The position numbers and the translations under genes are program-made. A stretch of 64,000 bases of DNA from Vicinamibacterales bacterium (GTDB lineage Bacteria > Acidobacteriota > Vicinamibacteria > Vicinamibacterales > UBA2999), in NCBI GenBank assembly GCA_046331325.1, contig JAXLRB010000020.1, forward strand, positions 4,075-68,074, read 5' to 3'. Below, piece after piece: positions 1 to 64,000 of this stretch. Each line of letters starts with the position of its first letter. The first letter of the stretch is position 1. The notes beneath the pieces are model-generated. The model saw nothing but the letters and a program-made list of their open reading frames with translations. It was not told where the DNA came from and did no database searches.

Positions 1-1667
1 ATCGCCGCGATGACGTCGTCGATCAGCACGTCGCGGCGCGTGCCGTTGAACGTCACCCCGACCTGCGGCGACGAGGCCTTGTCGCGGCCCGGCACGACGT
101 TGGCCGGCGCCTCCACGTAGAAGAACGGCGGCACCTGGTTGGGCGCGACGAGTCCCATCATGTACTGGTCCAGCAGGCTGTAGCGCTGCACGGCGCCCAC
201 CGTGCGGAACGCGCCGCCGCCGAGCGCCTCGATGTCGTTGCCCTCCATCACCGAGGCGTCCGAGTCGAAGAAGAAGCTCCAGTGGGCGTCGTCGCGGCCG
301 AGCAGGGCGTTCGACGGGCGGCGGTTCGCATCGAGAAACGACGCGAACGCCAGCCAGCGGTGTCCCGATTCCTGCCCCAGCAGGCTCATCACCGAGTCTT
401 CGCCGAGGAAGCGCTGCGCTGGATCCGCCGGGTACTTCAGGATGCGGTCCATGTTGACGATGCTCTGCAGCCGCCCGCTGCTGCCGAACTCGCGCGAGTC
501 GTCGCTCACCGGCACCCCGATGCCGCGCACGGTGTTCGCGACGGTGAATTCCTGCGCGAAGGCCTCGCCGGGCGGAAGCAGCGCGGTCTGTCCCCAGAAC
601 ACGAGCTGGTCGTAGATGTCGTCGCGGCCGCGGTAGAAGCGTTGGGCCGCGGCCACCAGATCGACGTCGGTGGTGGTGCCGAACCGTTCACCCACCGCGC
701 CCGTGGCGCCCGGCGCCTGGCCCGCGGCGCTCAGGTCCACCGGCGCGAACGACGCGGACGCACCCGGCGACACGCCCACCACCGCTTCGCCGAGGGTCAC
801 GGCGCCGAAGCGGATCTCCACCGTGCCATCGGTCAGCACCGTGGCCTGCGCGGTGACGGTGTTGGTGTCGTCGAAGCCGGGCACCGCGCACCACGTGACC
901 GTGAGACCGTTGGCGTCGGCGTTGGCGAACACGCGGCCGCCGGCCGACGGATCGAGATCGGCGAAGAACGCCGCCACCCGCGGCACGCCGCCCAGGAAGC
1001 GGCCCACGCTGCGGCTCGTGCTGGCGTTGTCGCCGGCCACGAACGTGATGTTGCCGTCGGAGTTGACGAACGCCTCGGCCGGGCGGCCGCCGAAGAACGA
1101 CAACGCGGAGGGCAGGGCGACGCGGGCGGTGTCGTCGTCGCCAAGCGACAGGCGCGACCCGAGCGCGGTGCGGAACGTGGCGTCGATCGACGCCACCTCG
1201 TAGCTGGCGCCGCTCGGCCGGAAGCGCAGGCCGGTGCCGGCGAGATCGAAGGGATTGGCGGCGAGGAAGATGGTGCCGTCGTCCTCGATCACGGCTACGT
1301 CGCCGACGTCCACCGTGGCGGCTGGCCGAGGCTCGTTCGCGTCGAGCGGCTCGGCGCGACGGTCGCCCTCGGGGCGTGGCGCCCGGTGGCGCCAGAGCGC
1401 ATCGCGCACGTCGCCCTTGGTGCGTCCGCGCTGCTCGGCCCGCTTGCGGTCGGCGGCGGCGGTGGTGTTCCGCGTGGGCGCGACGTCGGCGAAGCCCTCG
1501 ACCGTGAGCGCCGCGGCACAGGCGCTGGTCCCCGACGTCGGCGGCGGCGTGGTGGTGCCACCGCCGCCGGGCGTCGTTCCGCCGCCTCCGCCACCGCCGC
1601 AGCTCCAGCAGGCCAGGGCCACGAGCAGAGCGCTCGTCCACGACGTCGCGAGTCGAATGAGGCGCAT
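1..1667 (-). CDS. secreted, lipoprotein-like hypothetical protein; 3' end runs off the left window edge
   Basis: Absent from the ORF track because it is open to the window edge. Hand translation of the minus frame from ATG 1667..1665 gives MRLIRLATSWTSALLVALACWSCGGGGGGGTTPGGGG (signal peptide with Cys, Gly/Thr/Pro linker). Ordinary globular sequence follows (FVNSDGNITFVAGDNAS, LLGQESGHRWLAF, YSLLDQYMMGLVAPNQVPPFFYVEAP) with no stop down to base 1. The track ORFs over this span (282..1952+, 688..1866-) are Arg/Ala/Gly shadow frames. Confidence 0.6.
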   Translation of the reverse strand, partial: MRLIRLATSWTSALLVALACWSCGGGGGGGTTPGGGGTTTPPPTSGTSACAAALTVEGFADVAPTRNTTAAADRKRAEQRGRTKGDVRDALWRHRAPRPEGDRRAEPLDANEPRPAATVDVGDVAVIEDDGTIFLAANPFDLAGTGLRFRPSGASYEVASIDATFRTALGSRLSLGDDDTARVALPSALSFFGGRPAEAFVNSDGNITFVAGDNASTSRSVGRFLGGVPRVAAFFADLDPSAGGRVFANADANGLTVTWCAVPGFDDTNTVTAQATVLTDGTVEIRFGAVTLGEAVVGVSPGASASFAPVDLSAAGQAPGATGAVGERFGTTTDVDLVAAAQRFYRGRDDIYDQLVFWGQTALLPPGEAFAQEFTVANTVRGIGVPVSDDSREFGSSGRLQSIVNMDRILKYPADPAQRFLGEDSVMSLLGQESGHRWLAFASFLDANRRPSNALLGRDDAHWSFFFDSDASVMEGNDIEALGGGAFRTVGAVQRYSLLDQYMMGLVAPNQVPPFFYVEAPANVVPGRDKASSPQVGVTFNGTRRDVLIDDVIAA

Positions 1668-1786
1668 GGGATGTCGCCGGAGCGCCCCGGTAGTCTGCCT
1701 CCGGGCGACGGACGGGCACAACCGGGTCGTGCCCCGGCCCGGCCCGCGGTTGCACCCGTCGGGCTTCCCGGGTACAACTGCGCCCC

Positions 1787-2557
1787 ATGCTGCGACCACG
1801 CTCCGTGTGGCTCGCCCTGGCCTTCGCGACGCTCGGCGTCCACGCGGCCTCGGCGCAGGACCACACCTACTCCTCGTCCGACATCTCTTCAGGACTCAAG
1901 ACCTACGGCGCCCAGTGCCAGTTGTGCCACGGCGCCAACGGCGACACGGTGAACGGCGTGAACCTGCGCCTCGGCCGCTTCAAGCGCGCCGTCACCGACG
2001 ACGACCTCGCGCAGGTGGTTGCCAAGGGCGTGCCACCGGCGATGCCGGCCTTCAACCTCTCGGCCGACGAGGCGCGCGGTGTCGTGGCGTTCATCCGCGC
2101 CGGCTTCGATCCCTCGGGCACGGCCGTGAAGGTGGGCCACGTGGACCGCGGCCAGGCGCTCTTCGCCGGCAAGGGCGGCTGCGCCACCTGCCATCGGGTG
2201 AACGGCGTCGGACCGCGGTCGTCGGCGCCCGACCTGAGCGACATCGGCGCGCAGCGCACGCCGGCGGCGCTGCAGCGCTCGCTGCTCGATCCCACGAAGG
2301 CGATGCTGCCGATCAACCGGCCCGTCACCATCACCACGAAGACCGGTCGCACCGTGCGCGGCCGCCGCACCAACGAAGACACGCTCTCGGTGCAGCTCGT
2401 CGACGACGCCGGACAGCTGGTCACCGTGGTGAAGGCCGACATCGCGAAGCTCGAGCCCGCGAAGACCTCGCCCATGCCGCCGGCAACCAAGACGCTGAAT
2501 CCCGATGAGATCGCCGACGTGGTCGGCTACCTGCTGTCGCTGCGAGGTGTGCAATGA
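1787..2557 (+). CDS. diheme c-type cytochrome (periplasmic, signal peptide)
   Basis: Two CxxCH heme motifs (CQLCH, CATCH). N-terminal signal MLRPRSVWLALAFATLGVHAASAQ. The stop overlaps the next start (ATGA at 2554-2557). Confidence 0.85.
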   Translation: MLRPRSVWLALAFATLGVHAASAQDHTYSSSDISSGLKTYGAQCQLCHGANGDTVNGVNLRLGRFKRAVTDDDLAQVVAKGVPPAMPAFNLSADEARGVVAFIRAGFDPSGTAVKVGHVDRGQALFAGKGGCATCHRVNGVGPRSSAPDLSDIGAQRTPAALQRSLLDPTKAMLPINRPVTITTKTGRTVRGRRTNEDTLSVQLVDDAGQLVTVVKADIAKLEPAKTSPMPPATKTLNPDEIADVVGYLLSLRGVQ

Positions 2558-4212
2558 GCCGCCGACTCACGTTCCTGTTCGTGCTGGCCGCGATCATCGC
2601 GGCGGTGTCGGTGGCGCCGCAGGCGCAGATCACCGCCGATCGCATCGTGGCCGCGGCGAAGGAGCCGCAGAACTGGATCACCTACAACGGCGACTACACG
2701 AGCCGCCGCTACAGCACGCTGTCGGAAGTGACGCCCGCCAACGTCGGCCGGCTCGAGCTGAAGTGGGTGCTGCAGAACCAGGTGTTCGGCGCGTGGCAGT
2801 CGAATCCGCTCGTCGTCGACGGCGTGATGTACCTCACGCAGCGGCCGAACGACGTGATGGCGGTCGACGCGAAGACCGGCTCGATGTACTGGCTGTATCG
2901 CCACACGCCGTCGCCCGACGCAAAGGTGTGCTGCGGCGCCAACAACCGCGGCCTCGCCATGCTGGGCGACACGCTGTTCATGGGCACGCTCGACGCGCAT
3001 CTCGTGGCCATCGATCGCGTGACCGGCAAGGCGCTGTGGAACATCGCGGTCGCGGATGTGAAGCAGGCCTACTCGATCACCATGGCGCCGCTCGTCATCA
3101 AGGACAAGGTGCTCGTGGGTGTGGGCGGCGGCGAGTACGGCATCCGCGGCTTCGTCGCGGCCTACGACGCGAAGACCGGCAAGGAGGCCTGGAAGTTCTA
3201 CACGATTCCCGGTCCCGGCGAGCCGGGCCACGACACGTGGGACGCCGACGACTGGAAGACCGGCGGCGCACCGGCGTGGGTCACTGGCTCGTACGATCCG
3301 GCGCTGAACCTCACCTACTGGGGCATTGGGAATCCCGGGCCCGACTGGAACCCGAAGCAGCGCCCCGGCGACAACCTCTACGCCGACTGCGTCGTCGCGC
3401 TCGACGCCGACACCGGCAAGCTGAAGTGGCACTTCCAGTTCACGCCGAACGACGCCTACGACTACGACGCCGTGCAGATTCCGGTGCTCGTCGACATGCC
3501 GTGGAAGGGCGTGCCGTCGAAGCTGATGCTGTGGGCCAACCGCAACGGCTTCTTCTACGTGCTCGACCGCGTCACCGGCAAGTTCCTTTCGGGCACGCCG
3601 TTCGTGAAGGTGAACTGGGCCAGCGGCCTCGATGCGAACGGCCGGCCGATCCAGACGCCGCAGCCGCTCGGCTCGGTGACGTATCCCGGCAACCAAGGCG
3701 GCACCAACTGGTATCCGCCGTCGTTCAGCCCGCGCACGAATCTCTTCTACTTCTCGGCGTGGGAGAACTACGGCACGATCTACCGCCCCGAAGAAAGCGA
3801 ATACAAGCCCGGACAGCTCTTCGTCGGCGGCGGCTTCGCGGTGGCCGCGCCGGCGCCCGGCGCGCCCACGATCGGCATCGGCCGCAAGGGCCCGATCAAC
3901 AACTGGACCGACGAAGTCGGCAACGGCGCGGTGATGGCGATGGATCCCGCCACCGGCCAGGTGAAGTGGAAGGTGCGCCAGCACGACGTGAGCGACGCCG
4001 GCATGCTCACCACCGCGACCGACCTGCTCTTCACGGGCGGACGCGAAGGCCACTTCTTCGCGCTCGACGCGCGGGATGGCAAGGAGCTGTGGCGGACGAG
4101 TCTCGGCGGCCAGATCGTGATGGCGCCGATCACCTATCAGGTGGACGGCAAACAGTACGTCACGGTGATCGCCGGCAACGCGCTCTATACCTTCGCGCTG
4201 CGCGCGCAGTAG
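2554..4212 (+). CDS. PQQ-dependent dehydrogenase, methanol/ethanol family (quinoprotein, 8-bladed propeller)
   Basis: Signal peptide. Vicinal Cys pair KVCCGANNRG. Repeated W-motif propeller pattern (GKALWNI, GKEAWKF, GKLKWHF, GQVKWKV, GKELWRT). Catalytic-region motif NDAYDYDAVQ. Confidence 0.9.
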   Translation: MSRRLTFLFVLAAIIAAVSVAPQAQITADRIVAAAKEPQNWITYNGDYTSRRYSTLSEVTPANVGRLELKWVLQNQVFGAWQSNPLVVDGVMYLTQRPNDVMAVDAKTGSMYWLYRHTPSPDAKVCCGANNRGLAMLGDTLFMGTLDAHLVAIDRVTGKALWNIAVADVKQAYSITMAPLVIKDKVLVGVGGGEYGIRGFVAAYDAKTGKEAWKFYTIPGPGEPGHDTWDADDWKTGGAPAWVTGSYDPALNLTYWGIGNPGPDWNPKQRPGDNLYADCVVALDADTGKLKWHFQFTPNDAYDYDAVQIPVLVDMPWKGVPSKLMLWANRNGFFYVLDRVTGKFLSGTPFVKVNWASGLDANGRPIQTPQPLGSVTYPGNQGGTNWYPPSFSPRTNLFYFSAWENYGTIYRPEESEYKPGQLFVGGGFAVAAPAPGAPTIGIGRKGPINNWTDEVGNGAVMAMDPATGQVKWKVRQHDVSDAGMLTTATDLLFTGGREGHFFALDARDGKELWRTSLGGQIVMAPITYQVDGKQYVTVIAGNALYTFALRAQ

Positions 4213-4214
4213 TC

Positions 4215-5912
4215 ATGCGGGGGCGGGATCGACGCGCGTTCCTGACCGCGTGCGCCGCCAGCGGCGTGGGCGCCACGCTGCTGCCGGAGATCCTGTGGGC
4301 GCAGATCCAGCCGGGCACGCGAACGCTCACGCTCGACATGGTGCGTGGCGCGGCGCAACTCGCCGGCCTGACGTGGACCGACGCCGAGTGCCAGGACCTG
4401 TTCGACTCGCTGTCGCGCCTGGCGCGCGCCACCGAGGTCACCGGCAAGGCGTCGCTGACCAACGCGTCGCCGCTGCCGGTGCACTTCAACCCGGTGCCGT
4501 CGGGCGAGCCGCTGCCGCCCGCGCCGCCGGCGGTGTTCCGCACCACGCCGGTCGCGCGCGTCACGGCGCCCGCCGCGATCGAGGCGGTGGCCTACTGGCC
4601 CATCGCCCGGCTGGCGCGGCTCGTCGAGACACGCCAGGTCACGTCGACGGCGCTGACCACGATGTACGTGGATCGCCTGAAGCGTCACAACGGCGTGCTG
4701 AACTGCGTGGCCGCGTTGACGGAGACGCGGGCGCTCGCTGAAGCGGCCGCCGCCGACAAGGAGATCGCGGCCGGGAAGTACCGTGGCGAGCTGCACGGCA
4801 TCCCGTACGGCGTGAAAGACATCATCGCCGCCGTGGGCGCGCCCACGCGCTGGGGCGCGCCGCCGTTCGAGACGCAGACCTTCGATGACGACGCCACCGT
4901 GGTGCGCCGCCTGCACGAGGCCGGCGCCGTGCTCGTGGCCAAGCTGACCACCGGCGAGATGGCGTTCGGCGATCAGTGGGCCGGCGGACGCACGAACAAC
5001 CCCTGGAATCCCGAGCAGGGCTCGAGCGGTTCGTCGGCCGGTCCCGGCGCGGCCACCGCCGCCGGACTCGTGGCGTTCAGCATCGGCAGCGACACCGGCG
5101 GATCGATCCTGTCGCCGTCGGAACGCTGCGGACTCGTTGGACTGCGCCCGACGTTCGGGCGCGTGAGCCGCTACGGCGTGATGACCGCCGGCAGCACGCT
5201 CGACAAGATGGGGCCCATGTGCCGCCACGCCGAGGACGTGGCCGTGGTGCTCCGCGCCATCGCCGGGCCCGACGACAAGGATCTGGCCGTCGTGCGCGAT
5301 CGTCCCATCGTCTACGACGCGCGGGCGCCACTGCCCACGCGCATCGGCTACGTGCCGGCGATGACGGAGGCCGAGAAAGAGCCGGAGGCGCGCGCCAACA
5401 ACGAGCGCGTGTTCGCCATGCTGAAGCGCCTCGGCTGCGCGCTGCATCCGGTGACCATCCCGGCGGGCGGCGATCTCAGCTACTTCATCGAGTACACCGA
5501 ACGCGCGGCCGCGTTCGACAGCTTCACCACGAGCGGCCGCCACACCGGGCTGCGGCCGCGCAACAGCCGCTTCCTGCGGGCGGGCCAGCTCGTGACCGCC
5601 GTGGACTATCTGCAGGCCAACCGCCGGCGCGCCGTCATCATGCAGGAGATGGCGCGCGCCATCCGCGACGTCGACGCGGTGATGTTCACGTCGATGACAC
5701 TCGACGAGCGCACCAGCCTGAATCCGGTGCTGAGCCTCACCGGCCATCCGTCGATCGCCATTCCCAACGGCTTCCGCGCCGACGGCACGCCCACGGCCGT
5801 CATGTTCTCGGGACACCTGTATCGCGAGGGCGATCTCATCGCCCTCGGCGCGGCGTGGCAGCAGGCCACGGGCGACGCCGGCCGGCAGCCGCCGCGCTTC
5901 AGTGTGAGCTGA
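4215..5912 (+). CDS. amidase (amidase-signature family) with twin-arginine signal
   Basis: This is the last 565 codons of track ORF 2505..5912, starting at ATG 4215, 2 nt after the PQQ-DH stop. Tat motif MRGRDRRAFLTACAASGVGA. AS-family core GGSSGSSAGPGAATAAGLVAFSIGSDTGGSI and GIPYGVKDI. Confidence 0.85.
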   Translation: MRGRDRRAFLTACAASGVGATLLPEILWAQIQPGTRTLTLDMVRGAAQLAGLTWTDAECQDLFDSLSRLARATEVTGKASLTNASPLPVHFNPVPSGEPLPPAPPAVFRTTPVARVTAPAAIEAVAYWPIARLARLVETRQVTSTALTTMYVDRLKRHNGVLNCVAALTETRALAEAAAADKEIAAGKYRGELHGIPYGVKDIIAAVGAPTRWGAPPFETQTFDDDATVVRRLHEAGAVLVAKLTTGEMAFGDQWAGGRTNNPWNPEQGSSGSSAGPGAATAAGLVAFSIGSDTGGSILSPSERCGLVGLRPTFGRVSRYGVMTAGSTLDKMGPMCRHAEDVAVVLRAIAGPDDKDLAVVRDRPIVYDARAPLPTRIGYVPAMTEAEKEPEARANNERVFAMLKRLGCALHPVTIPAGGDLSYFIEYTERAAAFDSFTTSGRHTGLRPRNSRFLRAGQLVTAVDYLQANRRRAVIMQEMARAIRDVDAVMFTSMTLDERTSLNPVLSLTGHPSIAIPNGFRADGTPTAVMFSGHLYREGDLIALGAAWQQATGDAGRQPPRFSVS

Positions 5913-5921
5913 GGCGCCGCG

Positions 5922-6998
5922 TCAGACGACGCGCGCGCCGTCGAAGACCACCGCCGACGGTCGATCCAGCACGGCCAGATCCGCGCGCGGGTCGGCGTCG
6001 TAGAGCACGAGATCGGCGACGCCGTCCGCTCCGGCCGCCGTGAATCCCAGCCACTGCCGTGCCGCCGTCGAACCCGCGGCGATCGCCTGCGTGTGCGTGA
6101 GCCCGAACTGCGGCAGGTATTCCAGCTCGCGGACGAGCGCCGCGCCCGGCACTTCGTCGGTGCCCGCCAGAATCGGCACGCCGCGCGCCAGCGCGCGCGG
6201 CAGCAGATCGCGCAACATGTCGAAGTGCCCGCGGAGGTAGGCGCCCACCGGCGTCTGCTGCGCGAGCAGGGCGCCGGTGTGCTTGTAGGCGGTGGCGAAG
6301 GTGGTGGTCCACGCGATCTGGCGATCGGCCATGGCGGCCACGAGATCCGGCGTGAGTGCCATGCCGTGTTCGATCCCGTCGACGCCGGCGGCGACGAGAT
6401 CCGCGGCGCCCAGGCCCGTGGAATGCGCCATCACCCGCGCCCCGGCCGCGTGCGTCTCACGCACCAGCGTCGCGAGCACGTCGCGTGGGTAGTTCGCGGG
6501 CGCGGTGAACCAGTTGCCGTCGGGCCCGGGAAAATCGCCGAGCACCTTCACCCACTGCGCGCCGGCCGATACCTCATCGAGCGCCACGCGCACGAGATCC
6601 TCCGCCTCGACGAGCCGGCAGACGTTGGGATAGCCGCGTCCGGGCGGCGCCAGGATGCAGCCGGCGCGTTGCAGGCGCGGGCCGTCGCCGGATTCACGCG
6701 GCACGCCGCCCCACGCGCAGCCGGCATCGCGCACGGCCAGGATGCCAGCCTCGCGAAAGGCGCGCGCGTTGGCCGCCATGAGCGCGTCACTGCCGTCGTC
6801 GAACGGCTGCCGGCGGCCGAAGTTCATCGTGAGATGCACGTGGGCGTCGGTCAGGCCGCCTGGCAACCACCAGCCGCCGGGCAGATCGGCCGCACCGGGC
6901 ACGGGCCGATCGGTGAGGCGGCCGTCGACGATCCACAGATCTTCGGGCGTCCCGCCGTCGGGCAGGCGCACGGCACGCAGATGCAGGGCTGGGGACAT
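5922..6998 (-). CDS. amidohydrolase-family metal-dependent hydrolase
   Basis: Internal ATG 6998 of ORF 5922..7067, preceded by GGAGG. HxH metal motif GGLTDAHVHL. C-terminal AGTDE and LVLYDADP are typical of COG1228-like amidohydrolases. Confidence 0.75.
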   Translation of the reverse strand: MSPALHLRAVRLPDGGTPEDLWIVDGRLTDRPVPGAADLPGGWWLPGGLTDAHVHLTMNFGRRQPFDDGSDALMAANARAFREAGILAVRDAGCAWGGVPRESGDGPRLQRAGCILAPPGRGYPNVCRLVEAEDLVRVALDEVSAGAQWVKVLGDFPGPDGNWFTAPANYPRDVLATLVRETHAAGARVMAHSTGLGAADLVAAGVDGIEHGMALTPDLVAAMADRQIAWTTTFATAYKHTGALLAQQTPVGAYLRGHFDMLRDLLPRALARGVPILAGTDEVPGAALVRELEYLPQFGLTHTQAIAAGSTAARQWLGFTAAGADGVADLVLYDADPRADLAVLDRPSAVVFDGARVV

Positions 6999-7017
6999 GC
7001 GGGCCTCCGTCGTGATG

Positions 7018-8385
7018 CTACGTCCGCGAGGGCGCCGGCGTGCCGGCGATCGACGCCGATCCGCCAACCCGGCCGGAAGCGCCGCGCCAGACGCGCCACA
7101 GCGACGACGGGGTCATCAGGCTCTGCGGCGGCGCCAGCAGGTTGGCCACGCGCATGAAGCGGATGGCGAGCGTGCCGTCATGGTGCGCGACGCGGTGGAG
7201 ACGCGTCATGTAGCGGTTGATGGCAGTGACGGCGACGGACCGTGGGCCCACGGTTTCCGGCATACGCAGGTCGTTGCCGACGGCCGTGGTCCACGGGGTG
7301 TCGACGATGCGGGCGGCGGCGCGGAAGAAGCGGCGTCCGATGTCGCGGCGCCCGGCCGCGAGCACCTCGTGCAGCGCCATGGCTTCCAGCGCCGACACCG
7401 ACATCCCCTGGCCATAGATCGGGTTGAAGCTGCAGATGGCGTCGCCGATCGTCAGCAGGCCTTCTGGCCAGCGCGTGAGACGTTCGTAGCGGCGTCGCAC
7501 ACTGGCCGGGAACTTCGACGACACCGGATCACCGACGGGCTCGGCCTGCGCCACGACGTCATGGATGTCGCGCGTCGGCAGTCGCGTCGTGAAGTCGATG
7601 AAGCCGGCGAGGTCCATCGGCGCGCCGGGCACGAAGTGCGCGATCAGCGTCACCGACCAGCGATCGCCTTCCTGCGCGATCATCACGCCGCCGCGCTTGC
7701 CCTCGGGCGTGGGTGGCACGACGGCGCCGGCGTCGCCCTGCAGGTGTTCGGGCCGTCGCCGGAAGTAGCGGGTGGTGTAGGTGAGGCCGATCTCCACGCG
7801 CTGCTCGATCGGCGCGTCGTAGCCGAGCGTCGCCAGCCAGTCGGGCAGGCGCGAGCCGCGACCCGTGGCGTCGACCACGAGGTCGGCGGTCAGCGTGGCG
7901 CCATCGCGAAGCTCGACGCCGGTGACGCGGCGGCCGTCGCTCGAGGCCGTGAGCCGTTCCACGTGGCTCGCCTCGCGGAAGACGATGCGCGGCGTGGCTT
8001 CGGTGCGTCGGCGCACCGCTGCCTCGAGGCACGGTCGCGACAGCATCAGGCCGTCGATGCCGCTTGGGTGCTGCGCCAGGGGCGCACCCTCGAACACCCA
8101 GCGCAGGTCGCGCAGGCTGTCGCACGGCACCGCTCCAGCCGCCAGCAGCTCCGCGCCGAGCCCCGGGAACAGACGCTCGAGCACGCCGATGCCGCTGGCC
8201 AGCAACCCGTGCGTGTGTCGCGACTGCGGCACGCCGCGACGATGCGCCGCCTCGCGCGGCAGGTCGTCGCGCTCGACGATCGTCACCGTCTCGAAGTGAT
8301 CACTGAGCACGCGGGCAGCGAGCAGTCCCGCCATGCTGCCACCCAACACCACTGCCTGGCCCATCCGCGACCGCTCTCCGGCCAT
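7018..8385 (-). CDS. FAD-dependent oxidoreductase/monooxygenase-like protein
   Basis: ATG 8385 within ORF 7018..9114, preceded by GGGGAGG. Rossmann dinucleotide motif QAVVLGGSMAGLLAARVL..VTIVERD. Later GDAICSFNPIYGQGMS is FAD-attachment-like. Confidence 0.75.
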   Translation of the reverse strand: MAGERSRMGQAVVLGGSMAGLLAARVLSDHFETVTIVERDDLPREAAHRRGVPQSRHTHGLLASGIGVLERLFPGLGAELLAAGAVPCDSLRDLRWVFEGAPLAQHPSGIDGLMLSRPCLEAAVRRRTEATPRIVFREASHVERLTASSDGRRVTGVELRDGATLTADLVVDATGRGSRLPDWLATLGYDAPIEQRVEIGLTYTTRYFRRRPEHLQGDAGAVVPPTPEGKRGGVMIAQEGDRWSVTLIAHFVPGAPMDLAGFIDFTTRLPTRDIHDVVAQAEPVGDPVSSKFPASVRRRYERLTRWPEGLLTIGDAICSFNPIYGQGMSVSALEAMALHEVLAAGRRDIGRRFFRAAARIVDTPWTTAVGNDLRMPETVGPRSVAVTAINRYMTRLHRVAHHDGTLAIRFMRVANLLAPPQSLMTPSSLWRVWRGASGRVGGSASIAGTPAPSRT

Positions 8386-8619
8386 GTCGTCCTCCCCCGG
8401 GACACGACGCCCGTTCTCGTCGCACCTACGGGGGCCGACGTGGTCTGGATTGGCGCGCTCGGGGGGAAATCCAGCCTCGTCGCCCGGCCGTAAGGACCAG
8501 CAGCCATGCTGCACCATCACCGGACCCTCGCCTGGCCCACGGCGCCCCGCCCCAGTGGCCCGGCGCCCGTCTGGAACGCGCCGCCCGGGCCTTGTGCGCG
8601 ATTCACGGCCCGTGGCAGG

Positions 8620-9213
8620 ATGCCGGCCGTGACGGGCGCGGCGGAACGTCCCTCGATGCTCGACCTGCTGCAGCGCGTGGCGGCCCGCGACGAGTCCGCG
8701 CTGGCCGAGCTCTACGACCGCCACAGCAGCCTGGCCTACGCCGTGATCCGCCGCATCCTGCGCGACGCGTCCGACGCCGACGACGTGCTGCAGGAGACGT
8801 TCGTGCGCGTGTGGTCGCGGGCCGAGACCTACGACGCCCGCCTCGGTTCGCCCGAGGCGTGGCTCGTCCGCATCGCCCGCAACCGGGCCATCGATCGGGT
8901 GCGGGCGCGGCGCGTCCGCGAGCACCTGGCGGTCGACACCGGCATCACCGAGACGGGCGAGTCCCGCGTGCCGGAGCCCGAGACGCACGTGACACCCGAA
9001 CACGTCGTGCGGGACGCCGCCACCGCGCGAGCGATCCGCCGGGCCCTCACGGATCTGCCCGATGCGCAGCGCGCGCTGATCGAGGCGGCGTTCTTCGAGG
9101 GTTACACTCATCACGAGCTGGCCACGCGCTTCAACGTGCCGCTCGGCACCGTGAAAACCCGGATTCGCAGCGGCCTGACGACGATGCGCGGGCGCCTGGA
9201 GCAGGTCGTATGA
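8620..9213 (+). CDS. ECF-type RNA polymerase sigma-70 family factor
   Basis: Region 2 (DADDVLQETFVRVW, AWLVRIARNRAIDRVR) and region 4 (LPDAQRALIEAAFFEGYTHHELATRFNVPLGTVKTRIRSGL). The start is uncertain (ATG 8620 or ATG 8656). Confidence 0.85.
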   Translation: MPAVTGAAERPSMLDLLQRVAARDESALAELYDRHSSLAYAVIRRILRDASDADDVLQETFVRVWSRAETYDARLGSPEAWLVRIARNRAIDRVRARRVREHLAVDTGITETGESRVPEPETHVTPEHVVRDAATARAIRRALTDLPDAQRALIEAAFFEGYTHHELATRFNVPLGTVKTRIRSGLTTMRGRLEQVV

Positions 9214-9770
9214 TTCCCGCCGAACTCGAAGCCCTGGCGCTTGCCGACGCGGTCGGCGCGCTCGATGCCGAGGAGCAGCGCACGCTCGCCGCGCAGGTGG
9301 CAGCGCTCTCGCCCGAGGATCAGGCCGCCGTGGCGCGGCTGTACGACACGGCGCTCGCCGTGGCGGCCAGTGCCGAGCCCGCGACGCCGCCGCCGCACGT
9401 GCGGGCCCGCGTGCTGGCCGCGGCGCGCACGCCCGGACGCTACACGCTGCGCGCCGAGGCGCGCGACGACTGGTTCGCCACCCCGTTTGCCGGCATCACG
9501 GCGCGCGTGCTGGCGGTGGATCGCGCGTCGCAGATGGCCACGCTGCTGCTGCGCGCCGAGCCCGGCGCCGTGTATCCCTCGCATCACCACCACGGCGGCG
9601 AGGAGTGCTACGTGATCCGCGGGTCGGTCGTCATCGATGGCCAGACGCTGCGGGCCGGCGACTTCCACCACGCCGACGCCGGCTCGGACCACGGCGAGAT
9701 CCGCACCGAGGACGGCGCCGAGGTGATGATCGTCGGCGCGGTCGAAGACTACCTGCCCGGCGTCCAGTGA
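9210..9770 (+). CDS. soluble anti-sigma factor with C-terminal ChrR-like cupin domain
   Basis: ATGA overlap with the sigma stop (9210-9213). The Ala-rich N-terminal helix region has no TM segment. C-terminal cupin motifs are YPSHHHHGGEECYVIRG and GDFHHADAGSDHG. Confidence 0.65.
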   Translation: MIPAELEALALADAVGALDAEEQRTLAAQVAALSPEDQAAVARLYDTALAVAASAEPATPPPHVRARVLAAARTPGRYTLRAEARDDWFATPFAGITARVLAVDRASQMATLLLRAEPGAVYPSHHHHGGEECYVIRGSVVIDGQTLRAGDFHHADAGSDHGEIRTEDGAEVMIVGAVEDYLPGVQ

Positions 9771-9795
9771 CCCCGGTCGGGCGGGCGCGTATAGT

Positions 9796-12141
9796 GTGCG
9801 GATGCGTCGACCGCTCGCTGCGTTCTTCTCCGTCGCTCCGCTCGTATTCGCGCTGGCCGCCTGTTCGTCTCCGGCCGCTCCTCCCGCCGCCGCTCCCGCC
9901 TCGCTCGACGACGTCGCGAAGGGCGCGCTGGCGGCCATCGACGGCACGCTGAAGGCGCCGGGGCTCAAGGCGCCGGTCGAGATCCTGCGCGACGCCGCCG
10001 GCATCCCGCACATCTACGCGCAGAACGACGACGACCTGTTCTTCGCGCAGGGCTACGTGATGGCGCAGGACCGGCTGTGGCAGCTCGAGATGTGGCGCCG
10101 ATGGCGCGAGGGCCGCCTGGCCGAGATCTTCGGACCGAGCGCCGTGGACTTCGACGCGCGCACGCGCCTGATGATGTATCGCGGTCCATACGACGCCACG
10201 GAGTGGACCAGCTATCACCCCGACGCGGAACGGCTCTTCACCGCGTGGGCCAACGGCCTGAACGCGTTCGTCGCCACGCACAAGGACGCCCTGCCGGTGG
10301 AATTCCAGCTCACCGGCCTGACGCCCGAGCCATGGACCGCGAAGACGCTCACGCTACGCTGGGCGCAGGTGAATCTCGACAGCGCCAGCGGCACGCCGGC
10401 CGAGGAACTCGCGCTGGCGCTGAGCGCGGCGAAGATCGGCGTGGCCGCGGCCAACAAACAGGCGGCGCCGGATCCATGGGACGACCTCACCGTCGCCGAC
10501 GGCCTCGATCTGAAGACGATCCCCGCCGCCGCGCTCGAGGCCGCGCGCAAGGGCGACGGCAACCCGTTCGCGCCGGGCGTGCTGGCCACGGTGGGCATCC
10601 TGCCGAAGTACGCATCGATGTTCGGGCCGCAGAAGCTGGCGCTCTTCCAGCCGCCGCTGCTGCCGCAGGACATGGACGGCAGCAACAACTGGGTCATCAG
10701 CGGCAAGCTGTCGAAGACCGGCGTGCCGATCGTGTCGAACGACCCGCACCGCAACATCGAGATGCCGTCGCTGCGCTACTTCATCCACCTGGTGGCGCCG
10801 GGATGGAACGTGATCGGCGGATCCGAGCCGCCATTCGTCGGCGTCGACGCCGGCAGCAATGACTCGATGGCCTGGGCGTTCACGTTCGCCGGCATCGACA
10901 TGGTCGACACGGTGATCGAAGAGACCAATCCCGCCGACGCCAATCAGACGAAGTTCAACGGCGCGTGGGAGCCGATGAAGACCATCCGCGAGGAGATCCG
11001 CGTGAAGGGCGAATCGGCCCCGCGCGTGGTGGAGCTGAAGTTCACCCGCCACGGACCCGTGTTCTTCGAAGACGCCGAGCACCATCGTGCCTACGTGGCG
11101 CAGTCGGTGAACCAGCAGCCGGGCACCGCGCCCTTCAAGGGCTCGCTGAAGCTCGCGCAGGCGAAGAGCTGCGAGGACTTCTTCGATCGCGCCATGTCGT
11201 GGAAGGTGCCCACGCACAACCTGCTCTGCGGCGACACCAAGGGCAACATCGCGCTGCAGGTCAGCGGCCTCACGCCCGATCGCACGGGCTGGAGCGGCCG
11301 CCTGCCGGTGCCCGGCACCGGCAAGTACGAGTGGAAGGGCTTCCGCAGCGATCTGCCGCGCGAGTTCAACCCCGCGCGCGGCTTCATCGCGACCGCCAAC
11401 GACAACACGCATCCGCCCGGCTACAAGGGACGGCCGGTGCTGTATCGCACGTCGGTGGGCGTGGAGGTGTCGCGCATCGCGCGCATCCGCCAGATGCTCA
11501 GCACGGGCGAACGGTTCGGCATCCCCGAGCTGCAGAAGATGCAGCACGACTCGTACTCGCTGCGCGCCGAGCGCGACATGCCGCTCTTCACGGGCTGGAC
11601 GAGCCGGGATGCCGATGTGGAGAAGGCGCGAGCCGCGATCGCCGGGTGGGACAAGCGCATGACGGCCGAGAGCGTACCGGCCGCCATCTACGCGCGCTTC
11701 ACCACCACGCCGTCGGGCAAGGCGCTCGATGCCGGCGCGCCGCCGGCGAAGCGTCGCGCGCTCGTGGAATCGGGTCTGCGTGAAGCGATCGCCGACGCGA
11801 CGAAGGCGTGGGGCGCCGACTGGACCCAGTGGCGGTACGGCCGCCTGAACACCAGCGTGCTGCCGCACATGTTCGTGCCTGCGTTCAGCCTGCCCGAGGT
11901 GGAACGGCCCGGCGGCTTCAACACGGTGAACGCCACCGGCGCCAACTTCCGCCGCATCATCGACCTCTCGAACGTCGACAACTCGGTGGCCACGAACGCC
12001 CCCGGGCAGTCAGCGCAGCCAGGCAGCGAGTACTACGGCAACAACCGCGAGCGCCTGGCCAACGGCCAGTACTTCCCGCTGCCCTACACGCGCGCGGCGG
12101 TGGACAAGGCGGCCACGCACAAGCTCACGCTGACGCCGTAG
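9796..12141 (+). CDS. penicillin acylase family (Ntn-hydrolase, S45) lipoprotein; AHL/beta-lactam acylase-like
   Basis: Lipobox LVFALAAC. N-terminal alpha-subunit motifs RDAAGIPHIYA and FFAQGYVMAQDRLWQLE. Predicted autoprocessing/nucleophile site DGSNNWVISG. Confidence 0.85.
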   Translation: MRMRRPLAAFFSVAPLVFALAACSSPAAPPAAAPASLDDVAKGALAAIDGTLKAPGLKAPVEILRDAAGIPHIYAQNDDDLFFAQGYVMAQDRLWQLEMWRRWREGRLAEIFGPSAVDFDARTRLMMYRGPYDATEWTSYHPDAERLFTAWANGLNAFVATHKDALPVEFQLTGLTPEPWTAKTLTLRWAQVNLDSASGTPAEELALALSAAKIGVAAANKQAAPDPWDDLTVADGLDLKTIPAAALEAARKGDGNPFAPGVLATVGILPKYASMFGPQKLALFQPPLLPQDMDGSNNWVISGKLSKTGVPIVSNDPHRNIEMPSLRYFIHLVAPGWNVIGGSEPPFVGVDAGSNDSMAWAFTFAGIDMVDTVIEETNPADANQTKFNGAWEPMKTIREEIRVKGESAPRVVELKFTRHGPVFFEDAEHHRAYVAQSVNQQPGTAPFKGSLKLAQAKSCEDFFDRAMSWKVPTHNLLCGDTKGNIALQVSGLTPDRTGWSGRLPVPGTGKYEWKGFRSDLPREFNPARGFIATANDNTHPPGYKGRPVLYRTSVGVEVSRIARIRQMLSTGERFGIPELQKMQHDSYSLRAERDMPLFTGWTSRDADVEKARAAIAGWDKRMTAESVPAAIYARFTTTPSGKALDAGAPPAKRRALVESGLREAIADATKAWGADWTQWRYGRLNTSVLPHMFVPAFSLPEVERPGGFNTVNATGANFRRIIDLSNVDNSVATNAPGQSAQPGSEYYGNNRERLANGQYFPLPYTRAAVDKAATHKLTLTP

Positions 12142-12151
12142 CGCACGCGGG

Positions 12152-12167
12152 CGGGGCGATCGCCCCG
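12152..12167 (+). terminator. candidate stem-loop after the acylase gene
   Basis: Perfect 16-nt GC palindrome CGGGGCGATCGCCCCG, 11 nt after the TAG stop. No U-tract follows, so terminator function is speculative. Confidence 0.2.
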
Positions 12168-12215
12168 GCGTCGGGCACCACAAGATCTATCAAGCAGGGC
12201 GCGCGGCCGGGCCCT

Positions 12216-13064
12216 ATGCTTCCCGGCGTGAGCGTGACGGTGCGCGCGCTGTGGTACGTCGAGACTCACCTCGACGAGGATCTGTCGCTCGACGCGGTGG
12301 CGGCTGCGGTGGGGGTATCGCGCTACCACCTCACGCGCGCCTTCGGCGCCACGCTGGGCGTGCCGCTGGCCACCTACACGCGCGGCCGGCGGCTGTCGCG
12401 GGCGGCACACCGGCTCGCCGCCGGTGTGCCGGACATCCTCGCCCTCGCGCTCGACACCGGCTACAGCTCGCACGAGGCGTTCACGCGCGCGTTCGTGCAG
12501 CAATTCGGCGTGACGCCAGAGCAGGTGCGCCAGCAGGGGCACACCGGTGCGCTCGCCCTCGTGCCGCCGGTGCGCATGGACGAACCGGTCACGCAGCCCT
12601 TCGAGCCGCCACGCATCGAGCACGCGCCGACGATGCGCTTCACGGGCATCTCGGAACGGCATGCCGGCACCATCACCGCGCTACCCACGCAGTGGAGCCG
12701 CTTCATCCCGCTCGTCGGCCACGTGCCCGGGCAGGTCGGACGTGTCGTCTACGGCGTCACCTACAACGTCGACGAGACATCCGCGTTCGACTACATGTGC
12801 GGCGTCGAGGTGGAGGCCTTCCTCGGCAGCGATCCGCCGTTCTCGCGTCTCACCATCCCGGCGCAGACCTACGCCGTGTTCACGCACCGCGAGCACATCA
12901 CGTCGCTGGCGGCGATGATCGGCGCGGTGCTCGACCGCGCGCTCGGCGCCGCGGGCTACGCGCTGATGGATGGCCCCTTCTTCGAGCGCTACGACGAGCG
13001 CTTCGACGCCCGCACCGGCCACGGCGACGTCGAGGTGTGGTTCCCGGTGGCCGGAGATTCCTAG
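12216..13064 (+). CDS. AraC-family transcriptional regulator with GyrI-like effector-binding domain
   Basis: ATG 12216 within ORF 11808..13064. N-terminal HTH (LSLDAVAAAVGVSRYHLTRAF, GYSSHEAFTRAFVQQFGVTP). The C-terminal roughly 150 aa are GyrI-like (FFERYDERFDARTGHGDVEVWFPV). Confidence 0.8.
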   Translation: MLPGVSVTVRALWYVETHLDEDLSLDAVAAAVGVSRYHLTRAFGATLGVPLATYTRGRRLSRAAHRLAAGVPDILALALDTGYSSHEAFTRAFVQQFGVTPEQVRQQGHTGALALVPPVRMDEPVTQPFEPPRIEHAPTMRFTGISERHAGTITALPTQWSRFIPLVGHVPGQVGRVVYGVTYNVDETSAFDYMCGVEVEAFLGSDPPFSRLTIPAQTYAVFTHREHITSLAAMIGAVLDRALGAAGYALMDGPFFERYDERFDARTGHGDVEVWFPVAGDS

Positions 13065-13066
13065 CC

Positions 13067-13822
13067 ATGGCATCCCCCACCATTCCAGTCGCGACGAGGA
13101 AGGCGCGCGACCTTGCGCTCCTCGACCGGCGCTTCCATCTCGCCGCCGCCGTGGCCGCCGCGGCGATCACGGTGGTGGGGTTCAGCCCCACGTTCTTCGC
13201 CCGTCCAGCGACGCTGCCGGCGCTGCCGTCCCTGGTGGTGCTGCACGGCGTGGTGTTCACGGGGTGGCTCGTGGCCTACGCGCTGCAGGCGGCGCTCGTC
13301 ACGGCGCAGCGCCGCGACCTGCATCGCACTTTCGGCTACTGGTTCGTCGGACTCGGCGTGGCGATGGTGGTGCTGGGGCTCGTCACCGCGGTGGAAGCGG
13401 TGCGCCGCGACGCCGGCGGCGCGTTCGACGACGACCCCCGCGTGTTCATGGTGATCCCGTTCTTCGACTTCGTGCTGTTCGCGGGATTCCTCGGGGCGGG
13501 CTACGCGTGGCGCCGCTCGCCCGAGACCCACAAGCGGCTGATGCTGCTGGCCACGATCGACCTGATCGGTCCCGCCATCGCGCGCATGGCGCAGCAGTCG
13601 AGCCGCCCCCTGTTCTCGCAGCACTTCCCGATGTGGGCGTTCGCCGGCATGATGCTGTTCATCGCCGTCGCGTGCGTGTACGACCTGGTCACCAGGCGCC
13701 GTGTGCACCCGGCGTATCTCTGGGGCGCGTTCACGCTCACGGCGTCGGGCCCCATCCGGTTCACGCTCGGCGACACGGCCGCGTGGCTCGCGTTCGTGGA
13801 GTGGATGCTGCGCTGGCTGTGA
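13067..13822 (+). CDS. hypothetical integral membrane protein (about 6 TM)
   Basis: ATG 13067, 2 nt after the AraC stop. Several hydrophobic segments (AAVAAAAITVVGF, LVVLHGVVFTGWLVAYAL, WFVGLGVAMVVLGLV, FAGMMLFIAVACVY). No family recognised. Confidence 0.6.
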   Translation: MASPTIPVATRKARDLALLDRRFHLAAAVAAAAITVVGFSPTFFARPATLPALPSLVVLHGVVFTGWLVAYALQAALVTAQRRDLHRTFGYWFVGLGVAMVVLGLVTAVEAVRRDAGGAFDDDPRVFMVIPFFDFVLFAGFLGAGYAWRRSPETHKRLMLLATIDLIGPAIARMAQQSSRPLFSQHFPMWAFAGMMLFIAVACVYDLVTRRRVHPAYLWGAFTLTASGPIRFTLGDTAAWLAFVEWMLRWL

Positions 13823-13877
13823 CCGAGGCGGGCGGCTGACACCGGCGGCACCCCGTCGCGGTTACAGTAGGGGCGGC

Positions 13878-15206
13878 ATGCCCGAGTCCGCCGCTCCTTC
13901 CGCGCCCGCCTCCTGGCGCGATCGTCTGCCCGCGGGCGTGCGTCCGTACGTGGAGTCGGCGCCGCTGGCGGCCGCCACGCTCGGCATCTCGTCGGGCTTC
14001 GGCTTCGCGATGATCGCCGCCACGCTCACGACGCGGCTGGCGCAGTACGGCATCAAGAAGAGCGCGGTGACCGCGTTCGCGCTCACGTTCCTCGCCTACA
14101 ACTTCAAGTTCCTGTGGGCGCCGCTGGTCGACCACGTGCGGCTGCCGCTCATCGGGCGCTTCGGCCAGCGCCGGTCGTGGCTGTGGCTCGTCGGCACGCT
14201 GCTGATGGTGGCGGTGGTGTACCTCGGCAGCCTCGATCCCACCACTTCGCTGCCGCAGGTGGCGACCGCCGCGATTCTCGTCGGCGTGATCGGCGCCACC
14301 TACGACATCGTCATCGACGCGTATCGCATCGAGCTGCTCGAGCCGCATCAGCTCGGCGTCGGCTCGGGGATGTCGCAGTACGGCTGGCGCATCGGCTCGG
14401 CGACGTCGGGCGCGGTGGCGCTGCTCGTGGCCGCGCGCTACGGCTGGGCGGCGGCGTACTCGGTGTGCGCCATGTTCTCGCTGCCGGCCATGCTCACCGG
14501 CCTCGTGATGGGCGAGCCGTCGAGGCGCCGTCCGGCGCCGCCGATCACGGGTCTGGTGCAGGCCATCACGGCCTACTTCAGTCCGCTGGTCGAGTTCCTC
14601 AAACGTCGCGGCGCACTGGTGGTGCTGCTCTTCGTGCTCGTCCACAAAATCGGCGACACGCTGGCGAACCTGACCCTGCGCCTGCTCTTCGAGGATCTCG
14701 GCTTCACCAACGACGAGATCGCGTTCTACGACGTCGGAGTGGGCTTCTTCGCGCTGCTGGCCGGCGTGTTCGTGGGCGGCATCATGTACGCGGCCATGGG
14801 CATGAAGCGCTCCGTGTTCGTGAGCCTCGTGCTGATGGCAATCAGCAACTTCAGCTTCGCGGCGCTGGCCGCCGCCGGCCACAGCAACCTGGGCATGGCC
14901 GGCGCCATCGGCTTCGAGAACTTCGCCAGCGGCATCGGCGGCGTCACCGTGGTGGCGTACCTCTCGGCGCTCTGCAACCTGCGCTTCACGGCCACGCAGT
15001 ACGCGCTGCTCTCGGCCCTGGCCAGCATCGCCGGGCGGTTCCTCACCGGCACCACGGCGGGCTCGCTGATCGAGTCGATGGGCTTCGTGAACTTCTACCT
15101 GATGACGACCGCCATCGCGCTGCCCGGCGTGCTGATCTACGGCTACATGGTGAAGTCCGGCCTGGCCGACGTGTCGATCGGCTCCGCGGGCACCGACCGC
15201 GAGTAG
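13878..15206 (+). CDS. ampG: AmpG-family MFS permease (muropeptide transporter-like)
   Basis: ATG 13878 within ORF 13701..15206. AmpG-like motifs are YNFKFLWAPLVD, GRRRSW-like GQRRSWLW and TYDIVIDAYRIE. About 12-14 TM. Confidence 0.75.
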   Translation: MPESAAPSAPASWRDRLPAGVRPYVESAPLAAATLGISSGFGFAMIAATLTTRLAQYGIKKSAVTAFALTFLAYNFKFLWAPLVDHVRLPLIGRFGQRRSWLWLVGTLLMVAVVYLGSLDPTTSLPQVATAAILVGVIGATYDIVIDAYRIELLEPHQLGVGSGMSQYGWRIGSATSGAVALLVAARYGWAAAYSVCAMFSLPAMLTGLVMGEPSRRRPAPPITGLVQAITAYFSPLVEFLKRRGALVVLLFVLVHKIGDTLANLTLRLLFEDLGFTNDEIAFYDVGVGFFALLAGVFVGGIMYAAMGMKRSVFVSLVLMAISNFSFAALAAAGHSNLGMAGAIGFENFASGIGGVTVVAYLSALCNLRFTATQYALLSALASIAGRFLTGTTAGSLIESMGFVNFYLMTTAIALPGVLIYGYMVKSGLADVSIGSAGTDRE

Positions 15207-15222
15207 CGCACGAGTCCCCGCG

Positions 15223-16104
15223 TCAGGCGCGAGCGAACGTCCACGCCAGCAGGCGGCTCTTCTTCTGGCCCTGCGCCATGTCGATCACGCGTACGTAGGT
15301 GGCGGGCGTCTTCGCCAACGCGCGCTTCAGCACCGGCAGGTTCGCGCTCTTCGACACCATCGCCGTGAACCACACGCAGAGCGACGGACGCGTGGCGCTC
15401 TCGGCGATCATGCGCTGGATGAAGCCGACTTCCCCGCCCTCGCACACGAGCTCGGCGGAGCTGCCGCCGAAATTCAGCGCGGCGGCATCGCGCCCGAGCT
15501 TCAGGTTGCGGCGCTTGCGCGCGGAGCCGGCGGCGGCGATTTCGTGCGAGGCGTGAAACGGCGGGTTGCACGAGCAGGCCGCGAAGCGCTCGCCCACCGT
15601 GGTGACGTGCGCGAAGCACGATCGCACGTCGGGCTGATAGCGTCCCTCGATCAGGCCGGCGACGGATCGATTCAGCCGCACGATCTGTCGTGCCCAACGA
15701 TGCGATGCCTGATCCGCTTCCGCGGCCACGTAGCGCCATCCGTACTCGGAGGCGCCCAGCAGCGGCAGGATGCAGTTCGCGCCGGCGCACAGGTCGAGAA
15801 TCGCGATGTCGGAGCCACGCGGCGCGTCGGCCGCATCACCGCCGCCGAGGAGATCCGCGAGGTGATGGATGTAATCGAGGCGCCCAGGCACCGGGGGACA
15901 CAGCGCGCCATTCGGCAGGCTCCACTGCAGGCCGTAGGCCTCTTTCAGCAGCGCCTGGTTCAGCGTGAGCACCGCCACCGGATCCGCGAAGTTGATGGTC
16001 TCCTCGTCGCGCGGACTCCTCACGACGAACTTCGCCAGCGGCGGATGCGCCGCCACGAGCGTCGGGAAGTCGTAGCCGTCGCGGAAGCGGTTCAGGCGAT
16101 GCAT
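15223..16104 (-). CDS. rlmF: 23S rRNA (adenine-N6)-methyltransferase RlmF-like
   Basis: ATG 16104 within ORF 15223..16212. Motifs are LNQALLKEAYGLQWSLPNGALCPPVPGRLDYIHHLADLL, DLCAGANCI and the NPPF catalytic motif (CNPPFHAS). Confidence 0.8.
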   Translation of the reverse strand: MHRLNRFRDGYDFPTLVAAHPPLAKFVVRSPRDEETINFADPVAVLTLNQALLKEAYGLQWSLPNGALCPPVPGRLDYIHHLADLLGGGDAADAPRGSDIAILDLCAGANCILPLLGASEYGWRYVAAEADQASHRWARQIVRLNRSVAGLIEGRYQPDVRSCFAHVTTVGERFAACSCNPPFHASHEIAAAGSARKRRNLKLGRDAAALNFGGSSAELVCEGGEVGFIQRMIAESATRPSLCVWFTAMVSKSANLPVLKRALAKTPATYVRVIDMAQGQKKSRLLAWTFARA

Positions 16105-16259
16105 CGACCGGTCATCGCGAGACTCTACTACGTGCCGACCCGCTCCCGTGGGCCGGCCCCGGTGGGAACCGCCATTGTCGGTGGCCTGCTGATTCTGTAG
16201 GATGCCGCACACCGGCGCCGGGCGTCAGCGTCGGCCCCATCCCTCCGCCGGCGTCCCTG

Positions 16260-17408
16260 ATGATCTCCGACCCCACCGCGCTCATGGCGTTCCTGTTCGG
16301 GCTCATCGCCGCGTCGCGGTGGCTCGAGCGCGTGGTCCCCGCCGTGCAGCGGATCAGCTCGGCGGTGGTCTGCACGCTCGCGGGCATCGTGCTCGCCAAC
16401 GTCGGGGTGATTCCCCACGCCTCGCCGGTCTTCGACGCCGTCAACACCTACGCGGTGCCGTACGCCATCGTGCTCGTGATCCTCGGCTCCGACATCCGCG
16501 ACCTCGGCACGGCCGGACGCGCCATGCTCCTTGCGTTCGCGGCGGCCACGGTGGGCAGCTTCGCCGGCGCGCTCATCGCCGGGGTGCTCTTCGAGACGCG
16601 GCTGGGCGCCGACACCTGGAAACTGGCCGGCCAGTTCGCCGGGTCGTTCGTGGGCGGCGGCATGAACTTCGTGGCGGTCGGACGTGGCCTGGCGACCGAG
16701 CCGTCGTTGTTCGCGGCCGCCTCGGTCGTCAACAACCTCTCCACGGTGCCATGGATGCTGGCGCAGATGGCGCTGTTCGGCGTGCTCGCCCCCTACTATC
16801 GCGCCGACACCAGCGCCGGCGATGCCGAGGAGGCGGAGCGGCAGAGCGCGCGGATTCGCGATCAGTGGTCGCACGCCGATCTGTCGATCACGGCCATGGC
16901 GGTGCTGGCGGCCCTGCCGCTGGCCATCATGTGGGTGTCGGGGCTCCTGGCGCCCCTGCTGCCCGGGTTTCCCCTGGTGCTGTGGCAGACCACGCTGGCC
17001 CTGGTCGTCGCGCAGGTTCCAGCGGTGCGCCGCGTGCCGGGAGCGACGGTGCTGTCCTACTTCGCCCTGCACCTGTTCTTCGTCGTCATCGGCACGTCGT
17101 CGATCATCTCGGAACTCGCGTCGTCGTGGTTCCCGCTGCTGGCCTTCATGCTCACGATCATCGCCATCCACGCGGTGATCGCCTACGGCGTCGGCTGGCT
17201 CGCCGGCGTCGACCTGGCCACGGTCACGGTGGCCAGCCAGGCGGCCGTGGGCGGACCGGGATCGGCCCTGGCGCTGGCGATGTCGATGAAATGGCCGGCG
17301 CAGGTGACGCCCGGCATCATCGTCGGCATCTTCGGCTACGCCATCGGCAACTACATCGGCTTCAGCTGCGCCTGGGCCACGCGGGCCCTCATGGGAGGGG
17401 GAGGATGA
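16260..17408 (+). CDS. DUF819-like polytopic membrane protein
   Basis: 382-aa hydrophobic protein (FAGSFVGGGMNFVAVG, AAVGGPGSALALA). Family assignment is from memory. Confidence 0.65.
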   Translation: MISDPTALMAFLFGLIAASRWLERVVPAVQRISSAVVCTLAGIVLANVGVIPHASPVFDAVNTYAVPYAIVLVILGSDIRDLGTAGRAMLLAFAAATVGSFAGALIAGVLFETRLGADTWKLAGQFAGSFVGGGMNFVAVGRGLATEPSLFAAASVVNNLSTVPWMLAQMALFGVLAPYYRADTSAGDAEEAERQSARIRDQWSHADLSITAMAVLAALPLAIMWVSGLLAPLLPGFPLVLWQTTLALVVAQVPAVRRVPGATVLSYFALHLFFVVIGTSSIISELASSWFPLLAFMLTIIAIHAVIAYGVGWLAGVDLATVTVASQAAVGGPGSALALAMSMKWPAQVTPGIIVGIFGYAIGNYIGFSCAWATRALMGGGG

Positions 17409-18214
17409 GGATGCTCGACGGCCTGCACGCGGTGGTCACCGGGGCCTCGCGGGGACTCGGGGTGGGAGCCGCCGCGGCCCTCGCCGGCGCCGGAGCCCGC
17501 GTGACGATCGTGGCGGAGGAGCCGCGGGAACTCGAGCACGCGCAGCGCCTGCTGGCGGCCGAGGGCGCCGCCGTCGCCACCGCCTGCGTGGATCTGAGCG
17601 ACCGCGCCGCCGTGCTGGCGTTGGGCGAACGGCTGGGCGCCGGACCCGATGCCGCCGACGTGCTGGTCAACAACGCCGCCGTGCTGCCGATGCTGCCGGT
17701 GAACGCGACGACCGATGCGGTGTGGGATCGCACCCTGGCGGTGAACCTGACGGCGCCGTTCCTGCTCCTGCGCGCGGTGGCTCCGCGCCTCGCCGGCCGC
17801 GGCGGCTCCATCGTCAACGTGTCGTCGCGGGCCGGCATCGAGGGCTTCGCCGACGAGTCGGCCTACTGCGCCGCGAAGTTCGGTCTCGAGGGGCTGACCA
17901 GGGCAGTGGCGCTCGAGTGGCAGGGCACGGCGGTGTCGGTGAACACCGTGTCCCCGGGCACGCGAATCAAACCGACGGGCGTGACCACTGCCGCGTTCGC
18001 CGACTGGACCGCCGATCAGCGGGCGATCTTCCGCGATCCGCGCGAGCTCGGATCGGCGTTCGTGCTGCTGGCGATGCTGCGGGGCAGCCCCAGCGGCTGC
18101 CGCTTCGACCTGTGGCGCCTCGCCCAGGCCATCGCCGCCGACGGGTTCGACGCCACGCGGGCCCGGCTCGCCACCCTCGCCGAGCCGGTCAGCGCTTCGC
18201 GAAGTGCTCCATGA
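17405..18214 (+). CDS. short-chain dehydrogenase/reductase (SDR)
   Basis: ATGA overlap with the DUF819 stop. TGASRGLG cofactor motif, NNAA, and catalytic SxnYxxxK (SAYCAAK). Confidence 0.8.
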   Translation: MRMLDGLHAVVTGASRGLGVGAAAALAGAGARVTIVAEEPRELEHAQRLLAAEGAAVATACVDLSDRAAVLALGERLGAGPDAADVLVNNAAVLPMLPVNATTDAVWDRTLAVNLTAPFLLLRAVAPRLAGRGGSIVNVSSRAGIEGFADESAYCAAKFGLEGLTRAVALEWQGTAVSVNTVSPGTRIKPTGVTTAAFADWTADQRAIFRDPRELGSAFVLLAMLRGSPSGCRFDLWRLAQAIAADGFDATRARLATLAEPVSASRSAP

Positions 18215-19553
18215 TGGCGGCGGCGTACTTGATGCCCTGCAGGTAGCGGTCGACCCGGATGTTCTCGTCGGGCGCGTGCAGGTTGGCGCCCGGATTGGCG
18301 AAGCCCGTGAGCACGCAGGGAATCCACACGTGCCGCAGGATCGCGCCTTCCGCTGACACGCCGTTGACGACCGGCGCCTCGCCGTAGACCTCGGTGGCCG
18401 CGGCGATGATGGCCTGGCTGATGTCCTCCTTCACCGAGATCTTGTAGGGCGGTTCGGCGTCGGTGTTGGCGCGCACCTCGATGTGTTCGAAGCCGTGCTT
18501 CGCCAGGTGCGCCTTCAGCTTGCGCACGGCGTCGACCGGCTGGATGTTGGGAATCAGCCGGAAGTCCAGGCGGGCGCGGGCTTCGTTCGGCACGATCGTC
18601 TTGGTGCCCGGGCCGGTGTAGCCGGCGATGAGCCCCTGGATGTTCGCGGTGGGCTCGTACGAGCGGGCGCGCAGCGCGTCGACGCCATCGCGGCCGCCGG
18701 CGAAGGCGTCGATGCCCCACTCGTCCTTCATCGCCTGGAGGTTCACCCGGGCGGCCTTGTCGGCGAGCTGCTGCTCGTCGTCGGGGCCGAGCTGCCAGAT
18801 GCCCTCCTCCCAGCCTTCGATCAGGATCTTCCGGTCGCGGCTGAAAATCGTGTTGAGGGCCCAGATCAGCTCCCACACGGGCGCCGGCACGAGCGGGAAG
18901 TTGAGCGAGTGGATGTCGGTCCTGGCGCCGCGGGCGATGAGCTCGACGAACAGCACCGACTTCAGCCCCAGCGACACGTCGGGCACCGCGGTGCCGGTCT
19001 CCATCGAGCCGTCGAGACAATGCATGCCGTCGGCCGCGAGCAGCGGCTCGTTGGCGGCCGCCCAGGCGGCGAGGTGCGGAGAGCCGATCTCCTCTTCCCC
19101 CTCGATGAACAGCTTCAGGTTGCACGGCACCTCGCCTCGCACCTGCAGGAACGCTTTCGCGGCCTTGTTGAATGCCAGCACGCCCGACTTGTTGTCGGTG
19201 GCGCCGCGTCCGTAGAGCACGCCGTCGACGATCGCGGCCGACCACGGCCCGCCGTGGGTCCACTTGTCGAGCGGTTCGGGCGGCTGCACGTCGTAGTGCG
19301 AGTAGCAGAGGATCGTCCTGGCCGGCTGACGCGCCGCCTGCAGGTGGCCCAGGATCACCGGCGGACCGGCCTCGAGCTCGTGGAACTCGGCGGGCAGTCC
19401 GTCGGCGTGCATCATGTCGCGGAGGAGCGTCGCGCACTCGCGCAGGCCGACGTTCTGGGCCGAGATCGACGGCTGCTGCACGAAGCGCTGCAGGTCGCGC
19501 ACGCATTCGTCGGCGTGGGCGTCGATCCAGTCGTAGATGGGCTTCAGGCTCAT
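18189..19553 (-). CDS. M20-family metallopeptidase/deacylase (dipeptidase-like)
   Basis: ATG 19553 within ORF 18189..20195, preceded by GAGGA. M20 motifs are SHYDVQP, GRGATDNKSG and FIEGEEEIGSP. Confidence 0.8.
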   Translation of the reverse strand: MSLKPIYDWIDAHADECVRDLQRFVQQPSISAQNVGLRECATLLRDMMHADGLPAEFHELEAGPPVILGHLQAARQPARTILCYSHYDVQPPEPLDKWTHGGPWSAAIVDGVLYGRGATDNKSGVLAFNKAAKAFLQVRGEVPCNLKLFIEGEEEIGSPHLAAWAAANEPLLAADGMHCLDGSMETGTAVPDVSLGLKSVLFVELIARGARTDIHSLNFPLVPAPVWELIWALNTIFSRDRKILIEGWEEGIWQLGPDDEQQLADKAARVNLQAMKDEWGIDAFAGGRDGVDALRARSYEPTANIQGLIAGYTGPGTKTIVPNEARARLDFRLIPNIQPVDAVRKLKAHLAKHGFEHIEVRANTDAEPPYKISVKEDISQAIIAAATEVYGEAPVVNGVSAEGAILRHVWIPCVLTGFANPGANLHAPDENIRVDRYLQGIKYAAAIMEHFAKR

Positions 19554-19585
19554 GGCGTCCTCGTGACGAGCAACAGCGCGGCGGC

Positions 19586-20656
19586 TCAGCGGGGCGTGAC
19601 GGCCACCCAGCGCCGCTGCGCCCCTGACTGGCGCACCGCGTCGAGCACACGCTGGTTGGCGAGCCCATCGGCGAACGTGGCGCCGCGGGCGAGCGGCCGC
19701 GCTTCGCGGATGGCCGCGCACAGCTCCCGCAGCGCGGCCACCACCGAGACGTTCCAGATGCCGCCGTTCACGCCGGGCAGGCTGGCGTTGGCGTCGGTTT
19801 CGGTGATGTCGTCGAAAGAGCCGCCGGCGCGGGCGAACCACAGGCGCTCGTCGTCGTTGTGCAGCCGGATCGTGCCCTTCGAGCCAAAGATCTGCGTGAC
19901 GTTGTTCATGTTGTGGGCGGCCACCCCCGACAGGAACACCTGGGCGACGGCGCCACCCGCCATCTCGGCGGTGAAGTAGGCCACGTCGTCCGCGGTCGCG
20001 GTCCAGCGCTCGCCCGACGCCTTGTCGACCCGGTCGGGCACCACCACCGGCGCGGCGCCCGTGACCCACGCCACTTCGCCCAGCCACCAGCGCAGCAGAT
20101 CCACCTGGTGGCTGCCGTTGGCCCCGAGCCGTCCACCGCCGTGCTCGGCCAGGCTCCACCAGTCGCCCTTCGGCCGGCTGGCCGGGTCGTTCCACGACGG
20201 ACCGATGTTGGTGATGACCACGTGCCGCACCTCGCCCAGATCACCGGCGGCGATGAGCGATGCGATCCGCGCCCGGTTGGGGTTGAAGCGCAGCTCGTGG
20301 TCGATCATGTGGAGGCGGCCGGCGGCCTCGGCCGCCACCAGCATCGCCGCCGCCTCGGCGGCGTCCATGGCCGTGGGTTTCTCGCAGAGGACGTGCGCGC
20401 CGGCAGCGAGCGCGGCGAGCGCCTGTGGCGCATGCTGCACGGTGGGCGTCGCGATGCACACCAGATCCAGACGGTGCGCGTCGAGCATGGCGCGCCAGTC
20501 GTCGTAGGCGTGCGGCACGCCGAATTCGCGGGCCGCCGCCTCGGCGCTCGCGCGCCGGGCTGACGCGATCGCCACCACGTCGGCGCCGGGCACGTGCCGG
20601 AATGCCGGCAGGTACGCCGCCTTCGCGAAGCTGGCTCCGATGATCCCAATCTGCAT
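19586..20656 (-). CDS. Gfo/Idh/MocA-family NAD(P)-dependent oxidoreductase
   Basis: N-terminal Rossmann MQIGIIGASFAKAAYLPAF. The EKP motif (VLCEKPTA) is typical of the family. Confidence 0.85.
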   Translation of the reverse strand: MQIGIIGASFAKAAYLPAFRHVPGADVVAIASARRASAEAAAREFGVPHAYDDWRAMLDAHRLDLVCIATPTVQHAPQALAALAAGAHVLCEKPTAMDAAEAAAMLVAAEAAGRLHMIDHELRFNPNRARIASLIAAGDLGEVRHVVITNIGPSWNDPASRPKGDWWSLAEHGGGRLGANGSHQVDLLRWWLGEVAWVTGAAPVVVPDRVDKASGERWTATADDVAYFTAEMAGGAVAQVFLSGVAAHNMNNVTQIFGSKGTIRLHNDDERLWFARAGGSFDDITETDANASLPGVNGGIWNVSVVAALRELCAAIREARPLARGATFADGLANQRVLDAVRQSGAQRRWVAVTPR

Positions 20657-20665
20657 GCGGACTCC

Positions 20666-21535
20666 TCAGGCGCGCTCGCGCAGACGCGGGTCGAGCACGT
20701 CGCGCAGCCAGTCGCCCAGGATGTTGAAGCTGAGCACGGTGAGCATGATGGCGAGCCCCGGGCACACCGCCAGCCACCATTTGTTGGCGAGCAGCGTGTC
20801 GCGGCTCTCGGCCAGCATGCTGCCCCAGGTGGGCACGGTCGCCGGCACGCCGAGACCGAGGAACGACAGCGCCGCTTCGGTCAGGATGACGCTGGCGACG
20901 TTGAACGACGCGATCACGGTGAGCGGTCCCATCAGGTTCGGCAGGATGGTGCGGAAGAGGATCGACGCCGTGCCATCGCCCAGCGCCCGGGCCGCCTCGA
21001 CGAACTCCTTCTCGCGCAGCGACAGCGTCTCCGCCCGCACGATGCGGGCGTAGGTGACCCACTGGCCAAGGCCCAGCACGAGCACGAGGTTCACGAGTCC
21101 GGGTCCCAGCACCACGAGGAACATGATCGCCAGCAGCACGAACGGAAACGCGAGCTGCATGTCGCCGAGGCGCATCGTGGCGTCGTCGATGCGCCCGCCG
21201 AAGTAGCCGGCGCACAGGCCGGCCAGCACGCCCAGCACGCCGCCGACCGCGATGGCGGCCAGGCCCACCAGCAGCGAGACCCGCGCGCCGTAGACCAGGC
21301 GCGACAGCACGTCGCGGCCCAGGCCATCGGAGCCCAGCACGTAGGTGCCGCTGACGGCGCTCGCCGTCATCGGTGGCGCCAGGCGCGCCGCCAGATCCTG
21401 GCGGTTCGGGTCGGCGGGCGACAGCCAGGGTGCGGCCGCGGCCACGAGCGCCACCACCGCCAGAATGGCGACGGCCAGCAACGGCCACCGCGCCTTCACG
21501 AGCGAGCGCCACGCCCGGCCGCCGCCCGTGCTCAT
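20666..21535 (-). CDS. ABC transporter permease (DppC/OppC-type)
   Basis: ATG 21535 within ORF 20666..21784, with an ATGA overlap onto the upstream permease. Contains the binding-protein-dependent transport EAA-like region (EFVEAARALGDGTASILFRTILPN). Confidence 0.9.
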   Translation of the reverse strand: MSTGGGRAWRSLVKARWPLLAVAILAVVALVAAAAPWLSPADPNRQDLAARLAPPMTASAVSGTYVLGSDGLGRDVLSRLVYGARVSLLVGLAAIAVGGVLGVLAGLCAGYFGGRIDDATMRLGDMQLAFPFVLLAIMFLVVLGPGLVNLVLVLGLGQWVTYARIVRAETLSLREKEFVEAARALGDGTASILFRTILPNLMGPLTVIASFNVASVILTEAALSFLGLGVPATVPTWGSMLAESRDTLLANKWWLAVCPGLAIMLTVLSFNILGDWLRDVLDPRLRERA

Positions 21536-22521
21536 CGCCGGCCTCCCGCCAGGTCGACCCTGGGGTCGAGGCGCACGTAGACGAGATCCACCAGCGTGTT
21601 CAGCAGCACGAAGTTGACGGCCAGGAGGATCACACCGGCCTGTACGAGCGGGATGTCGCGCTGGTTGATGGCGTTGAACAGCAGCCGTCCGATGCCGGGA
21701 TAGCTGAACACGGTCTCGGTGACGACGACGCCACCCAGCAGGAAGCCGAACTCGAGTCCGAGCATCGTGACCACCGGCAGCCACGCATTCCTCAGGGCGT
21801 GGTGGATGATCACCACGTCCTCGGCCAGCCCCTTGGCGCGGGCGGTGCGCACGTAGTCCTGCCCGAGCACGTCGAGCATCGATGACCGTACAAGACGGGT
21901 GTTGCGCGCCAGCGAGTACGTGGCCACGGCCAGACCGGGCAGGATGAGATGCGCCAGCGCGTCAGGCAGATTGCGCACCGCGGTCGCGATCTCGCCGTTG
22001 ACCAGGGGCAGCAGTACCGGCACGTGGCCAGAGATCGGCAGCCACCGCAGGTAGAGACCGAACACGAGGATGAGCATGATGCCCATCCAGAAGTTGGGGA
22101 CCGACTGCCCGACCAGGCCGAGCAGGGTGATGGCGCCGTCGGTGGCGGTCCCGCGACGTCGTGCCGCGAGGACGCCAAGAGGCACGGCGACGCCGACGGC
22201 GAGCACGAAGGCGAACACCGCCAGCTCGATGGTGGCCGGGAAGGCGCCCAGCACGAGATCGAGGGCCGGCTGGCGGTACGACAGCGACTGCCCGAAGTCG
22301 CCGCGGGCGAGCCCGGCGACGAAGCTCAGATACTGCACGTGCAGCGGCCGGTCGAAGCCGAGCGCGTGGCGCACGAGCGCCACCTCCTCGGCGGTCGCGC
22401 GCTCGCTCACGAAGAGATACGTCGGGTCGCCGCCCGCCTGCAGGGCGAGGAAGCTGACGAGCGTCACGCCGGCGATCACGACCAGGCTCTGCACGAGCCG
22501 GCGCGCGATGTAGGTGCCCAT
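21532..22521 (-). CDS. ABC transporter permease (DppB/OppB-type)
   Basis: MGTYIARRLVQSLVVIAGVTLVSF N-terminus and DYVRTARAKGLAEDVVIIHHALRNA motif. Confidence 0.9.
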   Translation of the reverse strand: MGTYIARRLVQSLVVIAGVTLVSFLALQAGGDPTYLFVSERATAEEVALVRHALGFDRPLHVQYLSFVAGLARGDFGQSLSYRQPALDLVLGAFPATIELAVFAFVLAVGVAVPLGVLAARRRGTATDGAITLLGLVGQSVPNFWMGIMLILVFGLYLRWLPISGHVPVLLPLVNGEIATAVRNLPDALAHLILPGLAVATYSLARNTRLVRSSMLDVLGQDYVRTARAKGLAEDVVIIHHALRNAWLPVVTMLGLEFGFLLGGVVVTETVFSYPGIGRLLFNAINQRDIPLVQAGVILLAVNFVLLNTLVDLVYVRLDPRVDLAGGRR

Positions 22522-22528
22522 TCGGCGA

Positions 22529-24094
22529 TCAGCCTTTCGGCCGGGCCTCGAACCCGAATACCCGTTCGTCGGGCCGCGCCTTCCACTCCACGCGCGACGA
22601 CACGCCGTAGAAGTCGGGCTGGAAGTAGAGGTGCAGCCACGGGCCGTCGTCGTAGAACACCTGCAGCATCTCGTCGATGAGGCGGCGCTGTTCCTCGGGC
22701 GATGCGGCGTCGATCATGGCGTCCCAACGCTCGAACCAGCGCGGATCGGACCAGTTCGTGTAGTTGGTGCCCGATTCGACCCTGGCGATGTCGTTCATGT
22801 CGTAGATCGGGCTCCACAGCGCGCCGCCGGTGCCGAGGAAGAACAACGGCCCGGCCGACTTCTGCCGGATGAGCGGCGTGTAGACGCTGGCCCACTCGAG
22901 GAGCTGCAGATCCACGCCGATGCCGACGTCCTTCAGGTACTGCGCGATGGCCTGCACGACGTTGGCGTCGTTCAGGTAGCGGCCGCGGCCGGCCTGGAAC
23001 GTGATCGGGAAGCGGATGCCGCCGGCGCCGCGCCGCCAGCCCGCCTCGTCGAGCAGCCGCTCGGCGGTGGCCGGCTCGTAGGGATACGGCGTGAGCGCCT
23101 TGTTGGCGTTGGCCGCGTTCACGAGGCCGGTGGCCCGCGTGCAGTCGACGCGCAGCAGCTGCTTGCAGATCGTGGGCACGTCGATCGCGTACTGCAGCGC
23201 CCGCCGCACCTTCGGATCGGCGATGGCGCGGCCGCCCGGCGTGTTGCGGAACGACTCCGCCTGGTTGAAGCCCACGTACATCCGCCGTGTGCTGGTCACC
23301 GGCTGCACGTGGGCGCGGCTCGACTGGTTGATGGCGTCGATCTGATCGGGCGCCACGTTGGTGATGATGTCGACGTTGCCGGCGATGAGCTCGGCCGAGC
23401 GCGTCGACGCCTCCGGGATGATCCGCCACACGATGCGGTCGAAGGTGCCGGCCTGCCCCACTTTCTCGAGCACGATCTCGGAGCCGCGCGTCCACGACAC
23501 CAGACGGTAGGGGCCCGAGCCAATCGGCGCCGTCGCCGCCTGATCGGCGCTCATCTTCTCGTAGCTGTCCTTGCAGTGGATGCCGATCTCGGTGAGCAGG
23601 CCAAAGGCGATCGGGTTCCGCTTCGCGATACGGATGCGGACGTGCCGGGCGTCCACGGCCTCGGCGCCCTGGAACCCGATCGACGTGAAGACGAAGCCGG
23701 GCGAGTTGCCGGTGAACTTGTTGGCCGGATCGGCGATGCGATTGAAACTGTAGGCCGCGTCTTCCGCGGTGAGCGGCTCGCCGTCGTGGCAGGTGAGCCC
23801 GTCGCGCAGCGTATAGGTGTACTGCGTGCCGTCGTCCGACACCGTCATCTCGGTGGCCAGGTCGGGCACGTGCCGGCCGTCGGCGTCGAGCGCGAACAGC
23901 GACGAGAAGATGTGCTGGGCGATGTTCTGGTTGTCGCGGCTGGCGATGTTGGCCGGCTCGAAGGTCGTGATGTCGGCACTGAGGCCGACGACGAGCGTGG
24001 TGCCCGCCGGCGCGCCCGGCCGCGTGTTCCGCAACGCCACCCCCGCCACCAGCGCCACGACGGCGGCGACCGCGATCCAGCGAACCTTCGTCAT
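22529..24094 (-). CDS. ABC transporter substrate-binding protein, family 5 (peptide/nickel/opine type)
   Basis: ATG 24094 within ORF 22529..24163, preceded by GGAGAGGA. Signal-anchor MTKVRWIAVAAVVALVAGVAL. Length and motifs match SBP_bac_5 (LVVGLSADITTFEP, TYTYTLRDGLTCHDGEPLTAEDAAYS). Confidence 0.85.
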   Translation of the reverse strand: MTKVRWIAVAAVVALVAGVALRNTRPGAPAGTTLVVGLSADITTFEPANIASRDNQNIAQHIFSSLFALDADGRHVPDLATEMTVSDDGTQYTYTLRDGLTCHDGEPLTAEDAAYSFNRIADPANKFTGNSPGFVFTSIGFQGAEAVDARHVRIRIAKRNPIAFGLLTEIGIHCKDSYEKMSADQAATAPIGSGPYRLVSWTRGSEIVLEKVGQAGTFDRIVWRIIPEASTRSAELIAGNVDIITNVAPDQIDAINQSSRAHVQPVTSTRRMYVGFNQAESFRNTPGGRAIADPKVRRALQYAIDVPTICKQLLRVDCTRATGLVNAANANKALTPYPYEPATAERLLDEAGWRRGAGGIRFPITFQAGRGRYLNDANVVQAIAQYLKDVGIGVDLQLLEWASVYTPLIRQKSAGPLFFLGTGGALWSPIYDMNDIARVESGTNYTNWSDPRWFERWDAMIDAASPEEQRRLIDEMLQVFYDDGPWLHLYFQPDFYGVSSRVEWKARPDERVFGFEARPKG

Positions 24095-25125
24095 CGGCTG
24101 ATCCTCTCCTGGTGGCGATCGCGCGGATCCACGGTCCGCCCGGTCGCCGACGACTCGATGCACGCCTCGACCATCCGCAGCGACGACAGGTGGTCATCGC
24201 CGGAACACGGCAGCGGCGCGCCCTCGCGCAGGTGGGCGACGAACGCCGCCAGCAACGCCGCGGCGTCGTCGACCCACGGTTCGGTGGCCGGCAGCGTGAC
24301 CGGCGTGAGCGTCGGGTCGTCGCGATGGGCGTAGCCGAGGGCGCCGAACATGTCGGCCTGTAGGACGACGCCGCGCGGCGTCTCGGTGCGCCACATGAAG
24401 GTCATGGGCTGCCAGTTGCCGGCCCACGTGCCCTGGTAGGTCACCTGGAGCCCGCCGGTGAAGGTGATGAGCGCCGAGACGTTGGCGTCGCCGCTGTACA
24501 TCGACCACGACGGGTTGAACGTGCGGGCGGCAATCGCCACCGGCTCGGCGTCGTAGACGAACCGCATGAGGTCGAAGTGATGGATTGACTGTTCCCAGAG
24601 CATGGGCTGATCCATCGTGAGCGGGTACTTGTTGAGATGCGGCTGCTGGCCGTCGCGCCAGCGTTCGTAGGTGAAATGCGCGAACTCCGGCCGGCCCATC
24701 CGATCCGGCGTGAGCAGCGCCTTGAGCGCCTGCGTCACGGCGAGATAGCGGAAGTTGAGGCCGACGACTAGCGGCACACCGGCACGAGCGGCCGCGGCCA
24801 CGTAGGCCTCGGCCGTCGCCACGCTGTCGGCCAGCGGCTTCTCGGCCAGGATCGCGAGCGACGCGGCGCACGCCGCGCCGATCTGATCCTCGCGGCCGCC
24901 GGGCGGCGTGCAGAGCAGCACGGCGTCGGCCGGAACGCGCGCGGCCACCTCGGCGAGCGTGGCGCCGCCGACCACACCTGGCATCTCCGCGAGCGTCGCG
25001 TCGACGGCCTCGGGCCGCGTGTCGACGACGCCGACGACGCGGCAGTCGGGGCGGGCCGCGATGACGCGGCGCCAGAGGCGCGCCCGGGCGCCGAGTCCCA
25101 CGAGGATGAGGCGCACCTCGCTCAC
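24091..25125 (-). CDS. Gfo/Idh/MocA-family oxidoreductase
   Basis: GTG 25125 preceded by GGAGGTG, with a GTGA overlap onto the upstream stop. Rossmann VRLILVGLGARARLW and ILAEKPLA motifs. Confidence 0.75.
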   Translation of the reverse strand: MSEVRLILVGLGARARLWRRVIAARPDCRVVGVVDTRPEAVDATLAEMPGVVGGATLAEVAARVPADAVLLCTPPGGREDQIGAACAASLAILAEKPLADSVATAEAYVAAAARAGVPLVVGLNFRYLAVTQALKALLTPDRMGRPEFAHFTYERWRDGQQPHLNKYPLTMDQPMLWEQSIHHFDLMRFVYDAEPVAIAARTFNPSWSMYSGDANVSALITFTGGLQVTYQGTWAGNWQPMTFMWRTETPRGVVLQADMFGALGYAHRDDPTLTPVTLPATEPWVDDAAALLAAFVAHLREGAPLPCSGDDHLSSLRMVEACIESSATGRTVDPRDRHQERISR

Positions 25126-26036
25126 GCGCGCACCTCCGCGCCGGCCAGGGCCGCGAGGCCGTCCGCCGGCGAGGTCCACGACAGCGGACCGAGACGATCG
25201 AGATCCGACGGCTGCATCGGCGCCTTCATGCCCGCGATCGCCGGGCCCGTCTCCACGCGCGCGCCGGGCACGAGCGCCGCGATGAGCGCGGCCATCGCGC
25301 TGTCGGCGACGACGTGCGGACTGGCGAGATGCACCGGCGCCGCCGCCGGCGGCGCCATGACGAGGCGCGCGAGGGCCGGCGCGAGGTCGGACACGCAGGT
25401 CCAGTCGCGGCGAGGATCGTTGGCCGGCACGACCAGCGGTTCACCGCGGCGCGCCGCCTCGATCCAACGCGCCACGAGCGAGACGCGGATGCGCGAGGGG
25501 CGGACGAGTTCGTGCGGGCCGTAAAGATAGCCGAGCCGGACGACGTGGGCGGCGATGCCGTCGAGCGCCTCGAGCGTGAGACGCTCGCCCGCGCGCTTGG
25601 CCACGGCGTACGGCGTGCGGCTGGTCGGCACGTCGGTGTCGCGCAGGCACTCGGCGCCATCGCCGGGCGCGAACACGCCACTCGAGCTCAGGAACACGAA
25701 CGCTCGCGGTGTCGTGCGCGCCGCGTGGGTCAGCAGCGCGAGCAGCGGCTGCACGTTGGCGGCGATGTGCGCGGCCGGCGTCCACCCGAGCTCCACGGGG
25801 TCGGTCGTGATCGCCGCCGCGTGCACGATCACCGAGGCCTCCGGCAGATCGTCGGTGGGCGCGGCGGTGAGATCCGTGGTGACGAGCCGGGCCGCCACCA
25901 GCCGCGCGCGCGTGGGCGCGTCGAACGCGCGATCGACGGCGATCACGCGCCAGCCGAGGGCGAGGAACCCCTCGGCGAGTGCGCTCCCCACGAACCCGCC
26001 GGCGCCGGTGACGAGAACGTCCGAAGGCGGCGTCAC
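25122..26036 (-). CDS. NAD-dependent epimerase/dehydratase family protein
   Basis: GTG 26036 (GTGA overlap with the GntR stop). VLVTGAGGFVGSAL Rossmann motif and YAVAKRAGE (YxxxK). Confidence 0.75.
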   Translation of the reverse strand: MTPPSDVLVTGAGGFVGSALAEGFLALGWRVIAVDRAFDAPTRARLVAARLVTTDLTAAPTDDLPEASVIVHAAAITTDPVELGWTPAAHIAANVQPLLALLTHAARTTPRAFVFLSSSGVFAPGDGAECLRDTDVPTSRTPYAVAKRAGERLTLEALDGIAAHVVRLGYLYGPHELVRPSRIRVSLVARWIEAARRGEPLVVPANDPRRDWTCVSDLAPALARLVMAPPAAAPVHLASPHVVADSAMAALIAALVPGARVETGPAIAGMKAPMQPSDLDRLGPLSWTSPADGLAALAGAEVRA

Positions 26037-26728
26037 GGCAGGCGCTCCGCGACGCTGGCCGGATCGAAGCTGGCCAGCGCGTGCGTGTGTTCGGCGATGA
26101 GCCGTTCGGCCAGGGCGCCGTCGCGCGCCGCCAGCGCGCGCACGATCGGCGGATGGTTCGCGGCGATGTCGGCGAGGTTCACGTCGCGGTCGTTGCGCAG
26201 CGACATGATCTGGTGGATGCGGAGATAGAGACCCGCCCAGAGCTGCCCCAGCAGCATGTGATCCGAGAGCTCGATGAGCCGCCGGTGGAACGCCTCGTCG
26301 GCGGCGACGAGCGCCACGCGATCCCCGGCCGCGGCGGCCTGCTCCATCTCGCGGCAGGGCTGCCACAGCGCGTCGACGGCCGTGCCGCTGGCCAGGATGC
26401 GCCGTGCCGCGGTGACCTCGAACACGGTGCGCATCTCGCAGGTCTCGACCACCTCGCGCACGGTGAGTGGCTTGACGCGTTTCCCCTTGTAGGCGACGGT
26501 CTCGACCAGCCCGTCGTTCTCGAGGATCTGCACGGCCTCGCGAATCGGCGCCCGGCTCACGTTGAGCTGCTCGGCCAGCGCGGTCTCGACCAGCACGTCG
26601 CCGGGTCGCAGGCGGCCGGTGACGATGGCGCGGCGCAGCTGATCGGCGATCTGCACCTTGAGCGGCGTCTGCTCGATGGGCGCCAGCGCCGCCGATGCAC
26701 CGCCGGCGAGGAACGAGGACTCAGCCAT
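26033..26728 (-). CDS. GntR-family transcriptional regulator, FadR/FCD subfamily
   Basis: Winged-helix LKVQIADQLRRAIVTGRLRPGDVLVETALAEQLNVSRAPIREAVQILENDGLV plus an all-helical FCD-like C-terminus. ATG 26728 is preceded by GGGAGG and overlaps the upstream stop by 8 nt. Confidence 0.9.
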   Translation of the reverse strand: MAESSFLAGGASAALAPIEQTPLKVQIADQLRRAIVTGRLRPGDVLVETALAEQLNVSRAPIREAVQILENDGLVETVAYKGKRVKPLTVREVVETCEMRTVFEVTAARRILASGTAVDALWQPCREMEQAAAAGDRVALVAADEAFHRRLIELSDHMLLGQLWAGLYLRIHQIMSLRNDRDVNLADIAANHPPIVRALAARDGALAERLIAEHTHALASFDPASVAERLP

Positions 26729-27221
26729 GCAGGCCTCCCGGGAGGGTGGGCGCGGACGCGACGACCGTGATCGGCGGCACGTCGGCGAACAGGTCGTCGT
26801 CGGGACGGCCGCGCCACATCAGCACCGCGAAGCTGGCCTCGCGGTCGAGCACGGTGATGCCGGCGTGCCATACGCCGGCGCGATAGACGACGCCGAGCGT
26901 GGGCGGTAGCAGGAACGCGCGCGTCGAGGCCGGATCCGGCGCGCCGGACGCATCGGCGCCCATCACCGTGACGACGTACCGCGCCACGTCGAGCGGCAGG
27001 AAGGCCTGCGCGGCGTGGGGATGGCGCTCCACGCGGGCGATCGAGAGCGGCAGGGGCGAGGCCGCCACGCGGTTGACGTGGAACTGCGGCCGCAGGCCGG
27101 CCACCGGCGTCAGCCACTCGCTGTACATGCGCCGCTCGCCGACGTGTGCCGGCGCTTCGACGAAGGTGCCGAACGGCGCGAACAACGCGGCCTCGGCGGG
27201 CACGAGCGCGGTGCGCGTCAC
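26721..27221 (-). CDS. ureidoglycolate lyase (AllA)-like cupin protein
   Basis: GTG 27221 (GTGA overlap). Motifs FAPFGTFVEAP, ERHPHAAQAFLPL and GVWHAGITVL match my memory of the ureidoglycolate lyase family pattern. Confidence 0.65.
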   Translation of the reverse strand: MTRTALVPAEAALFAPFGTFVEAPAHVGERRMYSEWLTPVAGLRPQFHVNRVAASPLPLSIARVERHPHAAQAFLPLDVARYVVTVMGADASGAPDPASTRAFLLPPTLGVVYRAGVWHAGITVLDREASFAVLMWRGRPDDDLFADVPPITVVASAPTLPGGLHG

Positions 27222-28132
27222 GCCGCGCCCTCCGGCGGCGGCACGTGCGCGCGCCAGTGCGCGGCGATGTCGCCGCGGCGACAGATCCACACGCCGTCGC
27301 AGGTCTGCAGGTGATCGAGGAACGCGCGCAGGCCGGCGATGCGGCCGGGCTGGCCGATGATCCGCGGGTGCAGGCCGATCGACATCATCCGCGGATGCCG
27401 CTCGCGCAGCAGCTCGTTGGCGTGGTCGATGAGGAACTCGCCGAACGCTCTTCCAGTGACGAGCGGCCCGCCGACCAGCTTGGCGTCGTTGGTGGCGAGC
27501 GAATACGGCACCACCAGGTGCGGGCGGCCCAGCACGGTGACCCAGTACGGCATCTCGTCGTTGTAGGCGTCGCTGTCGTAGCGGAAGCCGCCGTGCTCGA
27601 CCAGCAGCCGCCGCGTGTTCGGCGACGGCGCGTAGCGGCAGTACCACCCCTCCGGCGCACGGCCGAGGAGCCGCGTGAGGCTGTCGTGGGCGCGGGCGAT
27701 GTGCGCGCGTTCGGTGGCCTCGTCGAGCAGGTAGTGCTCGATCCAGCGCCAGCCATGACACACCACGTCCCAGCCGGCGTCGGCGATCGCCTTCGCCGCG
27801 GCCGGATGCCGTTCGAGCGCGAGCGCGGCGGCGAAGACGGTCACCGGCACGCCGCGTTCCTGGAACAGCCGGTGGAGTCGCCAGAAGCCGACGCGGCTGC
27901 CGTATTCGAACATGCTCTCGGCGCCGAGATCGCGCTGCCCCACAGGTACGCGCGCCTGCGCCACCTCGGTCAGCGTGGCGTCGGAGCGGCCGTCGCCGTC
28001 CTGGAACGAGTACTCCGAGCCCTCTTCGTAGTTGAGGACGAAGTTCACCGCCAGGCGGGCGCCGCCCGGCCAGCCCACCTCGGGCGGCGTGGCGCCGTAC
28101 CCCACGAAGTCGCGCACCGGCCCGGTCGTCAC
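27218..28132 (-). CDS. puuE: PuuE-type allantoinase-like enzyme (polysaccharide deacetylase fold)
   Basis: Strong match to remembered PuuE motifs: DFVGYG, NFVLNYEEGSE, MFEYGSRVGFWRL, CHGWRWIEH, GGFRYDSDAYNDEMPYW, LVVPYSLATND, MMSIGLHPRIIGQPGR and VWICRRGDIAAHW. Confidence 0.75.
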   Translation of the reverse strand: MTTGPVRDFVGYGATPPEVGWPGGARLAVNFVLNYEEGSEYSFQDGDGRSDATLTEVAQARVPVGQRDLGAESMFEYGSRVGFWRLHRLFQERGVPVTVFAAALALERHPAAAKAIADAGWDVVCHGWRWIEHYLLDEATERAHIARAHDSLTRLLGRAPEGWYCRYAPSPNTRRLLVEHGGFRYDSDAYNDEMPYWVTVLGRPHLVVPYSLATNDAKLVGGPLVTGRAFGEFLIDHANELLRERHPRMMSIGLHPRIIGQPGRIAGLRAFLDHLQTCDGVWICRRGDIAAHWRAHVPPPEGAA

Positions 28133-28136
28133 TCGC

Positions 28137-29132
28137 CTAGTCCCGCGTGCCTTCCACCTTGCAGAAGAAGCAGCACCACTCGCCGGTGGTCACGTTGGGC
28201 AGCGCGCGCAGGCCGAAGATCATGCCGTCGGCCGGCGCCACGAGCTCGGCCTGCGTGTCGCCGAAGATGTTCGTGATGCGGGCGATGGGATCGCCCTTCT
28301 TCATCATCCGCAGGAAGCCGACGCCCGGCTCGGGCAGGAAGAGGCCCGAGGCCGGCGCGAGCAGCGCTTCCTGGTTCCCGCGGTAGCGCGGCGACGGGTA
28401 CTGTGCGGCGCCGGGATACATCTTGTAGTGCCGCAGGATGTTCAGGATGGAGTTGGCGAGTTCGCGGCCGACGCGCGCGAACTCCGCGGGCGACGTCGCC
28501 GAGCGGCCGCCTAGCTCCACCGTGACGCCGACCTTGCCGTTGTCCTTCATGTGCGCCATCGGGCTGCCCTTCGGGCTGATCGACGACATGATGCAGCCCC
28601 AGCCCGGTCCCATCGCGGTGGCCAGTTCCACCGACGCCGGCGACTCGTCGACGAAGATCGCCTTGTCGAGGAACGAGTGCGCGCCGCCGGAGTGGATCGA
28701 GATCTCGAAGTCGGCCGTCGCGATCATGGCCGCGGCGTGCGCGGCCGCCATGCGTTCGGTGAGATAGCCGTTGGCGCGGCCCGGATAGATCCGGTTCATG
28801 TCGTAGCTGAAGGTGTCGAGCGGATTGCCGCGCTGCGCCGCCTCGAACGCCGGCACGTTCATCACCGGCACGAGCACGACCGTGCCGGCGAGCTTTGCTG
28901 GATCGATCTCGCGCATCGCGATCTGGCACGCCAGCGGACCCTCGGGCTCGTCGCCATGGATGGCGCCATCGACCCAGAAGCACGGGCCGCCGGCCGCGCC
29001 GTTGATGACGACGACAGGAATCTCGAGCGGCGTGCCGCCGGCGAGCGTGGTGACGGGAATGGCGCCGCGCACCGAGGTGCCCGGGGCGGCGGTGGCGGTG
29101 CCGACGGTGACGGTCTTGGCAGCGGACATCAT
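28137..29132 (-). CDS. succinylglutamate desuccinylase/aspartoacylase (AstE/AspA) family zinc deacylase
   Basis: ATG 29132 (1-nt TGATG overlap with the upstream stop). Motifs GAIHGDEPEG, NRIYPG and ISIHSGG are typical of the M14-like AstE/AspA family. Confidence 0.75.
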   Translation of the reverse strand: MMSAAKTVTVGTATAAPGTSVRGAIPVTTLAGGTPLEIPVVVINGAAGGPCFWVDGAIHGDEPEGPLACQIAMREIDPAKLAGTVVLVPVMNVPAFEAAQRGNPLDTFSYDMNRIYPGRANGYLTERMAAAHAAAMIATADFEISIHSGGAHSFLDKAIFVDESPASVELATAMGPGWGCIMSSISPKGSPMAHMKDNGKVGVTVELGGRSATSPAEFARVGRELANSILNILRHYKMYPGAAQYPSPRYRGNQEALLAPASGLFLPEPGVGFLRMMKKGDPIARITNIFGDTQAELVAPADGMIFGLRALPNVTTGEWCCFFCKVEGTRD

Positions 29133-29624
29133 CAGATCCCCTGGAATTCCTGGTACTTCTTCAGCTGTTCGGGCGTGTAAACCTGCATGAACTCGATCTC
29201 GATGCCGCCCGCCTCGTTGTCGAGGAACGCCACCCAGCCTTCGGGATGTGGGTGCGATCCGTACTTCTGGCAGGCCTGGCAGATGCGCAGCGAGGCGCCC
29301 TGCGCCTGCGCGTGCGCGAGGGCGGCGTCGATGTCGTCGACCTCGTAGCAGATGTGGTGCAGGCCCTCGGCGCCGCGCTGATCGATCCACGCGGCGAAGC
29401 GGCCGTTGGGCTGCATCGACTCGCAGAGCTGAGTACTCGATGCCGCCCAGGTGGAACAGCGCCACGCGGTTCTGCGACTTCGGGTACACCTTGATCTCGG
29501 TGTCGGGCGGCACGTGGAGGAACCGCGCGTAAGCGGCCAGGGCCGCCGCGGCATCGCGCACGGCGAACGCCATGTGCTTGATGCTTTTCACGTTCAGGTT
29601 GTCGGACTTGGTCATGGTGGTCAT
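29132..29624 (-). pseudogene. VOC/glyoxalase-fold protein (methylmalonyl-CoA-epimerase-like), frame-disrupted as sequenced
   Basis: The N-terminal half (MTTMTKSDNLNVKSIKHMAFAVRDAAAALAAYARFLHV...VALFHLGGIEY) is in one frame. The C-terminal half (QLCESMQPNGRFAAWIDQRGAEGLHHICYEVDDIDAALAHAQAQG...GGIEIEFMQV) is in the +1 frame (track ORF 29132..29554). The junction is near 29428-29440. Deleting one nt would restore GGIEYQLCES. Confidence 0.6.
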
Positions 29625-29653
29625 CGGGATCAGTGGCGTGGGTCCGACCCTAT

Positions 29654-30842
<1,189 letters not shown>

Positions 30843-30847
30843 CGGCG

Positions 30848-32368
30848 TCAGAGTCCGTAGATCGTCGAGTACTTGCTGGTGAGGTGGGCGATGTAGGGCG
30901 CCGGGTCGAGCGTGCGGCCGGTGGCCCGCACGAGCAGCTCGTTGCGCGTGTAGCGGCGGCCGTGGCGATGCACGTGGTCGGTCATCCACTCGCGGAGCGG
31001 CGTGTAGTCGGCACTGGCCAGGCCCGCGGCCACGCGCGCATCCTTCACCGCCGTCTCGAAGAGCTGGCCAGCCATCACGTTGCCGATCGTGTAGTTGCAG
31101 AAGGTGCCGATCTGGCCCGACGACCAGTGCACGTCCTGCAGCACGCCGAGGCGATCGTTCGGCACGTCGAGCCCGAGGTACTCCTTGATCTTCGCGTTCC
31201 AGGCCTCGGGCAGGTCGGCGACCTTCAGGCTGCCATCGACGAGCGCGGCCTCGATGTCGACGCGCAGCATGATGTGGAAGTCGTAGGTCAGCTCGTCGGC
31301 CTCGACGCGGATCAGGCCGGGCGCCACGCGGTTCACGCCGCGCCAGAACGTCTCGGCGTCGATATCGGCGAGTTGATCCGGGAACGCGGCCCGAGCTTCC
31401 GGGAAGTTCAGCTCCCAGAACTCGCGGCTGCGACCGACGTGGTTCTCGAAGAGTCGCGACTGGCTCTCGTGGGCGCCGAAGCTGACGCCGCTCACGGCGT
31501 AGAGGCCGACGAGATCGGTGGCGAGCGGCGTGCGCACGAACGCCGGATCGGCGTACTGCTCGTACAGCGCGTGCCCGGCCTCGTGCAGCGATCCGAAGAG
31601 GCTCGACGGCATCCAGTGCTCGTTGACGCGCGTCGTGATCCGCACGTCGTTCCGGGTGAACGACACCTCGAACGGGTGCACGGTGGTGTCGAGGCGGCCG
31701 CGGTGCAGGTCGTAGCCGATCTTCTGCGCCATCGCCAGGCCGAAGGCGAGCTGCGCGTCCTTCGGATAGGCGCGCTGCAGGAAGTCGACGCGCGGCGCCT
31801 CGCGCTCGCCGATGGCGCGCACCAGCGGCAGCATGGCCGCCCGCAGCGTCGCGAAGAGCGGCTGCAGCGACGCCACCGTCTCGCCCGGCTCGAAGCGGTA
31901 CATCAGCGCGTCGTAGGGATGCGCCTCGTAGCCGATGCACTCGGCCATCTCGCGGTTGAGCGCCACGGTCTCGTCGAGCGTGGGCACGAAGGCGGCGAAG
32001 TCGCTGGCGGCGCGGGCGTGCGCCCACACCTCGTGGCCGATGGCGGCCAGCTCGGCCCGCTTGGCCACGAGCGCGCCGGGGATGCGCAGGTGATAGTCGA
32101 TGGCCTCGCGCGTCTGGGCGCAGTTCACGCGCTCGACGCTGTCGGCGGGGAGCGACGCCGTTTCCGCCTCGGCCCGGTCGAGGAGGCGGCGGGTCTCGTC
32201 GGCCACGAGCAGGTCGCGCGCCATCACCGTGAGGGTCGCTTCCTGCTTGGCCCGCGTCTCGGCGCCGCCGGGCGGCATCATCGTGCGGGCGTCCCAGGCC
32301 AGGATCTGCTTGGCGTTGATCAGGTCGTTGACCTGGCCGATGCGTTCCAGAAGTGCCGCGTAGCTCAT
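30848..32368 (-). CDS. M32 carboxypeptidase (Taq-type metallocarboxypeptidase)
   Basis: ATG 32368 within ORF 30848..32398. HExxH (LHEAGHALYE), plus the HESQS and IRVEADE-type motifs characteristic of M32. Confidence 0.85.
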   Translation of the reverse strand: MSYAALLERIGQVNDLINAKQILAWDARTMMPPGGAETRAKQEATLTVMARDLLVADETRRLLDRAEAETASLPADSVERVNCAQTREAIDYHLRIPGALVAKRAELAAIGHEVWAHARAASDFAAFVPTLDETVALNREMAECIGYEAHPYDALMYRFEPGETVASLQPLFATLRAAMLPLVRAIGEREAPRVDFLQRAYPKDAQLAFGLAMAQKIGYDLHRGRLDTTVHPFEVSFTRNDVRITTRVNEHWMPSSLFGSLHEAGHALYEQYADPAFVRTPLATDLVGLYAVSGVSFGAHESQSRLFENHVGRSREFWELNFPEARAAFPDQLADIDAETFWRGVNRVAPGLIRVEADELTYDFHIMLRVDIEAALVDGSLKVADLPEAWNAKIKEYLGLDVPNDRLGVLQDVHWSSGQIGTFCNYTIGNVMAGQLFETAVKDARVAAGLASADYTPLREWMTDHVHRHGRRYTRNELLVRATGRTLDPAPYIAHLTSKYSTIYGL

Positions 32369-32427
32369 CGTGATGACGCCCGTTCTGGCGGCCGCCACGA
32401 ATCAGGGCGGCCCCGGTCGCCGCTCAC

Positions 32428-32449
32428 TGTATATTGTCGACCGGCGACA
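32428..32449. promoter_or_regulatory. candidate shared promoter/operator in the divergent spacer
   Basis: This is the only AT-rich patch in the 121-bp spacer: TGTATATTGTCGACCGGCGACA. It contains a TATATT -10-like hexamer, the GTCGAC palindrome and TGTCG-N5-CGACA inverted arms (GT..AC cores as in GntR operators). Confidence 0.2.
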
Positions 32450-32489
32450 TTCCAACCGGCTTCTGCTTCGAGTCGCGGCGAGACGACCC

Positions 32490-33356
32490 ATGGACCACCT
32501 GAGGTGGAACACCAGCGCGCTGGTCGAGATGGCGGTCACCGGACAGGTGAGCCAGCCCGCCATCCGACAGGGTGCGTACCTGCATTGGCCGGATGGCCGC
32601 GCCACCACCCTGCCGGGGATGTACGGCATCGTCTACAACGCCCGCGTCGGCGACCGGGCCTTCGGCTGGGCCGCCGACCACCTCGAGCCCGGCGTGTCGA
32701 TCGCGCACGCGGACGAGCGGGCCGACTACGCGCTCCACTACCTGACCTGCATCGGCAACGTGGCCGAGGTGACGAGCGGCCTGGCGCGCGGCGCCCGTGG
32801 CATCGTCACCGGTGAACACGCCCGCCTGCTCGTGGACTTCGAGCCCGATGTGCTCGAGCGCATGACCATCGGCGACACGGTGCAGATTCGCGCCCTGGGC
32901 CGTGGCCTGCGGCTCGAAGATCACCCCGCGCTCGAGTTCAAGAAGACCAGCCCGGCGCTGGCGGCGGCGTTCGGCCTGCGGGTCGAGGGCGGCCGGATCG
33001 TCTGCCCGGTGGCCATGGAGCTGCCGGCGCGCATCATGGGCTCGGGCGCCGAGCTGAATGCCGAGTTCGTCGACCAGGACCTGATGTCCGGCGATCGCGC
33101 CCTGATGGCCGAGCTCGGCATCGACCAGATGCGGCTGGGCGACCTCATCGCCATCCGCGACGTCGATCACCGCTTCGGCCGCTCCTACCGGCGTGGCTGG
33201 GTGGCCATCTGCCTCTGCATCCACGGCGACTCGGTGCTGACGGGCCACGGCCCCGGCATCCTCACGCTCATCACCGGTCCGGCCGACGCGCTGGACTTCA
33301 CGATCGACCCGGCAGCCAACATCGCCGCTACGCTCGGCATCCGGAAGGCATCATGA
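32490..33356 (+). CDS. uncharacterised protein, paralog A (possibly DUF4438 family; assignment from memory only)
   Basis: ATG 32490 within ORF 32370..33356. Good composition. Shares blocks with the next gene (YNARVGDRAFGWAADHLEPGVSI, CIGNVAEVTSG.ARGARGIVTG, MAELGIDQMRLGDLIAIRD, GHGPGILTLITGPA). Confidence 0.65.
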   Translation: MDHLRWNTSALVEMAVTGQVSQPAIRQGAYLHWPDGRATTLPGMYGIVYNARVGDRAFGWAADHLEPGVSIAHADERADYALHYLTCIGNVAEVTSGLARGARGIVTGEHARLLVDFEPDVLERMTIGDTVQIRALGRGLRLEDHPALEFKKTSPALAAAFGLRVEGGRIVCPVAMELPARIMGSGAELNAEFVDQDLMSGDRALMAELGIDQMRLGDLIAIRDVDHRFGRSYRRGWVAICLCIHGDSVLTGHGPGILTLITGPADALDFTIDPAANIAATLGIRKAS

Positions 33357-34240
33357 CCGGCCACTCGATCGCGACCAATCGTGCCGACCTCATCGCCGTG
33401 TCGGTCGCCGGCGCCGTCGCCCACCCGAGCCTGCCGCCCCTGCCGGCCGAGCCGTACCGGCTCGCCGCCGACGGCACGGCGTTCCTGCTGCCGAGCTGGG
33501 GCGGCCTCGTCTACAACGTCTCGGTCGGCGATCGTGCGTTCGGCTGGGCGGCCGACTGCATCCACCCCGGCGTCAGCATCCGGCAGGCCGAAGACACACG
33601 GAACCGCGGGCTCGTGACGTACGCCTGCGTGGGGAATCGCGCGACGGTGATGACCGGCGCCGCCGCCGGCGCGCGCGGCGTCGTCACCGGCAAGTCGGGC
33701 CGCTTCTCGGAACAGCTCATCGTGCATCTGCCGAAGGCGGTGCGGGCCACGATGGCGGTCGGCGATCAGATCGTGGTGCGCGCCGAAGGCGTGGGCCTCG
33801 CCTTCACGCAGCATCCGGGCATCGCCGTGCGCAGCCTGTCGCCCGAGCTGCTGGCGGTCATGCCGCTGCGCGAAGACGCCGGCCGCCTGGTCGCCGGAGT
33901 GACGGCGCGGATTCCCGCGCATCTCGTCGGCGCCGGGCTCGGTCTGACCTCGGAAGGCGGTAGCGTCCACCTGCAGTCCACCGATCGCGCGCTGCTGGCC
34001 GAGCTCGGCCTCGATCGGCTGCGCCTGGGCGATCTCGTGGCGCTCGACGACACCGACAGCCGCTTCAACCACGGCTATCTGCGCGGCGCCCGCGCCATCG
34101 GCGTCGTGTGCAGCACCGATGGTCCGCGCGCCGGCTACGGGCCCGGCATCACGGTGCTGCTGACGGCGCCGGCCGGCGAACTCGGCAGCGTCGAGGCGCC
34201 GGGCGCCAACCTCGCCGATCTTCTCTCCCTGGAGCCCTGA
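33353..34240 (+). CDS. uncharacterised protein, paralog B (possibly DUF4438 family)
   Basis: ATGA overlap with paralog A. Blocks matching paralog A: YNVSVGDRAFGWAADCIHPGVSI, CVGNRATVMTGAAAGARGVVTG, LAELGLDRLRLGDLVALDD and GYGPGITVLLTAPA. Confidence 0.65.
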   Translation: MTGHSIATNRADLIAVSVAGAVAHPSLPPLPAEPYRLAADGTAFLLPSWGGLVYNVSVGDRAFGWAADCIHPGVSIRQAEDTRNRGLVTYACVGNRATVMTGAAAGARGVVTGKSGRFSEQLIVHLPKAVRATMAVGDQIVVRAEGVGLAFTQHPGIAVRSLSPELLAVMPLREDAGRLVAGVTARIPAHLVGAGLGLTSEGGSVHLQSTDRALLAELGLDRLRLGDLVALDDTDSRFNHGYLRGARAIGVVCSTDGPRAGYGPGITVLLTAPAGELGSVEAPGANLADLLSLEP

Positions 34241-35328
34241 TGTCCGCCACGATTCCGATGACCGCGGTGACGCGTGACAGCCTCGAGGCTTTCACGATCG
34301 CCGTCTTCCGCGCGCTGGGTCTCTCCGACGAGGACGCTGGCATCTTCGGGCGGGCCCTCGTCTTCTCGGAGCTCCGCTTCCATCCCGGCCACGGCCAGGG
34401 CGTGCGGCGCCTGCGCCGCTATCAGGAACGGCTGCACGGACGCCAGGTGGACCCGCGGGCGCCATGGGAGATCGTGAAGGAGAGCCCGGCGCTGGCACTG
34501 GTCGACGCGCACAACGGCATCGGCACGGTGGCCGCGGCGAAGGCCATGTCGCTCGCGATCCAGAAGGCGCGGGTGTGCGGCATCGGCACGGTGCTGGTGC
34601 GGAACTCGACCCACTTCGGATCGAGCGCCGTGCACGCCTGCCAGGCGTCGGACGCCGACTGCATCGGCCTCGCGTTCACCAACGCCGGTCCCGAGATGGC
34701 GCCGTGGGGCGCACGCGAAGGCGCGGTGGGCACGAACCCGTGGGGCATCGCGGCGCCGACCGGCCTCGGCTTCCCCGCCGTGCTCGACATCGCGCTCACC
34801 ACCGCCGGCAAGGGCATGATGCAGTGGCACGCGCGCGAGCAGCGGCCGATGCCGCTCGACTGGGCGCTCACGCCCGACGGCCACGAGACCGACGACCCGA
34901 ACGCGGCGATGGCCGGCGCGCTGCTGGGCATCGGGCAGTACAAGGGCTCGGGGCTCGCGTTCATGACCGACGTGCTCACCGGCGTCATCGCCGGGGGCGG
35001 CTACGGCCTCACGCCGTACGCGGATCCGGCGAAGCTCGACGTGAGCCACACGCTCATCGCCATCGACATCGCGTGGTTCATGCCGCTGGACGAGTTCCGC
35101 CGCCGCATGGACGACTTCGCCCACATGGTGAAGTCGCGGGCGGTGCGGCCCGGTTTCAGCGAGGTGCTGATTCCCGGCGAGCAGGAAGCGCGGCGCGTGG
35201 CCACCAAGCTGGCCGTGGGCGTGCCGCTCGACGACGCGGTGCTCGCCGATCTGCTGGTGCTGGGACAGGAACTCGGCGTGCGCGAGACGCTCAGCGTCGT
35301 CGGGCCGTGGCGCGAGGCGCGCCGGTGA
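34240..35328 (+). CDS. Ldh_2-family oxidoreductase (malate/L-lactate/ureidoglycolate dehydrogenase type 2)
   Basis: 1-nt TGATG overlap with the upstream stop. Motifs HPGHGQGVRRL, NSTHFGSS, GTNPWGIAAP and GQYKGSGLAFM. Confidence 0.8.
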   Translation: MSATIPMTAVTRDSLEAFTIAVFRALGLSDEDAGIFGRALVFSELRFHPGHGQGVRRLRRYQERLHGRQVDPRAPWEIVKESPALALVDAHNGIGTVAAAKAMSLAIQKARVCGIGTVLVRNSTHFGSSAVHACQASDADCIGLAFTNAGPEMAPWGAREGAVGTNPWGIAAPTGLGFPAVLDIALTTAGKGMMQWHAREQRPMPLDWALTPDGHETDDPNAAMAGALLGIGQYKGSGLAFMTDVLTGVIAGGGYGLTPYADPAKLDVSHTLIAIDIAWFMPLDEFRRRMDDFAHMVKSRAVRPGFSEVLIPGEQEARRVATKLAVGVPLDDAVLADLLVLGQELGVRETLSVVGPWREARR

Positions 35329-36504
35329 TTGCGGCGCCGGCGCGGCCGCGACTCGCGCCGCTGGCCCCCGCCTTCCGGGCCGCGGTGCGCGATCGGCTGC
35401 GCGCGCGGGCGATGGCAGCGGGCCTCGATGGCCTGCTGGTGCTGGCGCCGGGTAACGTCACCTACGCCACCGGCTGGCACTTCTCGGTGAACGAGCGGCC
35501 GATGGGCCTGTGGATGCCGGTCGACGGCGACGCGACGCTGCTGGTGCCGCAGCTCGAGCTCGAGAACGCCGAAGTCGTGCCGGGCGTGCGCGTCGCGACG
35601 TACGACGAGTTCCCCGGCGAGGTGCCGCCGGTGCTCTGGATGATCGGGCACACGGGCGCGCGACGTCTGGGGATCGACGCACTCGAGGGGCGCCTCGTGG
35701 ACGCGGCGCGCGCGCGCCTCGACGTGCTGGACCTCACCGATCACGTGCGGCCTGAACGCGTGGTGAAGCACGTGCCGGAGCTGACCCTCATCCGCGAGGC
35801 CGCGCACTACGCCGACCTGGTGCGGGAGCGCCTGCTCGCCGTCGGCGGCGACATCATCGGCGGCGGCGGCACCGAGCTCGACCTGATGGCCGACTGCACG
35901 AGCCATGCGCGCGCCGCCCTCGTGGCCGCGCACGGCGACGCGTTCCAGGGCACGAAGGTCGGCATCACGGCGTCGGTGCACTCCGGTCCGCGCGCGGCCC
36001 TGCCGCACGGGGCCGTGCTGGCGCGTCGGCCGCAGGCCGGCGAGCCGGTGATCGCCGGCATCGGCTGCAGCCTGGGCGGCTACCACGCCGAGAGCGGCGT
36101 GACGCTCGTGTGCGGCGCCCCCAGCACCGAGCAGCGTCGTGTGATGCAGGCGATGCAGGACGCCAACGACGCCACCATCGATGCGCTCGCCCGCCGCCGC
36201 CCCTGCAGCGAGGTGAACGACGCGGCGCTCGCGCCGATTCGCGCCGCCGGCTTCGGCGACGCCATCCGGCATCGCATCGGACACGGCATGGGCGTCGAAG
36301 GGCATGAAGCGCCGTGGCTCGCCCCGGGCGATCAGGACGCCGACCGCGCCCAGCATGGTGTTCTCGTGCGAACCCGGCATCTATCGCCCCGGCGTCGACG
36401 GCTGGCGCACCATCGAGACGCTCATCGTCGGCGACGGCGCCGTCGAGATTCCGAGCCGCTTCCAGTCCGCGCATGCGTTCGACGCGCGCGTGCTGTCACT
36501 CTGA
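35325..36504 (+). pseudogene. M24-family metallopeptidase (creatinase/prolidase-like), frame-disrupted as sequenced
   Basis: GTGA overlap start. Creatinase-N-like N-terminus, then an M24 core (GYHAESGVT, HRIGHGMGVEGHEAPWL). The last 55 aa (MVFSCEPGIYRPGVDGWRTIETLIV) are in the +1 frame (track ORF 36304..36504). The junction is near 36334-36340. Confidence 0.7.
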
Positions 36505-36523
36505 GATCGAAGGAGCATCGTCC

Positions 36524-37750
36524 ATGCCCGAGCCTGCCGCCTGGCGCTATCAGAAGATCACCAAGCCGATGTTCGATCTGCCGCAGCCGCACCTCGTTTT
36601 CACGGGGCGCGTGCTGACCATGGCCGGGCCGGTCATCGAGGACGGCTTCGTCGAGATCGACGCCGGGCAGATCGTGGCCGTCGGCGCGCGCGCCGAGATG
36701 CCGGCCGGCCGCGGCACGCCGGTGGCCACCGGCGGCACGATCATGCCGGGGCTCATCAACAGCCACGCGCACCTGAACTGGGACGGCATCCACGACCTGG
36801 CGCGGCAGTCGATGGACGATCCGCGGCCGATCTCCGTCTTCAAGGCCGCCGCCAACATGCTGAAGAGCCTGCGCGCCGGCGTGACGCTGGTGCGCGACCT
36901 CGGCTTCCACGACCTGAACCTGTTCTCGAAGCAGGCGATCGAGCAGGGCATCTTCCCCGGGCCGCGCGTGAAGGTGTGCGGCAACGCCATCATCCAGACC
37001 GGCGGCCACACCTACTGGGTGTGCCGCGAGGCGAGCGGCGCCGACGAGATGCGCCGCGCCGTGCGCGAGCAGGTGAAGGGCGGCGCCGATCTCATCAAGA
37101 TCATGGCCTGCCACGACACGCTCGAGTTCACCGACGAGGAACTGCACGCGGTCATCGACGAGGCGCATCGCAACAACCTGCCGATCACCGCCCACGCCAC
37201 CTACGACGCCTGCATCGAACGCGTCGCCCGCTTCGGCGTCGACTGCGTCGAGCACGGCGGCTCGATGTCCGAGTCGACGGTGGCGCTGCTGCTCGAGAAG
37301 AAGATCCCGATCGTCACCACCTTCGCGCCGCTGGTGCAGCAGAGCCAGCCCGAAGTGGCGCGGAAGTTCGGCATCCCCGAGTGGAAGATCGAGGAGCGCC
37401 AGAAGGCGGTGGCGAACCCGGCCCGCTACGAGGGCCTGGTGCGCGCGGCGAAGGCCGGCGTGCCGATCGTGTTCGGCACCGACGCCGGCAGCCCCGCGGT
37501 GGAGCACGACGTCATCGCGCCCGAACTCGCGCACATGGTGAAGGTGGGCGTCTGCGCCGACAATCTCGACGCGCTGGCGTCGATCACGGTGCGCGCGTCG
37601 CGCGTGTCGCGCATGGAGAAGGTCATCGGCACGCTCGAAGCCGGCAAGGCCGCCGATCTCATCGTCGTCGACGGCAACCCGGATCAGGATCTGTTCGCCC
37701 TCGAGCGCGTGCGCATGACCTTCGTGAACGGCCGGAGGATGCACGGATGA
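36524..37750 (+). CDS. amidohydrolase-family metal-dependent hydrolase
   Basis: ATG 36524, 8 nt after AGGAG. HxH motif PGLINSHAHL, later ITAHATYD, CVEHGG and FGTDAG. Ends with AADLIVVDGNP, typical of COG1228-like enzymes. Confidence 0.8.
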   Translation: MPEPAAWRYQKITKPMFDLPQPHLVFTGRVLTMAGPVIEDGFVEIDAGQIVAVGARAEMPAGRGTPVATGGTIMPGLINSHAHLNWDGIHDLARQSMDDPRPISVFKAAANMLKSLRAGVTLVRDLGFHDLNLFSKQAIEQGIFPGPRVKVCGNAIIQTGGHTYWVCREASGADEMRRAVREQVKGGADLIKIMACHDTLEFTDEELHAVIDEAHRNNLPITAHATYDACIERVARFGVDCVEHGGSMSESTVALLLEKKIPIVTTFAPLVQQSQPEVARKFGIPEWKIEERQKAVANPARYEGLVRAAKAGVPIVFGTDAGSPAVEHDVIAPELAHMVKVGVCADNLDALASITVRASRVSRMEKVIGTLEAGKAADLIVVDGNPDQDLFALERVRMTFVNGRRMHG

Positions 37751-38923
37751 GCCTGCTGGCCTCGCGGCTGGCGCCGCGGATCGTCGAGGAGGACGGCGCG
37801 TTCCGCACACGCATGCTGGCGGTCGCCGCCGGCATGACCGACGTGATCGCGCTCGGCCGCGGCGACCCCGACTTCCACACGCCGGCGCACATCGTGGCGG
37901 CGGCCAAGGCGGCCATCGACGCCAACCATCATCACTACACCGGCCCCACCGGCCTGCCGGCGCTGCGCGCCGCCATCGCCGCCGACCTGAGGGCCGCGCA
38001 CGGCCTCGACTACGACGCCGACGAGATCGTGGTGACCGCCGGCGCCCAGGAAGGCATCATGCTGACCATGCTGGGCCTGTGCGCGCCCGGCGACGAGGTG
38101 CTCATCACGAGCCCGCGCTTCACCACCTACGACACGGCCGTGCGGCTGTGCGGCGGCGTGCCGGTGCCGGTGCCCACCCACGAGAAGGACGACTTCGCGC
38201 TCGACGTCGCCGAGATCGAGGAGCGCATCACCCCGCGCACGCGGATGTTCGTGCTGACCTCGCCGAACAACCCGACCGGGGCGGTCACGCCACCGGCGGT
38301 GATCCGCGCCATCGCCGACGTGGCGCGCCGCCACGACCTCGTCATCGTCGCCGACGAGATCTACGCGCGGATGATCTATGCGCCCAACGAGCATCTGTCG
38401 ATCGCGACGCTGCGGGGATGCGCGAGCGCACGGTGACGCTGAACGGCTTCTCGAAGACCTACGCGATGACCGGCTGGCGCGTCGGCTACCTGGCGGCGCC
38501 AGGCGATTTCGTGGCGAAGGTGACCGAGCCGCGGCACACGCTGTCGATCAACACCTGCACCATCAGTCGCATGCGCGGCCCTCGCCGCGCTGACCGGCCC
38601 GCAAGCGCCGGTGCGGGAGATGCTCGATGCCTACGCCGAGCGGCGCGCCTGGCTGATGCCGGCCCTGCACGAGACCGGCTTCACCTACGGTCATCCCGCG
38701 GCGCGTTCTACGTCTACACCAACATCTCGTCGACGGCCTCGCGGCGCCCGAGTTCTGCGAGCGCCTGCTGCGCGAGACCGGCGTGATGGTGTTCCCCGGC
38801 ACGATGTTCGGGGATCCCAGCCTCGACTACATCCGCATCAGCTACCTGCAACCGTTGCCGCTCATTCGCGAGGCCATGGCCCGCATCGCCGAGTTCACCG
38901 CGAAGACGAGAGCCACCGCATGA
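37747..38923 (+). pseudogene. class I/II aminotransferase, paralog of 29654..30842, with about four frame disruptions
   Basis: ATGA overlaps at both ends. The N-terminal 220 aa are intact (ALGRGDPDFHTP, NPTGAV). The reading frame then hops four times: near 38411-38417 ([27 protein letters not shown]), 38566-38578 (AALAALTGP), 38696-38704 (GAFYVYTNISST) and 38734-38738 (GLAAPEFCERLLRETGVMVFPG...IAEFTAKTRATA-stop). The order was reconstructed by comparison with the intact paralog. Confidence 0.8.
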
Positions 38924-40344
38924 CCACCTCCGGCCCGAAGGACCGCTTCGTCGGCATCCAGATCAGCCCCATCAGCTTCGTCGACGAGGGCGTCGAGGCC
39001 GTGCTCGACACGCTGCAGCACCGGGTGGGCGTGAACGTGCTGATGCTGGGCACGGTGAGCTGGCTCGGCCTGAAGAGCGGGCGCTCGATCAGCCACGCGC
39101 TCGATGGCTGGCCCGACCACGGCGTGCCCGCGCCCTACCAGATGCGCGGCGGCGCCTACTTCGATCCCGACCCGCGCTACTACCGCGACACCTTCATGGC
39201 CGACTACCGGAGTCGCGACCCCGAGTTCGAGGGGAAGGACATCCTGCGGATGGTCGTGCCGGCGGCGCACGCGCGCGGCATGCAGGTCTACATCGAGCTG
39301 ATGGAGCCCTTCTTCAAGTACGCGGGCCACGGGTCGGCCGCGGCCGTCGAGGTGCCGACGCTGGCGCAGGCCATGGAGATCGATCTCTTCGGCCGCTTCG
39401 GCAGCGAGCCGTCGACCTCCCATCCGGGCTACCGCACGTGGATCCACTCGATGATCGAGGACCAGGTGCGCAATCACGCCATCGACGGCGTGATGTGGTG
39501 CAACGAGCGCAACTCTCCGCTCGACACCCTGATCCAGGGGGGCGCGCCCGGTGATTTCTCGCCGGCGGCGCGGCGCGAGGCGGCCGAGCGCGGCGTGAAC
39601 GTCGAGGCCTGCCGGCAGGCGCTGCTGCGCCTCTACGACTTCATGCAGGAGGCCGCGGCCGGCAAGACCTTCGTCGACGGCACGCTCATCACCTTCCTGC
39701 GCACGCTGCTCGACAACCCCGAGGCGCTCGTCTGGGAGAAGTTCTGGCTCGAGCGCAACAAGGACCTCGATCGCGAGCTCTACGGCCTGGTGAAGTGGTG
39801 CAAGCCCGACCTGCCGTTCGGCCTGAACGTCTGGAACCGCAACCACTTCAACCTGCTGCGCCGCGCCCAGTGGCCGTGGGCCGAGCAGACGCGCTACGCC
39901 GACTTCGTGAAGCCGATCACCTACCAGCACCAGGCGGGTGAAGTGTGGACGAAGGAGCTCGGGTTCTTCCGCAAGACGGTGCTGCGCGACTTCACGCCCG
40001 ACGAGGCGACCCGCGGCCTCTTCCGCATCCTCGGCCTCAACGAAGCGGCGTTCGCCGACCTCGTCGCCACCGGCATGGATCCCGACACCTACGTGCACGG
40101 ACAGTGCGTGGACGCCGTGCGCGGCGTGGAGGGCAAGGCGAAGGTGTACATGGGCGTCGGGGTGGACGCGCCCCGCACCAGACCCGAGACCGCCCGCTGC
40201 TCTGCCGACATCGTGCGCCGGTCGGTGCTCGCGACCTATCGCGCGGGCGGACACGGGGTGGTGCTCGCGCCGAACTACGCCTCGATGCACCTGACGCATC
40301 TCGACGGCGTCGCCCAGGCCCTCGAGGAACTGGGGCTGCGGTGA
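38920..40344 (+). CDS. 474-aa conserved-looking hypothetical protein (possibly a TIM-barrel hydrolase-like fold)
   Basis: ATG 38920 inside track ORF 38611..40344. Normal composition. The alternating strand/helix-like pattern with acidic or Asn residues at strand ends (VYIELMEP, VMWCNERNSP, LNVWNRNHF, VKPITYQ) suggests a beta/alpha barrel. No family recognised. Confidence 0.6.
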   Translation: MTTSGPKDRFVGIQISPISFVDEGVEAVLDTLQHRVGVNVLMLGTVSWLGLKSGRSISHALDGWPDHGVPAPYQMRGGAYFDPDPRYYRDTFMADYRSRDPEFEGKDILRMVVPAAHARGMQVYIELMEPFFKYAGHGSAAAVEVPTLAQAMEIDLFGRFGSEPSTSHPGYRTWIHSMIEDQVRNHAIDGVMWCNERNSPLDTLIQGGAPGDFSPAARREAAERGVNVEACRQALLRLYDFMQEAAAGKTFVDGTLITFLRTLLDNPEALVWEKFWLERNKDLDRELYGLVKWCKPDLPFGLNVWNRNHFNLLRRAQWPWAEQTRYADFVKPITYQHQAGEVWTKELGFFRKTVLRDFTPDEATRGLFRILGLNEAAFADLVATGMDPDTYVHGQCVDAVRGVEGKAKVYMGVGVDAPRTRPETARCSADIVRRSVLATYRAGGHGVVLAPNYASMHLTHLDGVAQALEELGLR

Positions 40345-41372
40345 GCACCGACGTCCGTCAGGCGGGCGACGCCCCGCTGCTCGAGGTGCACCAGCTCACG
40401 ACGGCGTTCGTGGGCGCATCGGGCCGACGGGTGGTCGCCGTCGACGGCGTGAGCTTCTCGGTGCAGGCCGGCGAGACCCTGGCCATCGTCGGCGAGAGCG
40501 GCTCCGGCAAGTCGGTGACGGCGCTGTCGATCATGCGTCTGCTGCCGGCGGGCAGCGGCCGCATCGAGCACGGCGCCGTGCGGCTGCGCGGCCGCGACCT
40601 CACGACCATCTCCGACGACGAGATGCGCGAAGTGCGCGGCAAGGACATCGGCATGATCTTCCAGGAGCCGATGACGAGCCTCAATCCGGTGCACACGGTG
40701 GGCGCGCAGATCGCCGAAGTGGTGCGGCGGCACGAAGGCGCGGCGCCGGGCGCGGCCGCCGCGCGCGCCGTCGACATGCTCGAACTGGTGGGGATTCCCG
40801 AGCCGCGGCGTCGCGCGACGCAGTTCCCGCACCAGCTGTCCGGTGGCATGCGCCAGCGCGTGATGATCGCGATGGCCCTGGCGTGCCGGCCCAGCCTGTT
40901 GATCGCCGACGAGCCGACGACGGCGCTCGACGTGACCATCCAGGCGCAGATTCTCGAGCTGATGCAGGATCTGCAGGCCCGGCTCGGCATGGCGGTGGTG
41001 TTCATCACGCATGACCTCGGCCTGGTGGCGCAGTGCGCGCGGCGGGTGGTGGTGATGTACGCGGGGCAGGTGGTGGAAACGGGACCGGTGGACGACATCT
41101 TCGCGCGTCCGCGGATGCCGTACACGGCCGGCCTGCTCGCGTCGATCCCGCGCCTTGGCCGGGCGCGGCGTGGTCAGCCGCTGCCCTCCATCCCCGGACA
41201 GGCGCCGTCGCTCACCGAGCTGCCCACGGGCTGCCGGTTCTCGAATCGCTGCGGCTTCGTCGCCGACGCGTGCCGGACGGATACCGGTGTGCCCCTCGAA
41301 ACGGCGGGCGGCGGCGAGGTGCGCTGCCGCCGCTGGCGCGAGCTGACGCTCGCCACGGGTGGTGGGGCATGA
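40341..41372 (+). CDS. ABC transporter ATP-binding protein (DppD/OppD-type)
   Basis: GTGA overlap start. Walker A GESGSGKS, signature LSGGMRQR, Walker [13 protein letters not shown], and the oligopeptide-type C-terminal Cys-rich tail (GCRFSNRC). Confidence 0.9.
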
Positions 41373-42337
41373 CTCCGCCGCTCCTGCAGGTGGAGGGTCT
41401 CGTGAAGCACTTCCCCATCCACGGCGGCCTCCTCGGCCGCGTGGTGGGCCAGGTGCGCGCCGTCGATGGCGTGAGCTTCGCCATTCCAAAGGGCGCGGTG
41501 CTGGGGCTCGTGGGCGAGAGCGGATCGGGCAAGACCACGGTGGGCCGCCTCGTGCTGCGCCTCCTCGAGGCCACGGCGGGCACGGTGACCTTCGACGGCA
41601 CCGACGTGCGCGCCCTCGATCGCACGGCACTGCGCCGCTTCCGCCGGCGTATGCAGATCGTGTTTCAGGATCCCTACGCGAGTCTCAATCCCCGGGAATC
41701 CGTGCGGGCCATGCTGCAGCATGCGCTGGCGCTGCACGACATCGGCACGCCGGCCGATCGGGCGGCGCGCAGTGTAGCGCTGCTCGAGCAGGTGGGGCTG
41801 GCCGCCGGTCATCTCGACCGGTATCCACACGAGTTCTCGGGTGGCCAGCGCCAGCGGCTGGTGATCGCCCGGGCGCTGGCGGTGCAGCCCGAGTTCCTGG
41901 TGGCCGACGAGCCCGTCTCGGCGCTCGACGTCTCGATCCAGGCGCAGGTGGTCAACCTGCTCGCCGACCTGAAGGACCGGTTCGGCCTGACGATGCTGTT
42001 CATCGCCCACGATCTGGCCGTGGTGGAGCACGTGTGCGATCACGTGGCCGTCATGTACCTGGGACGGATCATGGAAGCGGCGCCGGCCGACGCGCTCTAT
42101 GCGCGGCCGCGGCATCCCTACACGCAGGCGTTGCTCTCGGCCGTGCCCGTGCCTGAGCCGGGGCGCCGGCGATCGCGCGTGGCGCTGACCGGCGACATCC
42201 CGAGCCCCGTCAATCCGCCCTCGGGCTGCGTGTTCCGCACGCGGTGTCCGCGGGCGGTGGCCGTGTGCGCCAGCGAGGTGCCCGTCCCGCGGCAGGTGGC
42301 GCCCGGCCACGTGGCCGCGTGTCACTTCGCCGAATGA
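41369..42337 (+). CDS. ABC transporter ATP-binding protein (DppF/OppF-type)
   Basis: ATGA overlap start. Walker A GESGSGKT, signature FSGGQRQR, Walker B LVADEPVSALD, and C-terminal GCVFRTRCP. Confidence 0.9.
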   Translation: MTPPLLQVEGLVKHFPIHGGLLGRVVGQVRAVDGVSFAIPKGAVLGLVGESGSGKTTVGRLVLRLLEATAGTVTFDGTDVRALDRTALRRFRRRMQIVFQDPYASLNPRESVRAMLQHALALHDIGTPADRAARSVALLEQVGLAAGHLDRYPHEFSGGQRQRLVIARALAVQPEFLVADEPVSALDVSIQAQVVNLLADLKDRFGLTMLFIAHDLAVVEHVCDHVAVMYLGRIMEAAPADALYARPRHPYTQALLSAVPVPEPGRRRSRVALTGDIPSPVNPPSGCVFRTRCPRAVAVCASEVPVPRQVAPGHVAACHFAE

Positions 42338-42362
42338 GCGCCGGACGGCCCGCCGGCTCGAC

Positions 42363-43409
42363 TCAGACCAGCGAGAACGCCAGCTCGCCCAGCTTCTCGA
42401 TGCTGCAGACCACCTTGTCGCCGGGCTTCAGCCACACCTGCTGATCCTTCGGCTTGCCGAACACCACGCCGTGCGGCGTGCCGGTGTAGAAGATGTCGCC
42501 CGGCTTGATGGTCATCATGCGCGAGGCGAAGCTGATCATCTGCCGGCAGTTGAAGATCATGTCGTCGGTGTTCCAGTCCTGCCGCTGCTCGTCGTTCACG
42601 CGGCACTCGAGGCGCAGCTTGTTCGGGTCACCCACCAGATCGCTGGTGACCAGGTGCGGTCCGAGCGGCGCGAAGCCGTCGAACGTCTTGCCGATCATGA
42701 ACTGCGACGTCAGGTACTGCAGGTCGCGCGCCGAGAAGTCGTTGCCGGTGGCGTAGCCGGCCACGTAGTTCAACGCGTCGTCTTCCGACACGTTGCGGCA
42801 CTCGCGTCCGAACACGATCACCAGTTCCACCTCGTAGTCGAACTGGTTCGCCACCTTCGTCGGCAGCATGATGGTGCCGCCGTGGTGGTTCAACGCGTTG
42901 TTGAACTTGTTGAAGAGGATCGGATTCTTCGGGATGGGCGTGTTCGTCTCGGCCGCGTGGCGGCGGTAGTTGAAGCCCATCATGATGATCTTCTCGGGCC
43001 GCGTCACCAGCGGCGCGTGCTGCACCGCGCTTTCCTGCAGGAAGAGACGCGCGGGGCCGTCGGCCGCGGCCGCCACCACCTTCGCGAGCTGGCCGCCCTT
43101 GCCGTGCTGCAGCAGGTCGTCGGTGTCGATCGGCGCCGGCAGCTTGTACATCGTCGCGGCGGCCGCCACGTCGAGGATGCCCTTCGCCACCTTCACGCCC
43201 AGCCGCGGCCCCGCCGCGGTGCGCATGTTCAGCAGCGTCATGTTGCGCGGCATCTCGAAGCTGGTCGCCGCCCCGCCCGTCCGTCCCGCGGCCTGCGCGT
43301 CGTCGCGTACCGCCGCCTCCGCGCGCGACGCGCCGGCAAGCGAAGCAGCGGTGGCCGAGGCCACGCCGGCCACGGTGGACTTCAGGAACGAGCGTCGATC
43401 GGACGACAT
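42363..43409 (-). CDS. fumarylacetoacetate hydrolase (FAH)-family protein with twin-arginine signal peptide
   Basis: ATG 43409 within ORF 42363..43601, preceded by GGAG. Tat motif MSSDRRSFLKSTVAGVASATAASLAGASRAEAA. FAH-fold C-terminal domain (KIIMMGFNYRRH, FDYEVELVIVFG, GYATGNDFSARD, DMIFNCRQMISFASRMMTIKPGDIFYTGTP). Confidence 0.85.
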   Translation of the reverse strand: MSSDRRSFLKSTVAGVASATAASLAGASRAEAAVRDDAQAAGRTGGAATSFEMPRNMTLLNMRTAAGPRLGVKVAKGILDVAAAATMYKLPAPIDTDDLLQHGKGGQLAKVVAAAADGPARLFLQESAVQHAPLVTRPEKIIMMGFNYRRHAAETNTPIPKNPILFNKFNNALNHHGGTIMLPTKVANQFDYEVELVIVFGRECRNVSEDDALNYVAGYATGNDFSARDLQYLTSQFMIGKTFDGFAPLGPHLVTSDLVGDPNKLRLECRVNDEQRQDWNTDDMIFNCRQMISFASRMMTIKPGDIFYTGTPHGVVFGKPKDQQVWLKPGDKVVCSIEKLGELAFSLV

Positions 43410-43491
43410 GCGGACTCCAGACGCGTGCGCGGGCGGCTGGGTGCCGCCGAGGCGAGATGCGATTCTACCCGCCCGACGACGCCGGGTGCGC

Positions 43492-45651
43492 TCACCACCA
43501 GCCGAGCACGGAATGGCCGAGGCTCCATCGCGGCCCACGCACCGCCTGCGCGCGTCCGCGCACCCAGTAGTCGTCGGCGCTGGCGAACTGACCAGCGCCA
43601 CGCGCCACTTCGATCCACGCGTTCACCGCGTCGCGCAGGGTGTCGGCGCCACGCGGCAATCCGTAGGCGGCCACGGTGCGGTAGGTCGAGTCGTCGGGCA
43701 CCACCGCGGCCAGGGCTGGCTGCATGCGGCTGGCGAAGGCCGCCTGCGCGAGCGGCAGCACCATCGCGTCCACGCCGTCGAGGCGTCCGGACGTCAGTAC
43801 CGCTGTGAGCGATGCCTCGACGACGGTGGCGCGCGGTAACAGCCGGCGCACCGGCGGGGCCAGCCGTTCAGAGGGCGTGCCGAGCGTGAGTGGCGCGGCC
43901 TGCAGGCCCGCCAGGCCGGTGAACTGCGTCCGACGATAGTCGGGCACCAGGAAGGCCAGCGGTTCTTCGTGATACGGCGTCGAGAACGCGATCGTCGTCG
44001 ACGACGCCACGGTGACGACGAGGCCCGCCATGACGATGTCGCACACGCCGCGATCGAGCATCTCCGGCAGGCGGTCGCGATCGACGACGACGAACTCCGC
44101 CCGCACGCCCAGGGCCCGGGCCAGCGCGTGTCCCATCTCCACGTCGAACCCCACGAGCGCGCCGGCCGCGTTCGTGAAGGAGAAGGGCACGCCGTCCGCG
44201 AAGACGCCGATGCGCAGCGCCCCCCGCGCCTGCAGGCGGGTGAGGCGGTCGGCCGGCGACAGCGTCTCGGCCGCCGGGTCGTGTGGCACGACCACCGCGG
44301 CCGGCTGTCCGTTGCGCAGCGTGAAGCCGTCGAGGGCGGCGAGGCCGGTCGGCGCCGGAGGGATGATCACCGCGAGCACCCCCCGCGTGCCGGCGACGAG
44401 CAGCGCCACCACGCACAGCGCCGTGACGCCCGCGCGCAACAAGACGCGCGGCCGCAGGCGGAACACACCTCCGGCCATCGCCGCCAGCACCAGCGACAGC
44501 GCCGCCGTGTGCGCCACCGCGACGAGCGCATTGAAGCGGGCGTTCACCACGCCCGACACGTTGAACAACGGGAAGAGGTCTGCCGGAAGGTGCAGCTGGT
44601 CGAGCAGGAAGATCACGCCGGCGTTGATGCTGCCGAACACGCTCGGCACGCCGGCCGCCGCCAGCGTCATCCACTGCCGCGGCGCGAGCTCGCTGCCCAC
44701 GTACCAGGCCGCGAACGGGAAGAAGGCCAGGCTCAGCACCTTGCCGGCATCGGGAAAGTTGTAGAGCAGCGGCACCGCCACCGCCGCCGTGCCGTCGACG
44801 ACCGGCGGCGCCACGCCGCGTTCCCGCAGCACCGTGCGGTTCGCGGCCGTGATCATCGGCAGCACGACGAAGTAGTCGCCGGCGGCGAACGCGGTGAGGA
44901 GCGCCGTGCGCAACTGACGGACGAACGCCGCGCGCTCCACCGGCGTGACGATGGCCACGAGCGAGGGCAGCAGCCACAATGCCACGACGAGCGACGAGCC
45001 GATGTAGACGACGAACCACGCCTGCATGCGCACGAGCTCGTCGGCGCGCAGCGTGCCGGCAGCTACGCCTGCCATGGCGAAGAGACCCAGCGGCGTGAAG
45101 CGCACGATGGCGCTGCTCACCCGGCTCATCGCGTCGTTGAAGGCCACGAGCACGGCGAGCAGGGGCGCCTTCGAGGCATCGGCCATACCGCTGATGGCGA
45201 CGCCGACGAGCAGACTGAACACCACCACTGCCGGCATGAAGTTGTTGGCCAGCGCCTTGAACACGTTCGCCGGGATGTAGACATCGAGCCAGTCGCCCGA
45301 GACTGGCGGGGCGGCGTCGGCGGCGACGAGCACGCCGCCAGTGGATGCCGGGTAGGCGAAGGCGGAGGCGCCCACCCACGCCAGCATCAGCCCCCACACC
45401 ACCGCCAGCAACACGCCGCCGCGCCGCGCCAGCACCGCGGCCTCACCGGCGCTGCTCGCGCCGATGCCGACGATGATCGACCCCACCACGTACGGCAGCA
45501 CGGTGACCTGCAGCAGCTTGACGAAGACGGTGCCGACCAGGTCCAGCGGCGCGATCGCCTCGCCGAAGAACAGGCCGGCGGCCACCCCGGCCGACAGGCC
45601 GACGAGCACACGCCTGAAGAAGGGATCGCTACCGCGAGGGGGCGCTGTCAC
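43492..45651 (-). CDS. dicarboxylate/amino acid:cation symporter (DAACS/GltP-like) fused to a C-terminal family-3 solute-binding domain
   Basis: GTG 45651. The N-terminal roughly 400 aa are polytopic with DAACS-like segments (KLLQVTVLPYVVGSIIVGI, FTPLGLFAMAGVAAG). An extra TM follows (AGVTALCVVALLVAGTRGVLAVI), then roughly 270 aa that are PBPb-like (GALRIGVFADGVPFSFTNAAGALVGFDVEMGHALARALGV, CDIVMAGL). Confidence 0.75.
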   Translation of the reverse strand: MTAPPRGSDPFFRRVLVGLSAGVAAGLFFGEAIAPLDLVGTVFVKLLQVTVLPYVVGSIIVGIGASSAGEAAVLARRGGVLLAVVWGLMLAWVGASAFAYPASTGGVLVAADAAPPVSGDWLDVYIPANVFKALANNFMPAVVVFSLLVGVAISGMADASKAPLLAVLVAFNDAMSRVSSAIVRFTPLGLFAMAGVAAGTLRADELVRMQAWFVVYIGSSLVVALWLLPSLVAIVTPVERAAFVRQLRTALLTAFAAGDYFVVLPMITAANRTVLRERGVAPPVVDGTAAVAVPLLYNFPDAGKVLSLAFFPFAAWYVGSELAPRQWMTLAAAGVPSVFGSINAGVIFLLDQLHLPADLFPLFNVSGVVNARFNALVAVAHTAALSLVLAAMAGGVFRLRPRVLLRAGVTALCVVALLVAGTRGVLAVIIPPAPTGLAALDGFTLRNGQPAAVVVPHDPAAETLSPADRLTRLQARGALRIGVFADGVPFSFTNAAGALVGFDVEMGHALARALGVRAEFVVVDRDRLPEMLDRGVCDIVMAGLVVTVASSTTIAFSTPYHEEPLAFLVPDYRRTQFTGLAGLQAAPLTLGTPSERLAPPVRRLLPRATVVEASLTAVLTSGRLDGVDAMVLPLAQAAFASRMQPALAAVVPDDSTYRTVAAYGLPRGADTLRDAVNAWIEVARGAGQFASADDYWVRGRAQAVRGPRWSLGHSVLGWW

Positions 45652-45696
45652 GCCCGGGATGATACGGCGGCCGGGACAGGGTTGAGAGCACCGCGA

Positions 45697-45950
45697 CCGA
45701 TCGCGGCGGACCTGAAGACCTGACGCGCCGCCAGTTCAGCGACGCTGAAACCCACAACCGGGGTGGATTCGTGCCTGCTCGCGAGCCGTGTGCAGGCGGT
45801 CGCGGCGCGCCTGAAGACCTGATGAGCCGCCAGTTCAGCGAAGGAGTAACGTGGCAGACCGGGTGGGATTCGTGCCCGCTCGCGAGCGCCGCAGGCGGTC
45901 GCGGCGCGCCTGAAGACCTGGCGAGCCGCCAGTTCAGCGACGCTGAACTG
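45697..45950. repeat. 99-bp tandem repeat, about 2.6 copies, abutting the tRNA-like gene
   Basis: Copies at 45697-45795, 45796-45894 and 45895-45950 (partial), about 80% identical. Each carries CCTGAAGACCTG, GCCGCCAGTTCAGCG and, in the two full copies, GG(G)TGGGATTCGTGCC(C/T)GCTCGCGAGC. Confidence 0.8.
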
Positions 45951-45954
45951 GCGG
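45926..45954 (-). terminator. 12-bp perfect hairpin formed by the tRNA-like 3' end and its trailer
   Basis: CCGCCAGTTCAG-CGACG-CTGAACTGGCGG. One arm (45949-45954) is the terminal CCGCCA of the tRNA-like gene. No U-tract, so it may be a processing or terminator structure. Confidence 0.3.
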
Positions 45955-46045
45955 TGAGGCAGGGATTCGAACCCCGGGGTAGGGGTTTAAGCCCACAACG
46001 GCTTGGGGCAAACTGCCGTTCGTAGCCTCCGCTGGCCACCTCACC
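45949..46045 (-). tRNA. type-II (Ser-like) tRNA-like gene with a noncanonical anticodon region; anticodon not assignable
   Basis: 97 nt: GGTGAGGTGGCCAGCGGAGGCTACGAACGGCAGTTTGCCCCAAGCCGTTGTGGGCTTAAACCCCTACCCCGGGGTTCGAATCCCTGCCTCACCGCCA. Perfect 7-bp acceptor stem, G73, encoded CCA, T-arm CGGGG/TTCGAAT/CCCTG, and a Ser-like 5' start GGTGAGGTGGCC. Where the anticodon arm should be there is a 6-bp stem (AACGGC/GCCGTT) closing a 12-nt loop. Confidence 0.5.
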
Positions 46046-46202
46046 GCATCGAAATTCCCGGCGATCTTGATAGCACCTCGAGGAACGGCTGGGCCGGTTC
46101 AGCGCCGGCCGGGCTCAAGCCTCTGGCCTGACCGGTTCGAACAGCCCCAGACAGTATACAGCCCTGCAACGCCGATGCCGCTGCACTGCCAGGGCGGCGC
46201 CC

Positions 46203-46717
46203 TTAGCTCACGGCAGAAACCTGCTGACGATAGCCGCCGCTCGCCGAAGCGTACCAGCGCGTAGCTGTACCTGACGCGGTCAGCGTGTAGTTGATGACTG
46301 TCCGGTAGCGGATGCCCAACGGCCTGGACACGTCGGAGTCGACCAGCACGGTCTCGGCACTAACGGGGCGAGTAGGGTCGCACGAGGGTCTCAAGCTGCA
46401 CGCCCAGGTCCTGATGCACGTAGGTGTGATACACCTGGCCGTCGGGGCTGTAGATGGTCGTCTCGGCACGCTGAATGGTCAGGCGGTTGCCGGAGAGGTC
46501 ACCGATCCCACGGTGGGAGACAATGCGCTCAGCGCGTAGGTGTAGCCAGACCTGCGCGTTCTGGAAGATGCTCGCCGACGCGGAATCCTGTCCGCGCATC
46601 GACGATGGTGAGCCGGCTCGTGGCCTGAGCGCTCGGGCCAGGGCAGGCCGGCCCAGCCCCTCCGCCGCACGAGAGCGCGAGCAGACACAGCAAGGATGCG
46701 ACGATTCGGCGAGTCAC
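46203..46717 (-). pseudogene. small lipoprotein, hypothetical, split over three frames as sequenced
   Basis: GTG 46717: MTRRIVASLLCLLALSCGGG (lipobox) ...SRLTIVDA. Then the +1 frame gives RGQDSASASIFQNAQVWLHLRAERIVSHRGIGDLSGNRLTIQRAETTIYSPDGQVYHTYVHQDLGVQLETLV (ORF 46360..46599). A further +1 frame gives ETVLVDSDVSRPLGIRYRTVINYTLTASGTATRWYASASGGYRQQVSAVS-stop (46203). The second junction coincides with the GGGG run at 46365-46368. Local GC is visibly lower than the flanks. Confidence 0.5.
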
Positions 46718-46791
46718 GATCTGGCGGTGCTGGCGTAGGAGCGCGGTTGCCAGTCGGGCATATCGTCGGCGCGCTCCTGCCGCGACGCGCG

Positions 46792-47913
46792 CTACGCCGG
46801 CAACGACGCCAGTGTCCGCTGCGCCTGCGGCACGCGCTCCGCGATCGACGGCATGGCTTCGCGCGCGTCATAGCCGCCGGCGCGAAGCGCTCGAGGGCAT
46901 AGCTCGATCGTGTGGCCGAAGCCGGTCGCGGTGTTGGCGAGGGTGCCGATGGCGTCGTCGCGCTCGGCCGCGCGTTCTTCCACGCCAAGCCCTCGACGAA
47001 GGCCTGGTTGCGCCACCGGAATGCTCGGCAGCGCCGGCCAGTCAATCGCCTCGCCCAGGTAGGCCAGCGATTCCCACAGCGGCGCGCGCAGCAGGTCGTC
47101 GGTCAGCGCGCGAGCCTGCTCGTGCATCCACGGCACCGGATCGGGCCGCAGGAGCGACGCGTCTGAATCGAGGATGCCGGCCAGCGGGAAGAAGCGCAGG
47201 TCGCAACTGATGCGCGTGGGCTGCGGGCCGGGTTCGACGGCGGCCGGATGCGCGGCGCCGCTGCCGTGCAGCACGAGGAAGTTGAAGATCACCACCTCGC
47301 CGAGCTTCGGCTGGTATTCCACCACCGGACCCACGCGCTCGATGCCGTCGCACTGGTCGTGCCGCGGCAGCCAACGGTTCGCGAGCATGCCGAGGCGATG
47401 CGTGCCCGGATAGAAGTACAGCGCCTTGCCGTCAAACGTGTTCAGCGGCACCCAGCACACGACGGCGCTGGGCGAGGTGAGCACGCGCGCGGCGGTGAAC
47501 TCGTTGTGGATGCCGTAGAGCGACTGCACCTCGCGGCCGTCGCCGTGGTAGCCGTGCAGGATCACGTCCTGCTGCGAGCGCACCTTGAGCTGGTAGTGGA
47601 ACGTCTGGCTGGTGTGGACGATGGGCCCGATCAGCCGCTGCAGCAGGCCGCCGAACACGGCGTGGCTGGCGTCGCGCAGCTCCGGCGTCATGTAGCCGCG
47701 CGCCAGCTTCGCGCGCACGTCGGCGCCGATCTCCACACCGCCGTCGTGTCCCGCGGCGCGGATCTGATCCACAGGCAGACCGCTCTGCTCCGACAGCATG
47801 CGGGTGAGGATGTCGAGCGGACCGTGGTCCACATCGGTCAGCACGACGACGCCGTCACGCTGGAAGCCGGCGACGATCGCATCGAGGTTGTCGGAGCTGA
47901 GCGGGTAGTACAT
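46792..47913 (-). CDS. Fe(II)/2-oxoglutarate dioxygenase-like protein (PhyH-like)
   Basis: ATG 47913 within ORF 46792..47973. Candidate HxD...H facial triad (GYHGDG ... FLVLHGSG) and an Arg in ISCDLRFFP. The assignment is tentative. Confidence 0.5.
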   Translation of the reverse strand: MYYPLSSDNLDAIVAGFQRDGVVVLTDVDHGPLDILTRMLSEQSGLPVDQIRAAGHDGGVEIGADVRAKLARGYMTPELRDASHAVFGGLLQRLIGPIVHTSQTFHYQLKVRSQQDVILHGYHGDGREVQSLYGIHNEFTAARVLTSPSAVVCWVPLNTFDGKALYFYPGTHRLGMLANRWLPRHDQCDGIERVGPVVEYQPKLGEVVIFNFLVLHGSGAAHPAAVEPGPQPTRISCDLRFFPLAGILDSDASLLRPDPVPWMHEQARALTDDLLRAPLWESLAYLGEAIDWPALPSIPVAQPGLRRGLGVEERAAERDDAIGTLANTATGFGHTIELCPRALRAGGYDAREAMPSIAERVPQAQRTLASLPA

Positions 47914-48010
47914 GGCGCGTGCCTCTGCAGGCATTCTTCCACGCGCGACGCAGCTCGTCCATTGAAGCGCCATCGACGAGCGCGGCGCTGCGCAGCGCCA
48001 CGCCAGAACG

Positions 48011-50431
48011 TCACCGCGTCGACAGCCCCATCGTCTCGAGCACTGCCGCGAATCTTGGCTCGTTGCGCAGCGGGTCCATCATCGGATCCAGGCGCGCCCG
48101 CGGCAGGAAGATGTCGTGGTCGGCCAGCGAGCGCTCCAGTTCATCGAGCGCCCTGGCGGTATCGCCCAGTGCGGCGTAGATGCAGGCGAACCAGTAGGTG
48201 CGCACGTAGCGCGTACGTTCCACCGCCCTCAGCCGCTCGACGTACTCCAGTGCCTCCACGCGTTTCCCCTGCGTCGCCATCGCCAGCGCCGCCACGAACA
48301 GCATCTCCGGATGCTCGGGCGCCTGCGCCAGTCCCTCCGACACGATCGCCACGGCGTCGGCGTGGTGCCCGTTCGCGACGTGCGCCAGGCCGGCCCAGTG
48401 ACGCGCGATCAGGAAGCGCGGGTCGAGCGCCATCGCCGTGCGCGCCTGCTCGAGCGCCTTCACATCCTGACGTGCATAGAGGTAACCGGTCACGAGCACG
48501 GAGTTGTTGATGAGCGACAACGGCTCGAGCGCCACGGCTTTGGTCAGTTCGTCCACCATGTCCTGCCCACGCCCCTGCGCCGACAGGTAGCTCGTGGCGT
48601 AGGCCAGGTGCGTGTACGACACGTTGGGATTGAGCGCCATCGCCTGCCGGAACTCGCGCTCGGCCGCCACCCAGTTCCAGTCGTAGATGGCCAGCGAGTC
48701 GCCGAGCGCGGCGTGCGCCTCGGCGAGGTCGGGATCGAGCTCGAGTGCCTTCGTCGCCGCGGCCTTCGCCGGGGGGATCGACTCGCGCGGCGACACGTCG
48801 GGGTCCTTGCCCATCGAGTTGTAGCAATCGGCGATCGCCGCGTAGGCCAGCGCGTAGCTCGGGTCCACCGCGATGGCGCGCTGGTAGAGCTCGATGGCTT
48901 TGAGGATCTCGTCCTTCGTGCGCTTCGCCCAGTGGAAGCGGCCCTGCAGGTACAGCTGGTAGGCCTCGTTACTGGCCGTGTACGACTTGGCCAGCGTCTG
49001 CTCAGCCTGCCCCGAGAGCTTCAGCTGCAGCCGGCGAGAGATCTCGGTGGCCATCTCGCGCTGCACGCCGAGCAGATCGGCCATCCGCCGTTCATACTGC
49101 TCGCCCCACAGCGTCTTCTTCTGCGCCACGTCCACCAGCTCGACGCTGATGAGCAGCGTGTCGCCGCGCTGGGTGATGCGCCCGGTCATCACGGCGCGCA
49201 CGCCGAGCTCCGCGGCGATCGCCACCGGATCGACGTCCTTCCCCTTGTAGCGGAACACCGAGCTGGCCGGACTGACGCGCACGGCGGCGATCTGCGACAG
49301 ACGATAGATCAGCGACTCGGCGAGGCCGTCCGCGAGGTACTCGGAGTCGGCGCTGCTGCCGCGGTTCTGGAATGGCAACACCGCGAGCGAATCCACCGGG
49401 TCGTCGACTGGCGCGCGCCACGCTCGCCCATACATTGCGCCGGCTACGGCGAGGATCACGAGCGCCGCGACGAGCCACCAGCGCCGACGCGGCGCCGCGG
49501 CCTCGTCGAGCCGGGGCGGCGCAGGTGCGTCGCCGGGCGGCGCGATGGCTGGCGACACGTCACGAGCGGCGTCGAGCAGCACGTTCGTCTGCACGCGCTG
49601 CAACTCGGCCACCAGCTCAGCGGCCGACTGGTAGCGCGCCTCGGGCGGCTTCGCGATCAGCCGCGTCACGATGCGGGCGAGATCGGGCGCGATCGCGGGG
49701 CCGAGGGGCGGCGGATCGTGGTCGACGATCGCGACAATCACGTGATTGATCGTCGCGCCGGTGAACGGCTGACGGCCGGTCAGCATCTCGTAGATCACCA
49801 CGCCGAGGCTGAAGAGATCGGTGCGGGCATCCACGGCGCGGCCGCTCGCCTGCTCGGGCGACATGTAGGCGGCCGTGCCCACGACCATGCCGGCCTGGGT
49901 GTGCGCGACCGTCTGCGTGGCGTCGGCGTCGGCGGCCGGCTCGCCCCCCACGAGCTTGGCGAGCCCGAAATCCAGCACCTTCAGGATGCCGTCGCGCCGC
50001 AGCATCAGGTTCTCGGGCTTGATGTCGCGATGGACGATGCCGGCGTCGTGAGCCGCCGCCAGCGCTCGCGCGGCCGCGACCGCAACGTCGAGCACGTCGC
50101 CGGTAGGCAGCGGACCGCGGTCGAGGCGGGCGCGCAGCGTCTCGCCATCCACGAACTCAGTGGCCAGGAAGTGGGTGTCGCCGACGGCGCCGAACTCGTG
50201 GATGGTGAGGATGCCCGGATGGTTCAGGGCCGAAGCCGACAGTGCTTCCTGCTCGAAGCGTCGCCGACGATCCTGATCGCGCGCCACGTCGTCGGGCAGC
50301 ACCTTGAGCGCCACCTTGCGATGCAGGGTGACGTCTTCGGCGAGATAGACCTCGCCCATGCCGCCGGCCCCGAGCTTCCTGACGACGCGGTAGTGCGAGA
50401 ACGTGCTGTCAGGGGCGAGACGCGGGTGCAT
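48011..50431 (-). CDS. membrane Ser/Thr protein kinase with periplasmic TolB-N-like and TPR repeat region
   Basis: ATG 50431. Hanks kinase motifs GAGGMGEVY, VALK, HRDIKPEN, DFGLA and SPEQ. One TM (WWLVAALVILAVAGAMY). The C-terminal half has repeated TPR-like A/Y/L patterns. Confidence 0.9.
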   Translation of the reverse strand: MHPRLAPDSTFSHYRVVRKLGAGGMGEVYLAEDVTLHRKVALKVLPDDVARDQDRRRRFEQEALSASALNHPGILTIHEFGAVGDTHFLATEFVDGETLRARLDRGPLPTGDVLDVAVAAARALAAAHDAGIVHRDIKPENLMLRRDGILKVLDFGLAKLVGGEPAADADATQTVAHTQAGMVVGTAAYMSPEQASGRAVDARTDLFSLGVVIYEMLTGRQPFTGATINHVIVAIVDHDPPPLGPAIAPDLARIVTRLIAKPPEARYQSAAELVAELQRVQTNVLLDAARDVSPAIAPPGDAPAPPRLDEAAAPRRRWWLVAALVILAVAGAMYGRAWRAPVDDPVDSLAVLPFQNRGSSADSEYLADGLAESLIYRLSQIAAVRVSPASSVFRYKGKDVDPVAIAAELGVRAVMTGRITQRGDTLLISVELVDVAQKKTLWGEQYERRMADLLGVQREMATEISRRLQLKLSGQAEQTLAKSYTASNEAYQLYLQGRFHWAKRTKDEILKAIELYQRAIAVDPSYALAYAAIADCYNSMGKDPDVSPRESIPPAKAAATKALELDPDLAEAHAALGDSLAIYDWNWVAAEREFRQAMALNPNVSYTHLAYATSYLSAQGRGQDMVDELTKAVALEPLSLINNSVLVTGYLYARQDVKALEQARTAMALDPRFLIARHWAGLAHVANGHHADAVAIVSEGLAQAPEHPEMLFVAALAMATQGKRVEALEYVERLRAVERTRYVRTYWFACIYAALGDTARALDELERSLADHDIFLPRARLDPMMDPLRNEPRFAAVLETMGLSTR

Positions 50432-50489
50432 CGGGGGCGAGGGCCGGGCTATCGTCGCACACCCGGCCCACACTTCCCACGGCCGGCGC

Positions 50490-50693
50490 CTACTTCCGCG
50501 GCACGATCGGCGGATCCGTCTTCTTCGCGATCTCGCGGGAACGCCGCTCGGTGTAGGCCAGCGGGCTCTCGCCCGCCTTCGGCCCGGAGGCCGCGTCGTC
50601 GGGCTCGGCGCCGGCGGGCGTCTGGCGCTGGGAGATGCGGCGGCGCAGCGCGTCGGCGCGGGCCTTCGAATCGCGTGTGTCGTCGCCGCTCAT
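50490..50693 (-). CDS. 67-aa charged hypothetical protein
   Basis: ATG 50693 preceded by GAGGAGG, 17 nt after the upstream stop. Composition is charged and disordered (MSGDDTRDSKARADALRRRISQRQ...). Coding status is supported mainly by the strong RBS and its position in the operon. Confidence 0.5.
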   Translation of the reverse strand: MSGDDTRDSKARADALRRRISQRQTPAGAEPDDAASGPKAGESPLAYTERRSREIAKKTDPPIVPRK

Positions 50694-50710
50694 CCCCGCC
50701 TCCTCATCCG

Positions 50711-51634
50711 TCAGCGTCGCCGACGCAGGGCCGCGGTGGCTTTCACGCGCGCCGTCGCCGCCGTCTTCACCGCCGCCAGCCGCTCGCGAATGGCCTTCGC
50801 GCGCGCCTCGCTCGACTCTTGCGTGGTGTCGCCAGCCGAGGTCACGCCACGCATGCGCAGACTGCGCGGTGTCAGCTTCATCACCGCCTTGGGCGGCCGG
50901 GTGACGGCGTCGATCGCGCTGCGTACCGACATCTTCCCGAGCAGGCTACCGAACACGGTCTCGTTGTTCAAGTCGACGACGTGCGGCACCTTGGTCGAGA
51001 CGTCGTCCTTGAACATGCGCAGCTGCATCCAGTGCCGCGTGACCGGGTCGTACCAGCTGATATAGCCGCCCTTCAGCACGGTGCGTGGGGCCTTGATGGC
51101 GCCGGTGAAGCTGTAGCGCACGCCGGGCGCGGCCACGGGGTCGAAGAAGTCGGGGGTGTAGAAGTCGGACACGCGGACGCCGTTCACCTGGTAGCCGAAC
51201 TCCTCCGACTCGCTGGGATCGGCCACTTCCACCAGGTAGTTCACGCGCCGTTTCGGCAGGCCGACGTCGATGGCCTGCTGCAGCAGGTTGCCGGCGCGCA
51301 TGCGGCGGCCGAACGGATCGGCCAGCATCTCCACCACTTCGTGGCTCGCCGTCACCGACCAGCCGGGCCCGAACTCGACCACCGCGAATGGCTGTCCGTT
51401 CTCGTCGTCGTGGAAGCCGGCGGCGTCCTCCACGTTGCGCTGCACGATCACCGGCCAGTAGTCGGTGGGCACGTCCTCGAGGCTGGCGAAGGCGTCGACC
51501 GTGGCCGCCACTTTCCAGATCGGCCCGAAGTCGCGCGAGGCCTGCTTCGAAAGCGCCGCGGCCACTTTGGTGAGCTCACGCGATTTCAGCTCCGCCACAT
51601 CCGACACCAATGCCACGTTCACGCTCAGACCCAT
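50711..51634 (-). CDS. 307-aa hypothetical protein (no family recognised)
   Basis: ATG 51634 preceded by AAGGAGG. Normal globular composition for 240 aa (SHEVVEMLADPFG, YLVEVADPSESEEFGYQVNG, GGYISWYDPVTRHWMQL), then a basic, low-complexity tail. Confidence 0.6.
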   Translation of the reverse strand: MGLSVNVALVSDVAELKSRELTKVAAALSKQASRDFGPIWKVAATVDAFASLEDVPTDYWPVIVQRNVEDAAGFHDDENGQPFAVVEFGPGWSVTASHEVVEMLADPFGRRMRAGNLLQQAIDVGLPKRRVNYLVEVADPSESEEFGYQVNGVRVSDFYTPDFFDPVAAPGVRYSFTGAIKAPRTVLKGGYISWYDPVTRHWMQLRMFKDDVSTKVPHVVDLNNETVFGSLLGKMSVRSAIDAVTRPPKAVMKLTPRSLRMRGVTSAGDTTQESSEARAKAIRERLAAVKTAATARVKATAALRRRR

Positions 51635-51776
51635 GTGCGCCTCCTTGCCGTTCCGTCAATGCGGCCTGCCCGCGCGATTCAACAGCCTACGAGGGTTTGG
51701 ACGGCCCGATGGCCGGGTTTCAGGCGGGCCAGTCAGATCTCGTGCAACGGCGGCCAGCGGCGTTCGCCGCGCGGTG

Positions 51777-53033
51777 TCATTGCACCGTTGACAGGAAGGC
51801 CCGACGCCGTGGCACGAACTGACGGATCTCGTTGACGCGCGTGTCGTACTCGTCGTTGGTCGCGCGCTTGCGGAGGTCGGCGATGATGTCGGCTCTGGCG
51901 CGGCACAGCACGTGGTCGATGCGCGCGTCGAGGAACGTCGGCGACGCGGCGTGCGTGGCGATGCGAGCGGCCATCGCCAGCATGCGCGCGCGCAGCGCAG
52001 GATACGACAGCAGGCGCTCGACCAGCGCGTTCTCCTGCCCCTGGCCCCCGATCAGCGCGCCGGCGAAGGGGTCGGCGTCGGTGACGATCGACTCACCCAG
52101 CACGTCCTCCGCGGGCGACCACATATGCCCGAACGTGAGATCGAGATCCCACGGCAGCACCATCCAGCCGCGCGATCCGTCGGCGGGCCGATACAGGTAG
52201 TAGTTCTTCCGCACGTGATCGTGGTTCTGCAGCACGGCCATGCCCGCCAGATACACGAGCACGTCATCGACCGCGATCGCGTGCACGGCCTCGTCGGCGA
52301 AGGCATGCGGCTTCAGGGTGAGCACCCGCTCCACCAGATCGCGCAACGCCGCGAGGTCGCGCGGGCCATCGCCGTGGGCTTCGTACACCGAGGCATACGA
52401 CGCCTCGGCCATCGGCCGCAGATTGCCCGGCTGCCCACCCAGCGGCGGGTCGGCCTCGACCAGCTGACCGGCGCGATCGAGATGACGCGCTGCGACGAAC
52501 TCGGCATCGATGCGCTCCACGTGGAGCATCACGCCGTAGAACTCGCCGTTCAGGTCGAGGTGCACGTACTCTGCCCGTGGCGTCGGCAGCCAGGTGGCCG
52601 ATCGGAACAGCTCGTACGACAGGTACGTGCGCAGTAGCGACTTGTCGTTCCACTCGCCGCGCAGGATCAGGTGGCGGCGTCCGCCGATGCTGTCGCCCTC
52701 GGGCAGGTCGATGCGGAACGACTTCTTCACGAAGTCGCGGCTCGTGCCGCCGTGCAGGCGCACCCGCGCCTGGTGCACGACGCCTCCCGCCGCGATCGTG
52801 GCGTCGACGTAACGGTTGGCGTGCGGATCGGCGACGAGCTCCGCCAGGCGCGCCGGGTCGATCGTGAGCGCCCAGACCGGCAAGGGATCGCATTCGGCCG
52901 GCACGGCCGCGGGCGCCGGCCACGGCAACTGTTCGAGCGGGGTCAGGTCGTGCGGCCAGCGTGACGGATCCGCGCAGCCCCAGGCCGCCATGAGCAGCAT
53001 GCCGCACACCAGCCGTCCCATCCGTCGCATCAT
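51777..53033 (-). CDS. CotH-family (atypical protein kinase fold) lipoprotein
   Basis: Signal with lipobox LLMAAWGC. CotH motifs KKSFRIDL, LRGEWNDKSLLR, NHDHVRKNYYLY and LPWDLDLTFG. Confidence 0.8.
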   Translation of the reverse strand: MMRRMGRLVCGMLLMAAWGCADPSRWPHDLTPLEQLPWPAPAAVPAECDPLPVWALTIDPARLAELVADPHANRYVDATIAAGGVVHQARVRLHGGTSRDFVKKSFRIDLPEGDSIGGRRHLILRGEWNDKSLLRTYLSYELFRSATWLPTPRAEYVHLDLNGEFYGVMLHVERIDAEFVAARHLDRAGQLVEADPPLGGQPGNLRPMAEASYASVYEAHGDGPRDLAALRDLVERVLTLKPHAFADEAVHAIAVDDVLVYLAGMAVLQNHDHVRKNYYLYRPADGSRGWMVLPWDLDLTFGHMWSPAEDVLGESIVTDADPFAGALIGGQGQENALVERLLSYPALRARMLAMAARIATHAASPTFLDARIDHVLCRARADIIADLRKRATNDEYDTRVNEIRQFVPRRRAFLSTVQ

Positions 53034-53079
53034 CCGGCCGGGATATCGGCCCGGGCCGGGCGGGCCGTGAGCGCTCGCG

Positions 53080-54654
53080 CTACTGCGCCGAGAAGTTCGG
53101 ACGGCCCTTGCGCAGCACGTACTTCTGGATCTTGCCGGTGGCGGTCTTCGGCAACTCCGCGACCGCGGTGAAGCTGTGCGGCGTCTTGAAGTGCGCCAGC
53201 CGCTCGCGGCAGAACGTGCGCAGCTCCGCCGGCGTCGCCTCGCGCCCCTGACGGAACACGACGAAGGCGTGCGGCGCCTCGCCCCACTTCTCGTCGGGAA
53301 ATCCGACCACGGCCACTTCCTGCACCGCGTCGTGGCGCAGCAGCGTCGCCTCGACCTCTACCGACGAGATGTTCTCGCCGCCGCTGATGATCACGTCCTT
53401 CAGGCGGTCGCGGATCTCGATGTAGCCGTCGGGATGCACCACCGCCGCATCGCCCGAGTGGAACCAGCCGTCGCCCATGGCCCGCGCCGTCGCCTCGGGG
53501 TCGTTGTAGTAGCCGGCCATCACGACGTTGCCGCGCACGACGATCTCGCCCTGCGTCTCGCCGTCGTTCGGCACCTCGTGCCCGTGGTCGTCGAGCACGC
53601 GCACCTCACCGGCGGTCACCTGCTCCACGCCCTGTCGCGCCTTCTGCTTCGCGCGGCCCTCGGCGTCGAGCTCGCGGTGCTCGGGCCGGATCTCGGAATA
53701 CGTCATGAACGGTGACGTCTCGGTGAGCCCGTAGAGCTGATGCACTTCCCAGCGCAGCTCGTCTTCGATCCGCTGAATCGTGGCCGCCGCCGGCGGTGCA
53801 CCGGCGGTGAGGATGCGCACGCCCTTCGGCACGCCGCTCCGCATCTCCTCCGGCGCGTTGGCGAGACCGATCAGCACCGTCGGCGCGGCGCACATGAAGG
53901 TCACGCCTTCCTCGCGCACCAGGCGGTAGATGGCGGCGGGATCGACCTTGCGCAGACACACGTGGCGCGCGCCCATCGCCGTGACGGCCCACGTATAGGT
54001 CCAGCCGTTGGCGTGGAACATCGGCAGCGTCCACAGGTAGCGATCCGCCGTCGACAGCGGCAGGTGCGCCAGGTGGCCCATCACGTTCACCCAGTCGTTG
54101 CGGTGCGTGATCATCACGCCCTTGGGCCGCGAAGTGGTGCCGCTCGTGTAGTTGATCGTGAGCAGATCCCGCTCGTCGATAGCCGGCCGCACCACCGCAT
54201 CGGACGCGTGCGCGGCGACCAGCGCCGCGTAGTCGAGCCAGCCCTCCCGCGCACCCGCCAGCGCCACGAAGTGCCGCACGCCGGGCAGCTGCCCGCGAAT
54301 GCCGTCGACCGCGTCGAGATACTCGTGATCCACGCACACGACCACCGCGCCGCTGTGTGCGATCAGGTACTGGAACTCTTCCACCGACAGGCGGAAGTTG
54401 ATCGGCACGAGCACCGCGCCGATCTGCGGCACGGCGTAGAACGAAGCGAGCTGCGCGTGCCCGTTCGGCGCGATGTAGGCCACGCGGTCGCCCTGCTGTA
54501 CGCCCAGCGCCTGCAACGCCGCCGACCACCGGTCGCAATGGTCGAAGAACTGGCCGTAGGTCCAGCGCAGGGTGTCGTCGACGACGCCGAGACGGTCGGA
54601 ATAGAGGCGCCTGGCGCGGCGCATGAACTCCAGCGGCGTGAGCGGGATCTCCAT
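53080..54654 (-). CDS. AMP-dependent synthetase/ligase (acyl-CoA synthetase)
   Basis: AMP-binding motif YTSGTTSRPKGV, then GWFHSGD, and a C-terminal KTATGKIQK lysine motif. Confidence 0.85.
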   Translation of the reverse strand: MEIPLTPLEFMRRARRLYSDRLGVVDDTLRWTYGQFFDHCDRWSAALQALGVQQGDRVAYIAPNGHAQLASFYAVPQIGAVLVPINFRLSVEEFQYLIAHSGAVVVCVDHEYLDAVDGIRGQLPGVRHFVALAGAREGWLDYAALVAAHASDAVVRPAIDERDLLTINYTSGTTSRPKGVMITHRNDWVNVMGHLAHLPLSTADRYLWTLPMFHANGWTYTWAVTAMGARHVCLRKVDPAAIYRLVREEGVTFMCAAPTVLIGLANAPEEMRSGVPKGVRILTAGAPPAAATIQRIEDELRWEVHQLYGLTETSPFMTYSEIRPEHRELDAEGRAKQKARQGVEQVTAGEVRVLDDHGHEVPNDGETQGEIVVRGNVVMAGYYNDPEATARAMGDGWFHSGDAAVVHPDGYIEIRDRLKDVIISGGENISSVEVEATLLRHDAVQEVAVVGFPDEKWGEAPHAFVVFRQGREATPAELRTFCRERLAHFKTPHSFTAVAELPKTATGKIQKYVLRKGRPNFSAQ

Positions 54655-54702
54655 GGCCGGATGGTAGCCGAACCGTCGAGCCGGCGCATGGCCGGCCGGC
54701 GA

Positions 54703-55935
54703 TCAACGCGTGTCGCGCCGGCGCCGCAGGAACGCGCGCTCGGCCTCGTTGGCCGTCGCCGCGATGGCGGCGTCGTAGGCCACGGCGGCCTCGTCGTCGC
54801 GTCCGAGCCGACGCAACAGATCGGCGCGCACGGCATGGAACACGTGGAAGCCGCCGAGCGGCAGCGCGTCCACGAGCGCCAGCGCGTCGCCGGCCCCGCG
54901 CACTTCAGCCACGGCCACCGCACGATTCAGCGCCACGATGGGCGTCGGCTGCACGGCCAGCAACTGGTCGTACAGCGCGAGCACCTGCCGCCAGTCGGTC
55001 GCCGCCGCCGTGGGCGCGTCGGCGTGCACGGCCTGAATCGCCGCCTGCAGCTGATACGGACCGGGACGATTCACGCGCAGGCATTCGCGCACCAATGCAT
55101 GCCCCTCTTCGACCAGCGCGCGGCTCCAGCGCGTCCGGTCCTGGTCGGCGAGCAGCACCAGGTCGCCCTCCGCCGAGGTGCGCGTGTCGCGGCGCGCGTC
55201 CACGAGCAGCATCAGCGCCAGCAGGCCCGCCACTTCGGGCTCGTGCGGCAGCAGCTCCCGCAGCAGCCGCCCGAGCCGGATCGCCTCGGCGCACAAGTCG
55301 CCGCGCGTGAGCTGGTCGCCGCTCGACGCCGTGTAGCCTTCGTTGAAGACGAGATACACCACGGCCAGCACTCCGGCGAGGCGGTCCGGGAGGTCCGCGG
55401 CCTCGGGCACGCGGTACGGGATGCGGGCGTCGCGAATCTTGTGCTTGGCGCGCGTGAGCCGCTGCGCCATCGTCGGCTCGGGCACGAGGAACGCGCGAGC
55501 GATGGCCGCCGTGGAGAGACCGCCGAGCAGCCGCAGCGTGAGCGCCACGCGCGCCTGCAGCGCCAGTGCCGGATGGCAACACGTGAAGAGCATCCGCAGA
55601 CGATCGTCGTCGATGACGCCCGCGTCATCGACGTTCTCGCGTCCGAGCGCCTCGAGAGCCGCAGCCTCGGCATGACGCGCGTCGCGCGACGACTCGCGAC
55701 GCAGGCGGTCGATCAGCTTCCGCTTCGCGGTGGTGACGAGCCAGCCCACGGGGCTCGGCGGCACGCCAGCCGCCGGCCAGTGCACGATCGCGGCGGCGAG
55801 CGCGTCCTGCACGGCGTCTTCGGCAAGATCGATGTCGCCGGCGACGCGCGTGAGGATGGCGACCGCGCGCGTGGTGTCGGCCGGCACCAGGCGCGCGATC
55901 GCGGCTGCCGCGTCAGGAGGCGGCGCGCCGGTCAT
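54703..55935 (-). CDS. extended ECF-like sigma-70 family factor (about 410 aa, long C-terminal domain)
   Basis: Region 2 (DAVQDALAAAIVHWP, GWLVTTAKRKLIDRLRRE) and region 4 (LGGLSTAAIARAFLVPEPTMAQRLTRAKHKI), followed by roughly 230 aa that are TPR-like. 1-nt overlap with the YCII stop. Confidence 0.8.
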   Translation of the reverse strand: MTGAPPPDAAAAIARLVPADTTRAVAILTRVAGDIDLAEDAVQDALAAAIVHWPAAGVPPSPVGWLVTTAKRKLIDRLRRESSRDARHAEAAALEALGRENVDDAGVIDDDRLRMLFTCCHPALALQARVALTLRLLGGLSTAAIARAFLVPEPTMAQRLTRAKHKIRDARIPYRVPEAADLPDRLAGVLAVVYLVFNEGYTASSGDQLTRGDLCAEAIRLGRLLRELLPHEPEVAGLLALMLLVDARRDTRTSAEGDLVLLADQDRTRWSRALVEEGHALVRECLRVNRPGPYQLQAAIQAVHADAPTAAATDWRQVLALYDQLLAVQPTPIVALNRAVAVAEVRGAGDALALVDALPLGGFHVFHAVRADLLRRLGRDDEAAVAYDAAIAATANEAERAFLRRRRDTR

Positions 55936-56276
55936 CAGTGACGGAACGGCCGCACTTCGATCGGCAGCGTGGTGGCGCGCGACAGCTTGCGCGCCCAGTC
56001 GAGCGCGGCATCGAGATCGGCGGCGCGGATCACGGTGAAGCCGCCGAGGTGCTCCTTGCCTTCGACATACGGTCCGTCGGTGACGAGCACGTCACCCTGG
56101 GCCACCTTCACCACCGTGGCGCTCGAGGCGTCGTGCAGGCCGCCGGCGAACACCCAGGCGCCGGCCGCCTGCATCTCGGTGGTGAGGGCGCCCACGTCGG
56201 CCATGATGCGTTCGAGATTCACCGTCGGGGGCGGCGGGCCATCGGGCTGGTAGATGCTGAGCAGGTATTGGGTCAT
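55935..56276 (-). CDS. YCII-related domain protein
   Basis: 113 aa. Motifs MTQYLLSIY, GPYVEGKEHLGGFTVI and DLDAALDWA are typical of YciI-like proteins paired with this sigma type. Confidence 0.85.
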   Translation of the reverse strand: MTQYLLSIYQPDGPPPPTVNLERIMADVGALTTEMQAAGAWVFAGGLHDASSATVVKVAQGDVLVTDGPYVEGKEHLGGFTVIRAADLDAALDWARKLSRATTLPIEVRPFRH

Positions 56277-56339
56277 GGTGAGCCTCCACCACCTACACGA
56301 ACGGACCCGGGCCGGATCGACAGCGGCGACCCGTGTCGG

Positions 56340-57939
56340 CTACTTCAGCGCGCGAAACGACGCGAAATCGCGCCACACGCGGTCGAGCACGCTCGAGGGC
56401 ACGGTGACGGTCTCGGCCAGGGTGGGCGCCTTCTCGGAGAACACGTCGAGCCGCACCTCGCCGCACGACGCCGAGATGGCCCCCGGATCGAACGCGTACA
56501 GCCCTTCGTAGACAGCCTCGCGCTCGGAGATACGACGCTCGATGAGCAGCGGGTGGATCGGCGTGACCTCGGTGGTGCCGCAGGTGACGCGCATGCGCTG
56601 GAAGCCGGGCTTGAACTTCAGGAACGCCGGCAACGCGATGCCCTGCGTGAGCGCCACGCCGCGCGCCATGCGCGTCCAGAACGCCTCGGCCTGCTTCGGC
56701 GTGACGCGCAGCAGCAGCACCGACGGAAAGTCCGAGACGTAGGCGGTCCAGTTCGCGAAGTCCGACGCCTGCGCCTGGCCCGCGAACGCCACGACCGGCG
56801 TGATGAAGGCGATGTCGAAGCCTGCCGTGGAGACGACGTAGGGATTCAGGCTGCCGACACGCACTTTGGCGGCGGCCTGCAGGTCGTCCTCCGTCACGGC
56901 ACGCGTCGGTTCCACGGGCAGCGGCGCCGCCGACGGTGCCGGTGTCGACGCCAGCTTCGCCTCCGCGGCGGTGAGCACCGCGCACACGGCGTCGAGGCGC
57001 GGGATCCGCGTGTCGTCACCGCGCTTGCGCTCGTCCTCGTTCACGATCGACGTGATGCCCATCACGGCGCCCGTCGACGAGAACGCGGGTCCACCGGCGC
57101 CGCCGGTGCCGACGTCGAGATCGGCGGTGACGACGCCCGGCTGCACGCGCATCACGATGCCGTTCATCGTGCGCGGCGTGCCACGCATGCGCACGCCGAT
57201 CGCGAAGACGTCCTGCTTCACGGCGATCGCGGGCGCGGGCGGCGGCGTGGCGCCGCACCCGAGCGGCAGCGGCTTCACCGCGGCCACGGCCTCGGGCGCC
57301 ACCCGCAGCACCGCGACGTCGCGCGCGGCATCGGCCACGAGCACGGTGGCGGCCACCTTCGCGGCGGGCGTCACCTGCACTTCCACCGTCGTCGCCGGGC
57401 CCAGCACGCGCTGACTCGTGACGATCAGGCCTCGTGCGTCGACCACCGCGCCCGACGCCGGCGCGATCGGCGTCCAGAGGCCGAGCACGCTCGCCTGCCA
57501 GGGCAACAGCGCGTCTTCCGGATCGACCGGCCGCGCGGGACCGGCGCCACTGGACGCCGCGGCCTCGAGCGTGCTCACCTCGGCATTGGCGGCGGTGAAC
57601 GCGAACGTCGTCTCGCGACCGGCCACGACGTCGAGGGTGCGCGTCCACTGGTAGGCCCGGCCCTGGAAGGCCAGCGGCCGATCCGATTCGATCGTGTAGT
57701 TGCCCGCCGGCAGCGTCACGACCGCCGAGCCGTCGGCGCCCGGTCAGCACGCGACGCGGCGCCCGCGTGGGCGGGTTGTCGCTGACGAGCAGCGCGTGTC
57801 GCGGGATCGGCGTGACCTGCTGCGCGGCGTCGACCACACTGACGCTGACGCGCAGGGTGCCGGTGGCTGACTGGCTCGTGGCCAGCGCCGACAGCAGCAC
57901 CAGCGTGGCAAGCGTCGCGAGTGGCGTTCGGAAACGCAT
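56340..57939 (-). pseudogene. secreted trypsin-fold (S1C-like) protein lacking catalytic His and Ser; one frame disruption as sequenced
   Basis: ATG 57939: MRFRTPLATLATLVLLSALATSQSATGTLRVSVSVVD... (signal plus a CarboxypepD_reg-like beta domain). The frame shifts at the CCC run 57739-57741 into ORF 56340..57719. The protease-like core reads GLIVTSQRVL (His position), DVAVLRV (Asp) and GTGGAGGPAF (Ser position is Ala). Confidence 0.6.
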
Positions 57940-57949
57940 CGAGACGAGT

Positions 57950-59242
57950 CTATCCGGGCAGCACCACGTGCCGCACCTCGGCGAACTCACGTCGCAGGTC
58001 GCCGCGCACGTCGGGATGGGCGATGCGGATGAGCGCCTCGGCGCGCTGCCGCAGGGTGAGGCCGAACAGGTTCACCGCGCCGTACTCGGTGACGATCCAG
58101 TGCACGTGGCCGCGCGTGGTCACGACGCCGGCGCCGGGCTTGATCGACGTGACGATGCGCGAGGCGCGGCCTCCGGCCGCCGTCGATGGCAGCGCGATCA
58201 CCGGCTTGCCGCCGGTGGAGAGCGCCGCGCCGCGGATGAAGTCCATCTGGCCGCCGATGCCCGAGTAGACGCGGAAGCCGATCGAGTCGGCCACGACCTG
58301 GCCGGACAGGTCCACCTCGATGGCCGAGTTGATGGCGATGACCTTGTCGTTCTTGCGGATGAGCGAGGTGTCGTTGGTGCGATCGCAGGGGTGGAACTCG
58401 ACGAGCGGGTTGTCGTCGACGAAGCGGTAGAGCCGCTCGGTGCCCATCGCGAAGCTGGTGACGATGCGGCCCGGATGCACCTTCTTGCGCCGGTTCGTGA
58501 CGACCCCGGCCTCCACGAGATCGATCAGCCCGTCGGAGAACATCTCGGTGTGGACGCCGAGATCCTGCTTGCCCGTGAGCCGGCGCAGCGCCGCATCGGG
58601 AATGGCGCCGATGCCGAGCTGCAGCGTGGCCCCGTCGTCGACGAGCGCCGCCACCTGCGCGCCAATCGCGTCCTCCACGGCGGTGGGCACCGAGGGCGGA
58701 TGCGTGTGCAGCGGCCGGTTCGTGGCGATGCAGGCGTCGATGCGCGACACCGGCACCAGCGTGTTGCCGAGGGTGCGCGGCATCTGCTCGTTGATCTCGG
58801 CGATGACGATCCGCGCGCTGAGCGAGGCGGCCAGCGCCGCGTCGACCGACGTGCCGAGCGAGCAGAAGCCGTGGTGATCGGGCGGCGACACCTGCAGGAT
58901 CGCCACGTCGAGATCGATCGTGCGCGACAGGAACAACGCCGGGATGTCCGACAGGAACACCGGCATGAAGTCGGCCGCGCCGGCGTCGATGGCGGCGCGC
59001 ACCGGCGGTCCGGCGAAAAGCGACACCGACAGGAAGCGGTCGCGATGCGCGGGATCGACGAACGGCGCCGGCCCCATCGTATGCAGGTGGTACAGCGTCA
59101 CGTCGCGCACGTCGCGGGCCGCCAGCGCCTCGATGAGCGGCGTGGGCGTGGCGGCGGCGCCGTGGATGAAGACGCGCATGCCGCTCCGCACGAGCGACAC
59201 GGCTTCACCGGGACTGACGGGCTGCAGGGAACGGGTGAGCAT
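57950..59242 (-). CDS. acetyl-CoA hydrolase/transferase family protein (4-hydroxybutyrate CoA-transferase-like)
   Basis: ATG 59242 preceded by GAGGA. Motifs include LYHLHT, VAILQVSPPDHHGFCSLG, INSAIEVDLSGQV, SGIGGQMDF and VVTEYG-like IVTEYG. Confidence 0.85.
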   Translation of the reverse strand: MLTRSLQPVSPGEAVSLVRSGMRVFIHGAAATPTPLIEALAARDVRDVTLYHLHTMGPAPFVDPAHRDRFLSVSLFAGPPVRAAIDAGAADFMPVFLSDIPALFLSRTIDLDVAILQVSPPDHHGFCSLGTSVDAALAASLSARIVIAEINEQMPRTLGNTLVPVSRIDACIATNRPLHTHPPSVPTAVEDAIGAQVAALVDDGATLQLGIGAIPDAALRRLTGKQDLGVHTEMFSDGLIDLVEAGVVTNRRKKVHPGRIVTSFAMGTERLYRFVDDNPLVEFHPCDRTNDTSLIRKNDKVIAINSAIEVDLSGQVVADSIGFRVYSGIGGQMDFIRGAALSTGGKPVIALPSTAAGGRASRIVTSIKPGAGVVTTRGHVHWIVTEYGAVNLFGLTLRQRAEALIRIAHPDVRGDLRREFAEVRHVVLPG

Positions 59243-59316
59243 CGCGGATCCTCGCGGGCGGCCGATCGCGCCGCCCGCCTGATGATGGCACGCGCGCACG
59301 ACGGCCGTCGCCGCCG

Positions 59317-61605
59317 TCAGCCCTTCGTGAAGTCGAGCACCTGCCGCACCTTGGCGGCGAGGGCACGCGGCGTGAACGGCTTCTGCAGCACCGACGCCTG
59401 CGCCTCGGCGAGCTGGGCGCGCACGTGCGCGTCGTCGAAGTAGCCGCTCATGTAGAGCACTTTCACCGACGGATACTTCGCCAGCAGCGCCGTCGCCACT
59501 GCGCGTCCCGACATGCCGGGCATCACCACGTCGGTGAGCAGCAGATCGATCTCGGTCGTGTCGGCCAGCGCCAGCCCCTCGGCGCCGCTGGCGGCGGCCA
59601 CCACGTGATAGCCGCGCGACTCGAGGGCCACGCGCGCGATGTGCCGCACCGGCTCTTCGTCTTCCACCACCAGCACGGTCTCGGTGCCGACGGCGTCGGG
59701 CACCCGCGATTCCTGTCCGGCCGCGGCCACCATGTCGTCGGGCGCCACCGGCAGATCGATGGTGAAACGCGCGCCCTCACCGGGCGCGCTCCACAGATCG
59801 ATCGTGCCGCCCATCTGATGCACCACGCCGAACACGATCGAGAGGCCGAGCCCGGTGCCGCGTCCGGCCTCCTTCGTCGTGAAGAACGGCTCGAACACCC
59901 GGGCCCGTACCTCGTCGGTCATGCCGCGGCCGGTGTCGGTGACGACGATCCGCGCCACGGCGCCGCCGGCACGACCGGGCGCCGGCGCCACGTCGGCCCG
60001 GCTGGTCACGATGCTGAGCGAGCCGCCTTCGGGCATGGCGTCGCGGGCATTCACCGCCAGGTTGATCAGGACCTGCTCGAGATGGCCGGGGTCGCCCTTC
60101 ACACGCGGAGTGCCAGGTGTGATCTCCGTGGTGAGCGCCACGTCTTCGCCGATCAAGCGGTGCAGCAGACGCTCGACGCCCTTCACGAGCTGTCCGACGT
60201 CGACCAGCTGCGTCACCAGCGTCTGCTTGCGGCTGAAGGCCAGCAGTTGCCGCGTCAGCGCCGCCGCGCGATCCGCCGCCAGGCAGATCTGGTTGGCGCT
60301 GTCGTGCACCTCTTCCGGCGTGAGCAGATCGTCGAGCAGCGCGCCGCCGTAGCCCTGGATCACGGTGAGCACGTTGTTGAAGTCGTGCGCGACGCCGCCG
60401 GCGAGCCGGCCCACGGCCTCCATCTTCTGCGCGTGGCGGAACTGATCTTCGAGCTCGACGCGCGAGGTGATGTCGGTCCACGAACCGACGAGTTCGCTGA
60501 CCTTGCCGCCCGCATCGCGCACCACGCGCTTCTGGTCGCGCAGCCACACGTAGCGACCGTCGCGATGCCGGAAGCGGAACTCGATGACGCCGTGATCCTC
60601 CGGCAGCGGCAGCGCATTGGCCGCTACGACGCGGGTGACGTCGTCGGGGTGCAGCCCGCGCTCCCACCACGTCGCGTCGACCTCACGCGGGTGGAAGCCG
60701 GTGAGCGCCTCGAGGTTATCGCTGACCCACACCAGGTCGAAGCCGTGCTCGAGCGGACGCAGCGCGTAGATCACCGCGGGACTGGCCTCGACGAAACGGC
60801 GGATCTCCAGGGCCGTCTTCTTCTGCTCGGTGATGTCGCGCACGAACAGACAGAGCGGATCGCCGGTCCCCGACGAGCGCGACACCGACAGCTCCACCTC
60901 CCACGTGCCACCCTGCCGGTTGCGCAGCCGGGTCTCGAAGCGGGCGCGACCGCCGCGCCAAGCGTCGTCGATCCGACGCACCAACTCGGTCGCGTCGGCG
61001 CCGGCGCTGAGTTCCGCCACCGGCATGCCCACGAGTTCATCGCGCGCGTAGCCCGACTGACGCTCGAACGCGGCGTTCACCCGCTGCAGTCGATGGGCGG
61101 CATCGAGCAGCAGGAAGCCGTCGGCCGAAGTCTCGATGGCGGCGCGGTACTGCGATTCGACCTGCCGCAACGCCCGCTGCGAGGCGGCGTGCTCGCGGCG
61201 CACGGCGGCTTCGGCGAGCTCGCGACTCACAGCCGGGCCGAGCCGCTCGAGCCGATCCTTCATCACGTAGTCGTGGGCGCCCGCCCGCATGACGGCCACG
61301 GCGATGTCCTCGCCGATGGTGCCCGACACGACCACGAAGGGCAGATCGCGTCCCGACTCGTGCAGCACCTGCAGCGCGCCCATGGCGTTGAACGTGGGCA
61401 GCTGGAAGTCGGCGATGACGATGTCCCACGCGCCGTCACGCAGCGACTGCCGCATCTCGTCGGCGGTCTCGACACGCACGGCATCGATGGCGAAGCCGCT
61501 GCGCACGAGGGCGCGCTGCACGAGGCCGGCGTCGCTCTCGGAGTCCTCCACGTGCAGCATGCGGAGGGCGCGGGGCGGTGGTAGCACGGGTTGGGGGACA
61601 GCCAT
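59317..61605 (-). CDS. hybrid sensor histidine kinase: REC-PAS-PAS-HisKA-HATPase-REC
   Basis: N-terminal receiver (LHVEDSESD ... IADFQLP ... VMKD), two PAS-like blocks, H-box AGGVAHDFNNVL, N/G boxes (LAVNARDAM, DTGRGM, GTGLGLS), and a C-terminal receiver (VLVVEDEE ... LLLTDVVMPGMSG). Confidence 0.9.
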   Translation of the reverse strand: MAVPQPVLPPPRALRMLHVEDSESDAGLVQRALVRSGFAIDAVRVETADEMRQSLRDGAWDIVIADFQLPTFNAMGALQVLHESGRDLPFVVVSGTIGEDIAVAVMRAGAHDYVMKDRLERLGPAVSRELAEAAVRREHAASQRALRQVESQYRAAIETSADGFLLLDAAHRLQRVNAAFERQSGYARDELVGMPVAELSAGADATELVRRIDDAWRGGRARFETRLRNRQGGTWEVELSVSRSSGTGDPLCLFVRDITEQKKTALEIRRFVEASPAVIYALRPLEHGFDLVWVSDNLEALTGFHPREVDATWWERGLHPDDVTRVVAANALPLPEDHGVIEFRFRHRDGRYVWLRDQKRVVRDAGGKVSELVGSWTDITSRVELEDQFRHAQKMEAVGRLAGGVAHDFNNVLTVIQGYGGALLDDLLTPEEVHDSANQICLAADRAAALTRQLLAFSRKQTLVTQLVDVGQLVKGVERLLHRLIGEDVALTTEITPGTPRVKGDPGHLEQVLINLAVNARDAMPEGGSLSIVTSRADVAPAPGRAGGAVARIVVTDTGRGMTDEVRARVFEPFFTTKEAGRGTGLGLSIVFGVVHQMGGTIDLWSAPGEGARFTIDLPVAPDDMVAAAGQESRVPDAVGTETVLVVEDEEPVRHIARVALESRGYHVVAAASGAEGLALADTTEIDLLLTDVVMPGMSGRAVATALLAKYPSVKVLYMSGYFDDAHVRAQLAEAQASVLQKPFTPRALAAKVRQVLDFTKG

Positions 61606-61640
61606 CGTGGACGAGGGCCACAGGGCCCTGTTTCAATAGT

Positions 61641-61656
61641 CGGCAGATTCCTGCCG
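61641..61656 (-). terminator. candidate hairpin between DUF2256 and the histidine kinase
   Basis: CGGCAG-ATTC-CTGCCG. On the minus strand this perfect 6-bp stem is followed by ACTATTGAAAC. The U-tract is weak. Confidence 0.2.
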
Positions 61657-61800
61657 GCACGTGACCCCGGACGACCGCCGGCACCGCGCCGTCTCAGCCG
61701 TGGGATCGAGTCAAGGGGCGAGCGTACTCAGCGCTTCGCGCCCGCGGCATCGGAGGAAGTCCGAGGTGCGTGACGGAGCGTGCATCGCTGAATCGACCGC

Positions 61801-61959
61801 TCAGCGGGCCGGCGGCGCGGGCCGGCGGGCGTTGCGCCGGCGGCGGCAGGCGACGCTGCAGTAGCGCACCTCGTCCCAGTGCCGCGCCCACTTGCGCCGC
61901 CACACGAAGGGCCGCCCGCACACGGCGCAGGTCTTCGAGGGCAGGTCCGACTTCTTCAC
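61801..61959 (-). CDS. DUF2256-type small zinc-ribbon protein
   Basis: GTG 61959 gives [42 protein letters not shown]. This matches the remembered DUF2256 pattern CxxCGRPFxWRKKW...YCSxxCR. The start is uncertain. Confidence 0.65.
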
Positions 61960-62021
61960 GGCCACGGTGCGTGCACGTCCCCGAGGAATGGACGCGACGG
62001 CACGCGCCCGGGATTCGACGG

Positions 62022-64000
62022 TCAGGCGATCGGGCCGATGCGGCGCAGCCACACCACCGGCTGCTGCCGGTCGCGCGACGCCTCGACGTCCACGGTGAAC
62101 TCGGCCATCCAGTCGTTCCGATCGGCGCCGTCGACGAGCACCTGCTGCACCGCCCAGCGCGCCGGCGCCTCGCGACGGTCGACGTGCGTGTGCCGGGCGT
62201 TGCGCGCCTCGGGATCGAAGCGCAGCCCCTGATGGTCGACGACGAACGCCGTGAACGCCGCCGCCAGCTCGATCGGCGAGGCGGCCGCCGCGTCGTCGCC
62301 GATCGGGGCGTCGAGCGCCGCCACGGTCGCCTCGCCGTCGCCCCGCGCCCACGCCCGCAGGGCGGTGAACACGCGGGCACGGATCGCGGCGAGGAACGCC
62401 GGGCCGTCGGTCGTGAGGTCGTACGGCGCGGCCGCCTGCGGCTTGCGCGTGAGTGTGTCGCGGGCGGGCCCGAGCGGCACGTACGACGGGTCGCGCATCC
62501 GCTCCCATTCCTCGGCGAGGCTGGCGTCGGCCGTGCGCACGAGCGTGCGCAGGTACCACTCGATCTCGAGCACCTCGGCGGTCTTGGCGGCGGCCGGCAC
62601 CGTCTGACTGAGGGCCTTGTAGACGCTGTTCAGGTGGCGCAGCAGCAGCCCTTCCGTGCGCTCGAGGTCGTACTCGAGGACGTACTCGGCGAACGACTTG
62701 TAGGTCTCGAACATCTCGCGCGCGATCGACTTCGGGCGGATGTTCTCCTGCCCCACCCACGGATGGCGATCGGCGAACGCGTTGAAGGTGTCGTAGACGA
62801 AGTCGCGCAGCGGCTTCGGGTACTCGAGCTTCTCGAGCTCGGCCATCCGCTCGTCGTACTCGATGCCATCGGCCTTCATCTCGGCCACGCGGATCCCCTT
62901 CAGGCGATCGAGCTGGCGGCGCAGGATGAGCTCGGGGTTCTCGAGGATCGACTCGACCAGCGTGAGCAGGTCGACGGCGTAGGTCTCGGACTGCGCGTCG
63001 AGCAGCGGGATCGTCTCGATGAGATACAGCGACAGCGCCTGATCCATCGAGAAGTCGTCCTGCAGGTCGACGTTCACGCGCACCTTCGCGCCGTCGGGCC
63101 CCGGCTCGATGAACTCGACGATGCCGCGATCGACGAGCGACCGGAACAGCTGCCACGCGCGCCGCCGATGGGCGGTCTTCGCCGCCGCCGGTTCGTGGCT
63201 GTCGCGGATCAGCCAGCGCATGGCGTCACAGCCATCGGTGGGACGACTCAGCACGTTCAACAGCATGCCGTGCGTGACCTGGAAGCGCGACACCAGCGGC
63301 TCGGGCGGCGCGGTGGTGAGCCGGGTGAACGCCGCCTGGTCCCAGTCGACGTAGTTGAACTCGGGCGGCTTGCGCTTCACGAACTTGCGGCCGTCGCGCG
63401 CCGCCTTCTCGGCGAGCCGCAGGTTCTCGATCACGTGCTCGGGCGCCTGCACCACCACGTAGCCGCGATCGTCGAAGCCCTTGCGGCCGGCGCGTCCCGC
63501 GATCTGGTGGAAGTCGCGGGCCGAGAGCCGAGACGTCTTCTGCCCGTCGAACTTGCAGAGCTTCGTGATCACCACCGTGCGGATCGGCACGTTGATGCCG
63601 GCGCCGAGCGTGTCGGTGCCGCAGATCACGCGCAGTAGGCCGAGCTGCGCCAGCTGCTCGACCAGCACGCGGTACTTCGGCATCAGCCCGGCATGATGCA
63701 ACCCGATGCCATGCCGCAGCCACTTCTTCACCGACGGTCCGTACGGACTCGAGAAGTCGACGGTCTCGAGGCGGCCGGCGATCTCCGCCTTCTGCTCCTT
63801 CGTGGCGATGCGGAGGCTGGTGAAGTCCTGCGCGCTGGCCGCCGCCTCGGCCTGCGTGAAGTGGACGACGTAGGCGGGCGTCCGTCCTTCGTCGACCAGC
63901 TTCTCGATCGTGTGCGGCAGCGGGATCTCGGCGTAGGTGTATTCCAGCGGCACGGGCCGCTCGCCCGACTTCACCGTCACCGTCGGCCGATCGTTCAGCC
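62022..64000 (-). CDS. DEAD/DEAH-box (Ski2-like) helicase with DUF3516-like C-terminal region; 5' end beyond the right window edge
   Basis: Helicase C-terminal motifs [23 protein letters not shown] and [12 protein letters not shown], then a roughly 450-aa conserved C-terminal extension. The ORF is open to base 64000. Confidence 0.85.

Follow-up and report, generated by a model that had tools for sequence, protein, structure and literature searches.

A tRNA-Ser(GCU)-derived element with an out-of-register 6-bp helix in a Vicinamibacterales MAG: a probable non-decoding relic

What becomes of a serine tRNA gene that keeps the outer half of the molecule and carries a 6-bp helix with a 12-nt loop at the position of its anticodon arm? 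The question is raised by a 97-nt tRNA-like sequence on the minus strand (45949-46045) of the window, the 64-kb stretch of Vicinamibacterales DNA analysed here, whose coordinates are used throughout. The acceptor stem, G73-CCA, T-arm, extra arm and AACGGC/GCCGTT helix that the first-pass annotation had listed were all recovered on the minus strand where it had placed them. The features needed for the argument, some of which draw on the related contig L162 and on a chimeric gene described further on, are the following.

45949-46045, minus strand: whole tRNA-Ser(GCU)-derived element, recognised by a Ser-specific covariance model (R1), nhmmer and sequence alignments
46034-46045, minus strand: intact 5' end, with the acceptor strand GGTGAGG, U8 G9 and the D-stem 5' strand GCC; 12 of 12 positions as in E. 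coli serV and the L162 5' half
46018-46033, minus strand: damaged D-loop and former 3' strand of the D-stem (AGCGGAGGCTACGAAC), with a 2-nt insertion, 5 of 11 conserved columns kept and GGC changed to AAC
45997-46020, minus strand: out-of-register 6-bp helix AACGGC/GCCGTT with the 12-nt loop AGTTTGCCCCAA, read from the sequence, present in all folds and aligned to GGCGGCGGTTTGCTAA of Azospirillum and L162
45979-45996, minus strand: long variable (extra) arm GTGGG-CTTAAACC-CCTAC, aligned with the V-arm of Azospirillum tRNA-Ser(GCU) and present as V-arm in the ARAGORN call of the chimera
45949-45976, minus strand: intact T-arm, acceptor 3' strand, G73 and CCA, with all conserved columns kept and one base different from E. 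coli serV
45926-45954, minus strand: 13-bp hairpin in which the last acceptor C, G73 and CCA are paired with the trailer (CCGCCAGTTCAGC / GCTGAACTGGCGG), from folding and inverted repeats I2 and I15
45701-45947, minus strand: 99-nt tandem repeat in 2.5 copies, from just past the CCA up to the transporter gene (TRF score 329, 82% matches; family D1)
46046-46791, minus strand: 746-nt spacer from the PhyH gene to the element, with a weak, frame-shifting coding signal and no homolog detected

The similarity of the element to tRNA-Ser is far above chance. R1, which was trained on 10 genuine tRNA-Ser genes, matched the window at exactly 45949-46045 (minus), end to end over model positions 1-91, with 46.8 bits and E = 2.3e-10; non-Ser tRNAs score in this range too (39-65 bits), whereas genuine tRNA-Ser genes reach 76.5-99.8 bits. 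A search by nhmmer with Azospirillum tRNA-Ser(GCU) covered positions 6-97 of the element (E = 2.9e-5), and alignment with bacterial tRNA-Ser(GCU) genes extended over its full length. Furthermore, BLAST matches of the 3' part (45949-45976) landed on annotated tRNA-Ser genes, and plasmid and phage searches returned ordinary tRNA-Ser genes only.

ARAGORN at default settings reported no tRNA in the whole 64-kb window, and Rfam at gathering thresholds gave no match for the element; neither run produced a normal cloverleaf, in keeping with the earlier claim that a 7-nt anticodon loop is missing. In pseudogene mode, ARAGORN described a 97-nt 'tRNA-?' with an 8-nt loop and the 'anticodon' UGCC, and outside that mode it reported the element solely with an invented 7-nt intron; an intron-containing tRNA was rejected. 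In addition, Rfam family RF04351, which by a reading of its consensus appears to be the antisense of the plastid trnS 3' half, matched the opposite strand of the element with 28.7 bits.

Preservation and damage are unevenly distributed along the element. The acceptor stem (GGTGAGG/CCTCACC) is a perfect 7 bp and is followed by U8 and G9; G73 and the encoded CCA occupy 45952-45949; and the T-arm, CGGGG-TTCGAAT-CCCTG, has a 5-bp stem and keeps 12 of 12 conserved columns, a conserved column being one that is the same in at least nine of ten real tRNA-Ser genes. The extra-arm stem comprises 5 bp, one G.U pair among them. Across the acceptor stem, positions 8-9, the T-arm and 73-CCA, 22 of 22 conserved columns are kept, as against 5 of 11 in the D-arm (Fisher p = 4e-4). 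The element agrees with E. coli serV at 39 of 40 positions of the acceptor and T-arm, and U8 G9, the G10-C11-C12 strand, G73-CCA, the long variable arm and a recognisable anticodon-loop remnant, UUUGC..AA, are shared, whereas the 2-nt insertions in D-loop and anticodon loop, the change of GGC to AAC, the 3-nt helix slip and the 12-nt loop set the element apart. What we take, from established knowledge, to be the identity elements of E. coli SerRS (G73, G1-C72, G2-C71, C11-G24 and the long extra arm) are complete in the element.

The damage is confined to positions 13-43; outside them, the 12 nt at the 5' end and the 54 nt at the 3' end read as normal tRNA-Ser(GCU). By sequence alignment, the D-loop and the anticodon loop within this interval each carry an insertion of 2 nt, and about nine substitutions are present, of which five are G-to-A; the numbers for indels and for the D-arm columns depend on that alignment, and a structure-aware alignment to the covariance model differs, with a D-loop 5 nt short and 9 additional nt in the anticodon arm. 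The D region measures 19 nt against 17 in the ten real tRNA-Ser genes, so that it is longer than usual, as had been proposed, but by 2 nt rather than about 5. The canonical D-arm GCC-GAGNGGNNNAA-GGC has no counterpart in the element, whose D-stem consists of 3 bp and an A.A mismatch and whose D-loop is without the 20a/20b-type residues that all ten real genes possess.

In the adjoining arm, the anticodon loop UUGCUAA has become UUGCCCCAA, 9 nt in the ancestral register, and no 5-bp stem closing a 7-nt anticodon loop with U33 exists in the element in any register. The loop of this region comprises 12 nt in the stable register and 8-9 nt in registers that need A.A, G.A or A.C mismatches, against a competing perfect 6-bp helix. 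The 12-nt loop retains TTTGC from the GCU anticodon loop, and within the window no complementary site that might pair with it was found beyond the element's own opposite strand. The anticodon arm had been described as replaced; the 6-bp stem and the 12-nt loop are indeed present, but the arm is the ancestral one, altered rather than exchanged. Every drawable helix of the element is fully paired, and the 7/5, 8/4 and 9/3 cloverleaf drawings are all possible, about 3 kcal/mol apart, at 5-8 kcal/mol above the MFE fold.

A related Vicinamibacterales contig, L162 (k127_7539991, ERZ22666005), allowed the boundaries of the damage to be delimited. It holds a canonical tRNA-Ser(GCU) 5' half (GGTGAGGTGGCCGAGAGGCTTAAGGCGGCGGTTTGCTAA) 7 kb from PhyH, which remains canonical as far as the anticodon loop and then passes into unrelated sequence, its own 3' half missing; a group I intron at this point was tested and rejected, and the half-gene may not be the positional ortholog of the element. 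A chimera of the L162 5' half and the 3' 54 nt of the element is called as tRNA-Ser(GCU) by ARAGORN at defaults, which places all the damage within positions 13-43.

The element is probably a decaying, non-decoding relic copy of tRNA-Ser(GCU) whose decoding half has been lost: its tRNA homology is clear, its decoding features are gone and conservation in the relatives examined is absent. A decaying tRNA-Ser was among the options named by the first-pass annotation, and it is the one favoured by the full-length tRNA-Ser(GCU) alignment, the restriction of defects to positions 13-43 and the non-conserved gap in which the element lies. Mechanistically, the ancestral GGC-G-GCGGU has a 3-nt period, which would make re-pairing of the helix 3 nt out of register possible; small insertions and mostly G-to-A changes would have disrupted the D-stem and widened the anticodon loop, after which the former GGCGGCGG tract would have paired anew with a shift of 3 nt, and substitutions would have turned the slipped pairing into the perfect helix AACGGC/GCCGUU, with 12 nt left unpaired. 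An RNA of this kind could not present an anticodon at the right geometry and thus almost certainly does not decode. Most likely it represents a redundant paralog in decay, its redundancy being an assumption in an analysis that covered 64 kb of an 86-kb MAG contig. If transcribed, the intact acceptor/T-arm half could still undergo RNase P cleavage, for which no function is required.

A noncanonical decoder would be either an allo-tRNA of the 8/4 or 9/3 type or a tRNA with an expanded loop, such as a reader of four- or five-base codons. In its favour, the top Rfam family for the element is tRNA-Sec (RF01852), whose model gives it an acceptor stem of 9 bp and an anticodon stem of 6 bp; the 8-nt loop and UGCC of ARAGORN's pseudogene mode and the 9-nt loop of the ancestral register also point this way, and the host is an acidobacterium, from the phylum in which allo-tRNAs and irregular tRNAs were reported (Mukai et al. 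2017; PMC5389517). The tRNA-Sec score, however, is only 21.5 bits, short of the gathering score of 47, and 12 nt are placed in the loop of the anticodon arm; registers with loops of 8 or 9 nt are mismatched and compete with the perfect helix; the top half is canonical 7/5 tRNA-Ser(GCU) sequence; and the allo-tRNAs described have, as far as the text consulted shows (PMC5389517), 7-nt anticodon loops. The 9/3 fold proposed earlier can be drawn through U8-G65 and G9-U64 pairing, but the same U8-G65 and G9-N64 pairing occurs in E. coli serV and in an ordinary actinobacterial tRNA-Ser(CGA), so that the drawing is not diagnostic and membership of the allo-tRNA class is unsupported. No register offers a normal anticodon stem-loop, and we regard decoding of either type as very unlikely, with next to no chance of being correct.

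Compared by description, the element resembles allo-tRNAs in its long V-arm, G73, 6-bp helix at the anticodon position, weak match to the tRNA-Sec model and short D-loop drawable as a GCGG tetraloop, but differs in that its 9/3 pairing is unspecific, a 7-nt anticodon loop is absent and its homology is to canonical tRNA-Ser(GCU); the allo-tRNA design, in which a D-arm of tRNA-Sec type (long stem, tetraloop) goes with a 6-bp anticodon stem and a normal loop on it, was not found in the element. Bacterial tRNA-Sec shares the long extra arm and the 6-bp helix, yet the identity was rejected, the score being below the gathering threshold and the loop containing no UCA anticodon; sel genes were likewise absent among the annotated neighbours. 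With top-half mimics, such as the tRNA-like domain of tmRNA and acceptor/T-arm minihelices, the element has in common that only the acceptor/T-arm half is intact, but it has no G3-U70 pair, tag reading frame or conservation, and tmRNA was rejected because ARAGORN was negative even at a lowered threshold and Rfam gave no match. The recommended check for tmRNA and tRNA-Sec by ARAGORN and Rfam thus reached neither identity. Inactive irregular tRNAs of Acidobacteria, for example the allo-tRNA-UAU pseudogene of Edaphobacter C40, are tRNA-derived RNAs of the same phylum (Mukai et al. 2017; PMC5389517) that share Ser-type identity elements, a disrupted core and a probable lack of a role in translation with the element; unlike the C40-type pseudogene, the element derives from canonical 7/5 tRNA-Ser(GCU) and not from an 8/4 or 9/3 lineage, and no transposon or toxin-antitoxin gene adjoins it.

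The genomic setting bears on whether the element is conserved. It lies inside a lineage-specific, non-coding gap of 1.1 kb at a synteny breakpoint, synteny with relatives stopping at the PhyH stop codon on one side and at the transporter start on the other, and in relatives synteny is preserved around neither of the two flanking genes; the gap was presumably made by rearrangement. The comparison of orthologous loci that had been recommended was carried out, and ARAGORN and/or R1 found no tRNA or related element beside the orthologous PhyH or SDF genes at 15 relative loci. Exact-pattern scans gave 16 chance matches, mostly ordinary tRNAs, in genome contigs (D-arm and T-loop; the source genome itself was not matched), one chance match in metagenome contigs (12-nt loop and T-loop) and nothing relevant in viral sequences; these scans demanded exact patterns, and the absence of homologs from them is therefore weak evidence. 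Within the spacer, a 79-aa ORF is annotated merely as a hypothetical protein, and its matches, the source ORF aside, are weak and partial (34-36% identity over about 30 residues in proteins of 1,100-2,700 aa). The ORF fragments occupy three different frames, and a frameshifted lipoprotein pseudogene was rejected, the reconstructed protein having no homolog.

Downstream, the trailer hairpin (-30.9 kcal/mol, z = -5.6) was matched in stability by none of 200 shuffles, and no U-tract follows it. Variation among the tandem repeats is without compensating changes. Pairwise alignment lent no support to these 99-nt repeats being degenerate copies of the element, its scores being no better than those of shuffles. 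Only repeat unit 1 (45852-45935) gave a marginal 12.5 bits with R1, which makes it a possible lead.

RNase P, the CCA-adding enzyme and several synthetases all make use of the acceptor/T-arm half of a tRNA, and SerRS does not read the anticodon. The uneven damage, with an undrifted top half and intact helices, may point to selection on the top half instead of neutral decay, or just as well to recent damage or to one or two clustered events. A functional, non-decoding tRNA-like RNA kept for its acceptor/T-arm half is an unlikely candidate; it would be either a seryl carrier or decoy charged by SerRS, or a signal for RNase P processing or for stabilisation within a transcript that reads through into the amino-acid transporter gene, which lies 300 nt downstream on the same strand and encodes an SDF-family protein fused to an amino-acid-binding SBP_bac_3 domain. 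The intact conserved columns of the top half, the complete SerRS identity set, the nature of the downstream gene and the fully paired helices, including substitutions that perfect the slipped helix instead of breaking it, would fit such retention. Against it, conservation is absent, an 89%-identical transporter ortholog having an upstream gap of 83 nt without the element; neither an aa-tRNA-dependent transferase nor a second SerRS occurs among the ORFs screened (about 19.6 kb to the window end); a promoter-like site for the element was not found; and the energetic cost of the cloverleaf drawings and the lack of the 20a/20b-type residues also count against it. The more specific proposal of a retained, anticodon-less tRNA-Ser mimic, charged or bound by SerRS through its conserved acceptor/T-arm half, G73 and long extra arm and acting as seryl carrier, SerRS/serine sensor or processing signal of the transporter mRNA, in which the slipped helix and 12-nt loop would bar the RNA from the ribosome, is improbable.

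How the middle of the gene came to be rebuilt is a separate matter, and one origin compatible with a relic is imprecise integration or excision at the anticodon loop, where integrases classically cross over in tRNA genes. Such a site-specific recombination scar would account for damage that stops at the anticodon loop, with a perfect 3' half from position 44 on, for the switch of the L162 tRNA to unrelated sequence at the same loop and for the synteny breakpoint on both sides of the locus. The first 12 nt are intact too, however, and the D-arm is damaged at positions well 5' of where crossover usually takes place; moreover, no integrase, transposase, phage or toxin-antitoxin gene was detected among the ORFs screened (about 19.6 kb to the window end), and the tRNA 3' end occurs just once in the 64-kb window. 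We consider this origin rather unlikely, and for a regulatory RNA or an att element no positive evidence emerged.

A sequencing or assembly artefact, in which local errors or a strain-chimeric join garbled a normal tRNA-Ser(GCU), has to be considered for a MAG contig of 86,398 bp (from the GenBank assembly with proteins MFN7979139.1 to MFN7979141.1, locus-tag prefix U0P30), all the more as the PhyH gene, 0.8 kb away, has small indels relative to two relatives and the spacer ORF pieces sit in three frames. The PhyH indels, however, are compensated pairs (-2/+2, +1/-1) and in-frame +3 insertions, the product of selection and not of random error; the large flanking genes are intact and accepted by GenBank annotation; and about nine substitutions with two 2-nt insertions are unlike a homopolymer-error pattern, which makes an artefact decidedly improbable.

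Standard detectors skip the element or call it a pseudogene only, and an annotation of this Vicinamibacterales MAG should list it neither among the serine isoacceptors nor among allo-tRNAs. It would exemplify a tRNA gene disabled though every helix looks intact, the 3-nt-periodic GGCGGCGG tract having apparently allowed the helix of the anticodon arm to shift into the D-stem strand. Should selection act on the top half, the element would be a natural, chargeable tRNA mimic that is unable to decode, and as such of interest to tRNA biology and genetic-code engineering.

The 97-nt element on the minus strand, read from 46045 to 45949 as GGTGAGGTGGCCAGCGGAGGCTACGAACGGCAGTTTGCCCCAAGCCGTTGTGGGCTTAAACCCCTACCCCGGGGTTCGAATCCCTGCCTCACCGCCA, certainly derives from tRNA-Ser. 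The parts described in the first-pass annotation are all present, namely a 7-bp acceptor stem, U8 and G9, G73 with CCA, a T-arm with a TTCGAAT loop, a 5-bp extra arm, and an AACGGC/GCCGTT helix closed by a 12-nt loop. Whichever alignment is used, no register allows a 7-nt loop on a 5-bp stem. Service as a decoder is hardly credible, and an assembly artefact is very unlikely. In its minimum-free-energy fold the element forms no cloverleaf (z = -1.97); at -42.6 kcal/mol this fold compares with -35.9, -37.2 and -34.3 kcal/mol for cloverleaves with 7/5, 8/4 and 9/3 acceptor-stem/T-stem base pairs.

Descent was traced by several routes. BLAST against plasmids and phages matched the element solely on tRNA-Ser genes, the longest match being an Azospirillum tRNA-Ser(GCU), to which nhmmer also aligned positions 6-97 (E = 2.9e-5). 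Ten genuine tRNA-Ser genes, drawn from three phyla and including six for GCU, were aligned with the element, a column kept in at least nine of ten being termed conserved. The element agreed at all 22 conserved columns of the acceptor stem, positions 8-9, T-arm and 73-CCA, compared with only 5/11 in the D-arm (Fisher p = 4e-4), while 2-nt insertions in the D-loop and anticodon loop were unique to it. In addition, the top half (acceptor stem and T-arm part) is identical to that of E. coli serV at 39/40 positions. This half is wholly undamaged and each drawable helix is perfect, a pattern also to be expected were an acceptor/T-arm function under selection, which we regard as unlikely. When the same ten genes were used to train a covariance model (R1), its hit spanned 45949-46045(-) precisely, from one end to the other, with a score of 46.8 bits (E = 2.3e-10), against 76.5-99.8 bits for tRNA-Ser genes (among them three that had not gone into the model, two from phages and one from Salmonella) and 39-65 bits for non-Ser tRNAs; the element is thus Ser-derived, with about half of the Ser-specific signal gone.

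The first-pass annotation had called for ARAGORN and Rfam checks, and at standard thresholds neither found a normal cloverleaf: ARAGORN called no tRNA or tmRNA across the 64-kb window, and Rfam gave zero matches at gathering thresholds. Run locally, ARAGORN recovered the element only in pseudogene mode, as a 'tRNA-?' of 97 nt whose 8-nt loop is closed by A.A and G.A; it invented a 7-nt intron when introns were allowed. At relaxed thresholds the top same-strand Rfam family was tRNA-Sec, in whose match 12 nt occupy the place of the expected 7; a tRNA-Sec identity was rejected at 21.5 bits against the 47 required, as was a tmRNA identity on the negative ARAGORN search. On the opposite strand RF04351 matched at 28.7 bits; its consensus, which we take to be the reverse complement of a trnS 3' half, fits tRNA-Ser descent.

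The damage was located with the aid of a related Vicinamibacterales contig, L162, collinear with the window between 57960 and the stop codon of the PhyH-family gene. At 7 kb beyond that codon, in the same orientation, it carries GGTGAGGTGGCCGAGAGGCTTAAGGCGGCGGTTTGCTAA:

16260-16300, plus strand of contig k127_7539991 (ERZ22666005): tRNA-Ser(GCU) 5' half, its tRNA character ending just past the anticodon loop

This half is canonical as far as the anticodon loop, after which unrelated sequence continues for about 220 nt to the contig end; no group I intron signal was found there, and the switch may reflect an insertion, truncation or break in the assembly. The first 12 nt of the element are identical to it, and the following 27 positions agree at 18/27, the element carrying two 2-nt insertions; GGC in the D-stem 3' strand of L162 is replaced by AAC, the anticodon stem shows one G-to-A change, and the loop UUGCUAA becomes UUGCCCCAA. 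Because a 93-nt chimera of the L162 5' half and the element's last 54 nt is called tRNA-Ser(GCU) by default ARAGORN, the defects all lie within positions 13-43. As the one supporting observation, the complementary half-tRNA also hints at a possible part for anticodon-loop recombination in the element's origin.

Comparison of the sequences suggests how the odd arm may have arisen. With its 3-nt period, the ancestral tract GGC-G-GCGG would already have been able to pair with ACCGUU when displaced by one repeat; for the Azospirillum gene, this slipped pairing would be G.U, G.U, C-G, G-C, G-C and C/A. Two G-to-A changes and an opposite-strand A-to-G change would have made it perfect, and one more G-to-A change would have left an A/C mismatch in the old register. 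On this view, the 6-bp stem and 12-nt loop would be the old arm re-paired 3 nt upstream, consuming the former D-stem strand. Under structure-aware covariance-model alignment, the D-loop is instead short by 5 nt and the anticodon arm holds 9 additional nt, so the indel count varies with the alignment.

On its source contig, 86,398 bp of a GenBank MAG annotated as Vicinamibacterales (Acidobacteriota), the element occupies a 1.14-kb gap flanked by two same-strand genes.

Features of the gap and the wider window
43492-45651, minus: SDF-SBP_bac_3 transporter gene (MFN7979139.1), flanking the gap
45701-45947, minus: 99-nt tandem repeat, 2.5 copies, 82% matches, from just past CCA to the transporter gene
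45926-45954, minus: 13-bp perfect hairpin (z = -5.6), in which the last acceptor C, G73 and CCA pair with the trailer; possibly a terminator or processing site, with no U-tract following
46203-46717, minus: three overlapping ORF pieces, each in its own frame; the first bears a lipoprotein-like signal (LALSCGG)
46792-47913, minus: PhyH-family dioxygenase gene (MFN7979141.1), flanking the gap
48011-51655, minus: Ser/Thr kinase-TPR gene and 314-aa ORF lacking a Pfam match, between CotH and PhyH
17273-17360, both strands: long stable hairpin inside a coding region (-49 kcal/mol, z = -2.3), with weak mir-598 matches on both strands; probably a merely palindromic stretch

Synteny breaks at both edges of the gap. 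A transporter ortholog of 89% identity has an upstream gap of 83 nt and an adjoining lactamase-fold gene, the downstream neighbour of PhyH orthologs changes in nearly every relative, and none of 15 relative loci has a tRNA or related element adjoining these genes (ARAGORN and/or R1). The 746 nt upstream of the element have weak, frame-shifting coding signal and no homolog was found for them, nor for the three ORF pieces joined, the middle of which (79 aa) is GenBank hypothetical protein MFN7979140.1. A search for a sigma-70-like promoter found none, and the window holds no further copy of the tRNA 3' end. With GCCA at its end, a GGG-CACGAAT-CCC hairpin and an end-to-end score of 12.5 bits against the tRNA-Ser model, repeat unit 1 (45852-45935) suggests that the units may be badly eroded tRNA-like copies; their direct comparison with the element was not significant.

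Among the neighbouring genes, the transporter fuses SDF (sodium:dicarboxylate symporter) and periplasmic amino-acid-binding SBP_bac_3 domains, an architecture common to more than 200 homologs, the few named ones being MAGs of soil phyla (Acidobacteriota, Vicinamibacteria, Gemmatimonas, Eisenbacteria). Compared with two relatives, the PhyH-family gene shows in its final ~60 codons (46792-47020, minus) two compensated frameshift pairs (-2/+2 and +1/-1) and two in-frame +3 insertions, leaving the C-terminal peptide partly in another frame and the stop codon unchanged. Moreover, 48011-51655 looks like a lineage-specific insertion, since CotH adjoins PhyH in each of three related contigs (L023, L162 and L163).

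The U8-G65 and G9-U64 pairing, on which a likeness to the 8/4 or 9/3 allo-tRNAs was proposed, is not diagnostic, as E. coli serV and an ordinary actinobacterial tRNA-Ser(CGA) can pair likewise. The three cloverleaf drawings are not separable by energy, and the sequence is that of a canonical tRNA-Ser; the allo-tRNA reading is not supported. In published descriptions, allo-tRNAs combine a D-arm like that of tRNA-Sec with a 6-bp anticodon stem, and their anticodons are varied but normal (PMC5389517; PMC7609411). Irregular tRNA polycistrons and allo-tRNA pseudogenes that are disrupted and inactive have been reported from Acidobacteria (PMC5389517). Like these, the element is irregular, Ser-type and probably untranslated, but its parent is another tRNA and it is free of mobile-element or toxin-antitoxin neighbours. 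From position ~19.6 kb to the window end, the screened ORFs specify ordinary proteins of metabolism, transport and signalling, and the screen found no domain of an integrase, transposase, toxin-antitoxin system, SerRS or aa-tRNA-dependent transferase. On balance, we favour the view that the element is a putatively redundant tRNA-Ser(GCU) copy that has probably lost its decoding half and persists as a relic in a rearranged non-coding gap.
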